Origin: a virus
Taxonomy: Duplodnaviria; Heunggongvirae; Uroviricota; Caudoviricetes
Reading direction: 5' to 3' (one strand)
Length of the DNA: 14,028 nucleotides
Virus record (IMG/VR): IMGVR_UViG_2563366825_000022
Span: 1 to 14,028 of that record
Below the pieces are notes generated by a model that did no database searches, was not told where the DNA came from, and worked only from the letters and a program-made list of their open reading frames with translations. Positions 1 through 14,028 of this stretch are shown piece after piece (position 1 is the stretch's first letter; each line of letters opens with the position of its first letter). Made by a program: the position numbers and the translations under genes.

Positions 1-1131
1 TCAAATGACCAGTTTTTTCCACTCTTTACCGCGTACATCGTTGTAAATATCGGTCATTTTTTGATTCGAATGACCCAGCAAAATTTGGGTATCAATTCCC
101 TGCTCCCTGAACAATCGCTCTGATAAAGATCTCTGCTCATGGAAAGAGGGTGGAGTGCCATTAGCGCGCCAGTTGTAATCCACAGAATCCCGGGCTTTTT
201 TAAATGCAACTGTCAACGTTGCTGGCTTAACCATCCCGCCGCGCTTAGCTGTCCCTTTAGCATGATGGTGGTGCAATAACCACGGACTAAGAACGCAATC
301 GCGACAGGATGACACTACATCATCCAGGGTGAGATTTAATTTATCGCAACGCAGAGCCAGAGGGATGGCAATCCGGGTTCCTGTTTTTTGCTGTTCGACA
401 TGAAGATAACCATCCCTGATATCCGAAAATTTCATTTTGCAAATATCTGAAAGGCGCTGGCCTGTCATCAGCGCTAGCAGCATACCACGCTGTAAAAAGT
501 AACCATCCTTTTCCGCTGCATTATAAATCATCATCCACTCATCAAAGGTCAGTCGTTGCCGTGATATCCGTACCTGTGGTTTTTTTGCCGATTCTGCAGG
601 GTTAAAGCCTGGCGAGACATCGCCCGTTTGCTGGGCCTCCCGGAAAACATCAATCAGTACTTTCCTGAAAATTTGTCCCATTCTGTTATGTCCTTTTGCC
701 TTGTAATCTTCCAGCACCGATACCACATCTTTTACGGTTATGGCATCTAATGGTCTGGTACCAAAACGTTCATCAAATACCCTGAGAGGGGATGCTTTCT
801 GTTTCAGTGTGTTGAGTTTGATCTCTCCGTTTTCATATCTTTCCTGTTGAATTTTTCGGTAACTATTCAGAAAAACAGAAACGGTTGATGAACCACCGGT
901 ATCACGAATAATTTTCTCCTGCAGAGTGAGCATTTGTTCCATTTGTTGCCTGGCAAGACGGCTGTTCGCTTCTGCTGCAATAGCTTCTGCCTGTTTCTGG
1001 TCAATACTGCCGAGCCCGTGATTTTTTCCTGTTATGGGATGCCTGTAACGCCAGTAAACTTTGTTATTTCTTTTGTCAAAATACGGAGATAATCCCGGAA
1101 CTTCAGTTTTATATTTTCGTGGGCGCGCCAT
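1..1131 (-). CDS. int: Phage tyrosine integrase (site-specific recombinase), 376 aa, complete
   Basis: Complete minus-strand ORF whose stop codon sits at 1-3. Length and C-terminal region (…LLGHSNQKMTDIYNDVRGKEW) fit lambda-type integrases with a catalytic Tyr near the C-terminus. Its start overlaps the excisionase ORF by 23 nt, as in int-xis modules. Confidence 0.9.
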   Translation of the reverse strand: MARPRKYKTEVPGLSPYFDKRNNKVYWRYRHPITGKNHGLGSIDQKQAEAIAAEANSRLARQQMEQMLTLQEKIIRDTGGSSTVSVFLNSYRKIQQERYENGEIKLNTLKQKASPLRVFDERFGTRPLDAITVKDVVSVLEDYKAKGHNRMGQIFRKVLIDVFREAQQTGDVSPGFNPAESAKKPQVRISRQRLTFDEWMMIYNAAEKDGYFLQRGMLLALMTGQRLSDICKMKFSDIRDGYLHVEQQKTGTRIAIPLALRCDKLNLTLDDVVSSCRDCVLSPWLLHHHHAKGTAKRGGMVKPATLTVAFKKARDSVDYNWRANGTPPSFHEQRSLSERLFREQGIDTQILLGHSNQKMTDIYNDVRGKEWKKLVI

Positions 1132-1357
1132 CTTCCAGTATCCTCTTCAAAGCAGGGGGATCTGTGGCGATCACTTCCGGCTTGTTTACCATTCCGACAA
1201 AGCGAGCTCGAGGATCCACTCGCCAGTGTCTTCCAACTTTTTTGGGGAGAGGAAATATCATTCCGGCTTTAGCGTATTTACTTAACGTGCCCGGAGTAGG
1301 GACCGGTTCACTGAATTCCTCTTTTGCCCACTCAGTGAGCAGAATAAGTCTTGCCAT
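1109..1357 (-). CDS. xis: Excisionase-like small DNA-binding protein (Xis), 82 aa
   Basis: Small basic ORF immediately upstream of int and overlapping it. The motif W..(7)..P…G.IFPLPKKVGRHWRV resembles the lambda Xis winged-helix signature. Confidence 0.65.
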   Translation of the reverse strand: MARLILLTEWAKEEFSEPVPTPGTLSKYAKAGMIFPLPKKVGRHWRVDPRARFVGMVNKPEVIATDPPALKRILEDGAPTKI

Positions 1358-1421
1358 GAGCGTTGTTCGCTAATCATGGCCGCCGCCATTATAGCTTGCG
1401 GACGACGACCGGGGTTGAACA

Positions 1422-3893
1422 TTAAAAATCAGCCTGACTCGGGATCAGTTTTTGCCAGATTGCTGAAACTTGTTTTGCCTGGTGACGGGCATCGTCCAGC
1501 GCATTGTGGGGTACGCCTTCGAATGGAATAGCCATTCTGACATCAAAGCCAATGGCATTACCCAGTTCAACGATTGTGCGTACATCGCGATCGTTGTAGT
1601 AAAGCCACGGGTAGGGGATCCCCTGCCGTTCATATGAACGGCGTAAAATTACGTTGTCGAAGTTGGCTCCATTTCCCCATATCTGAACAAAAAATTCACC
1701 GGAGTTTTCGTCGATAAATTCCCGCAATTGTAACAGTGCATCATCTAACGGGATTTCATCGGTCATAATGGCAGACTGCGCTTCACGTGATTGCTTCAGC
1801 CACCTTTTAATGACGTCACGATCAATGACTCCGCCAGCAGTTTCCAGATCGATAGTCTTACTAAATTCCGGTCCCATACCTCCGGTTTGCGGATCGAAAA
1901 ATATTGCACCTATTGAGATAATCGGGGCATCAGGATTTTTTCCCATGGTTTCAAGGCCTATCATTAGATGGTCACACGTCCTGCTGGTGGATGTGATTTC
2001 GTGATGACCGTTCACCTTAATTGAGTGATCTGCCGTCTCGCCAGTTTCATTATCGCTATCGTGATGCTGATTGCCGCCAGCATTCTCCTTGTGTGGATGT
2101 TCAGCGCCTTCCATTTTCTCCGGATCATCTTCCTGAACTTCAACCTGATACTCTTCATCGAATGTTTCCTGGTATGTTGCGTCGCCCATCACCGCGCCAC
2201 AATCAGGGCAGTTGCCGCCGCCGGTCTGACCGCAGGCGGTGCAGACTTTTTCCACTTCCTGTTGCGCCACTGGTTCAGGCTGTTTCGTTTCTGGCTCGTT
2301 TTGTAACGCATTTGGGCTGTTTTGTTCCGCTTTTTGGTAGTTCCGTTCCGATTCATGCTGGTTCTGGTTTACAGAATCGCGGGTCTGGATCCCCTTAACC
2401 CATTTCGGATCATTCGGGGCGCTAATCCCTTCAACAAATTCACCACGTGATACTGCAAGCAGTTCATCGGCGTCAGGCTGGCTGATATTGGCTGCCTGCA
2501 TAATTTTGTTTACTTCGTCAGCGGTAACTTTTACCGGCTCTGGTTGTGCGGTCGTGTCAGATGCACCAGTATTTTGTTGTGAACCTGAGTATGTACTGTT
2601 TTTGCGGGCGAAATATTCTTCTTTCGTGATTTCAGTAGCCCCGGCAGCCAGCGCCTTATCCAGACCAGAAAGTTTGTTTGCGCGACCGTATTTTTCGCCA
2701 TCCTTGTCGGTGAAGAGGAAGTAGAACGGCCCCTCACGCTCTACAGATGGTTCGACTTCCACTTTGCATTCGGTTTTTTCGTTGTCCGGAATTGCCGTTT
2801 CCACTGCATCAGTTTCTGGTACTGGCGACGAGAGAGTATCAGTTGCGCTCTGATTTGTTCCTTCATCTTCAAACACGCCCTTTGTAGTCAGGTATTCAGT
2901 AATGTATTTGTTCAGTGCCACAGGGTCTTTGTGAATGTCGATCGGACGTTCACGGACAAGGCCAAAAATAGTCTGGCGGTCGTAGCGAAGGGCATCAGGC
3001 TGTTTGCGCATTGATGCCGAGATACGCTTCCAGTCTTCGCGGTCGTTGTCGATAACTTCATTTTTTGCCCAGCGATGGATGCTGCCGTCAATGTTTCCGG
3101 CATCCACATCACCAGGCCAGAGAGCGTAGGCCAGTTCGTCATCCAGTGTTTTCCATGTCTGCTTGTATTCGCGATGAATGGTAGCAATGACCGGGCTGAT
3201 TTTTCCTGTTGAATTTTCAGTGTGCTGTTGATTGGTTCTGGCGCGGGCGAGATCAACAACAGACGTGTATTTTCCGGTTTCCTTGCGTTCACCTTCGCGA
3301 CGTTTTTTCCAGATGCGCATCTCTGCCTGAATTTCGGGCCATTTGGCACCAGGCTTACATTTATGCTTAACCCACCCGATGGCATGCAGCTTAAGCTCCG
3401 GATACATGGCGTTAACTTCTGGCATTTTCATCAACGCTTCAACGATATGTCCGTCGAATGTTGCCATGTCTTCCTGCAACAATTCCTGTGCGCTAATAAC
3501 CATATCAACGGTGATGTTTTCACATGTGTCGAACTTAACCATGACAGCGTTCTGTACTTCAGGGGCCAGCTTGTCAAAAGTGACGTTCATCGGATCTGAT
3601 TCAGTCTCAACCGGGACAAAGGAAGCAGACTCCTCATCCCAGCGGTTTTCCTGCATATATTCAGCATCCCAGGAATCGAGGGCAGGGCGGGGTATGCCGG
3701 GTTTATCCTCACAGACAATAAATTTATAAGCGCAGTCCTGAGCTGCAGGGAATTGCTCCAGAAATTGCCAATGAAATTTTGCGCGTGCGCGACGCTCATC
3801 ACCGGCTTCAATGGCAGTGGCCACCGCAACAGCGCTATCTTCTTTTATGGCCTGTTCATCAGGAATAGCAGCGCAAATAAAGACCTTACTCAT
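1422..3893 (-). CDS. RecE/YdfE-family prophage exonuclease, 823 aa, with a central zinc ribbon and a C-terminal DnaQ-like (DEDDh) 3'-5' exonuclease domain
   Basis: Long ORF with SD-like GAGGT upstream of ATG 3893. N-terminus MSKVFICAAIPDE… matches what I recall of YdfE/RecE N-terminal regions. It has an acidic linker and CTACGQTGGGNCPDCG (CxxC…CxxC). C-terminus carries Exo II-like GNGANFDNVIL and Exo III-like HNALDDARH motifs. Confidence 0.8.
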   Translation of the reverse strand: MSKVFICAAIPDEQAIKEDSAVAVATAIEAGDERRARAKFHWQFLEQFPAAQDCAYKFIVCEDKPGIPRPALDSWDAEYMQENRWDEESASFVPVETESDPMNVTFDKLAPEVQNAVMVKFDTCENITVDMVISAQELLQEDMATFDGHIVEALMKMPEVNAMYPELKLHAIGWVKHKCKPGAKWPEIQAEMRIWKKRREGERKETGKYTSVVDLARARTNQQHTENSTGKISPVIATIHREYKQTWKTLDDELAYALWPGDVDAGNIDGSIHRWAKNEVIDNDREDWKRISASMRKQPDALRYDRQTIFGLVRERPIDIHKDPVALNKYITEYLTTKGVFEDEGTNQSATDTLSSPVPETDAVETAIPDNEKTECKVEVEPSVEREGPFYFLFTDKDGEKYGRANKLSGLDKALAAGATEITKEEYFARKNSTYSGSQQNTGASDTTAQPEPVKVTADEVNKIMQAANISQPDADELLAVSRGEFVEGISAPNDPKWVKGIQTRDSVNQNQHESERNYQKAEQNSPNALQNEPETKQPEPVAQQEVEKVCTACGQTGGGNCPDCGAVMGDATYQETFDEEYQVEVQEDDPEKMEGAEHPHKENAGGNQHHDSDNETGETADHSIKVNGHHEITSTSRTCDHLMIGLETMGKNPDAPIISIGAIFFDPQTGGMGPEFSKTIDLETAGGVIDRDVIKRWLKQSREAQSAIMTDEIPLDDALLQLREFIDENSGEFFVQIWGNGANFDNVILRRSYERQGIPYPWLYYNDRDVRTIVELGNAIGFDVRMAIPFEGVPHNALDDARHQAKQVSAIWQKLIPSQADF

Positions 3894-3988
3894 TTTGTTT
3901 TAACCTCATTACAGATTTCAGGGTGAACGAATCCCTGCCATTGCTGGCATTTTTAATCCGTTGGTATGGTGTTAATATGGCTGGAGGG

Positions 3989-4177
3989 TTATCCAGCCGG
4001 TGTTTCGTTATTCAGGTACAGCGATACTTTTTTTACCGGGAGGCATTCACCAGAAATTTTTTGCTCGTCTCTTGCCTGGAGGCAGGATTCTTTACTGGCA
4101 TAAATTCCGGTAATCACATTCTGTGATTCACCCGTTATAAGAAAAACCGTCATCATCAGTGCAAATGCTGAAGTCAT
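3989..4177 (-). CDS. ydfD: Small membrane protein, YdfD-like (lysis-associated protein of the dicB operon), 62 aa
   Basis: Hydrophobic N-terminus (MTSAFALMMTVFLITG) and two Cys. Start is translationally coupled to the upstream ORF by an ATGA overlap at 4174-4177. Position directly downstream of dicB and size match Qin ydfD; the symbol is assigned by synteny only. Confidence 0.55.
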   Translation of the reverse strand: MTSAFALMMTVFLITGESQNVITGIYASKESCLQARDEQKISGECLPVKKVSLYLNNETPAG

Positions 4178-4362
4178 TGACGTTCTCCGAAAATACCAAG
4201 TTCAAGAAGAGCAATTCGGGAAAGTATGGAATTATCATTGAGCAGATAAGGCTCATATTTCCTCATATTAATGGCATCTTCAGTAAACTCCCGGTTACTG
4301 AGCAGAACACCAATATCAAAACAACCTTCAGACGTATTAACGTTTGGTAATAACGTTTCCAT
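4174..4362 (-). CDS. dicB: Cell-division inhibitor DicB, 62 aa (the ORF track extends to a GTG at 4467, which has no SD)
   Basis: Internal ATG at 4362..4360 is preceded by GAGGA with a 7-nt spacer. Product METLLPNVNTSEGCF… is 62 aa, matching DicB as I recall it. It lies immediately downstream of DicF, as in Qin. Confidence 0.7.
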   Translation of the reverse strand: METLLPNVNTSEGCFDIGVLLSNREFTEDAINMRKYEPYLLNDNSILSRIALLELGIFGERQ

Positions 4363-4536
4363 TATCGCGTCCTCAACAATGAATTTTGTGATGCAGTGCC
4401 TGGTGCCTCCAGGTGACGTTAACCAGTTAACAATTAACGCCGGATACAGAGAATCCACCCATAACACTGTTTTTGGTTTTAACTGTTCCGCGTGCGCTTA
4501 GCCGCATTCACCGCATCACAAAATTCACTTTAAAAA

Positions 4537-4589
4537 GGGCGGCAGAGCAGTCACGGAGTAAAACTGATACCGCCAAACGTCACCAGAAA
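4537..4589 (-). ncRNA. dicF: DicF small regulatory RNA (Hfq-dependent sRNA targeting ftsZ and other mRNAs), with an intrinsic terminator tail
   Basis: Minus-strand sequence UUUCUGGUGACGUUUGGCGGUAUCAGUUUUACUCCGUGACUGCUCUGCCGCCC followed by UUUUU matches the DicF sequence from memory. It ends in a GC-rich hairpin plus U-run and lies between the ydfC-like ORF and dicB. Confidence 0.8.
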
Positions 4590-4930
4590 ATTGATAACAG
4601 AGGGCGTTGCAGCGGGGTTGTCACTTAAGCGTATGGTCAACCTGACAACCCGGTGTCCTCAACGGGGGAAGAAATAACCCCGCCATACTTACCGCCGCAC
4701 CATTTCGCGGGTTGCCACAACCGGAAGCGCACGGTCGACGAAAATTTAACGACAGGCTATCTATGAACCAGCTACCTCGCCGTGCGCTTTCGCGTTATGG
4801 TCTGACTTTTCAGGGAAATATCCTTTCAGTAAACTGTCAGTGCCGGATGCTCACCCGCGTCCGGCGCACGCACTCCACCTCACCCGTGGAGAACTACTTA
4901 ATTACCAACCTTAGCTTCGTTGGTTAGCTA

Positions 4931-5149
4931 TTAACGCGGGTATGTAATCATTCTGGCAATGCTTAATGCCGCTGCTTTTTCCAGCCTGGTGATATCCTGC
5001 TCCAGAGCGGACAGATTTTCAGCCTGCTTAGCCCTGGCTTCATTGGCCCATTTCAAATCCTGCGCTGCATTAATTTTCTGGCGCATCCACTCATAAAGTT
5101 CATTATCGGTATAGTCTGGAGCGATGATGACGGGTTCTCGTTTCTGCAT
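4931..5149 (-). CDS. ydfC: Small hypothetical protein, YdfC-like by position and size, 72 aa
   Basis: Complete ORF in the minus-strand early-left operon, between the YdfB-like ORF and DicF. Assigned by synteny and length only. Confidence 0.5.
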   Translation of the reverse strand: MQKREPVIIAPDYTDNELYEWMRQKINAAQDLKWANEARAKQAENLSALEQDITRLEKAAALSIARMITYPR

Positions 5150-5178
5150 ACTGATTCCTCGCGGTGCTGTTTCGCTTA

Positions 5179-5307
5179 TCAGCCGTTAGATTTTGCCGAA
5201 CTGAAAAGCACCTGTTTAAATTCGTTGAAGCTGTGAGCTTCTTCGCCTTCGGCAAGGCCTTCGAAGTATTCTTCGTAAGCCTTTTCCATGATTGTGTCAA
5301 AATCCAT
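5179..5307 (-). CDS. ydfB: Small acidic protein, YdfB-like by position and size, 42 aa (below the ORF-track cutoff)
   Basis: Hand-translated minus-strand ORF MDFDTIMEKAYEEYFEGLAEGEEAHSFNEFKQVLFSSAKSNG. Its ATG at 5307..5305 sits 1 nt after the stop of the upstream ORF, with AGGTGA upstream. Stop TGA at 5181..5179. Confidence 0.45.
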   Translation of the reverse strand: MDFDTIMEKAYEEYFEGLAEGEEAHSFNEFKQVLFSSAKSNG

Positions 5308-5308
5308 A

Positions 5309-5464
5309 TCACTCACCTGAGTTTCTTTCCAGCCAGCGACGGGCACCATTTTCGGTTTTAAACGTTTTGCTTTTGGTATACGTCATCGCGGTGAACGTAC
5401 CGTCCTGGTTGGGGAACACGCCACATACCAGAGATTCGCTGTTGCCAAGATCGATAGTATCCAT
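5309..5464 (-). CDS. ydfA: Small hypothetical protein, YdfA-like, 51 aa from the internal ATG (the ORF track's alternative start at 5545 gives 78 aa)
   Basis: First ORF downstream of the leftward early promoter. ATG at 5464 has GAGG with a 5-nt spacer; ATG at 5545 has GAGG with a 9-nt spacer. The 51-aa form matches YdfA in size. Confidence 0.5.
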   Translation of the reverse strand: MDTIDLGNSESLVCGVFPNQDGTFTAMTYTKSKTFKTENGARRWLERNSGE

Positions 5465-5643
5465 GCTGACCTCATTTCCCCTTAACGCCGGGGTAGCGGA
5501 ACAAAAACCTGCTGCATAGTTATTAAAGTTGAACCCTGCCGTCATGTTCTTACGCCTCGGGCTGGCTACTTAACCCCTGACCACTGCCTGGTAACTCGAA
5601 GTATTGCCCTGCATTCTGTGGGGTGGGGAGAGGGAATGAATGA

Positions 5644-5691
5644 AGTTTAGAAAAATGAACTTTTCAGGTCAATGTTTTTTTATCAAAACAT
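5644..5691 (-). promoter_or_regulatory. Putative leftward early promoter (pL-like) with overlapping operator palindrome (oL-like)
   Basis: On the minus strand, TTGACC, a 17-nt spacer, then TAAACT. Perfect inverted repeat AATGTTTT-N5-AAAACATT at 5671-5691 overlaps the -35 and shares the ATGTTTT half-site with the palindrome at the cI start. Confidence 0.4.
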
Positions 5692-5756
5692 TTTAAGCAG
5701 GCAGCTGTTAAGCCATCACCACGATGGCATACAGTTAATCAAATAGATGAGGTCGG

Positions 5757-6395
5757 TTAAATATCTTGTTGAATTTTAAAGCATACGCCCAATATGCAAG
5801 ATAGATCATCCAGCATAATTGAAGGGTAGCGAGGATTCGTGGGGACTAAAAGAATATCCGGCCCTTCTATCTCCAGTTTACGAATGACAGGTGTTGTGGT
5901 CCCTTTGGGTAAGGCAAGGACAATATTTCCTGGTTGTACGGTTCGATCGGGATCAACAAAAACTGTTGAACCATTTGGGATGGAAACTCCCCCACCAGAT
6001 GTTGACATACTGTCACTCTCTAGAACAACTGCAAAGGTATTGGCCGGGATTTCTCCGACAAGCTGCACACAAGAGGTTATTGAGGAATTTTTCATATAAT
6101 CACTCCAGCTTGCTGCCTGCTGAAGTGATAGTAGCGGAACCGTTTTTATCAGCGGTAAAGATAGATCAAGCGAATCACCTGTATTTAACTCTCCTCCATT
6201 AAGAAGCCAATTTTCGTTTACTTTCAATATTTTTGCCAGTGAACTTATGTAACGCGAGGACGGCGCTCCTCCACCGTTCATCCATTGACTTACGGAGCCT
6301 TTTGATGCGCCAGTGGCATTGACAAGGTCTTTGCCTTTCAGGTTTAGCGCATGCATACGTTGGGTTATGCGTTCAGATATTGTTTGCTTGCTCAT
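5757..6395 (-). CDS. CI-type prophage repressor, 212 aa: N-terminal HTH plus C-terminal S24 (LexA-like) autopeptidase domain
   Basis: N-terminal HTH-like region (…GASKGSVSQWMNGG…) and C-terminal S24-like segment with a Ser (ESDSM) and downstream Lys (IRKLE). Divergent from the cro-like gene. No SD before the ATG, consistent with a leaderless transcript. Confidence 0.85.
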   Translation of the reverse strand: MSKQTISERITQRMHALNLKGKDLVNATGASKGSVSQWMNGGGAPSSRYISSLAKILKVNENWLLNGGELNTGDSLDLSLPLIKTVPLLSLQQAASWSDYMKNSSITSCVQLVGEIPANTFAVVLESDSMSTSGGGVSIPNGSTVFVDPDRTVQPGNIVLALPKGTTTPVIRKLEIEGPDILLVPTNPRYPSIMLDDLSCILGVCFKIQQDI

Positions 6396-6458
6396 GTTTT
6401 GATTTTAAAACACAGATGGTTTTGTTTCTTGACTTTCTTTGGTTTTGATTATTAAACT
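6396..6458. promoter_or_regulatory. Immunity-region operator/promoter cluster (oR-like sites with divergent pR-like and pRM-like promoters)
   Basis: Palindrome GTTTT-N6-AAAAC at 6396-6411 abuts the cI ATG, with a related repeat GTTTTGATTATTAAAC at 6442-6457. Plus-strand TTGACT at 6430-6435 with TATTAA/ATTAAA downstream. Minus-strand TAAAAT lies 6 nt upstream of the cI ATG. Confidence 0.4.
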
Positions 6459-6486
6459 TTTGGCGTTCAGTTTTATGGAGCGACTC

Positions 6487-6729
6487 ATGAAAAAATCAGA
6501 AGTATTAGGCTATTTTGGCGGAGTTGTTAAAACAGCCGCAGCTCTAGGAACGTCAAAAACCACAGTCAGCATGTGGGGGGAAGAGGTTCCGTGGAAATGG
6601 GCGTTGCTAATTCAGGCAGTCACTGCCGGGGCGCTCAAATATGAGTTACACATACCGACGGTTGTCATTCCCGGTTCTGATCATAATCCGCCTTCTAACC
6701 AAGGGGGGATTCATGAAAATCAAGCATGA
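6487..6729 (+). CDS. Cro/YdaS-like small HTH regulator, 80 aa
   Basis: GGAG sits 6 nt upstream of ATG 6487. HTH-like segment VVKTAAALGTSKTTVSMW. Divergent from the repressor across the operator region. The ORF track's TTG start at 6439 has no SD. Confidence 0.75.
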   Translation: MKKSEVLGYFGGVVKTAAALGTSKTTVSMWGEEVPWKWALLIQAVTAGALKYELHIPTVVIPGSDHNPPSNQGGIHENQA

Positions 6730-7138
6730 ACACATCCGCATGGCGATGAATGCCTGGGCGCGTCCTGATGGCGAAAAAGTTCCGGCAGCTGGAATAACCC
6801 AGGCTTATTTTGAGTTGGGTATGACGTTTCCTGAACTGTACGACGACAGCCATCCGGAAGCCCTGGCTCGCAATACCCAGAAAATTTTCCGCTGGATAGA
6901 GAAAGACACCCCTGATGCAGTTGAAAAAATTCAGGCGTTGTTACCAGCTATCGAAAAAGCAATGCCACCTCTGCTGGTGGCCCGAATGCGCAGTCATAGC
7001 TCAGCCTATTTTCGGGAACTAGTGGAGACGCGGGAGCGACTGGTGAGAGACGCTGATGATTTTGTCGCAGTGGCAATCGCCGGTTTCAATCAGATGAACC
7101 GTGGTGGCCCGGCAGGAAATGCTGTGGCAGTGCATTGA
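6713..7138 (+). CDS. YdaT-like protein (proposed CII-type regulator, formerly annotated as a toxin), 141 aa
   Basis: SD AAGGGGGG precedes ATG 6713, which overlaps the cro-like stop by 17 nt. N-terminus MKIKHEHI… matches what I recall of YdaT. Sits in the cro-cII-O positional order. Confidence 0.6.
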   Translation: MKIKHEHIRMAMNAWARPDGEKVPAAGITQAYFELGMTFPELYDDSHPEALARNTQKIFRWIEKDTPDAVEKIQALLPAIEKAMPPLLVARMRSHSSAYFRELVETRERLVRDADDFVAVAIAGFNQMNRGGPAGNAVAVH

Positions 7139-7208
7139 GTGATAATAGCCATATCGAATCGCTTCCGGCAACTCGTGAGTAAAAGATTCGGTATCAGAAG
7201 AGGTGAGT

Positions 7209-8291
7209 ATGGCTAACGCCTGGCTCAGATTATGGCATGACATGCCAAATGACCCTAAGTGGCGAACAATTGCCAGAGTGTCAGGGCAGCCAATTGCAAC
7301 AGTGATGGCAGTGTATATCCACCTCCTGGTGAGCGCGTCACGAAATGTCACGCGAGGTCACATTGATGTCACGACAGAAGATTTGGCAAGTGCGCTCGAC
7401 GTGACAGAAGAGGTAATTGATTCAATTTTGCAGACGATGCAGGGGCGGGTACTTGATGGTGATTTAATCACTGGATGGGAAAAACGCCAGGTGCTTAAAG
7501 AGGACAACGGCAATATTTCGCAAACCGCAAAATCTCCTGCAGAGCGCAAGAGGGCGCAGCGAGAGAGGGAAAGAAAGCGGGAACAAAATGGCGATTGTCA
7601 CGGCGCGTCACGAAATGTCACGCACATGTCACGACGAGTCACGACAGATAAAGATACAGATAAAGATACAGATAAAGATACAGATCAAGAAGATCAAAAC
7701 ACTATGGTCCATGGCGTAAAAAACGCCACGAACCAGGCAGGGGATGTTCAGACCGTCAATCTTGGTCAGCCAGCAGGCACGACACCGGAAGCCGATTCAG
7801 CGTATGCGCTGAAAGCCGATTCGGGCGCTGTGCAGCAGGTGATGACCGCAAGGCCGGAGCAATCACACCAACTGCAGCAGCCCGAAGCCGATTCCGCCAT
7901 TCAGCGGGAAGCCGATCGGGTAGTCCCGGAAAACACCGGGCAGTCTGTGGGACGAGTGGATTATCCGGATGTGTTCGAACAGGTCTGGCGGGAGTACCCG
8001 TTGCGTGCCGGAGCAAACCCGAAGAAATCCGCTTTCAGTGCCTGGAAGGCCAGATTACGCGAGGGGGTGCCACCAGAAGCCATGCTGGATGGCGTGAGGC
8101 GTTACGCAAGATACTTGGCGGCTACCGGGAAAACGGGAACGGAATTTGTTCAGCGAGCGACGACGTTTTTTGGACCGGACCGGAATTTTGAGAACCCCTG
8201 GTTGCTCCCGGTAAGCGGCACGAACAACCAGCGTTGTGTGAATCATATTTCTGAACCGGATAACGAAATTCCGCCGGGCTTCAGGGGGTAA
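7209..8291 (+). CDS. Replication initiator, O-like/YdaU-type (DUF1376-like N-terminus), 360 aa, with an internal origin-like region
   Basis: GAGGTG precedes ATG 7209 (the ORF track starts at GTG 7203). N-terminal WLRLWHDMPNDPKWRTIA motif resembles the family I recall as DUF1376. Iteron clusters and a DKDT-repeat linker lie inside the gene, as lambda ori lies inside O. Confidence 0.7.
   Translation: MANAWLRLWHDMPNDPKWRTIARVSGQPIATVMAVYIHLLVSASRNVTRGHIDVTTEDLASALDVTEEVIDSILQTMQGRVLDGDLITGWEKRQVLKEDNGNISQTAKSPAERKRAQRERERKREQNGDCHGASRNVTHMSRRVTTDKDTDKDTDKDTDQEDQNTMVHGVKNATNQAGDVQTVNLGQPAGTTPEADSAYALKADSGAVQQVMTARPEQSHQLQQPEADSAIQREADRVVPENTGQSVGRVDYPDVFEQVWREYPLRAGANPKKSAFSAWKARLREGVPPEAMLDGVRRYARYLAATGKTGTEFVQRATTFFGPDRNFENPWLLPVSGTNNQRCVNHISEPDNEIPPGFRG
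7337..7373. repeat. Iteron-like cluster 1: four GTCACG/GTCACA hexamers at 10-11 bp phasing
   Basis: Hexamers at 7337, 7347, 7357 and 7368. The surrounding 21-nt string GCGCGTCACGAAATGTCACGC is repeated exactly at 7603-7623. Confidence 0.6.
7597..7643. repeat. Iteron-like cluster 2: five GTCACG hexamers at 10-11 bp phasing, adjacent to an AT-rich tandem repeat (putative ori core)
   Basis: Hexamers at 7597, 7607, 7617, 7628 and 7638, followed directly by an AT-rich repeat. The layout mirrors lambda ori (iterons plus AT-rich region inside the initiator gene). Confidence 0.6.
7647..7682. repeat. 12-bp perfect tandem repeat (GATAAAGATACA) x3, encoding a DKDT-repeat linker
   Basis: Three exact copies followed by a degenerate copy (GATCAAGAAGATCAAAAC). 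AT-rich, immediately 3' of iteron cluster 2. Confidence 0.8.
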
Positions 8292-8331
8292 GTGTTAATT
8301 TCTGGTCATGAGGTAATTTTCAGGAGGGCTT

Positions 8332-8757
8332 GTGGCAAAAGTTTTTACACAAGAAGAGCGGGAAAAAATTAAAGGGCAGGTTGTTGAACTCGTACGCCAG
8401 AGTGGGCGCGAGACGTTACGACAACTGGAAGCTAAAACTGGGGCAACAAGATATCTGATGAGCGTTCTTGCCAGAGAACTGGTAGCCAGTGGCGATGTAT
8501 ACAACTCCGGCTGCGGATTATTCCCGTCTGAACAGGCGCGTAAGGACTGGCAAAATGCCCGCAAAAAACTCTCAAGGGCAAAGGTGAAGAAACCTGCAGT
8601 GGTTGATCCGGACCTTATCTGGTCGTTACCAGACGGCGAAATACGCCGCTACGACAGGCGTCTGAATATAATCTGTCGCGAGTGCCGGAAGAGCGAAGCT
8701 ATGCAGCGTGTACTGGCATTTTATCAAGGAAATGTTAGGTATTTTAGACGTTACTAG
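8332..8757 (+). CDS. Hypothetical basic protein, 141 aa, in the position normally held by the helicase loader (P/DnaC-like)
   Basis: AGGAGG lies 4 nt upstream of GTG 8332. Lys/Arg-rich with a possible HTH-like stretch (ATRYLMSVLARELVASG). I recognise no family from the sequence. Confidence 0.55.
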   Translation: MAKVFTQEEREKIKGQVVELVRQSGRETLRQLEAKTGATRYLMSVLARELVASGDVYNSGCGLFPSEQARKDWQNARKKLSRAKVKKPAVVDPDLIWSLPDGEIRRYDRRLNIICRECRKSEAMQRVLAFYQGNVRYFRRY

Positions 8758-8910
8758 ATTAAAGAGCATTAGTTCAGATGTGAATTGACATTTTCATGGC
8801 GCAGGGTAGAGCCAGCGTGGTTGTCCGCTTTGCGTCAAAACCAGATATTACCAGATTTAGACATATATTCCCGATAGCCCTGCTCTGATGCTACACTCTG
8901 TGCTATTTTC

Positions 8911-9597
8911 ATGACCCCAATAAAAATATTTATGACTATTGCTGATTTCAAACGGCCTAAATTGGAGCTCCCAAACGGGGCAAACAAACTACTACTGCAC
9001 TCTTGCTGTGCTCCATGTTCCGGTGAAGTGATGGAGGCGCTTCAGGCCTCGGGAATCGACTACACCATCTTTTTCTACAACCCGAACATTCATCCTCAGA
9101 AAGAGTATTTAATTCGTAAGGATGAAAATATTCGCTTTGCTGAACAACACGGCGTGCCGTTTATCGATGCTGATTACGACACCGACAACTGGTTTGAACG
9201 TGCCAAAGGAATGGAATGGGAGCCTGAGAGGGGGATCCGTTGTACCATGTGTTTTGACATGCGTTTTGAGCGGACAGCGTTGTACGCTGCTGAAAATGGT
9301 TTCAGTGTGATCAGCAGTTCACTGGGCATTTCGCGCTGGAAAAATATGCAGCAGGTTAACGAGTGTGGGCGGCGAGCTGTTGCGCATTATCCGGGTATGG
9401 TATACTGGGATTATAACTGGCGCAAGCAGGGCGGCTCGTCCCGTATGATTGAAATCAGCAAGCGCGAAAAATTCTATCAGCAGGAATATTGTGGCTGTGT
9501 GTATTCTCTGCGCGATACCAATCTACACCGCAAATCTCAGGGACGCCCTCTTATCAAAATTGGCCAACTCCACTACGGAAAAGAAGAGAAGGAGTGA
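8911..9597 (+). CDS. queH: QueH-like protein (DUF208; epoxyqueuosine reductase family, Fe-S), 228 aa
   Basis: N-terminal [11 protein letters not shown] motif followed by FFYNPNIHP, with further Cys pairs ([14 protein letters not shown]), fits my recollection of DUF208/QueH. No clear SD; alternative ATG at 8932. Preceded by a 150-bp intergenic region. Confidence 0.6.
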
Positions 9598-9834
9598 TTT
9601 TATGGATCACCTTTCTGATTGATTTCATATTGGCGAGGTGACGTGAGTTAAGTAGAATTGCTGCGGGTGCTTGAGGCTATCTGCCTCAGGCATGAACACC
9701 AAAAGGCAGATAGAGAAAAGCCCCAGTTAACATTACGCGTCCTGCAAGACGCTTAACATTAATCTGAGGCTCAATCCATGCTGAACACATGTAGGTTAGC
9801 CTCTTACGTGCCGAAAGGCAAGGAGAAGCAGGCT

Positions 9835-9990
9835 ATGAAGCAGCAAAAGGCGATGTTAATCGCCCTGATCGTCATCTGTTTAACCGTCATAGTGACGGCA
9901 CTGGTAACGAGGAAAGACCTCTGCGAGGTACGAATCCGAACCGGCCAGACGGAGGTCGCTGTCTTCACAGCTTACGAACCTGAGGAGTAA
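9835..9990 (+). CDS. hokD: Hok/Gef-family type I toxin (HokD/RelF-like), 51 aa
   Basis: AAGGAGAAG precedes ATG 9835. Product MKQQKAMLIALIVICLTVIVTALVTRKDLCEVRIRTGQTEVAVFTAYEPEE has the Hok transmembrane helix and conserved C-terminal region. The ORF track's in-frame extension from ATG 9778 may be a mok-like leader frame. Confidence 0.85.
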   Translation: MKQQKAMLIALIVICLTVIVTALVTRKDLCEVRIRTGQTEVAVFTAYEPEE

Positions 9991-10058
9991 GAGACCAGGC
10001 GGGGGAGAAATCCCTCGCCACCTCTGATGTGTCAGGCATCCTCAACGCACCCGCACTT

Positions 10059-10086
10059 AACCCGCTTCGGCGGGTTTTGTTTTTTC
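10059..10086 (+). terminator. Intrinsic terminator downstream of hok
   Basis: Hairpin CCCGC-TTCG-GCGGG followed by TTTTGTTTTTT. Confidence 0.65.
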
Positions 10087-10157
10087 CTGGCATTCTGGTT
10101 TACAATTCGCACGCCAGCCTGAACAACTGGCACCTGCTGCGCCAGCAGAGACAACCG

Positions 10158-10436
10158 ATGGCGCACGATACCAAATTATACAATTCTGATAATTCTGCCG
10201 TCTTTGCCAGCAGGTGCGGGCGGCGTTCTCATGCATTCAAATCTGACAGGTTACAGCACGCCCCATGCACTGAAGAACAGGCCGAATGGCTGATTCAGTG
10301 TTACCGCAGGCGTGGATACGAGGTTAAGAAAGCCCTCAGCCTCGATTATCGTCACTGGATAATCTACGTCAGGCTGCCGTACTCCGAGCGCCCACCGCGT
10401 CCGTCCCGCACATTCCAGCAACGCATCTGGAGGTAA
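10158..10436 (+). CDS. Rem-like small protein, 92 aa
   Basis: Internal ATG of ORF 10029..10436, chosen because the hok terminator lies inside the upstream part of that ORF. Sits between hok and the DUF968 gene, as rem does in Qin. Weak SD. Confidence 0.45.
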   Translation: MAHDTKLYNSDNSAVFASRCGRRSHAFKSDRLQHAPCTEEQAEWLIQCYRRRGYEVKKALSLDYRHWIIYVRLPYSERPPRPSRTFQQRIWR

Positions 10437-10437
10437 C

Positions 10438-11496
10438 GTGCGGGTATTACTTCGACCTGTTCTGGTACCGGAACTCGGGCTGGTGATCGTTAAGCCGGGC
10501 CGTGAATCCATGCCGGTATTCCACAATACCCGGGTACTGGTGGAGCCGGAACCGAAAAGCATGCGTAATCTGCCGTCCGGGGGCGTTCCTGCCGTTCGCC
10601 AGCCGCTGGCGGAGGATAAATCATTACTGCCATTTTTCAGCGACGAACGAGTGATTCGTGCTGCTGGTGGCGCTGGCGCATTGTCTGACTGGTTACTGCG
10701 CCATGTTAAATCCTGCCAGTGGCCACACGGCTATTATCATCACAGCGAAACCGTCATTCACCGTTATGGTACCGGCGCAATGGTGTTGTGCTGGCACTGC
10801 GACAACCAGCTGCGTGACCAGACATCCGAATCACTCGAGCAACTTGCTCATCAAAACCTGTCAGCATGGATGATTGACGTCATCGGTCACGCAATAAGCG
10901 GTACGCAGGAGCGTGAATTATCTCTGGCTGAATTATCCTGGTGGGCGGTCTGCAATCAGGTAGCGGACGCACTACCGGAGGCTGTATTACGCCGCTCACT
11001 GGGATTACCGGCGGAGAAAATCCGCTCGCTTTATCGCGAGAGCGACATCATACCGGGAGAGCAGACAGCCACCAGCATACTGAAGCAGCGCACAAAAAAT
11101 ATTGCGCTACCACTTCACGCCCACCAGCAACAAATCCGGCCACAGGAAAAGACGGTGGTCAGCATTGCCGTTGATCCGGAGTCACCGGCTCAGTATCTCC
11201 AGCGCCAGAAACCACAACGGGAAGAGATGCCTGTATACACGCGCTGGGTAAAAACGCAGAAATGCATGACGTGCGGTAATCAGGCAGATGATCCGCATCA
11301 CATCATTGGTCATGGACTGGGAGGGATGGGAACAAAGGCTGACGATTTGTTTGTTATTCCGTTGTGCCGTAAATGCCATAACAAACTACATGCCGGAGTA
11401 AAAGATTTTGAAGAAAAACACGGCAGTCAGCTGTTGTTGCTGATTCGTTTTTTAATGCACGCGAGAAATTCGGGTGTTCTGAAGTGGAAAGCATAA
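10438..11496 (+). CDS. DUF968/YdfU-like protein with a C-terminal HNH-type zinc-finger nuclease motif, 352 aa
   Basis: GGAGG precedes GTG 10438. C-terminus CMTCGNQADDPHHIIGHG…CRKCHNKLH has the CxxC…HH…CxxCH…H pattern of HNH nucleases. Synteny with rusA and Q. Confidence 0.7.
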   Translation: MRVLLRPVLVPELGLVIVKPGRESMPVFHNTRVLVEPEPKSMRNLPSGGVPAVRQPLAEDKSLLPFFSDERVIRAAGGAGALSDWLLRHVKSCQWPHGYYHHSETVIHRYGTGAMVLCWHCDNQLRDQTSESLEQLAHQNLSAWMIDVIGHAISGTQERELSLAELSWWAVCNQVADALPEAVLRRSLGLPAEKIRSLYRESDIIPGEQTATSILKQRTKNIALPLHAHQQQIRPQEKTVVSIAVDPESPAQYLQRQKPQREEMPVYTRWVKTQKCMTCGNQADDPHHIIGHGLGGMGTKADDLFVIPLCRKCHNKLHAGVKDFEEKHGSQLLLLIRFLMHARNSGVLKWKA

Positions 11497-11877
11497 ATGA
11501 CCGAACGCATAGAATTTGTTTTGCCTTACCCGCCGACGGTGAACACTTACTGGCGACGCCGTGGCAGCACATATTTTATCTCGGAGGAGGGAAAGCGTTA
11601 TCGCCGGGCTGTGGCGCTTATTGTTCGCCAGCAGCGGCTGAAATTAAGCCTGTCCGGAAGGCTGGTAATCAGGATTATTGCAGAGCCACCGGATAAGCGT
11701 CGTCGTGACCTGGACAATATTCTGAAAGCACCGCTGGATGCGCTGACGCACGCGGGGTTGTTAATGGACGATGAGCAGTTTGATGAAATCAATATTGTAC
11801 GTGGCCAGCCAGTATCTGGTGGACGTCTGGGGGTGAAGATTTACCCCATAATGCTTGAAGGGCAGGTCAAAAAATGA
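11497..11877 (+). CDS. rusA: Holliday-junction resolvase RusA, 126 aa
   Basis: Motifs LPYPPTVNTYWRRRG, EGKRYR and PDKRRRDLDNILKAPLDALTHAG match the RusA family. Start abuts the upstream stop; the stop overlaps the Q-like start (ATGA). Confidence 0.85.
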   Translation: MTERIEFVLPYPPTVNTYWRRRGSTYFISEEGKRYRRAVALIVRQQRLKLSLSGRLVIRIIAEPPDKRRRDLDNILKAPLDALTHAGLLMDDEQFDEINIVRGQPVSGGRLGVKIYPIMLEGQVKK

Positions 11878-12695
11878 AACTGGAAGATTTACCGAAATAC
11901 TACTCCCCAAAATCCCCCGGCCTGACTGATGCATCGGCCTCAACGTCGAAAGATGCGCTGAGTATCACTGATGTGATGGCCGCGCAGGGCATGACACAGA
12001 ATCGGGCTGAGATGGGGTTTTCTGCGTTCCTTGGGAAAATGGGCATTAGTATGAATGACAGAGAGCGGGCAACAGAATTGCTGACAGAATATGCACTCAG
12101 TCGGTGTGATCGCGTGGCGGCGTTAAGAAAACTCCCGGCAGAAATAAAACCGGCAGTGATGCGTATTATGGCTTCGTATGCGTTTGAAGATTATGCCCGT
12201 AGCGCGGCGAGCAAAAAACAGTGCCCCTGCTGTCACGGAAAAAAATTTATTGAAAGCGAGGTTTTTACAAACAAGATCCAGTATCCGGATGGTAAGCCGC
12301 CAGTGTGGGCAAAGTGCACAAAAGGCGTGTATCCGTCTTACTGGGAGGAATGGAAAAAAGTCAGGGAGGTGGTAAAAGTTGCCTGTCCGGAGTGTGGAGG
12401 GAAGGGAGAGGTATCCACTGCCTGTAAAGATTGTCGTGGGCGCGGTGTTGCCATTCATCGTGAAGAGTCGGAAAAACAGGGTGTGCCGGTTTTCAGAAAC
12501 TGTCAGCGTTGTGGTGGGCGTGGCTATGAAAGATTACCTTCAACGGAGGCATTTAATGCCATATGTAATGTAACCGATGCCATATCTCTTGATACATGGA
12601 AAAAAACAGTTAAACGTTTTTACGATACGCTGGTGGTGCAGTTTGATATTGAAGAAGCATGGGCAGAACAACAACTGAAAAAGGTGACCAGATAG
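11874..12695 (+). CDS. Late-gene antiterminator Q-like protein (QuuQ-type) with four DnaJ-like CxxCxGxG zinc-finger repeats, 273 aa
   Basis: Positioned immediately upstream of a promoter plus intrinsic terminator. Repeats CPCCHGKKF, CPECGGKGE, CKDCRGRGV and CQRCGGRGY. N-terminus MKLEDLPKYYSPKSP resembles what I recall of QuuQ. Confidence 0.6.
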   Translation: MKLEDLPKYYSPKSPGLTDASASTSKDALSITDVMAAQGMTQNRAEMGFSAFLGKMGISMNDRERATELLTEYALSRCDRVAALRKLPAEIKPAVMRIMASYAFEDYARSAASKKQCPCCHGKKFIESEVFTNKIQYPDGKPPVWAKCTKGVYPSYWEEWKKVREVVKVACPECGGKGEVSTACKDCRGRGVAIHREESEKQGVPVFRNCQRCGGRGYERLPSTEAFNAICNVTDAISLDTWKKTVKRFYDTLVVQFDIEEAWAEQQLKKVTR

Positions 12696-12700
12696 CTTTG

Positions 12701-12728
12701 TTGATTTTTCCCGAATCTGTGGTAAATT
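12701..12728 (+). promoter_or_regulatory. Putative late promoter (pR'-like) with extended -10
   Basis: TTGATT, a 16-nt spacer, then TGgTAAATT, 6 nt after the Q-like stop and about 50 nt upstream of an intrinsic terminator. Confidence 0.4.
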
Positions 12729-12776
12729 TGCCCTAACGATGGGCGTTTTATGCCTGACGTTAGAAGATTTTTTACA

Positions 12777-12800
12777 CCCCGCCGCCTGGCGGGTTTTTTA
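12777..12800 (+). terminator. Intrinsic terminator (tR'-like) downstream of the putative late promoter
   Basis: Hairpin CCCGCC-GCCT-GGCGGG followed by TTTTTTA. Confidence 0.65.
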
Positions 12801-12921
12801 TGACTGAAATCGCGTCAGTACAGTAAACGCGCTGGTGGCGGTGAATACCTGTCTTTCAGCTTGCTGGCTTTTTCGACAAGAGTTATTGGTGTGTCACGTT
12901 AACCGGAAAAGGGAAAAAGAC

Positions 12922-13119
12922 ATGCTGAAACAGCAGGATATGACCGAAACCGCCAGAGTGGTGTTTAATGAATTAAGTGCCACCGAACCGGCGACAGTCG
13001 GGGAGATTGCGCAGAATACTTACCTTTCACGTGAACGCTGCCAGTTAATACTGACCCAGCTTGTTATGGCGGGGCTGGCAGACTATCAGTTCGGTTGTTA
13101 CAGACGCCTTCAGTCCTGA
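12922..13119 (+). CDS. Small hypothetical protein, possibly winged-helix DNA-binding, 65 aa
   Basis: Internal ATG of ORF 12835..13119, whose GTG start has no SD. Segment TVGEIAQNTYLSRERCQLILTQLVMAGL looks like an HTH/wHTH. Weak SD; the stop lies inside a terminator hairpin. Confidence 0.4.
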   Translation: MLKQQDMTETARVVFNELSATEPATVGEIAQNTYLSRERCQLILTQLVMAGLADYQFGCYRRLQS

Positions 13120-13131
13120 AGGCTTTTTTAT
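13105..13131 (+). terminator. Intrinsic terminator overlapping the stop of the small ORF
   Basis: Hairpin GCCTTCAG-TC-CTGAAGGC followed by TTTTTTATTTG. Confidence 0.55.
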
Positions 13132-13269
13132 TTGTGGTAAATGGGCGACTGGTGGGTGTTAGGGGCACTCACCAGCCATCTGCTCATGCGTCCGGATCAC
13201 AAGCAAACCTCAGGCCCACTGCTTTGCGCAAAAGCAGAATGAGCCTATCAGAGACAGGCTTAATGATCC

Positions 13270-14028
13270 ATGCTTAGTACTGTAAAAATATCCAGTTGTG
13301 AGTTAATCAACGCCGACTGCCTGGAATTTATCCGGTCGTTACCCGAAAATTCTGTTGACCTGATAGTCACGGACCCGCCGTACTTTAAAGTGAAGCCTGA
13401 GGGCTGGGATAACCAGTGGAAGGGCGACGATGATTACCTGAAGTGGCTGGACCAGTGTCTTGCGCAGTTCTGGCGGGTGCTGAAACCTGCCGGAAGTCTT
13501 TACCTGTTCTGTGGCCATCGCCTGGCGTCTGACATTGAAATCATGATGCGTGAACGCTTCAATGTGCTGAACCATATTATCTGGGCGAAGCCGTCCGGAC
13601 GCTGGAACGGGTGCAACAAGGAAAGCCTGAGGGCATATTTCCCCGCCACAGAGCGCATTCTGTTCGCGGAACATTATCAGGGGCCGTATCGCCCGAAAGA
13701 TGCCGGGTATGAGGCGAAGGGCAGGGCACTGAAACAGCATGTGATGGCCCCGCTGATTTCTTACTTTCGTGATGCGCGTGCTGCCCTGGGGATAACGGCA
13801 AAACAGATTGCTGATGCCACAGGAAAGAAAAACATGGTGTCGCACTGGTTCAGTGCCAGCCAGTGGCAGCTACCGGACGAAAGCGATTATCTGAAATTAC
13901 AGGCGCTGTTTGCCCGGGTGGCAGAAGATAAGCATCAGCGCGGAGAACTGGAAAAGCCACATCACCAACTGGTCAGCACATACAGTGAACTGAACCGGCA
14001 GTATACGGAACTGCAGAGTGAATATAAG
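13270..14028 (+). CDS. DNA amino-methyltransferase (beta-class N6-adenine or N4-cytosine, DPPY motif), 3'-truncated by the window end
   Basis: Hand-translated open frame from ATG 13270 to the window end (253 codons, no stop). It is absent from the ORF track because it has no stop. N-terminus …CLEFIRSLPENSVDLIVTDPPYF… then VLKPAGSLYLF. An in-frame TGA lies just upstream of the ATG. Confidence 0.8.
   Translation, partial: MLSTVKISSCELINADCLEFIRSLPENSVDLIVTDPPYFKVKPEGWDNQWKGDDDYLKWLDQCLAQFWRVLKPAGSLYLFCGHRLASDIEIMMRERFNVLNHIIWAKPSGRWNGCNKESLRAYFPATERILFAEHYQGPYRPKDAGYEAKGRALKQHVMAPLISYFRDARAALGITAKQIADATGKKNMVSHWFSASQWQLPDESDYLKLQALFARVAEDKHQRGELEKPHHQLVSTYSELNRQYTELQSEYK

Follow-up and report, generated by a model that had tools for sequence, protein, structure and literature searches.

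The window (the whole stretch of DNA analysed, 14,028 nucleotides) carries a rare allele of a common prophage exonuclease gene, in which glycine replaces the first of the five conserved residues of a DEDDh nuclease domain. Apart from this change in the Exo I motif, which has a canonical D-x-E in the rest of the family, nothing at the locus is unusual. The gene is most likely an intact form of the Qin gene ydfE, in which a part shared with RecE is joined to a DEDDh module, and the nuclease would have been inactivated, or at least severely crippled, by missense change in a prophage that otherwise looks intact. The features referred to below are as follows.

1422..3893, minus strand: whole gene for a prophage 'exonuclease' of 823 aa; its counterpart in K-12 Qin is the pseudogene ydfE, whereas here it is intact (ORF translation, full-length phrog_2082 match)
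3126..3893, minus strand: N-terminal region, aa 1-256, YdfE-like (96% identity to K-12 YdfE)
2019..3158, minus strand: central region, aa 246-625, also present in RecE (exonuclease VIII), outside its nuclease domain (NCBIfam PRK09709, BLASTP)
2199..2243, minus strand: CTACGQTGGGNCPDC, a CxxC...CxxC motif resembling a zinc ribbon, within the RecE-like linker (read from sequence)
1455..1970, minus strand: Rv2179c/DexA-like DEDDh 3'-5' exonuclease domain, aa 642-813 (PF16473, phrog_255, AF2/Foldseek)
1941..1964, minus strand: Exo I motif MIGLETMG; codon 646 at 1956-1958 is GGC (Gly), GAC (Asp) in the family
1803..1805, minus strand: codon 697, Arg (W697R), second W of a WW pair also present in DexA (Trp in 114/118 homologues)
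1650..1673, minus strand: Exo II motif NGANFDNV; D746 corresponds to DexA D119 (alignment)
1611..1613, minus strand: codon 761, Tyr (C761Y) (Cys in 112/117 homologues)
1482..1508, minus strand: Exo III motif HNALDDARH; from its H-x4-D pattern, H796 and D801 are taken as the equivalents of DexA H186 and D191
1109..1357, minus strand: excisionase gene directly downstream of the exonuclease gene (Pfam Exc)
3989..4467, minus strand: ydfD (DUF1482) and dicB, immediately upstream of the exonuclease gene in the same leftward early string, an order also seen around dicB in K-12 Qin (Pfam DUF1482, DicB)
4537-4588, minus strand: DicF RNA

The open reading frame starts with ATG, preceded by an AGG Shine-Dalgarno-like element, and its product covers the phrog_2082 profile over positions 1-823 of 823. 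Identical 823-aa proteins are found on 24 contigs, E. coli records among them. The original prediction described a RecE-family mosaic, and the likeness of its N-terminal and central parts to YdfE and RecE was borne out. For the N-terminal region, precomputed annotation of close homologues gives the Pfam families PF27430 and PF27432. An AF2 model of aa 1-345 (pLDDT 81.6, pTM 0.36) had zero Foldseek matches at E<=1e-3 in PDB or BFVD. Further along, BLASTP aligned aa 262-625 with residues 278-591 of K-12 RecE; the alignment ends just before both nuclease domains, and from aa ~480 to 625 the match is nearly residue-for-residue. At the nucleotide level, positions 1453-1856 of the gene are 85% identical to Rac-SA53 recE, and the zinc-ribbon-like motif is kept in K-12 RecE as CNACGQTGGDNCPDC. 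The NCBIfam RecE equivalog PRK09709 was matched over aa 246-625 only (profile positions 271-602 of 877), at 280 bits, below the cutoff of 1269. The label 'RecE-family' therefore suits the central region and is misleading for the protein as a whole, since only that region is shared, the equivalog cutoff is failed and the RecE nuclease domain is absent. The part in front of the nuclease domain is found with more than one nuclease: 48 long relatives of aa 1-640 (47 from the database plus the window protein) include 19 with Exonuc_VIII, 12 with DUF3799 (PDDEXK) and 6 with Rv2179c-like modules.

As had been predicted, the C-terminus is of the DEDDh type, with NGANFDNV and HNALDDARH in the expected places and without the RecE nuclease. 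The sole significant Pfam match of the protein was PF16473 (Rv2179c-like; aa 642-813, E 6e-60), which scored 202.4 bits against a gathering cutoff of 27 and was covered over profile positions 2-177 of 177. In the same Pfam search Exonuc_VIII (PF06630) had zero match at E<=1. The PHROG containing T4 DexA, phrog_255, also matched (E 3e-70). An AF2 model of the domain (pLDDT 86.2, pTM 0.84) had DexA as its best Foldseek match in PDB (8KEL, E 9e-11, TM 0.71-0.73), with RNase T and Orn/REXO2 following; these and Cap18 were all matched with probability 1.00, indicating an RNase H-like DEDDh fold. When compared with the catalytic residues of DexA, as listed in PMC12153337, G646, E648 and D746 fall on D7, E9 and D119. 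The Exo III stretch lies outside the DexA alignments, so that H796 and D801 were assigned by the H-x4-D motif only; both are invariant in 112/112 alignable homologues. Four of the five DEDDh residues are thus kept (E648, D746, H796, D801), with G646 in place of the first Asp. The domain is a PF16473/DEDDh member by descent and fold, without a canonical active site.

The reading of IGLETMG as an Exo I motif with Gly for Asp was upheld by four independent alignments (the Pfam profile, phmmer against T4 DexA, the family profile against DexA, and hhalign), all of which place G646 on the catalytic Asp. No different register was found. At this position, which corresponds to DexA D7 and to D12 of DnaQ (epsilon), Asp is present in 99/99 alignable homologues and Gly in 0, and Asp is likewise found in every fused or standalone relative inspected. 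H or E at 646 in six database matches proved to be alignment artefacts of deletion or fusion fragments. Two nearby candidates for a substitute carboxylate were rejected: the Asp of FFDPQTGG varies (D/E/N/A) among homologues, and the position of D641 is also variable. The replacement itself is a single A-to-G transition (GAC to GGC). It occurs together with D672G, T694V, W697R, C761Y and R764L, a combination absent from other sampled lineages.

In characterised DEDDh enzymes the first carboxylate binds the catalytic metals, and activity is lost when it is replaced, as in DnaQ D12A and Klenow D355A. By analogy with these enzymes, a single base change that removes one catalytic Asp has probably left the nuclease of the window dead.

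The exact 57-mer of the window occurs in 5 of ~3,630 matching records, all five being complete genomes, in each of which the exonuclease ORF is intact and annotated as a normal CDS. One further record carries Gly646 on the common (consensus) haplotype, giving 6 of ~3,650 matching records in total. Gly646 thus sits on two downstream haplotypes, the window type and that of TW10690, and all four combinations exist at sites 645.3 and 646.2. Independent recurrence of D646G was considered and rejected as a proven event: the window and TW10690 share an upstream haplotype (nt 300-1935), so that one origin with later recombination is just as plausible. The window gene is itself an allele-level recombinant, with a 5' part like that of RM10466 and a 3' part like that of EC2.

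In the exonuclease domain, the private changes of the window lineage comprise 7 nonsynonymous and 4 synonymous nucleotides, compared with 8:8 in another lineage (L007), both being small numbers. Pairwise dN/dS in the domain is 0.15-0.23 for the window allele and 0.16-0.19 among D-alleles, and does not set the window allele apart. Long-term relaxed selection is therefore not demonstrated, although the private-substitution count and the changes at conserved sites are suggestive of relaxation. Constraint is strong over the first 340 codons (dN/dS ~0.09-0.13).

The mosaic protein and the lack of an annealing protein had both been remarked on at this locus, with the proviso that a standard arrangement in the prophage family would refute the idea. 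The absence itself was confirmed: xis follows the exonuclease gene directly with no recT between them, and zero RecT, Bet or Erf matches were found in any ORF of the window, upstream genes included. However, Qin/ompW-type lambdoid prophages normally have both features, in a layout that was catalogued before, so that neither is peculiar to the window; on these two of its three points the prediction is refuted by its own terms. The protein matches PHROG 2082 at full length and falls in a 90% cluster of 23,183 members, and DNA of the exonuclease domain is present in 4,075/5,426 complete E. coli genomes (~75%). The order dicB-ydfD-exo-xis-int is the same in 8 related loci, and no recT, bet or erf is annotated in the 8 related early regions. 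The standalone homologues inspected also lie in a leftward early string beside xis-int. In E. coli EC2, whose exonuclease is identical to that of the window from codon 341 to the stop, the complete prophage has no annotated RecT, Bet or Erf, and its late, lysis and tail modules are complete. PADLOC had zero matches to the exonuclease or to any of seven neighbouring ORFs.

Taken together, these data favour the reading of an intact ydfE with an inactivated nuclease. The exonuclease gene closes the leftward early string of a Qin/ompW-type lambdoid prophage, just ahead of xis-int, and encodes a three-part protein: the N-terminal region, a RecE-shared linker with a zinc-ribbon and, where RecE has its 5'-3' PD-(D/E)XK nuclease, a DEDDh 3'-5' exonuclease domain of the T4 DexA/Rv2179c type at the C-terminus. 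The family nuclease presumably trims DNA 3' ends in lytic development by two-metal-ion catalysis, and would act without a phage annealing protein. In the window allele, GAC to GGC takes away the first DEDDh carboxylate, and W697R and C761Y alter two further near-invariant positions. A nuclease inactivated in an otherwise intact-looking prophage would imply that its activity is dispensable for keeping the prophage. The intact ORF in all carriers is compatible with a retained non-catalytic role as well.

Several other explanations were weighed. An error of sequencing or assembly at the Gly codon, as a difference of only one base might suggest, is effectively refuted by the identical 57-mer in five complete genomes and the exact protein on 24 contigs. 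It is rather improbable that the Gly646 allele is still active, with the remaining ligands, water or a neighbouring carboxylate holding the metal, and the change being a polymorphism that is neutral or alters specificity. A working enzyme would fit with the intact ORF, the retention of four DEDDh residues out of five, the high confidence of the folded model and a pairwise dN/dS that is not raised. However, the Asp is invariant in the 99 alignable homologues and also in DexA, RNase T and epsilon, no conserved carboxylate lies nearby (D641 and D667 are both variable among homologues), and W697 and C761 are lost on the same allele. We regard as equally doubtful a nuclease-dead variant under selection for a non-catalytic role, either in binding or capping DNA 3' ends or in a RecE-like scaffold function with a dead binding module. 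Gly646 on two different downstream haplotypes, a frame kept in all carriers and the strong constraint on the N-terminal 340 codons would be expected of such a variant. Yet only 6 of ~3,650 matching records carry Gly646, one origin with recombination explains both haplotypes without selection, and W697R and C761Y resemble decay more than refinement.

It is unlikely, if slightly less so, that the family is an HREX-type defence or exclusion nuclease, like E. coli EcD, acting against incoming 5hmC phage DNA, with the window allele as a lost-defence variant. The gene lies in the leftward early string beside xis-int and should be silent in lysogens if it behaves like the dicB region of K-12 Qin, which is repressed by DicA. 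Moreover, no PADLOC model matches the window protein, the equivalent of DexA W152 is a Tyr (Y766), and EcD, with MIDTET at its start and TIPETY at its end, is another protein, assayed from a plasmid only. In favour of a defensive role, no solved structure is closer than that of T4 DexA, which falls in a PHROG that matches the window protein, and Kang et al. (2025, PMC12153337) report protection against T4 by a DexA homologue from bacteria. A broader version, in which the family processes DNA ends or foreign DNA independently of an annealase (as HREX-like exclusion or anti-defence) and the dead Gly646 form is kept as a binding or scaffold protein instead of decaying, is given somewhat less credence still. 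Finally, the exonuclease is very improbably one half of a RecET-like two-component recombinase with its annealing protein elsewhere in the prophage. The shared RecE central region and a position relative to xis-int like that of recE in Rac would agree with this, but the predicted polarity is 3'-5', which would leave no 3' single strand for RecT-type annealing proteins to load on, and no RecT, Bet or Erf was found in the ORFs of the window or is annotated in the 8 related early regions or the complete EC2 prophage.

Under the favoured reading of an inactivated nuclease, the window holds a catalogued prophage gene in a form that has probably lost its function, which matters little as found. The family to which it belongs is of wider concern. 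It is present in about three quarters of complete E. coli genomes, and a search of the literature on Rv2179c, PF16473 and ydfE found no functional study, characterisation or enzymology of the fused protein. RefSeq and phage records often name these proteins 'exodeoxyribonuclease VIII' despite the missing RecE nuclease and the opposite expected polarity. A RecE-like scaffold with interchangeable PD-(D/E)XK or DEDDh modules offers a handle on the role of the RecE N-terminal part, and natural D646G alleles are predicted to be ready-made catalytic-null controls.

Among known systems, Mycobacterium tuberculosis Rv2179c is the founding member of PF16473, the Pfam family in which the window domain falls. 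It is reportedly a small cellular 3'-5' exoribonuclease assayed on RNA. A PDB search with the single window sequence did not reach Rv2179c itself. The E. coli DexA homologue EcD ('HREX') is reported to degrade 5hmC DNA and to confer protection from T4 (Kang et al. 2025, PMC12153337). EcD is reported to retain all catalytic residues and the Trp, and W152 and D169 of DexA are reported for 5hmC recognition (PMC12153337). It belongs to the same superfamily as the window domain, but is a different protein as judged by its primer-encoded termini (MIDTET...TIPETY), the only parts compared, and it is absent from the homologue lists gathered with the window protein. Judged by the same residues, the window protein lacks the catalytic Asp and has Y766 for W152, while D169 lies beyond the alignable region.

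T4 DexA (exonuclease A; PDB 8KEL/8KEN), a DEDDh 3'-5' DNA exonuclease, is the best PDB match of the window domain in both sequence profile (E 7e-15, ~20% identity) and structure. DexA and the exonuclease family share the (M/I)IDxETMG, WW, FD and NxRDxRT motifs. However, DexA is a free-standing protein of 227 aa with extra loops, whereas in the window protein the domain is fused to 640 additional residues, and D7 and W152 of DexA are replaced by Gly and Tyr in the window. The RecE (exonuclease VIII) of Rac has a linker and zinc-ribbon region homologous to aa 262-625 of the window protein (locally ~85% nt identity), and recE occupies the same kind of place, in an early-left gene string near xis-int. 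In contrast, the N-terminal 260 aa have no BLASTP match to K-12 RecE. RecE carries a PF06630 PD-(D/E)XK nuclease, which the window protein lacks, its predicted polarity (3'-5') being opposite, and Rac recT overlaps the end of recE, whereas the window gene has no adjacent recT. The closest counterpart is the phrog_2082 family (WP_000048435.1 and WP_179231430.1; phages mEp460, Tritos and PPompW; the K-12 Qin remnant ydfE), which is a colinear full-length match at 91-100% aa identity and occupies the same dicB-ydfD-exo-xis-int position. The family has Asp646, whereas the window allele has D646G, D672G, T694V, W697R, C761Y and R764L.

By descent and fold, the window protein is a member of a catalogued prophage exonuclease family and not a RecE-family nuclease, and the only unusual feature of its locus is the change in the Exo I motif. 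The exonuclease gene is a single ORF of 823 codons with an ATG start and an AGG Shine-Dalgarno-like element upstream. Its neighbours match a Qin/Rac-like lambdoid early region, as follows:

1-1131: integrase, downstream of the exonuclease gene
1109-1357: excisionase, downstream of the exonuclease gene
1422-3893(-): exonuclease gene
Upstream of the exonuclease gene, leftward transcription continuing: ydfD/DUF1482, dicB, DicF RNA, a ydfC-sized ORF and ydfA/DUF1391
4537-4588(-): DicF sRNA (76.7 bits), between the dicB ORF and the ydfC-like ORF
Early region: S24 cI-type repressor
Rightward genes: cro, ydaT, replication genes, QueH, sok/hok, DUF968, rusA and Q
9665-9990(+): sok antisense RNA (120.5 bits), overlapping a hok-family toxin ORF (9778-9990)

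The DicF sRNA and sok/hok are typical of Qin-like prophages. The QueH (epoxyqueuosine reductase) homologue lies in the early-right region at 8911-9597(+) (PF02677, E 1e-65). It is annotated in the related prophage of E. coli EC2 and absent from the DETEC-S589 relative, and thus looks like a tRNA-modification-linked cargo gene. Three ORFs, at 7203-8291(+) (362 aa), 10029-10436(+) (135 aa) and 13339-13845(-) (168 aa), had no Pfam match at E<=0.01 and no PADLOC match. The first of these occupies the replication-initiator position, and its EC2 counterpart is annotated as a DnaT-like ssDNA-binding domain protein.

The sole significant Pfam match of the exonuclease was to PF16473 (Rv2179c-like 3′-5′ exoribonuclease) at aa 642-813 (E 6e-60, whole profile covered). 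The NCBIfam RecE equivalog matched aa 246-625 only, corresponding to profile positions 271-602 of 877, and with 280 bits fell far short of the 1269-bit cutoff. Using BLASTP against K-12 RecE, aa 262-625 aligned with RecE 278-591, almost residue-for-residue at approximately aa 480-625 (CxxC...CxxC ribbon included), and the alignment ended just short of the nuclease domains of both proteins. The K-12 Qin pseudogene ydfE, truncated by IS2, shares 96% identity with aa 1-256. Taken together, these matches show that the original prediction correctly described a mosaic with a RecE/YdfE-like front and a DEDDh C-terminus, the alignments placing the junction at about aa 625-640. In RecE the nuclease comprises residues 564-866, and the function of the N-terminal part is not known (reviewed in PMC11611040). 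Homologue records are often named ‘exodeoxyribonuclease VIII’ or ‘exonuclease VIII, ds DNA exonuclease’. Both names are a propagated misannotation, since the protein lacks the RecE nuclease domain and has a 3′-5′ DEDDh domain instead.

A profile of 45 family sequences matched only T4 DexA (8KEL/8KEN, E 7e-15) among PDB sequences. DexA was also the best structural match (E 9e-11, TM 0.71-0.73) to an AF2 model of aa 630-823 (pLDDT 86.2, pTM 0.84), followed by RNase T, Orn/REXO2 and Cap18. Moreover, phrog_255, which contains T4 DexA, matches the window protein (E 3e-70). The PF16473 match, the AF2 fold, the DexA match and the motif correspondence all identify the C-terminal domain as a DexA-type DEDDh exonuclease. 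The catalytic residues of DexA are the equivalents of epsilon D12, E14, D103, H162 and D167 (Kang et al., PMC12153337). In all alignments made, window G646, E648 and D746 correspond to DexA D7, E9 and D119, confirming the Exo I register originally assumed. The invariant H-x4-D of Exo III is made up of H796 and D801, the active site being spelled G-E-D-H-D and not D-E-D-H-D. The legend of Figure 5 in PMC12153337 gives the catalytic glutamate of DexA as E12, whilst the DexA sequence and alignments put the Exo I pair at D7/E9; E12 is probably a numbering slip carried from epsilon D12/E14.

The mosaic and the missing annealing partner are both real. However, neither is peculiar to this locus; both are usual among prophages of this kind. 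The original prediction had named a standard arrangement for the prophage family as grounds for refuting it, and for the mosaic and the missing partner such an arrangement is what was found, so its interpretation is supported only in part. The family phrog_2082 (‘exonuclease’) matches the window protein end to end (1-823 of 823). The exact protein is already present in NCBI for E. coli (24 contigs), within a 90% cluster of 23,183 members. Of 5,426 complete E. coli genomes, 4,075 contain matches to the 589-nt domain DNA, some with as many as 7 copies, and the cultured phages mEp460, Tritos, HannyBb and the PPompW phages carry the gene at 92-94% nucleotide identity. The order dicB-ydfD-exo-xis-int was found in 8/8 related loci, none with recT. 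No RecT, Bet or Erf is annotated anywhere in the complete EC2 prophage (at ompW), where the lysis, head and tail modules are all intact in extent. This group without recT differs from Rac, where recT directly follows recE. When aa 1-640 were searched against 1.84 billion representative proteins and Pfam was run on 48 long sequences (47 matches and the window protein), 19 had Exonuc_VIII, 12 PDDEXK-like DUF3799, 6 Rv2179c-like and 1 RecT domains, so this scaffold carries interchangeable nuclease modules.

The altered Exo I motif, by comparison, stands as predicted. Codon 646 is GGC (1956-1958) and GAC in relatives. Among 120 representative homologues this position is Asp in 99, a gap in 15 (fragments) and Gly in none; six apparent H/E residues proved to be misaligned deletion or fusion fragments. 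The motif (M/V)(I/V)D(L/I/V)E occurs in all fused relatives, down to proteins of 385-901 aa from other lineages, and in all standalone homologues. Of ~3,630 records matched in an exact 57-mer search, five carry the window haplotype (ATA GGC), all of them complete genomes: EC2, SCU-104 and three SW0716 isolates. One further genome, TW10690, combines Gly with the common haplotype (ATC GGC), the rest of its exonuclease domain being consensus:

L008 (TW10690) 1593-4064: D646G gene, in a prophage next to potC

Another locus (L009) reads ATA GAC, so that each of the four possible pairings at the two sites is represented. The window and TW10690 have common upstream sequence (nt 300-1935), so a single origin with recombination is as likely as recurrence of D646G. 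The substitution is rare and probably inactivating, and is the one distinctive feature of the window protein.

With six comparators considered, 11 nucleotide changes in codons 641-823 are private to the window lineage. Of these, seven are nonsynonymous and affect six codons (D646G, D672G, T694V, W697R, C761Y, R764L), and three changes fall at positions conserved in >=96% of homologues: D646, W697 (Trp 114/118) and C761 (Cys 112/117). These fit inactivation followed by drift. The evidence is thin, since pairwise dN/dS of the domain is 0.15-0.23 for the window allele, no higher than the 0.16-0.19 among D-alleles (Asp at codon 646), and another lineage (L007) has 8:8 private changes. At the allele level, moreover, the gene is recombinant: codons 1-340 are near RM10466 (3 codons differ) and codons 341-823, to the stop, are identical to EC2, each differing substantially from the window in the other part (comparison loci L003 and L004).

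Some database ‘standalone’ homologues may be gene fragments. One E. coli locus (L013 737-3127) has three ORFs between ydfD and xis, of 456, 157 and 183 aa, the first 86% identical to aa 1-452; P0080, a 183-aa ‘standalone’ 3′-5′ exonuclease, is the last piece of this three-way split copy of the exonuclease gene. In a Salmonella prophage, a 189-aa Rv2179c-like standalone exonuclease directly precedes xis-int (L016 4703-6570). Both cases point to a conserved place beside xis-int for the nuclease module, fused or not. The Salmonella gene directly follows a 432-aa ORF matching PF04447 (dATP/dGTP pyrophosphohydrolase-like), possibly forming a nucleotide- or DNA-metabolism pair.

The Exo I Asp of DEDDh enzymes is a ligand of the catalytic metal ions, and its replacement (DnaQ D12A, Klenow D355A) lowers exonuclease activity by orders of magnitude. 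The window protein would then be catalytically dead or severely impaired, and the prophage would tolerate the loss. In D-alleles, the domain may trim DNA 3′ ends when the phage grows lytically, with no phage annealase involved. By analogy with the dicB region of K-12 Qin, which DicA represses, the exonuclease gene would be expected to stay silent in lysogens. The worthwhile wider question, which the window locus does not raise specifically, is the role of a very common, annealase-less, RecE-scaffolded 3′-5′ exonuclease. As candidate roles, it might scavenge DNA as DexA does, process ends for the RecA pathways of the host, or exclude phages with modified DNA, an activity reported for EcD, an E. 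coli DexA homologue (PMC12153337). A simple assignment to HREX, the 5hmC-recognising DexA/EcD exonucleases, is disfavoured: PADLOC gave no match for the window exonuclease, the position of DexA W152 is Tyr in the window protein, and EcD is a different protein by its primer-encoded termini.

Follow-up and report, generated by a model that had tools for sequence, protein, structure and literature searches.

The window analysed here, a stretch of 14,028 nucleotides from a Caudoviricetes virus, carries an initiator gene ('phage replisome organizer') on its + strand at 7209-8291, which encodes 360 amino acids and opens with an ATG at 7209 preceded by GAGGTGA. The ORF matched PHROG 3729, 'replication initiation protein', across its full length (E 4e-256). 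NCBI gives the name 'phage replisome organizer' to proteins 98% identical to it, and the PHROG annotations concur. The genes before it are cI-like (5757-6395, - strand), Cro-like (6439-6729) and YdaT/CII-like (ending at 7138), and the next gene after it is DUF977/Ren-like. Neither a P-like loader gene nor a phage helicase gene directly follows the initiator in the window; helicase genes do follow initiator homologues in Pseudomonas, Aeromonas and Ralstonia phages. An integrase gene is also present in the window.

Full-length searches of the initiator against Pfam returned no family at E<=0.01. At E<=5 the only matches were Phage_rep_org_N and generic HTH families, and the lambda O family was absent from them. 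Phage_rep_org_N (PF09681) aligned with the N-terminal domain over positions 1-119 of the 121 in the model, with a sub-threshold score (E 0.012, 16.0 bits; gathering score 23.3), and matched only one of seven diverse family members. The AlphaFold2 model comprised two folded domains separated by a disordered linker (pLDDT <50 for aa 128-248). The N-terminal winged-helix-like domain (aa 1-97; 7209-7499, + strand; block pLDDT about 65-90) contains helices at residues 2-14, 16-25 and 29-45, a loop at 46-55, two further helices at 56-63 and 67-77, and a beta wing at 78-88. It is presumed to be the iteron-binding domain. When the model was searched against the PDB with Foldseek, nothing significant emerged (best E 1.2), only weak similarity to generic winged-helix regulators. 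The C-terminal part, coded by 7956-8288 (+ strand), consists of a helical domain (aa 250-336; block pLDDT 89-96 over aa 251-330) and a 24-aa tail (aa 337-360, coded by 8217-8288) resembling the C-terminus of the primosomal protein DnaT. These tail matches were weak (NCBIfam E 7.7e-4; PDB 6aep E 0.003), and nothing else was found for the initiator in either the NCBIfam scan or the sequence search of solved structures. The presumed function of the C-terminal part is helicase recruitment.

Two hexamer arrays and an AT-rich tract within the gene

The hexamer GTCACG occurs 17 times in the window compared to an expected 5.4 +/- 2.4, a count reached in 0 of 200 shuffles. Nine of the 17 fall within 7337-7643, and the 14 kb window holds no second cluster region elsewhere. 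A sequence-only reading of this DNA had described two clusters with 10-11 bp spacing, lying about 260 bp apart. Both statements hold, as the spacings are 10, 10 and 11 bp in the first array and 10, 10, 11 and 10 bp in the second, and the cluster starts are 260 bp from each other.

Array 1 (7337-7373, + strand) is made up of four units of the form (T/C)GTCAC(G/A), starting at 7337, 7347, 7357 and 7368. The same reading had counted four GTCACG here; three are exact (7337, 7347 and 7368), whilst 7357-7362 is GTCACA, with one mismatch, and its counterpart is a perfect unit in most homologues. The array encodes aa 43-56 (ASRNVTRGHIDVTT), corresponding to the end of helix 3 and the loop of the winged-helix domain, and its hexamers start in codon phases 2, 0, 1 and 0. 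A single inverted unit (7400-7405, - strand; CGTGAC on the + strand) lies 32 bp past the last direct unit.

Array 2 (7597-7643, + strand) comprises five perfect GTCACG copies, as originally reported, starting at 7597, 7607, 7617, 7628 and 7638 in codon phases 1, 2, 0, 2 and 0. It encodes aa 130-145, inside the disordered linker. An AT- and purine-rich tract follows (7644-7700, + strand; encoding DKDTDKDTDKDTDQEDQN), in which GATAAAGATACA is repeated three times at 7647-7682. These perfect repeats had been said to adjoin the second cluster, and the first of them does begin 3 nt past the last hexamer. Tandem Repeats Finder returned arrays of period 10 (7596-7646) and period 12 (7644-7690; 3.9 copies, 97% matches). 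Within the tract, 7648-7697 is the least stable 50-mer of the 14 kb window (nearest-neighbour dG -54.3; mean -69.1, sd 4.4), and no other stretch of the window is rich in AT and purines alike. The tract also contains two GATC sites (7683-7686 and 7692-7695). Just past it lies an inverted repeat with a 13-bp stem, TGGTCCATGGCGT-AAAAA-ACGCCACGAACCA (7705-7735), which was recovered by the terminator-like scan on the minus strand. Apart from this hairpin, scanning for promoters and terminators in or near the arrays gave nothing above shuffle expectation.

Conservation of the arrays across the initiator family

Our comparison took in about 60 homologous genes, drawn from phages and a wide range of Proteobacteria. 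The sequence-only reading had regarded the duplicated cluster as unusual and had proposed asking whether related loci keep one or two. Most of these homologues retain both arrays, making two arrays the commonest state within this family. The positions of both are conserved in Escherichia, Pseudomonas, Aeromonas, Bordetella, Serratia, Ralstonia, Burkholderia, Sphingomonas and others, amongst homologues spanning 29-99% protein identity. Nearly every homologue has array 2, with the AT tract immediately downstream of it. The array-1 unit positions (nt 129, 139, 149 and 160 of the gene) are kept in about 40 homologues, and neither these positions nor the 10, 10, 11 bp spacing varies among sequences that share 57-87% of their nucleotides. 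In a set of 22 sequences (mean nucleotide identity 67%), conservation of third codon positions inside the array-1 hexamers was 0.97, compared to 0.52 for 33 codons elsewhere whose amino acids are conserved (p = 7e-6). This conservation tracks the hexamer boundaries rather than the codon boundaries. The inverted unit is likewise present at gene nt 192 in many GTCACG-type homologues, GCAACG-type homologues carry the equivalent CGTTGC, and its GTG codon is 100% conserved among sequences encoding Val.

Heterogeneity was also apparent. The loop encoded by array 1 varies in length and sequence, with insertions that come in iteron-sized steps. This included a 7-aa insertion (21 bp, two units) in E. 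coli variants and Pseudomonas loci with up to 10 array-1 units. About ten homologues from scattered lineages, all of which retain array 2 and the tract, are missing array 1, which is therefore not essential. In addition, the extra array of locus L134 sits elsewhere in the gene, and L135 mixes two unit types.

The unit itself differs between lineages (GTCACG, GTAACG, GTGACG, GCAACG or CGAACG), and both arrays match within a lineage. When the best phased 6-mer was picked independently for each region, the two arrays agreed in 40 of 51 loci compared to a mean of 13.2 and a maximum of 25 in 10,000 shuffled trials, with the qualification that the sequences are related and shuffle-based p-values overstate their independence. 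Unit types were interleaved on the protein tree. Locus L106 mixes GTAACG with GTGACG/GTCACG, other loci being pure for one type in both arrays; treating GTCACG and GTAACG as clear specificity switches was dropped for this reason, and the mixture suggests that hexamer position 3 may be loosely read in the L106 clade. Amongst protein columns outside the iteron-encoded loop, none that tracked unit type was decisive, the top ones being trivial (encoded by the inverted unit) or phylogenetic.

At a larger scale, the N-terminal domain is exchanged together with both arrays and the tract as a single module, which joins different C-terminal domains and different helicase genes, and the C-terminal module is swapped independently of it. 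Inter-array distances cluster at multiples of ~10 bp (R = 0.53, p about 4e-4, 27 distinct values), a pattern that is suggestive only, being confounded by relatedness, by in-frame indels of 9 or 12 bp and by how array ends are defined. The physical phase between the arrays is not fixable over about 25 turns.

The composition of the tract is also shared, universally so past array 2. In 49 homologues, the 40 nt past array 2 had an average AT content of 0.67 and purine content of 0.75, compared to gene-wide values of 0.44 and 0.56 (p about 1e-9). The A/T frequency at third positions in the tract was 0.77 versus 0.37, a difference that holds in GC-rich hosts too. A further 80 near-identical E. coli-type loci from viral contigs were used for copy-number polymorphism only, since their near-identity made them useless for covariation. 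The copy number of the 12-mer ranged from 1 to 4 among near-identical prophages. In near-identical E. coli copies the 4+5 hexamer units were stable whilst the adjoining 12-mer varied freely.

A candidate replication origin and its alternatives

The segment is very probably a prophage replication origin located inside its own initiator gene. More specifically, we favour, as the probable reading of these sequence comparisons, a lambdoid (Rac-like) origin in which array 2 and the tract form the core and array 1 provides a second landing pad. The sequence-only reading had invoked the lambda-style arrangement of an origin inside gene O. The layout is supported by the iterons in the linker region followed by an AT-rich, strand-asymmetric tract that melts easily; the protein is not a lambda O homologue. 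An 'origin inside initiator gene' layout is supported by analogy with characterised phages. The lambda origin lies inside gene O, in the part coding for the linker that joins the DNA-binding domain to the helicase-recruiting one, and there the iterons have an AT-rich tract that unwinds easily on one of their sides (PMC6022878). Array 2 is similarly placed in the linker coding region with the AT-rich tract directly beside it. Lambda ori95/96 tolerate in-frame changes in the copy number of the AT tract (PMC6022878), and the AT-tract 12-mer varies in copy number in frame here too. In origins of this kind, those of the Stx phages 933W and P27 among them, more iterons result in a longer initiator protein (PMC7466680). 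However, the lambda iterons are inverted repeats of about 18 bp bound by initiator dimers (PMC6022878), whereas here direct units with cores of 6-7 bp recur every 10-11 bp. Also unlike lambda, a second array lies within the coding sequence of the DNA-binding domain, and the protein has neither a Pfam match to lambda O nor a P-like loader gene next to it.

A similar arrangement occurs in SPP1, where oriL combines binding repeats for the replisome organizer G38P with an AT-rich unwinding element inside gene 38 (PMC6316719). In the gene 38 sequence we found one central repeat region, mid-gene, beside an AT-rich repeat. SPP1 differs in that its second origin (oriR) is far away rather than a second in-gene array, and in encoding its own loader and helicase; no sequence similarity was detectable between the initiator and SPP1 G38P. 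SaPI origins have penta- or hexanucleotide iterons of variable number, which are read by a winged helix and matched in sequence to the cognate initiator (PMC9371898). Short iterons in variable number are found here as well, but those of SaPIs lie downstream of rep, in two oppositely pointing sets flanking a central AT-rich region, and the SaPI initiator is itself a helicase.

Under the favoured reading, the N-terminal winged-helix domain would bind the short direct units (T)GTCACG; it is from their co-inheritance that we infer the initiator to be the reader of these units. As the units are one helical turn apart, bound proteins would align on one face of the DNA. Array 2 is the proposed main landing pad, and initiator loaded on it would melt the tract at 7644-7700, the proposed DNA unwinding element, and would then recruit the host helicase through its C-terminal part. 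Array 1, taken as four units plus the inverted one (7337-7405) and lying 260 bp upstream, would be a second landing pad for the same initiator, dispensable yet maintained by selection on the DNA. The two arrays would probably cooperate, with protein-protein contacts looping or wrapping the roughly 230 bp between them, which would make origin firing more cooperative or more cis-acting. Because some lineages are without array 1, it is best read from the comparative data as an accessory binding array for the initiator that also binds array 2.

Separate arrays of the same iteron served by one initiator occur in satellite phage P4 (ori/crr), P1 (incC/incA) and R6K. P4 crr is a required enhancer and P1 incA a control locus, and they act by looping or pairing. 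The two separate arrays of the same iteron described here resemble these bipartite systems. However, the arrays of P4, P1 and R6K are kilobases apart or flank the gene, and their initiators are unrelated to this one, whereas here an array is dual-coded with the DNA-binding domain of the initiator.

The main alternative, which we regard as possible if rather unlikely, is that array 1 is a negative control element, as in the autoregulatory site that the sequence-only reading had offered as an option. Initiator bound in its own gene, possibly paired with array 2, could obstruct RNA polymerase that has started at the early rightward promoter, or two origins could be paired ('handcuffing'); in both cases initiator synthesis or re-initiation would be limited. 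There is a precedent in P1 incA, an extra plasmid iteron array that limits initiator synthesis or re-initiation. Both arrays lie within the transcribed initiator gene, on the path to the downstream genes; some lineages do without array 1, which can also have more units than array 2 (10 versus 5 in L144), as is common for control arrays; and the comparative evidence for binding applies equally to this explanation. Against it, a lytically replicating temperate phage has little obvious need to limit its copy number, and the window contains an integrase, with no plasmid-maintenance gene among the ORFs scanned. The co-orientation of the arrays and the apparent 10-bp quantisation fit a joint complex, although they fit a repressive loop too. 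Another option raised earlier, that the duplication is a recombination scar, was rejected because the position, unit and synonymous sites of array 1 are conserved. A related explanation, in which array 1 is a functionless product of slippage or gene conversion from array 2 in a tolerant loop, is distinctly unlikely. The variable loop, the gain of units in iteron steps, the absence of array 1 from scattered lineages, the extra array elsewhere in the gene of L134 and the two mixed unit types of L135 all speak for such a by-product. However, units of 6-7 bp with unrelated 3-4 bp spacers lend themselves poorly to repeated conversion across 230 bp, unit positions and spacing are fixed with synonymous sites in the units 0.97 conserved, and the 4+5 units are stable in near-identical E. 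coli copies in which the 12-mer varies.

It is very improbable that the arrays serve another protein or process, such as a parC-type partition centromere, a packaging site or a host factor site. The parC locus of plasmid R1 has arrays of 10-11 bp units in two blocks, which the arrangement here resembles, and the covariation search gave no direct support for the link between the winged-helix domain and the unit. Nevertheless, unrelated phage backgrounds carry the arrays and the N-terminal domain together as one module, with the arrays changing as that domain diverges; units change within and between host groups (making a host factor unlikely), the scanned ORFs of the window included no identifiable partition gene, and the adjoining unstable tract fits an origin. 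Least credible is that the repeats exist only at the protein level, without any role as DNA. The 12-bp repeat is in frame, giving (DKDT)n within a disordered low-complexity linker, and 'ASRNVT' occurs in the peptide segments of both arrays. In contrast, the hexamers have a 10-11 bp period and occupy all three reading frames, and they are therefore DNA repeats rather than codon repeats. Synonymous sites are constrained at hexamer and not at codon boundaries, the peptide shifts with the unit type (NVT, NAT, SANATERG), and the AT-richness of the tract is kept at third positions despite GC-rich host usage (0.77 versus 0.37). Judged as coding tandem repeats, for which a period that is a multiple of 3 and unconstrained synonymous sites are expected, the hexamer arrays fail, and for the hexamers this explanation is already contradicted by the mixed frames and the synonymous constraint. 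The possibility that would have undermined the sequence-only reading, codon-level repeats with no DNA-level conservation across homologues, was thus checked and does not hold. Amongst the options put forward for the duplicated cluster, a second initiator-binding array is favoured by its same position in dozens of diverged homologues, the joint change of units and the synonymous constraint.

Implications for the initiator family

An origin inside the initiator gene is classical and already known. What appears to be new, judging from the comparative sequence evidence, is an additional array of iterons, dual-coded with the DNA-binding domain and under selection at the DNA level, which has changed jointly with the main array through at least five unit types. 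In a search of the openly accessible literature, we found no description of the origin of this initiator family.

A further idea, unlikely in our view, is that the loop encoded by array 1 is part of the iteron-reading surface, such that the same nucleotides would be both binding site and specificity code. If so, site and reader would both be altered at once when a change spread from one array to the other, a self-referential shortcut to new origin specificities. This could explain the many unit types found among similar proteins (L111 versus L106/L109; L117 within the GTCACG clade).

Should the favoured reading be true, it would be a clear case of a DNA signal dictating the amino-acid sequence of a protein loop. 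The family would also provide a natural panel of matched initiator/iteron pairs for studying DNA reading by winged helices, possibly useful as orthogonal origin/initiator pairs for engineering, and these pairs would inform the evolution of replicon specificity or incompatibility. One protein cluster at 90% identity contains 5,786 sequences, mostly from E. coli and Shigella, and relatives occur on over 540 viral contigs and in over 60 bacterial species. If true, the origin would thus be defined for a very common, unstudied prophage replication module.

Repeat units and gene context

Both arrays lie within the initiator ORF (7209–8291, + strand; 360 aa), which has a good ribosome-binding site upstream. 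Array 1 comprises GTCACG at 7337, 7347 and 7368 and GTCACA at 7357, array 2 comprises GTCACG at 7597, 7607, 7617, 7628 and 7638, and a single inverted unit occurs at 7400–7405. The two GTCACG clusters and AT repeat described in the sequence-only reading were recovered; that reading had counted the copy at 7357 as perfect and missed the inverted one. GTCACG occurred 17 times in the window compared to 5.4 expected, a count reached in 0/200 shuffles, and no further cluster was found in the window beyond both arrays. Tandem Repeats Finder returned a period-10 array (7596–7646) and a period-12 array (7644–7690), the latter region containing three perfect copies of GATAAAGATACA (7647–7682).

The initiator gave a full-length match to PHROG 3729 ‘replication initiation protein’ (E 4e-256). 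Proteins 98% identical to it are named ‘phage replisome organizer’ at NCBI, and 5,786 sequences fall in their 90%-identity cluster. The gene is preceded by a cI-like repressor (5757–6395, − strand), with Cro-like and YdaT/CII-like genes also upstream. This gene order, together with the integrase and RecE-like exonuclease encoded in the window, marks this as the early-right operon of a prophage of the lambdoid, Rac-like type. Next after the initiator gene are a DUF977/Ren-like gene (PHROG 142; 8332–8757) and a QueH-like epoxyqueuosine reductase homologue (8911–9597; PF02677, E 1e-65), the latter an unusual gene to find in the early region of a prophage.

In the AlphaFold2 model, a confident N-terminal helical domain ending in a helix-helix-wing (aa 1–97) is followed by a basic helix (aa 110–126), a disordered segment (aa 128–248) and a confident C-terminal domain (aa 250–336). 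Array 1 encodes aa 43–56, the last part of helix 3 and the loop preceding the helix-turn-helix, and array 2 plus the AT tract encode aa 130–164 of the disordered linker. Fold searches with this model returned winged-helix matches, all weak, and the match to Pfam Phage_rep_org_N was below threshold, yet end to end. The last 24 residues (aa 337–360, window 8217–8288; …ISEPDNEIPPGFRG) resemble the extreme C-terminus of the E. coli primosomal protein DnaT (NCBIfam PRK02854 positions 156–179, E 7.7e-4; PDB 6aep, 2ru8, 9zbt), and the IPxGFRG ending is kept in many homologues. As the window has no phage helicase or loader gene downstream of the initiator gene, this tail may recruit the host helicase machinery through DnaT mimicry.

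DNA-level constraint on the arrays and AT tract

The sequence-only reading had allowed for codon-level protein repeats lacking DNA conservation across homologues. Units are spaced 10–11 bp apart and their starts occupy all three codon phases, being translated as VT, SR or (C/G)H according to frame, which excludes a codon-level repeat. Amongst 22 non-redundant homologues that share the GTCACG unit and average 67% nucleotide identity, third codon positions within array-1 hexamers were 0.97 conserved, compared to 0.52 in 33 other amino-acid-conserved codons (Mann–Whitney, p = 7e-6). Conservation ended at hexamer rather than codon edges: at R45, R49 and T56 the third base was just 0.41 conserved. 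Frame use and third-position conservation contradict a pure protein repeat.

The 40 nt past the last array-2 unit averaged 67% AT and 75% coding-strand purine, compared to 44% and 56% for whole genes (49 loci; p ~1e-9), and the junction (C/T)AGATAAAGA was conserved in many loci. Third-position A/T reached 0.77 in the AT tract versus 0.37 in the remainder of the gene, and 0.38–0.92 versus 0.20–0.29 in GC-rich hosts, indicating that tract composition is selected at the DNA level and not just through its acidic, lysine-rich peptide. Positions 7648–7697, within the AT tract of the window (7644–7700), form the least stable 50-mer in all 14 kb (dG −54.3 versus a mean of −69.1, sd 4.4). Across 82 prophage copies from E. 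coli and Shigella that are nearly identical to one another (loci L007–L088), the 12-mer GATAAAGATACA varied from 1 to 4 copies (mode 2) and the arrays were constant at 4 + 5 units; the three copies in the window are one allele of this length polymorphism.

Two GATC (Dam) sites 9 bp apart (7683–7686, 7692–7695) mark the distal end of the tract, and GATC also occurs in the tract of several homologues, e.g. AGATCTAAAAGAT in Aeromonas and Sphingomonas loci. Directly after the tract is an inverted repeat with a 13-bp stem (TGGTCCATGGCGT / ACGCCACGAACCA, 7705–7735), located at the exchange junction of the N-terminal and C-terminal modules. In lambda, a palindrome likewise adjoins the AT-rich region. 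One E. coli protein (P0019, 302 aa; 4 contigs) carries a natural in-frame deletion, from within array 2 (…CHGAS) to …PEADSAY, that takes out most of array 2 and the entire AT tract; its carrier is possibly an origin-dead cryptic prophage.

Matched change of units and the role of array 1

Pseudomonas phage phita81A and relatives, as well as Aeromonas phage pAEv1818, have N-terminal domains 70% identical to that of the window and retain the AT tract along with both arrays. At greater distance the unit had changed in both arrays, to CGAACGC in a spring-water phage (44% identity over the aligned N-terminal region) and to GCAACG in Ralstonia phage Hennie (37%), whose inverted copy was likewise altered (CGTTGC). 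A bacterial scan, taking one genome per species, added 60 loci. The sequence-only reading had proposed asking whether relatives keep one or two clusters; the best phased 6-mer in the gene's first 700 nt formed two (~nt 129–170 and ~nt 340–450) in nearly all 60, with GTCACG, GTAACG, GTGACG, GCAACG or CGAACG(C) as the unit depending on lineage. When picked separately per region, this 6-mer was the same in 40/51 loci compared to 13.2 by shuffling (maximum 25 in 10,000), and most mismatches had a technical cause, the AT-tract repeat having come out best in region 2. In a rough protein tree that left out the iteron-encoded loop, unit types were interleaved, indicating several independent changes that hit both arrays together. 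Around ten homologues lacked array 1 and had a short loop (…SxxxERG…), yet kept array 2 and the AT tract. In locus L135, array 1 (gene nt ~100–200) holds CGAACG x3 beside GTGACG x2–3 and array 2 solely GTGACG, which may represent an intermediate in a switch between units. In a Gemmataceae MAG (L134), the upstream array (CGAACGC x4, gene nt 194–224) lies in helix-turn-helix coding sequence, not the loop.

Insertions in the array-1 loop come in iteron steps, with Pseudomonas loci reaching as many as ten units. A 7-aa insertion (TCHGVSR/L) in some E. coli, E. albertii and O157 variants (P0003, P0022, P0085, P0106; L088) measures exactly 21 bp, i.e. two units (10 + 11), the smallest in-frame way to gain units. 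A single inherited block comprises the N-terminal domain, the two arrays and the AT tract, and occurs with differing C-terminal domains and downstream helicase genes: the C-terminal half alone is what E. coli relatives have in common with other phages, and Pseudomonas and Aeromonas phages share gene nt 12–464 alone. This block inheritance is the main, indirect, reason for assigning the units to the N-terminal domain.

These comparative data contradict both a host-factor site and the recombination scar that the sequence-only reading had offered for the duplicated cluster. Judged from sequence comparison, the best explanation of array 1 is a putative accessory landing pad for the initiator that would also bind array 2. 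Inter-array distances clustered at multiples of ~10 bp (R = 0.53, p ~4e-4) in a test confounded by relatedness, 9-/12-bp in-frame indels and the definition of array ends. The clustering suggests joint action of two arrays kept on one face of the DNA. Array 1 may help firing, as the crr array does in P4, or it may restrain expression or replication, either in the manner of P1 incA or by acting as a transcription roadblock.

Comparison with known origins

In lambda, gene O contains iterons and, after them, a 39-bp high-AT region (PMC6022878), and in SPP1, direct repeats together with an AT-rich unwinding element lie within gene 38 (PMC6316719). The window system can be likened to ori-lambda and SPP1 oriL, with array 2 and the AT tract having the anatomy of a putative lambda-style core origin. 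The ori-inside-O layout proposed from sequence alone holds to this extent, but the initiator falls outside the lambda O family. SPP1 gene 38 repeats form one central region (L147 9940–10027; AAACGACAGAGAAACG / AAAAGACACAGAAACG, then AACAATGATAACAA x3), and hold a GAAACG motif reminiscent of the …AACG cores in initiator homologues; no sequence similarity was detectable between the gene 38 protein and the window initiator. SaPI origins, with short iterons read by a winged-helix domain (PMC9371898), are closer to the window units, which are short, direct and one helical turn apart. No description of an in-gene second array of this kind was found in the searchable literature, and the apparent novelty of the system is this second array, whose sequence also encodes part of the DNA-binding domain and whose unit changes jointly with that of the main array.

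Follow-up and report, generated by a model that had tools for sequence, protein, structure and literature searches.

A DUF977/Ren-like protein behind the replication initiator of a loader-less module in a Rac-like prophage of E. coli

Introduction

What is the small basic protein that a Rac-like prophage encodes directly behind its replication initiator, in the place where a helicase loader would be expected? The question is raised by a stretch of 14,028 nucleotides (hereafter, the window), which spans the early region of a lambdoid, Rac-like E. coli prophage. A first-pass annotation of the window, made from the sequence alone, took it that in lambdoid and Rac-type modules a loader gene comes after the initiator gene. 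It saw a 141-aa Lys/Arg-rich protein there instead, recognised no motif in it, and left two readings: either the initiator alone recruits the host's DnaC/DnaB, or the small protein is itself an unrecognised loader or accessory factor.

To our knowledge, Rex resistance of lambda (1980) is the sole phenotype of Ren, the lambda protein to which the 141-aa protein will be compared below. According to a recent preprint, ren lies after P, and its translation is coupled to that of O and P (bioRxiv 10.1101/2021.04.19.439022). The same preprint reports that ren- phages do poorly on Rex+ lysogens, with suppressors mapping to O and P, and that RexA and RexB both score as partners of Ren in two-hybrid assays; its authors suspect a role for Ren in replication and state, citing Weigel and Seitz 2006, that a ren gene accompanies all initiator-helicase-loader modules (bioRxiv 10.1101/2021.04.19.439022). 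We show herein that the gene behind the initiator is of an already known kind, the link between DUF977 and Ren being already embodied in PHROG 142, and that its place at the end of the replication module is kept with or without a loader.

Results

The leftward genes of the window encode an integrase, an excisionase, an 823-aa exonuclease, DUF1482, DicB (with the DicF RNA), DUF1391 and a LexA-type repressor, and the rightward genes encode Cro, a YdaT/CII-like protein, a 362-aa initiator, the 141-aa protein, QueH, a hok/sok cassette, a DUF968-HNH protein, RusA and Q. These names were taken from Pfam and PHROG scans over the plausible ORFs; RusA was named solely from the RefSeq annotation of sibling prophages. 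The stretch from 6400 to 9000, which bears the replication module, is carried over at least 80% of its length by more than 1,200 E. coli genomes. QueH is a moron directly 3' of the replication module, and siblings have other genes there. Near the right end, a 168-aa minus-strand ORF lies antisense to a plus-strand DNA methyltransferase gene that, by the annotation of siblings, begins at about 13271 and extends past the window end; this ORF is probably spurious. The coordinates of the features are collected in Table 1.

Table 1. Features of the replication module and of its surroundings, in window coordinates
Feature	Position	Strand	Details
DicF sRNA	4537-4588	-	adjoins dicB
Replication initiator, replisome organizer type	7203-8291	+	362 aa from GTG; PHROG 3729, E=4e-256
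Probable origin inside the initiator gene	7346-7690	+	TGTCACG iteron-like repeats, then a 12-bp A/T-rich tandem repeat
DnaT-like tail of the initiator, SGTNNQRCVNHISEPDNEIPPGFRG	8214-8288	+	15 of 25 residues match E. coli DnaT 155-179
Initiator-DUF977 spacer	8292-8331	+	40 nt; mini-ORF ATG AGG TAA at 8308-8316; junction alignment A3
Shine-Dalgarno sequence AGGAGG	8322-8327	+	4 nt 5' of GTG; read from the sequence
DUF977/Ren-like (LygF) CDS	8332-8757	+	GTG start, 141 aa plus stop; ORF list, translation
N-terminal winged-helix domain	8350-8586	+	residues about 7-85: H1, H2, H3, beta hairpin, H4
C-terminal signature motif	8650-8730	+	residues 107-133, common to lambda Ren
Epoxyqueuosine reductase QueH	8911-9597		Pfam, E=1e-65
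Rfam sok	9665-9840		120 bits; part of a hok/sok-type toxin-antitoxin cassette
Mok/Hok ORF	9778-9990		hok/sok-type cassette
168-aa ORF	13339-13845	-	no match in any library

The ORF behind the initiator is real, and the RefSeq call in a sibling genome agrees with the CDS given in Table 1. The first-pass annotation had placed it at 8292-8757; the end was correct, but position 8292 is merely the first base past the initiator stop codon (8289-8291), and the reading frame opens only at the GTG at 8332. The strong AGGAGG that had been pointed out stands 4 nt before this GTG, and the description of the protein as Lys/Arg-rich is borne out: Lys and Arg make up 30 of the 141 residues (21%), the net charge is +13, and no protein of the window except RusA (10.12) slightly exceeds its pI of 10.05. 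A scan of 8000-9100 for promoters and terminators returned nothing above chance and gave no sign of a separate promoter. Relative to 17 other alleles, the dN/dS of the gene is 0.03-0.15, which marks it as a working gene under strong purifying selection.

The view that the protein has no recognisable motif did not survive a profile search, since Pfam DUF977 (PF06163) matches it over its full length (residues 1-135 on profile positions 1-133 of 134), with E=9.3e-29 and 100.6 bits against a gathering cutoff of 22.1. PHROG 142, 'Ren-like exclusion protein', also matches it (E=1.1e-46, profile positions 1-113 of 116), as it does lambda Ren (E=1.6e-41, profile positions 11-110 of 116). As an independent check of homology, an alignment of DUF977 proteins without Ren (A2) was compared by hhalign with an alignment of Ren relatives without DUF977 (A4); the two were joined over 75 columns with a probability of 96.8% and E=2.1e-10, and the aligned columns spanned the HTH region as well as the C-terminal motif. 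In addition, PHROG 2391, 'DNA binding protein', matches residues 1-82 of the 141-aa protein, and the N-terminus of lambda Ren matches a MarR-type PHROG. We regard it as almost certain that the 141-aa protein belongs to the DUF977/lambda-Ren family.

Thousands of E. coli assemblies carry proteins 93-98% identical to it under the name 'DUF977 family protein', and in phage records such proteins go by 'LygF' or 'Ren-like exclusion protein'. A first homologue search returned near-identical E. coli proteins only, and the diversity was obtained from a search of 50% representatives, in which the family was small: at E<=0.001 it comprised 100 representatives, and many of these were fragments. A scan of a genome collection with the DUF977-only alignment, by a narrow search pattern, yielded 12 loci, mostly of Escherichia/Shigella. 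A search of PDB sequences with the 141-aa protein gave chance-level matches only (E>=0.36), NCBIfam and PADLOC gave no match, and no functional study was found in the literature on DUF977 and LygF. K-12 YdaW (L003:4753-5313) was considered as a DUF977 protein and rejected, as it is a DUF1627 protein and has no BLASTP similarity; ydaW-like genes occur in L005 and L006 as well.

The structure was predicted by AlphaFold2 from alignments of 17 and of 39 sequences, the latter including Ren relatives. In both runs, pLDDT was about 88-93 across residues 11-80, and the model of this part (pLDDT about 90) contains a winged-helix DNA-binding fold. Among PDB structures, Foldseek retrieved only winged helices of the MarR/GntR/ArsR/IclR/AspA types, with probabilities of 0.94-1.0 and with weak E-values of about 0.01-0.05 (best E=0.013), and across PDB and BFVD it found generic winged helices only and no loader, DnaT, DnaD or DciA fold. 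The prediction of structure, which the first-pass annotation had proposed as a check, thus returned a winged helix and nothing that resembles a loader. No Pfam transcription-factor family was reached at E<=0.01, so membership in the MarR/GntR type was not seen at the level of sequence, and by Foldseek the C-terminal half is unrelated to the dimerisation/effector domains of those families. From its predicted fold, the 141-aa protein presumably binds DNA.

The C-terminal half was modelled at low to medium pLDDT, with a helix at residues 122-132, and the deeper 39-sequence alignment left its confidence unimproved. Here lies the best-conserved part of the family, the motif Y-D-R-x-x-N-x-I-C-x-E-C-R-x-S-x-x-M-x-R-V-L-A-F-Y (residues 107-133), with a column conservation of 0.74 versus 0.37 in the putative recognition helix. 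All residues that are invariant in an alignment including lambda Ren (A1), namely N112, E117, C118, R119, S121, M124 and R126, fall within this motif, and in BLASTP 12 of 20 of its positions are identical to the C-terminus of Ren. The protein would accordingly be laid out as an N-terminal winged helix, a basic helix/linker and a conserved C-terminal motif, the last of which probably folds only against a partner; a partner-binding role of the C-terminal half is a conjecture drawn from these models.

As to the loader itself, the first-pass annotation was right that the window contains none. None of the plausible ORFs matched a loader family in Pfam or PHROG, and tblastn against the window gave no match for any of four reference loaders, namely YdaV of K-12, lambda P, a P-like and a DnaC-like phage loader. 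The 141-aa protein bears no AAA+ loader signature, having no match to IstB_IS21 or Bac_DnaA in Pfam, PHROG or NCBIfam and no GxxxxGK[ST] in its sequence; in the same searches, K-12 YdaV, used as a positive control, matches IstB_IS21 at E=9e-20. The profile of P-like loaders, PHROG 109, is likewise absent from its PHROG matches, and the loader of Rac-SA53, the corresponding positive control, matches this profile at E=2e-54.

The upstream genes were classified in 80 viral contigs that encode close relatives of the protein and in annotated phages. Two arrangements cover essentially all of the surveyed loci. In type A, the initiator is followed by a 40-nt spacer and DUF977; in type B, it is followed by a loader (DnaC-like or lambda-P-like), YdaW/DUF1627, a 15-nt spacer and DUF977. 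Where at least 2.5 kb of upstream sequence was available, a loader was present in 37 and absent in 36 of 73 loci, counts that include many near-identical E. coli prophages and do not represent phylogenetically independent events. For this family, the premise of an obligatory loader behind the initiator does not hold; about half of the related loci are loader-less. The loader and ydaW were present or absent as a pair, with one exception in each direction (L107; 1/73 surveyed loci).

In more than 80 loci, DUF977 is the last gene of the replication module, the order in the window being cro, ydaT/cII-like, initiator and DUF977. An allele 97.9% identical to that of the window (three amino acid differences) was found in eight loader-containing loci. 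In one locus (L079), the initiator is of the window's type (97% identical) and precedes a DnaC-like loader, YdaW and DUF977, and a sibling prophage that shares the backbone and the downstream QueH gene has the order initiator, P, DUF1627 and DUF977. One class of DUF977 alleles pairs with at least three different initiator types. Members that are only about 35% identical keep the slot too, two of them directly after an initiator and one after a YdaW-like gene, none of the three with a loader, while the genes 3' of DUF977 vary (QueH, a methyltransferase, a Lar-like gene and others). The DUF977 protein is a constant terminal element of replication modules, whatever the type of initiator and whether or not a loader of either type is present. 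This constancy therefore leads us to exclude the reading as an unrecognised loader, and because alleles of 97.9% identity sit behind genuine loaders, the protein does not act as a substitute for one; we consider it very probable that the 141-aa protein is not a helicase loader. That DUF977 does not co-vary with the initiator type also argues against a tight partnership with any one initiator.

Loader-less modules are found in complete phage genomes as well, namely those of mEp460_ev081, Tritos and HannyBb. The full 45.9-kb record of mEp460_ev081 has no annotated loader or helicase, and Tritos carries the initiator type of the window. Both the lytic and the lysogenic cycles of mEp460 have been confirmed experimentally (PMC9836094).

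The 40-nt spacer is kept in all loader-less modules, across three initiator types. When the junctions were aligned (A3), its 5' part resembled the junction between the initiator stop and the loader start of loader-containing loci, and its 3' part resembled their junction between the ydaW stop and the DUF977 leader. The spacer may be a scar left by the in-frame deletion of the loader and ydaW together.

The initiator matches PHROG 3729, 'replication initiation protein', and is named 'phage replisome organizer' in RefSeq. Its C-terminal half matches both PHROG 1701, 'DnaD-like helicase loader', and PHROG 9327, 'primosomal protein', and it ends in a tail that is 60% identical to the last 25 residues of DnaT, with the shared pattern ...SEPD.xIPPGFRG. 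The PDB sequence matches of this tail are DnaT chains (6aep, 2ru8 and 9zbt_D); the NCBIfam DnaT match of the initiator is weak. A DnaT-like tail is present in 38/38 loader-less loci and in 28/28 loci with a DnaC-like loader, and in none of the eight loci with a P-like loader, the initiators of which have a different C-terminus. Three distant loader-less loci likewise end in ...P-x-GFRG. In the host, dnaT lies directly 5' of dnaC, and K-12 Rac YdaU, which bears the same DnaT-like tail, is followed by YdaV, a protein 50% identical to DnaC.

Residues 1-157 of the initiator are 86% identical to those of another initiator (L007:1753-2796), the neighbour of which is a P-like loader, and the C-terminal halves of the two are unrelated. 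Since so similar an N-terminal part is joined to unrelated C-terminal halves, the initiators are domain mosaics, in which the C-terminal half tracks the loader type. The distribution of the DnaT-like tail suggests that it may be a handle for DnaC-type loaders.

A probable replication origin, as judged from its repeats, lies inside the initiator gene. Six of the eight TGTCACG matches of the window fall at 7346-7633 (1.5 would be expected in the whole window), in two clusters at 7346-7406 and 7596-7633. TRF reports a repeat of period 10 in five copies at 7596-7646, and a 12-bp unit, ACAGATAAAGAT, in 3.9 copies at 7644-7690; the latter encodes the DKDT repeats of the initiator.

Discussion

Taken together, we think it rather probable that the 141-aa protein is a Ren-family accessory that closes the replication operon and does not load DnaB, and that the phage would reach host DnaC-DnaB through its initiator. 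The protein would be translated from the same early rightward transcript as the initiator. Judging by its homology with lambda Ren, it would be a dispensable accessory of initiator-dependent phage replication, which it would modulate or shield, for instance when a resident prophage exerts Rex-type exclusion. The conserved C-terminal motif may contact a partner common to all these phages. Loading of the helicase would most likely be carried out by host DnaC-DnaB, recruited via the C-terminal half of the initiator and its DnaT-like tail.

Of the two readings left by the first-pass annotation, the hidden loader has to be given up, and recruitment of host DnaC/DnaB by the initiator alone is the better supported one, in view of the loader-less state of about half of the related loci, its occurrence in complete phages and the DnaT-like tail in every loader-less locus. 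We infer, rather than conclude, that tail-bearing C-terminal halves engage loaders of the DnaC type and that host DnaC-DnaB serves the loader-less modules, because the loci are phylogenetically non-independent and because the literature on DnaT, as far as we found, describes no function for its extreme C-terminal tail.

That the 141-aa protein works by a Ren-like mechanism is itself only a tentative idea, drawn from the analogy with lambda. Outside the C-terminal motif its identity to lambda Ren is about 26%, and the phenotype of Ren may not transfer to DUF977; the window contains no rexAB-like genes, and in most hosts Rex-type exclusion may play no part. In lambda, Ren is reported to be dispensable for P-lethality and replicative killing (PMC3640518), and its yeast two-hybrid partners are single-vector, low-confidence matches (PMC3224144).

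Several other explanations have to be weighed against a Ren-family accessory. A stand-alone winged-helix transcription regulator of delayed-early, moron or host genes, unlinked to replication, would agree with an N-terminal domain that is structurally nearest the DNA-binding domains of MarR, GntR, ArsR and IclR, with the PHROG 2391 match at residues 1-82, with the MarR-type PHROG matched by the N-terminus of Ren, and with a pI of 10. A regulator would hardly be expected, however, to keep its recognition helix so much less well (0.37) than a C-terminal motif outside the HTH (0.74), or to stay linked to the replication module while the genes downstream differ between phages, and no Pfam transcription-factor family reaches threshold; we consider this explanation unlikely. 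Alternatively, in line with the accessory factor raised by the first-pass annotation, the protein might serve loader-less initiation specifically, binding the origin, the initiator or DnaB-DnaC via its C-terminal motif and aiding the capture of the helicase and its loader. The gene does stand directly after the initiator with a strong Shine-Dalgarno sequence, its product is basic and has a winged helix, and the motif is the best-conserved part and yet is modelled at low confidence alone, as a docking element would be. As the motif is common to modules with unrelated initiators and loaders, a shared host target is plausible, and the Court laboratory calls Ren 'likely involved in DNA replication' (bioRxiv 10.1101/2021.04.19.439022). 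Near-identical alleles are nonetheless equally present in loader-bearing modules, which leaves no tie to the loader-less state, and the yeast two-hybrid map of lambda contains no contact of Ren with O or P (PMC3224144). Such a specialised role appears distinctly improbable from the occurrence of these alleles. The replication of lambda ren mutants also counts against it.

What spoke for an unrecognised loader in place of P or DnaC was the slot right after the initiator in a window without a loader. The protein shows no P-loop or AAA+ features, however, and is unlike lambda P, DnaC/IstB, DnaI, DciA and DnaT in Pfam, PHROG, NCBIfam, PDB and Foldseek searches; its homologue Ren coexists with P in lambda; and in about half of the related loci the protein itself coexists with DnaC-like or P-like loaders, as alleles no more than three residues apart. 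The first-pass annotation had named a confident match to a known unrelated family as evidence against a loader, and the DUF977/Ren winged helix, without ATPase or lambda-P-like features, is such a match. A hidden loader is in our estimate very improbable. Finally, since Rac-like prophages are often defective, and the integrase of sibling L001 is frameshifted, the gene might be a decaying, functionless remnant. Against this stand its intact ORF, the low dN/dS over 17 alleles, its presence in complete phage genomes and the retention of the 6400-9000 stretch in more than 1,200 E. coli genomes, and we give decay almost no weight.

The finding as such matters little, as the family is annotated and widespread in E. 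coli prophages. Its wider meaning lies in the Ren/DUF977 proteins as a conserved third component of lambdoid replication modules, and in a rule seen in the loci examined: where the initiator ends in a DnaT-like PPGFRG tail, its partner is a DnaC paralogue or there is no loader at all, and where the C-terminal half is of another kind, the partner is a P-like loader. If confirmed, the rule would tell how loader-less temperate phages hijack host DnaC, and it could hint at the role of the extreme C-terminus of DnaT. One may speculate further, as a long shot, that the Ren/DUF977 C-terminal motif is a docking peptide for a shared replication component (host DnaB-DnaC, or a membrane-associated exclusion/replication factor), that the Ren family comprises general modulators of helicase recruitment, and that in loader-less modules the motif might cooperate with the DnaT-like tail. 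If true, this would be the first mechanism for Ren, more than 40 years after its discovery.

Among known proteins, lambda Ren (96 aa, directly after P) is the counterpart of the Ren-family accessory described here. The two share PHROG 142 and profile-profile homology (96.8%), the two-part layout of an HTH/winged-helix N-terminus and a C-terminal motif (N-x-[IV]-[CF]-x-E-C-R-x-S-x-x-M-x-R-V-L-A-[FV]-Y in common), and the last place in the replication operon, the order in lambda being cro-cII-O-P-ren. The protein of the window is longer, however, at 141 aa, with about 26% identity overall, and relative to Ren, DUF977 gains a helix at the N-terminus, a wing segment G-x-F-P-S-E and about 40 residues of basic linker. 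Whereas lambda P and ren overlap by 4 nt and are translationally coupled, a 40-nt spacer and an AGGAGG of its own precede the gene here, so that no such overlap exists; lambda has the P loader and the module of the window has none. Resistance to Rex exclusion and interaction with RexA/RexB are known from the literature for lambda Ren only. With the Pfam DUF977 or 'LygF' proteins of Escherichia, Shigella and Salmonella prophages, of which it is a full-length member, the window protein shows no material difference.

YdaW/DUF1627 of Rac-type modules is likewise a small winged-helix protein at the end of the replication module, and in loader-containing modules its gene lies directly 5' of DUF977; its second winged helix is weakly similar to PHROG 142. 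It differs in having two HTH regions, another C-terminus and no BLASTP similarity, and is absent from the window. With the lambda P and DnaC/IstB-type loaders (the latter represented by YdaV of K-12 Rac), the 141-aa protein has only the position after the initiator in common, and shares no sequence, motif or fold similarity. At the level of the module, the 2006 classification by Weigel and Seitz reportedly includes loader-less 'initiator-solo' replication modules, and the module of the window similarly has an initiator gene with a probable origin inside it and lacks both a phage loader and a phage helicase. This likeness is one of the module and not of the 141-aa protein, and the initiator here adds to it a DnaT-like tail.

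Follow-up and report, generated by a model that had tools for sequence, protein, structure and literature searches.

A full-length QueH family protein encoded in a variable slot of Qin-like lambdoid prophages of Escherichia coli

The window analyzed here, the whole 14,028-nucleotide stretch of viral DNA taken from IMG/VR record IMGVR_UViG_2563366825_000022, contains an open reading frame (ORF) for a QueH family protein that is full length and carries every family-invariant residue. In E. coli, queH is accessory prophage cargo housed almost always in one variable slot, and it is not a core gene. We consider it probable that the early-right region of Qin-like lambdoid prophages carries a functional QueH as a cargo of one gene, and that this enzyme provides the host with a B12-independent conversion of epoxyqueuosine (oQ) to queuosine (Q).

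The window corresponds to a lambdoid early region. It contains an integrase, an excisionase, an 823-aa exonuclease, DicF, an S24-peptidase repressor and P22-Cro-like, YdaT-like and O-like genes, continuing with DUF977, queH, hok, DUF968/HNH, RusA and antiterminator Q. A preliminary description of this DNA, made from the sequence alone, had placed queH between the replication genes and hok. The hok neighbor was confirmed, and the match of the Rfam sok model (RF01794) extended over 9665–9840 with 120.5 bits, but the upstream neighbor proved to be the DUF977 gene, which lies beyond the O-like gene. The DUF977 product is of unknown function and the gene is not itself a recognized replication gene. 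The coordinates of all features are given in Table 1.

Table 1. Features of the queH locus and its flanks in the window
Feature	Coordinates	Strand	Basis or remark
DUF977 gene, left flank of the slot	8332..8757	+	Pfam PF06163, 100.6 bits; context, not part of the queH module
Junction sequence of the allele group with DUF977 directly before queH	8758..8815	+	Locus comparisons
Leader segment travelling with queH	8816..8931	+	Homology of two diverged allele groups starts here (six loci)
TGCTACACT, extended −10-like element (TGnTAnnnT), candidate queH promoter	8889..8897	+	Allele and homologue comparison
In-frame upstream ATG plus six codons, probably 5′ untranslated leader	8911..8931	+	Allele comparison; homologue starts
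queH CDS, most probable start	8932..9597	+	221 aa plus stop; Pfam PF02677, PDB match, dN/dS, PGAP
HSCCAPCS motif, residues 30–37	8998..9021	+	H, C, C, A and P identical in T. maritima QueH
RCTMC motif, residues 110–114 (Arg110, Cys111, Cys114)	9238..9252	+	Invariant with T. maritima QueH
YCGC motif (Tyr193, Cys194, Gly195, Cys196)	9487..9498	+	Invariant with T. maritima QueH
hok/sok type I toxin-antitoxin locus (hokD-type) bordering the slot on the right	9665..9990	+	Rfam RF01794, Hok ORF, PGAP hokD; context

Family assignment, conserved residues and start codon

The preliminary description had assigned the ORF to DUF208/QueH from its HSCCAPCS motif and cysteine pattern, and had suggested a profile search, a comparison with QueH structures and an inspection of the Fe-S cysteines. 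All three upheld the assignment. The Pfam QueH profile (PF02677) gave a strong, full-length match, with 221.5 bits against a cutoff of 23.5 (E = 1.1e-65) and coverage of profile positions 1–174 of 175. A phmmer search of PDB sequences returned only T. maritima QueH and its mutants (7lc5_A, E = 7.8e-22; query residues 27–203 aligned to chain residues 4–178). An AlphaFold2 model was calculated for the 221-aa form of the protein (see below) from an alignment of 35 homologues, and had a pLDDT of 81.7 and a pTM of 0.82. When this model was compared with the PDB by Foldseek, the five best matches were all T. maritima QueH (target-normalized TM-score 0.86, rmsd 2.2 Å, approximately 181 columns), and the next ranks were taken by generic adenine-nucleotide alpha-hydrolase folds at E values of about 1e-4. 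According to the model, the prophage protein adopts the QueH fold, with an adenine-nucleotide alpha-hydrolase-like core.

Residues are numbered here from the first ATG of the 228-aa ORF; His30, Cys32, Cys33 and Cys36 of the HSCCAPCS motif are accordingly His23, Cys25, Cys26 and Cys29 of the 221-aa form. When prophage QueH was aligned with the crystallized T. maritima QueH and with nine QueH proteins from proteobacterial chromosomes, cysteines 32, 33, 111, 114, 194 and 196 were invariant, as was His30. Against a conservation panel of approximately 120 diverse representatives of 50% clusters, the prophage protein carried the consensus residue at every near-invariant column examined. Among these representatives, the arginine and the two cysteines of RCTMC were found in 142/143, 137/141 and 134/138 sequences, and the last three residues of YCGC in 85/86 (C), 86/86 (G) and 86/86 (C). 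All the conserved metal-ligand candidates were kept: C32, C33, C36, C111, C114, C194 and C196 were present, each of them at least 95% conserved in the diverse representatives. On the basis of their conservation, the cysteines of the CCAP(C/D), RCxxC and YCGC motifs are presumed to bind a [4Fe-4S] cluster and an adjacent iron. That C9 and D13 of T. maritima QueH, which are positions within the HSCCAPCS motif, are treated as functionally important by the depositors is shown by the presence of C9S and D13N mutants among the PDB entries.

At position 36, the prophage protein has Cys where T. maritima has Asp13. This difference is no defect, Cys being the majority residue of the family (115 of 121 representatives), with Asp found in four, T. 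maritima included.

The exact prophage protein falls in a 2308-member cluster named QueH. NCBIfam gave no match to it; chromosomal QueH proteins were also unmatched, and this result was therefore uninformative. PHROG 3217, annotated as “unknown function”, matched the protein from residue 41 onward, and this family seems to rest on gene calls truncated at the N terminus.

The longest ORF of the region extends from 8911 to 9597 on the plus strand and encodes 228 aa from the first ATG, which is the length given in the preliminary description. This length is probably too great. Between the two prophage allele groups, 5 of the 21 nt at 8911–8931 differed and all four changed codons were nonsynonymous (4/4), while the rest of queH showed a dN/dS of approximately 0.05 in the same comparison. 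None of the chromosomal homologues begins upstream of the second ATG, and the extension is absent from them. The PGAP gene call is a 666-nt CDS from the second ATG (WP_000150294.1, “epoxyqueuosine reductase QueH”). Because of this variability, the later starts of the homologues and the agreement of PGAP, we prefer the second ATG, and QueH is most likely a 221-aa protein encoded at 8932–9597. The intergenic region of about 150 bp that had been described for the gene holds for the first ATG, which lies 153 bp from the end of DUF977 at 8757, but the distance to the probable start is 174 bp. On inspection of the spacer, no Shine-Dalgarno-like purine run was found before ATG 8911 or ATG 8932, in agreement with the earlier reading.

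Occupancy of the prophage slot and origin of the gene

The queH region was detected in 1032 of 5426 complete E. coli genomes (approximately 19%), nearly always as a single chromosomal copy, and the K-12 queG query was found in 5426/5426. In more than 1000 genomes, PGAP gives the gene its full name, epoxyqueuosine reductase QueH. Among the carriers are uropathogens of the ST131 type, the E. coli B strain REL606 and some O157:H7 strains. The earlier view of queH as prophage cargo, and not an ordinary part of the host core genome, agrees both with this distribution and with the variable occupancy of the slot described below.

A survey of the slot had also been suggested in the preliminary description. 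With a 1.66-kb DUF977-queH-hok query, at least 80% of the query was covered in 933 genomes, versus 4826 genomes, at 16,193 places, in which the flanks alone were found. Since the flanks are far commoner than the queH-filled slot, most prophages of this type do not carry queH. Where it was lacking, the slot held, for example, hypothetical genes (H63) or DUF551 (H64), or the DUF977 gene abutted hok (H65). In K-12 Qin, relB-relE was observed directly before hokD, that is, in the slot taken by queH, just as the preliminary description had stated. The queH-containing slot is common to EC2, REL606 Qin, STEC299, ECamp083 and the isolated phage HannyBb, the repressors and replication genes of which differ, and in ECamp083 queH is separated from hok by an inserted KwaB-like pair. 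In a tblastn search of the GenBank phage collection, HannyBb was the only isolated phage with the gene; the other matches, which were unannotated metagenomic fragments and oversized records of probable bacterial origin, were left out.

At least 191 viral contigs in IMG/VR encode a relative. Eighty contigs with the identical protein were used for the comparison of neighbors; as all of them encode the same QueH, they add no sequence diversity. DUF977 was located upstream in 79 of these contigs, with a gap of 174 nt in 77. Downstream, hok directly followed queH in 57 contigs and was replaced by a C5-cytosine methyltransferase gene in 21. The O-like gene of the window was present in only 14 of the 80.

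Beyond the Escherichia/Shigella prophage cluster, the nearest relatives of the prophage protein were found in Scandinavium (92% identity), Kluyvera (91%) and Enterobacter (88–90%), followed by Pectobacteriaceae, Erwiniaceae, Morganellaceae and others at approximately 80–87%. Among 80 species-representative loci, DUF977/hok neighbors were observed in E. albertii only. The chromosomal gene is flanked by glmY and glrK in Erwinia and adjoins tmcA in Providencia, and in Scandinavium, Enterobacter and Kluyvera it has ordinary metabolic and regulatory neighbors. These non-phage neighbors of the close relatives indicate that the direction of transfer was from chromosome to phage. Base composition bears no mark of foreignness, the GC content of queH being 0.48 versus 0.49–0.53 for its neighbors. 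The long spacer upstream of the Erwinia gene holds GlmY, which is unrelated to queH.

Upstream sequence, proposed role and alternatives

The junction at 8758–8815 is replaced in REL606, STEC299 and HannyBb by the remnant of a truncated methyltransferase, and the megablast match to REL606 and HannyBb starts at query position 59. Approximately 115 nt of leader are common to both prophage allele groups, with a divergence of about 11 in 95 nt, which is below the queH dS of approximately 0.3. Within this leader, the extended −10-like element TGCTACACT starts 43 nt before the ATG at 8932 and is invariant in 6/6 aligned prophage alleles. The identical TGCTACACT 9-mer was found at a similar distance upstream of the Erwinia chromosomal queH. 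More widely, a TGnTAnnnT sequence started at −42 to −49 in 17 of 76 usable chromosomal relatives, compared with a background of 1.35% per equivalent window; the 76 relatives share ancestry, so the nominal p-value of this count overstates their independence. The position of the window copy, −43, is the mode among the chromosomal relatives; TGCTACA(C/A)T at about −43 is shared by the closest of them, in Scandinavium, Kluyvera, Enterobacter, Erwinia and Providencia. Positional conservation across genera supports the element as a native queH promoter, from which we infer a transcription start near 8904 and a leader of approximately 27 nt without a Shine-Dalgarno sequence. Judging from these alignments, queH probably arrived with its own promoter.

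A scan for consensus sigma-70 promoters detected none on the plus strand of the spacer and did not pick up TGCTACACT, and this candidate −10 is paired with only a poor −35. A minus-strand promoter-like site at 8951–8923 was set aside as due to chance (2 sites found versus 2.1 expected). No intrinsic terminator was found between 8300 and 10058, the only one being located at 10059–10076, after hok. The leader gave no Rfam match at E ≤ 5 to a riboswitch (B12, preQ1) or other known RNA, and it folded no better than shuffled sequences (z = +0.87). Autonomous transcription of queH is plausible from these features, and nothing upstream of the gene would block transcripts entering from the early-right operon. 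Without a Shine-Dalgarno sequence, translation of QueH may be weak. An independently expressed moron had been suggested; the conserved extended −10-like element favors this idea, but the lack of a consensus promoter and of a terminator on either side does not.

QueG and QueH catalyze the same final step, oQ34 to Q34, and the full Q pathway is present in E. coli (PMC5372724). The QueG step is cobalamin dependent (PMC4646009), and wild-type E. coli accumulates oQ in M9, a medium without B12 (PMC7026641). We propose that the prophage gene was captured from an enterobacterial chromosome along with approximately 45 nt of native upstream sequence, including the extended −10 promoter, which would allow low-level expression in the lysogen independently of the phage early promoter; in lytic growth, with no terminator upstream, transcripts of the early-right operon would extend through queH as well. 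With oQ substrate supplied by the host's own Tgt and QueA, QueH would reduce oQ34 to Q34 in the Asp, Asn, His and Tyr tRNAs of the host. E. coli has no de novo route to B12, and together with the build-up of oQ in B12-free medium this implies that prophage QueH would lift the B12 dependence. The last Q step would in this way be freed from the B12 supply, amounting to a form of lysogenic conversion that acts on tRNA modification. A fitness benefit of Q-tRNA over oQ-tRNA is a conjecture on our part. The gut usually supplies B12, and QueG would suffice there.

A different possibility is that QueH serves the phage, being expressed after induction only, by early-right read-through, and tuning the Q/oQ status of host tRNAs for lytic translation. 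The orientation of queH with the early-right operon, the retention of the gene in the isolated phage HannyBb, the lack of a consensus promoter and the absence of a terminator between queH and the upstream cro, cII-like, O-like and DUF977 genes are all compatible with this explanation. However, the extended −10-like element, at the same distance as in the chromosomal copies, suggests autonomous transcription. Furthermore, the defective Qin prophage of REL606, with its frameshifted integrase and IS insertions, retains an intact queH under purifying selection, and intact copies in such non-inducible prophages argue for a benefit in the lysogenic state. The lytic cycle would also be short relative to tRNA turnover. 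For these reasons, we regard a purely lytic role as unlikely.

The location of queH raises the question of defense or counter-defense, as toxin-antitoxin and defense genes cluster in this slot: relBE in K-12, hok/sok, the KwaB-like pair of ECamp083 and the C5-methyltransferase of 21/80 contigs. Modification of the anticodon of Q-tRNAs might alter their sensitivity to anticodon nucleases, or affect superinfecting phages. However, neither QueH nor its neighbors matched any PADLOC model at E ≤ 0.01, the sequence is that of an ordinary, highly conserved housekeeping-type QueH, and the gene has no consistently linked partner. We therefore consider a defensive function highly improbable, and we give just as little credence to a conflict gene that would fix the wobble base of the four tRNAs as Q or act on an epoxy-7-deazaguanine outside tRNA.

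It is also conceivable that queH has no function in E. coli and is either carried along neutrally or in decay, given its redundancy with the core gene queG, the missing Shine-Dalgarno sequence and the existence of a few truncated copies (e.g., 72% coverage in H25). Contrary to this, the dN/dS of the prophage alleles was approximately 0.05 (0.04–0.06 at a dS of approximately 0.3; 0.04–0.10 in all informative pairs), demonstrating that the gene is under strong purifying selection. The catalytic-site candidates are all intact, and at least 80% of the query was covered in 984 of the 1032 queH-positive genomes. Loss of function is accordingly very unlikely.

The preliminary description had left the choice between host tRNA modification and a 7-deazaguanine pathway, and had listed no DpdA/TGT or preQ0 synthesis genes in the window. 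The latter statement was correct (no tgt/dpdA or preQ0 genes among the ORFs or by Pfam) and extends to the whole of the EC2 prophage, integrase to tail fibers, in which the PGAP annotation contains no tgt/dpdA, folE or queC/D/E; of the two readings, tRNA modification is favored, and the DNA pathway is unsupported in the absence of transglycosylase and precursor genes. Phages do use queuosine-pathway enzymes for DNA modification (PMC6884629), but a part for QueH in phage DNA 7-deazaguanine modification, or in another action on DNA, is exceedingly unlikely, because the required DpdA/TGT-like transglycosylase and preQ0 genes are absent from the window and from EC2, QueA, QueG and QueH were not found in the viruses analyzed by Hutinet et al. 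(PMC6884629), and the protein is 80–92% identical to housekeeping chromosomal QueH, with no indication of drift toward a new substrate.

Significance and comparison with known systems

The enzyme family, its reaction, structure and annotation were already established; it is the phage vehicle that has been under-appreciated, and the advance is incremental. Our literature searches retrieved no description of an E. coli prophage queH or of its consequence for B12-independent Q, which we do not put forward as a firm claim of priority. The presence of the gene corrects the impression given by a survey of phage 7-deazaguanine genes that late, queuosine-specific genes are absent from viruses (PMC6884629). 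If the enzyme is active, completion of queuosine would be strain dependent in E. coli, a property hidden by work on K-12: approximately 19% of sequenced strains could make Q without B12, while K-12 stalls at epoxyqueuosine in B12-free media. This would affect the reading of tRNA-modification and translation studies across laboratory strains, and would furnish an example of a temperate phage converting the tRNA-modification capacity of its host.

The structural reference for the family (PF02677, IPR003828) is T. maritima QueH (PDB 7lc5, 7lc7 and 9deu), to which the prophage protein is 31% identical. The QueH domain of the prophage protein is full length, and the six common cysteines, His30 and the other invariant residues are all kept. 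The two differ in the first motif, which is CCAPC in the prophage protein and CCAPD in T. maritima, and the prophage protein has a conserved basic C-terminal tail of approximately 25 residues beyond the part aligned to the T. maritima chain. Unlike chromosomal QueH, the prophage copy is located in a lambdoid slot and not among housekeeping genes, and its host already possesses QueG. QueG uses the same tRNA substrates and brings about the same reaction (PMC5372724; PMC4646009), but belongs to a non-homologous family and requires B12; queG is core in E. coli (5426/5426), in contrast to the 19% of genomes with queH.

As a single gene in a variable position directly upstream of hokD, with a candidate promoter, queH resembles the relBE-hokD arrangement of K-12 Qin and the lambdoid morons in general. 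It differs from the latter in that the cargo is a tRNA-modification enzyme and not a toxin, defense or virulence factor, that no terminator was found and that its base composition does not depart from that of the flanks. The phage 7-deazaguanine clusters, in which DpdA is combined with FolE, QueD, QueE and QueC, as in phage 9g, likewise borrow genes of the queuosine pathway. However, these clusters use the early preQ0 steps and a DNA transglycosylase, whereas the prophage is confined to the final, tRNA-specific step.

Enzyme pairs that serve one reaction but differ in cofactor are also known, such as MetE/MetH and the QueG and QueH of S. aureus. The coexistence of the latter two has been read as insurance against cofactor scarcity (PMC13443448), as have pairs of B12-dependent and B12-independent enzymes generally (PMC6461909). 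In contrast to such isoenzyme pairs, the B12-independent partner in E. coli is supplied by a prophage and varies from strain to strain.

Conservation and annotation of the QueH protein

The Escherichia coli phage copy of QueH shares 75–80% amino acid identity with the QueH proteins of Sphingomonas, Stenotrophomonas, Neisseriaceae and Pseudomonas among the species-representative genomes (loci L094–L172). Conservation within this QueH subfamily is unusually high, which implies that the protein is under very strong constraint or else that it has often been transferred horizontally. One representative labelled Bacillus subtilis (L171) carries a protein 77% identical to the phage QueH; this match looks like contamination or transfer. 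The basic C-terminal tail of QueH is conserved in Proteobacteria; in 35 sequences its R, R, I, G and Y residues do not vary. It falls past the last residues aligned to the Thermotoga maritima QueH chain. This tail may be a tRNA-binding extension.

The window protein (8911–9597) is included in PHROG 3217, whose label is "unknown function". The PHROG 3217 profile begins at residue 41 of the window QueH and therefore leaves out the CCAPC motif. The queH gene of phage HannyBb (L003, 6095–6781) is likewise annotated "hypothetical protein". The QueH identity given by PGAP is missed in phage-oriented annotation resources.

Coordinates of features in the window and in the comparison loci
Feature	Sequence	Positions	Strand	Remarks
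QueH basic C-terminal tail	window	9517–9594		26 residues, 203–228 of the 228-aa ORF
Truncated methyltransferase remnant directly 5′ of queH	REL606 (L002)	7829–8014		
Truncated methyltransferase remnant directly 5′ of queH	STEC299 (L006)	3420–3605		
Truncated methyltransferase remnant directly 5′ of queH	HannyBb (L003)	5856–6062		
Intact queH	E. coli B REL606, Qin prophage (L002)	8116–8781		
glmY sRNA gene	Erwinia chromosome (L008)	5631–5793		Rfam, 125.7 bits
DicF small RNA, full-length	window	4537–4588	-	Rfam RF00039, 76.7 bits
"Exonuclease", 823 aa	window	1422–3893	-	Rv2179c-like 3′-5′ exoribonuclease domain at C-terminus only (residues 641–812)
Antiterminator Q homologue	window	11874–12695	+	DnaJ-type CXXCXGXG zinc-finger segment ahead of Antiterm domain

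Genes flanking queH

The interval that separates queH from hok is a hotspot for insertions. In ECamp083 (L007, 4476–6115), a hypothetical gene and, in addition, a KwaB-like anti-phage gene pair sit between the two genes. Downstream of queH in 21 of the 80 viral contigs (L074 and 20 other IMG/VR loci), hok is replaced by a gene for a C5-cytosine DNA methyltransferase, recognizable by the motifs FCGAGG, PPCQGFS and ENV, with the 5′ portion of the leader of hok/sok retained. On the upstream side, a methyltransferase remnant was found in one of the two queH allele groups, represented by REL606, STEC299 and HannyBb. Because homology with the window starts at the 3′ end of this remnant (approximately window position 8816), the arrangement hints that queH arrived beside a methyltransferase gene, or took the place of part of one.

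Other features of the early region

The prophage is Qin/Rac-like, as marked by DicF and by dicB, the latter being annotated in the corresponding early-left region of the related EC2 and REL606 prophages. The N-terminal 640 residues of the "exonuclease" are acidic and of low complexity, and no Pfam family matched them. The zinc-finger match in the antiterminator Q homologue scored 29.8 bits, under the cutoff of 32.7.

queH in Erwinia and in E. coli B

The chromosomal queH of Erwinia lies inserted between glmY, which encodes an sRNA, and glrK, an interval that presumably holds no gene in E. coli K-12. E. coli B REL606, the strain from which the long-term evolution experiment was founded, carries queH in its Qin prophage. 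Epoxyqueuosine builds up in K-12-type wild-type cells grown in M9 (PMC7026641). Since the REL606 gene is intact, laboratory strains of E. coli B should show a different epoxyqueuosine/queuosine ratio from those of K-12 in B12-free minimal media.

Follow-up and report, generated by a model that had tools for sequence, protein, structure and literature searches.

What is a DNA methylase gene, preceded by a small ORF, doing at the classical cargo site of a lambdoid prophage, and does it open a larger restriction-modification or defence cassette? The stretch of DNA analysed here (14,028 nt, hereafter the window; coordinates refer to its plus strand unless marked otherwise) is a lambdoid prophage of E. 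coli that carries integrase, exonuclease, dicB/DicF, cI/cro, replication genes, hok/sok, RusA and Q. Since the window ends within the methylase, the full-length enzyme and the genes downstream of it were read from E. coli SCU-104, which shows one difference from the window (position 13148) in the 1,429 bases compared. The Q-type late antiterminator of the window (273 aa, 11874..12695, taken from the ORF listing) has as its SCU-104 counterpart WP_000762902.1, annotated 'antitermination protein', the match covering the last 96 bases of the ORF (12600-12695) inside that same comparison.

Two RNAs that are ordinary for such prophages matched Rfam models at the gathering score, namely the sok antitoxin RNA (9665-9840, 120 bits) and DicF RNA (4537-4588, minus strand, 77 bits). 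In the SCU-104 locus aligned to the window (L001 7104-8151, 8639-8929) a homologue of a replication gene is frameshifted and a DUF1627 gene is truncated, so this prophage may be defective.

Late promoter and terminators

The small ORF and the methylase lie behind a Q-dependent pR'/tR' unit, as the preliminary description of this locus had recognised. A pR'-like late promoter (12701..12740) was read from the sequence and from an alignment with lambda pR', and comprises a -35 element TTGATT (12701), a 16-nt spacer, a -10 element TAAATT (12723) and an AACGAT pause-like element (12735). The stretch from GGTAAATTTG to AACGATGGG aligns with the -10, the initial transcribed region and the pause element of lambda pR'; a simple sigma-70 scan did not call this promoter. 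It is followed by a tR'-like intrinsic terminator (12778..12799; CCCGCCGCCTGGCGGG + TTTTTTAT), found by terminator scan with six GC pairs, and the T-run of this GC-rich hairpin aligns with the T-run of lambda tR'.

The same scan returned a second terminator-like hairpin with a T-run (13106..13130), in which 7 bp at 13106-13123 are followed by TTTTTTATTT. This hairpin overlaps the stop codon of the small ORF, which ends in a terminator-like hairpin of its own, as previously described. Homologous hairpins with compensatory changes are present in Buttiauxella, Salmonella, Klebsiella and Kluyvera loci. However, the U-tract is interrupted (UUUCUGCU) in most homologues, and the hairpin may therefore be a weak terminator. 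A sigma-70 scan found a promoter for neither the small ORF nor the methylase. The sequence TGTGRAAAT at the 5′ edge of the leader described below resembles an extended -10, and was rejected as a promoter because its register is inconsistent among homologues.

The methylase and its relationship to M.EcoGII

The methylase begins at ATG 13270, and its reading frame passes the end of the window, which holds the N-terminal 253 of 352 codons (13270..14028). It is assigned to the beta class of N6-adenine DNA methyltransferases from PF01555 and an alignment with M.EcoGII, which bears out the earlier assignment as a beta-class DPPY enzyme. The match to PF01555 (N6_N4_Mtase) has an E value of 9.5e-44 and scores 150 bits against a cut-off of 26.7. 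The motif order DPPY, central recognition domain, FxGxG is that of the beta class; DPPY (residues 35-38) and the central region are within the window, and the FxGxG motif, FFMGSGS, lies beyond it at residue 309 of the full-length SCU-104 copy.

Over the full length, 328 of 349 residues (~94%) are identical to M.EcoGII, of which a few mismatches may be artefacts as the reference was machine-read (PMC11551740, Supplementary Table S1). The target-recognition region contains some of the 21 differences. The preliminary description had missed this identity to an already characterised enzyme. M.EcoGIX was rejected as a match, being plasmid-borne. Phage 1720a-02, whose enzyme has been reported as very similar to M.EcoGII within a prophage-borne 'very large family' (PMC5778455), is 95.6% identical to the window at the nucleotide level over small ORF, leader and methylase. 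The identity to M.EcoGII, together with this published family, makes the window enzyme one of a known kind, and supports its description as a close M.EcoGII relative that is an orphan enzyme in a Q-dependent late region.

M.EcoGII methylates adenine in essentially any sequence context (PMC5778455), and the reconstructed ancestors of its clade are still largely non-sequence-specific. By extrapolation from an enzyme 94% identical in sequence, non-specific adenine methylation would also be expected of the window enzyme. M.EcoGII is silent in the lysogen and harmful under constitutive expression (Murray et al. 2018, PMC5778455). A 2023 survey (PMC10462455) recorded that some Stx2a phages encode, downstream of Q, a putative methylase of 352 aa; the gene was left unlinked to M.EcoGII there, and the small ORF and leader were undescribed.

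A small winged-helix protein and its upstream motif

The small ORF encodes a stand-alone winged-helix protein of 65 aa belonging to PHROG 331 (12922..13119), as judged from its translation, profile matches and an AlphaFold2 model. It had earlier been placed from 12835, which is merely the GTG of the longest open frame. That 94-aa ORF was rejected since the conserved start is ATG 12922 (MLKQQDMT...), used by 55 of 58 distinct variants; the 65-aa protein itself is real. Non-synonymous divergence (pN) is 0.07-0.18 where synonymous divergence (pS) is 0.63-0.94, which by this sequence comparison marks the ORF as a real gene under purifying selection. Homologues form 341 clusters from Escherichia, Salmonella, Klebsiella, Citrobacter and Buttiauxella.

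The match to PHROG 331 is strong (E 2e-37), its annotations being 'hypothetical' or 'TrmB family'. Pfam matches to TrmB, MarR and HTH_24 were all sub-threshold, with TrmB at 19.1 bits against a gathering threshold of 25.6 and MarR_2 at 15.9 against 27, and the Pfam search gave no HTH_3 match. The AlphaFold2 model (pLDDT 91.6) has the order H1, strand, H2, H3 and beta-hairpin wing, and on this confident model the protein is predicted to be a minimal winged helix, in line with its earlier reading as a wHTH protein. TM-scores against the OhrR and SarZ cores are 0.8-0.86, and the dimerisation helices of MarR proteins are absent. The fold matches are generic, taking in the cores of MarR, OhrR, SarZ and IclR and the winged helices of small-molecule O-methyltransferases, as well as the SelB RNA-binding domain and Z-alpha-like viral proteins.

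Conservation along the protein is uneven. The N-terminus MLKQQDMT and helix 3, RCQLILTQL, are near-invariant, and the remainder varies as cassette-like alleles. Mosaic alleles (P0119, P0279, P0280) combine an E. coli-type N-terminal half with an alternative C-terminal wing (AKDNGGYGNKFRRCQ), a pattern in sequence that suggests recombination inside the invariant RCQLILTQL segment. Stx2c phages carry the small ORF as a divergent allele.

Upstream of the small ORF, an alignment of upstream regions from more than 55 loci revealed a motif, CTTGCTG-N~11-(C)AGAGTTAYNKGTRTGT (12860..12896), conserved from E. coli to Xenorhabdus and Photorhabdus and located ~30-60 nt 5′ of the ATG. Its consensus is CTTGCTG-N~11-CAGAGTTAYNTGTRTGT, from which the window copy differs by one A-for-C. 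There is at most one copy per locus, and the window holds a single match against 0.07 expected by chance. The motif was matched in most loci with the small ORF and in none of the species-representative loci lacking it. No conserved dyad was found in the motif alignment. On its sequence the motif may be an operator, a promoter or part of a 5′UTR, and as a promoter it could drive the small gene in the lysogen. Since its -10-like hexamer ends in G, however, the motif is not canonical as a sigma-70 promoter.

The 65-aa protein is a putative sequence-specific nucleic-acid binder. Our best guess at its target is the 12860-12896 motif, given the near-invariant recognition helix and the co-inheritance of motif and small ORF; that it binds there and tunes transcription of the block, by autoregulation or by timing, is a tentative proposal that we hold somewhat short of probable.

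A conserved structured leader 5′ of the methylase

Between the second hairpin and the methylase lies a conserved structured leader of 135-140 nt (13131..13269), delimited with nhmmer, covariation and a covariance model. Its elements are a closing stem UGGGC/GCCCA, a P1 hairpin, a P2 hairpin, a P3 hairpin GCUUU/AAAGC and an A/U-rich start region for the methylase without a Shine-Dalgarno sequence. Coding potential in the 150-nt spacer was rejected on account of in-frame stops and 1-nt indels between homologues, and a search of the spacer for tRNA or tmRNA found none.

The leader is placed at a fixed distance in 51 of the 78 usable species-representative loci searched with nhmmer. Its length is likewise fixed: 113 viral contigs have the methylase ATG 130-132 nt downstream of the pattern AATGGGCGGCTGGTGGGTGTT. 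Identity to the window averages 0.73, much as at first codon positions, while third positions of methylase codons average 0.45. The minimum free energy has a z-score of -4.0 relative to shuffled sequences. Across 53 sequences, 87.8% of alignment cells are paired, against 27-43% when the partners are slid by 1-3 columns. Changes on both sides were seen in 16 of 34 pairs, where shuffles gave 6.7 and none of 500 reached the observed value, a covariation drawn from modest diversity of perhaps six to eight independent lineages. P1 shows double changes in 9 of its 12 pairs, one P2 pair alternates between C-G (28), A-U (11) and U-A (8), and the G-U pairs favour the sense strand.

A covariance model built on the leader has a single match in the window (13131-13242, 92.7 bits), and detects weak, reduced versions in Xenorhabdus and Photorhabdus in which the GTGAAATG-plus-P1 core is kept. 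A Trabulsiella prophage has, ~900 nt upstream of its main leader, a further, weak one (L014 2023-2141, 20.7 bits, E 0.011). Rfam searches with the window and with a consensus-like copy, at E values up to 10, gave no relevant match for the leader. An anti-sRNA of the EHEC prophage kind was rejected as its identity, since anti-sRNAs sit 3′ of the moron gene. The leader contains two GATC (Dam) sites, at 13195 and 13265, and the GATC within the UGAUC that immediately precedes the methylase AUG is shared by nearly all homologues. That the P2 loop pairs at long range with the GATC before the start codon had some support, and was set aside as the covariation is inconsistent. Most likely, the leader sets the translation or stability of the methylase message.

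Downstream genes, distribution and linkage

In SCU-104 the methylase is followed by tRNA-Ile, tRNA-Arg, a TolA-like ORF, a NanS-p esterase, DUF1378 and DUF826, and further downstream by holin, lysozyme, Rz and terminase. No restriction or defence gene was found after the methylase in SCU-104. Of the two outcomes that the preliminary description had named as counting against its reading, an ordinary lysis cassette does follow, but the 65-aa ORF is conserved. PADLOC matched the methylase to its Type II MTase model and the 65-aa protein weakly and below threshold, and returned nothing for the next two genes downstream of the methylase. Two Stx phages, Stx2_95 (Stx2a) and one of the Stx2c type, carry the small ORF, the leader and the methylase between Q/pR' and stx2AB (L002 8144-11174; L212 2254-5296), the block being succeeded by tRNAs and then the toxin genes. 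In Salmonella and Klebsiella prophages it is succeeded by holins. The gene order is unchanged behind three different Q families in prophages of Salmonella, Klebsiella and Buttiauxella.

The module is present in 2,411 of 5,426 complete E. coli genomes, a single genome having as many as 8 copies. Among phage records it has 40 matches, for the most part Stx2-converting phages. Among the 78 usable species-representative loci, which were fetched through the methylase, 56 have the small ORF ~340 nt upstream of the methylase start; Xenorhabdus, Photorhabdus and Providencia loci are included, with small-ORF products of 39-54% identity. A further 19, with leader and methylase intact, lack the small ORF. 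Conversely, when contigs were fetched via the small ORF, 60 of the 75 informative ones have the methylase and ~20% of viral contigs do not; 12 of the 15 viral contigs with the small ORF and without an intact methylase have lost the leader too. Where enough flank was available on both sides, 108 of 118 occurrences of the leader pattern are accompanied by both small ORF and methylase. The leader thus goes with the methylase and the motif with the small ORF. As leader-methylase and small ORF are each found alone, the block consists of two separable, usually adjacent units, and the winged-helix protein therefore cannot be an obligate cofactor.

Two deletion derivatives were also observed (L250 2246-2455, L241 1299-1412), one having the leader and just the last ~70 codons of the methylase and the other the leader and no methylase. 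Both fit with the published record of ~50-aa remnants of the methylase in 933W-like Stx2a phages (PMC10462455).

Alternative readings

A different arrangement would resemble com-mom of phage Mu, with the 65-aa protein binding the leader RNA and switching on translation of the toxic methylase late in infection. The two loci run parallel in having a small protein gene, a structured RNA and a toxic DNA-modifying enzyme without a Shine-Dalgarno sequence, and a review pairs M.EcoGII with Mom as toxic modifiers silent in the lysogen. Moreover, winged helices can bind RNA hairpins, the SelB domain being among the fold matches, and the genes stay in this order from E. coli through to Providencia. However, the leader is fully conserved in the 19 loci that lack the small ORF, while Xenorhabdus and Photorhabdus, which keep the small ORF, have no more than a reduced leader. 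RNAalifold predicted no conserved helix over the methylase start codon, and the folds differ, Com being a zinc finger and the 65-aa protein a winged helix. On this evidence we regard a Com-like role as improbable.

Weaker still is a writer-reader pair, in which the winged helix would read or shield m6A-rich DNA, for instance guarding hyper-methylated phage DNA from methyl-dependent nucleases. A passage in PMC11037411 describes winged helices of prokaryotic DpnI-type enzymes that sense 6mA, and the lasting linkage of the small ORF with an m6A writer would fit. This is nevertheless very unlikely, as the top fold matches include no specific match to such domains, and the near-invariant helix 3 and the co-inherited DNA motif point to a sequence-specific target.

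Orphan methylases can act as epigenetic regulators, and the block could be read as a regulator with a site-specific orphan methylase that controls host or prophage genes in the lysogen, for which the motif upstream of the small ORF might serve as a lysogen-active promoter. Against this, the methylase stands behind two terminators and the scan found no sigma-70-like promoter. M.EcoGII and M.EcoGI, moreover, are non-specific and give no methylation signal in the lysogen, and constitutive expression of M.EcoGII is harmful (PMC5778455). Little room is left for epigenetic control, to which we attach a very low probability.

That the block starts a restriction-modification or defence cassette continuing past the window, as had been suggested, is barely credible: the generic PADLOC Type II MTase match is all that speaks for it, and it is refuted by downstream gene content, namely tRNAs, TolA-like ORF, esterase and lysis cassette in E. 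coli, stx2AB in Stx phages, holins in Salmonella and Klebsiella, and a next pair of genes without a defence match.

Proposed function and significance

The region is very probably the first accessory block of a lambdoid prophage late operon, with an M.EcoGII-type orphan methylase. Anti-restriction is the most plausible role of that enzyme; here the earlier suggestion of an orphan methylase acting against restriction is supported. In the lysogen, transcripts from pR' would halt at tR', and any leak-through would halt at the second hairpin, so that the toxic methylase is proposed to stay off. Upon induction, Q would render RNA polymerase terminator-resistant, and the modified polymerase would cross the gene for the 65-aa protein, the leader and the methylase, then the tRNAs, in Stx phages also stx, and the lysis genes. 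The methylase could then hyper-methylate replicating phage DNA as a broad anti-restriction measure, and progeny would reach the next host protected from adenine-sensitive restriction systems. Under this scheme, the terminators, the leader and the start without a Shine-Dalgarno sequence would jointly hold a dangerous enzyme off in the lysogen.

A further step is to see here an undescribed form of control for the M.EcoGII family, in which the leader, as a three-way junction plus hairpin, gates the hyper-methylase, and the winged helix and its operator-like motif time expression. We offer this as speculation that is more likely to fail than to hold. If true, leader and winged helix would constitute a safety circuit like that of com-mom, assembled from unrelated parts.

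The module is common and of an already known kind, a prophage orphan methylase at the classical cargo site. New here are the conserved leader RNA, the upstream motif and the 65-aa winged-helix neighbour, and the novelty is modest. The enzyme family is of importance already, M.EcoGII being sold as a commercial reagent for chromatin footprinting. Placing the methylase as the first Q-dependent late cargo offers a concrete explanation for its silence in lysogens, by way of two terminators, a conserved folded leader and a conserved small, putatively DNA-binding partner. Some Stx2a, Stx2c, Stx2d and Stx2e phages, moreover, have the block between pR' and stx2AB. Toxin transcripts must consequently cross its terminator and leader, which may affect toxin output.

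Comparison with known systems

The block takes the position of the moron or cargo site downstream of pR' in lambdoid and Stx phages, where stx, tRNAs and nanS-p are found. With M.EcoGII and M.EcoGI, from prophages of E. coli O104:H4 C227-11, its methylase shares the order DPPY...TRD...FxGxG, a length of ~350 aa, a prophage location and orphan status; it is 352 aa long against the 349 aa of M.EcoGII, with ~21 substitutions, some of them perhaps reading errors.

A controller (C-protein), which the preliminary description had raised for the 65-aa product, resembles it in being a small putative DNA binder encoded upstream in a methylase block, with a motif before its own gene. However, the C-proteins of Type II restriction-modification systems are Xre-type HTH dimers that act on palindromic C-boxes and time a nuclease gene, whereas the present system has a winged helix, no clear dyad and no nuclease. 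With a different fold and no nuclease to control, the 65-aa protein is not a C-protein.

With com-mom of Mu the block has in common a small gene and structured RNA before a toxic modifier, which here too would be silent in the lysogen, made late and active in anti-restriction. The chemistry is different, as Mom makes carbamoylmethyl-adenine and an M.EcoGII-type enzyme m6A. So is the architecture: com overlaps mom, whereas here a terminator-like hairpin and a ~135-nt leader separate the small gene from the methylase, and, unlike in Mu, leader and small gene occur independently of each other.
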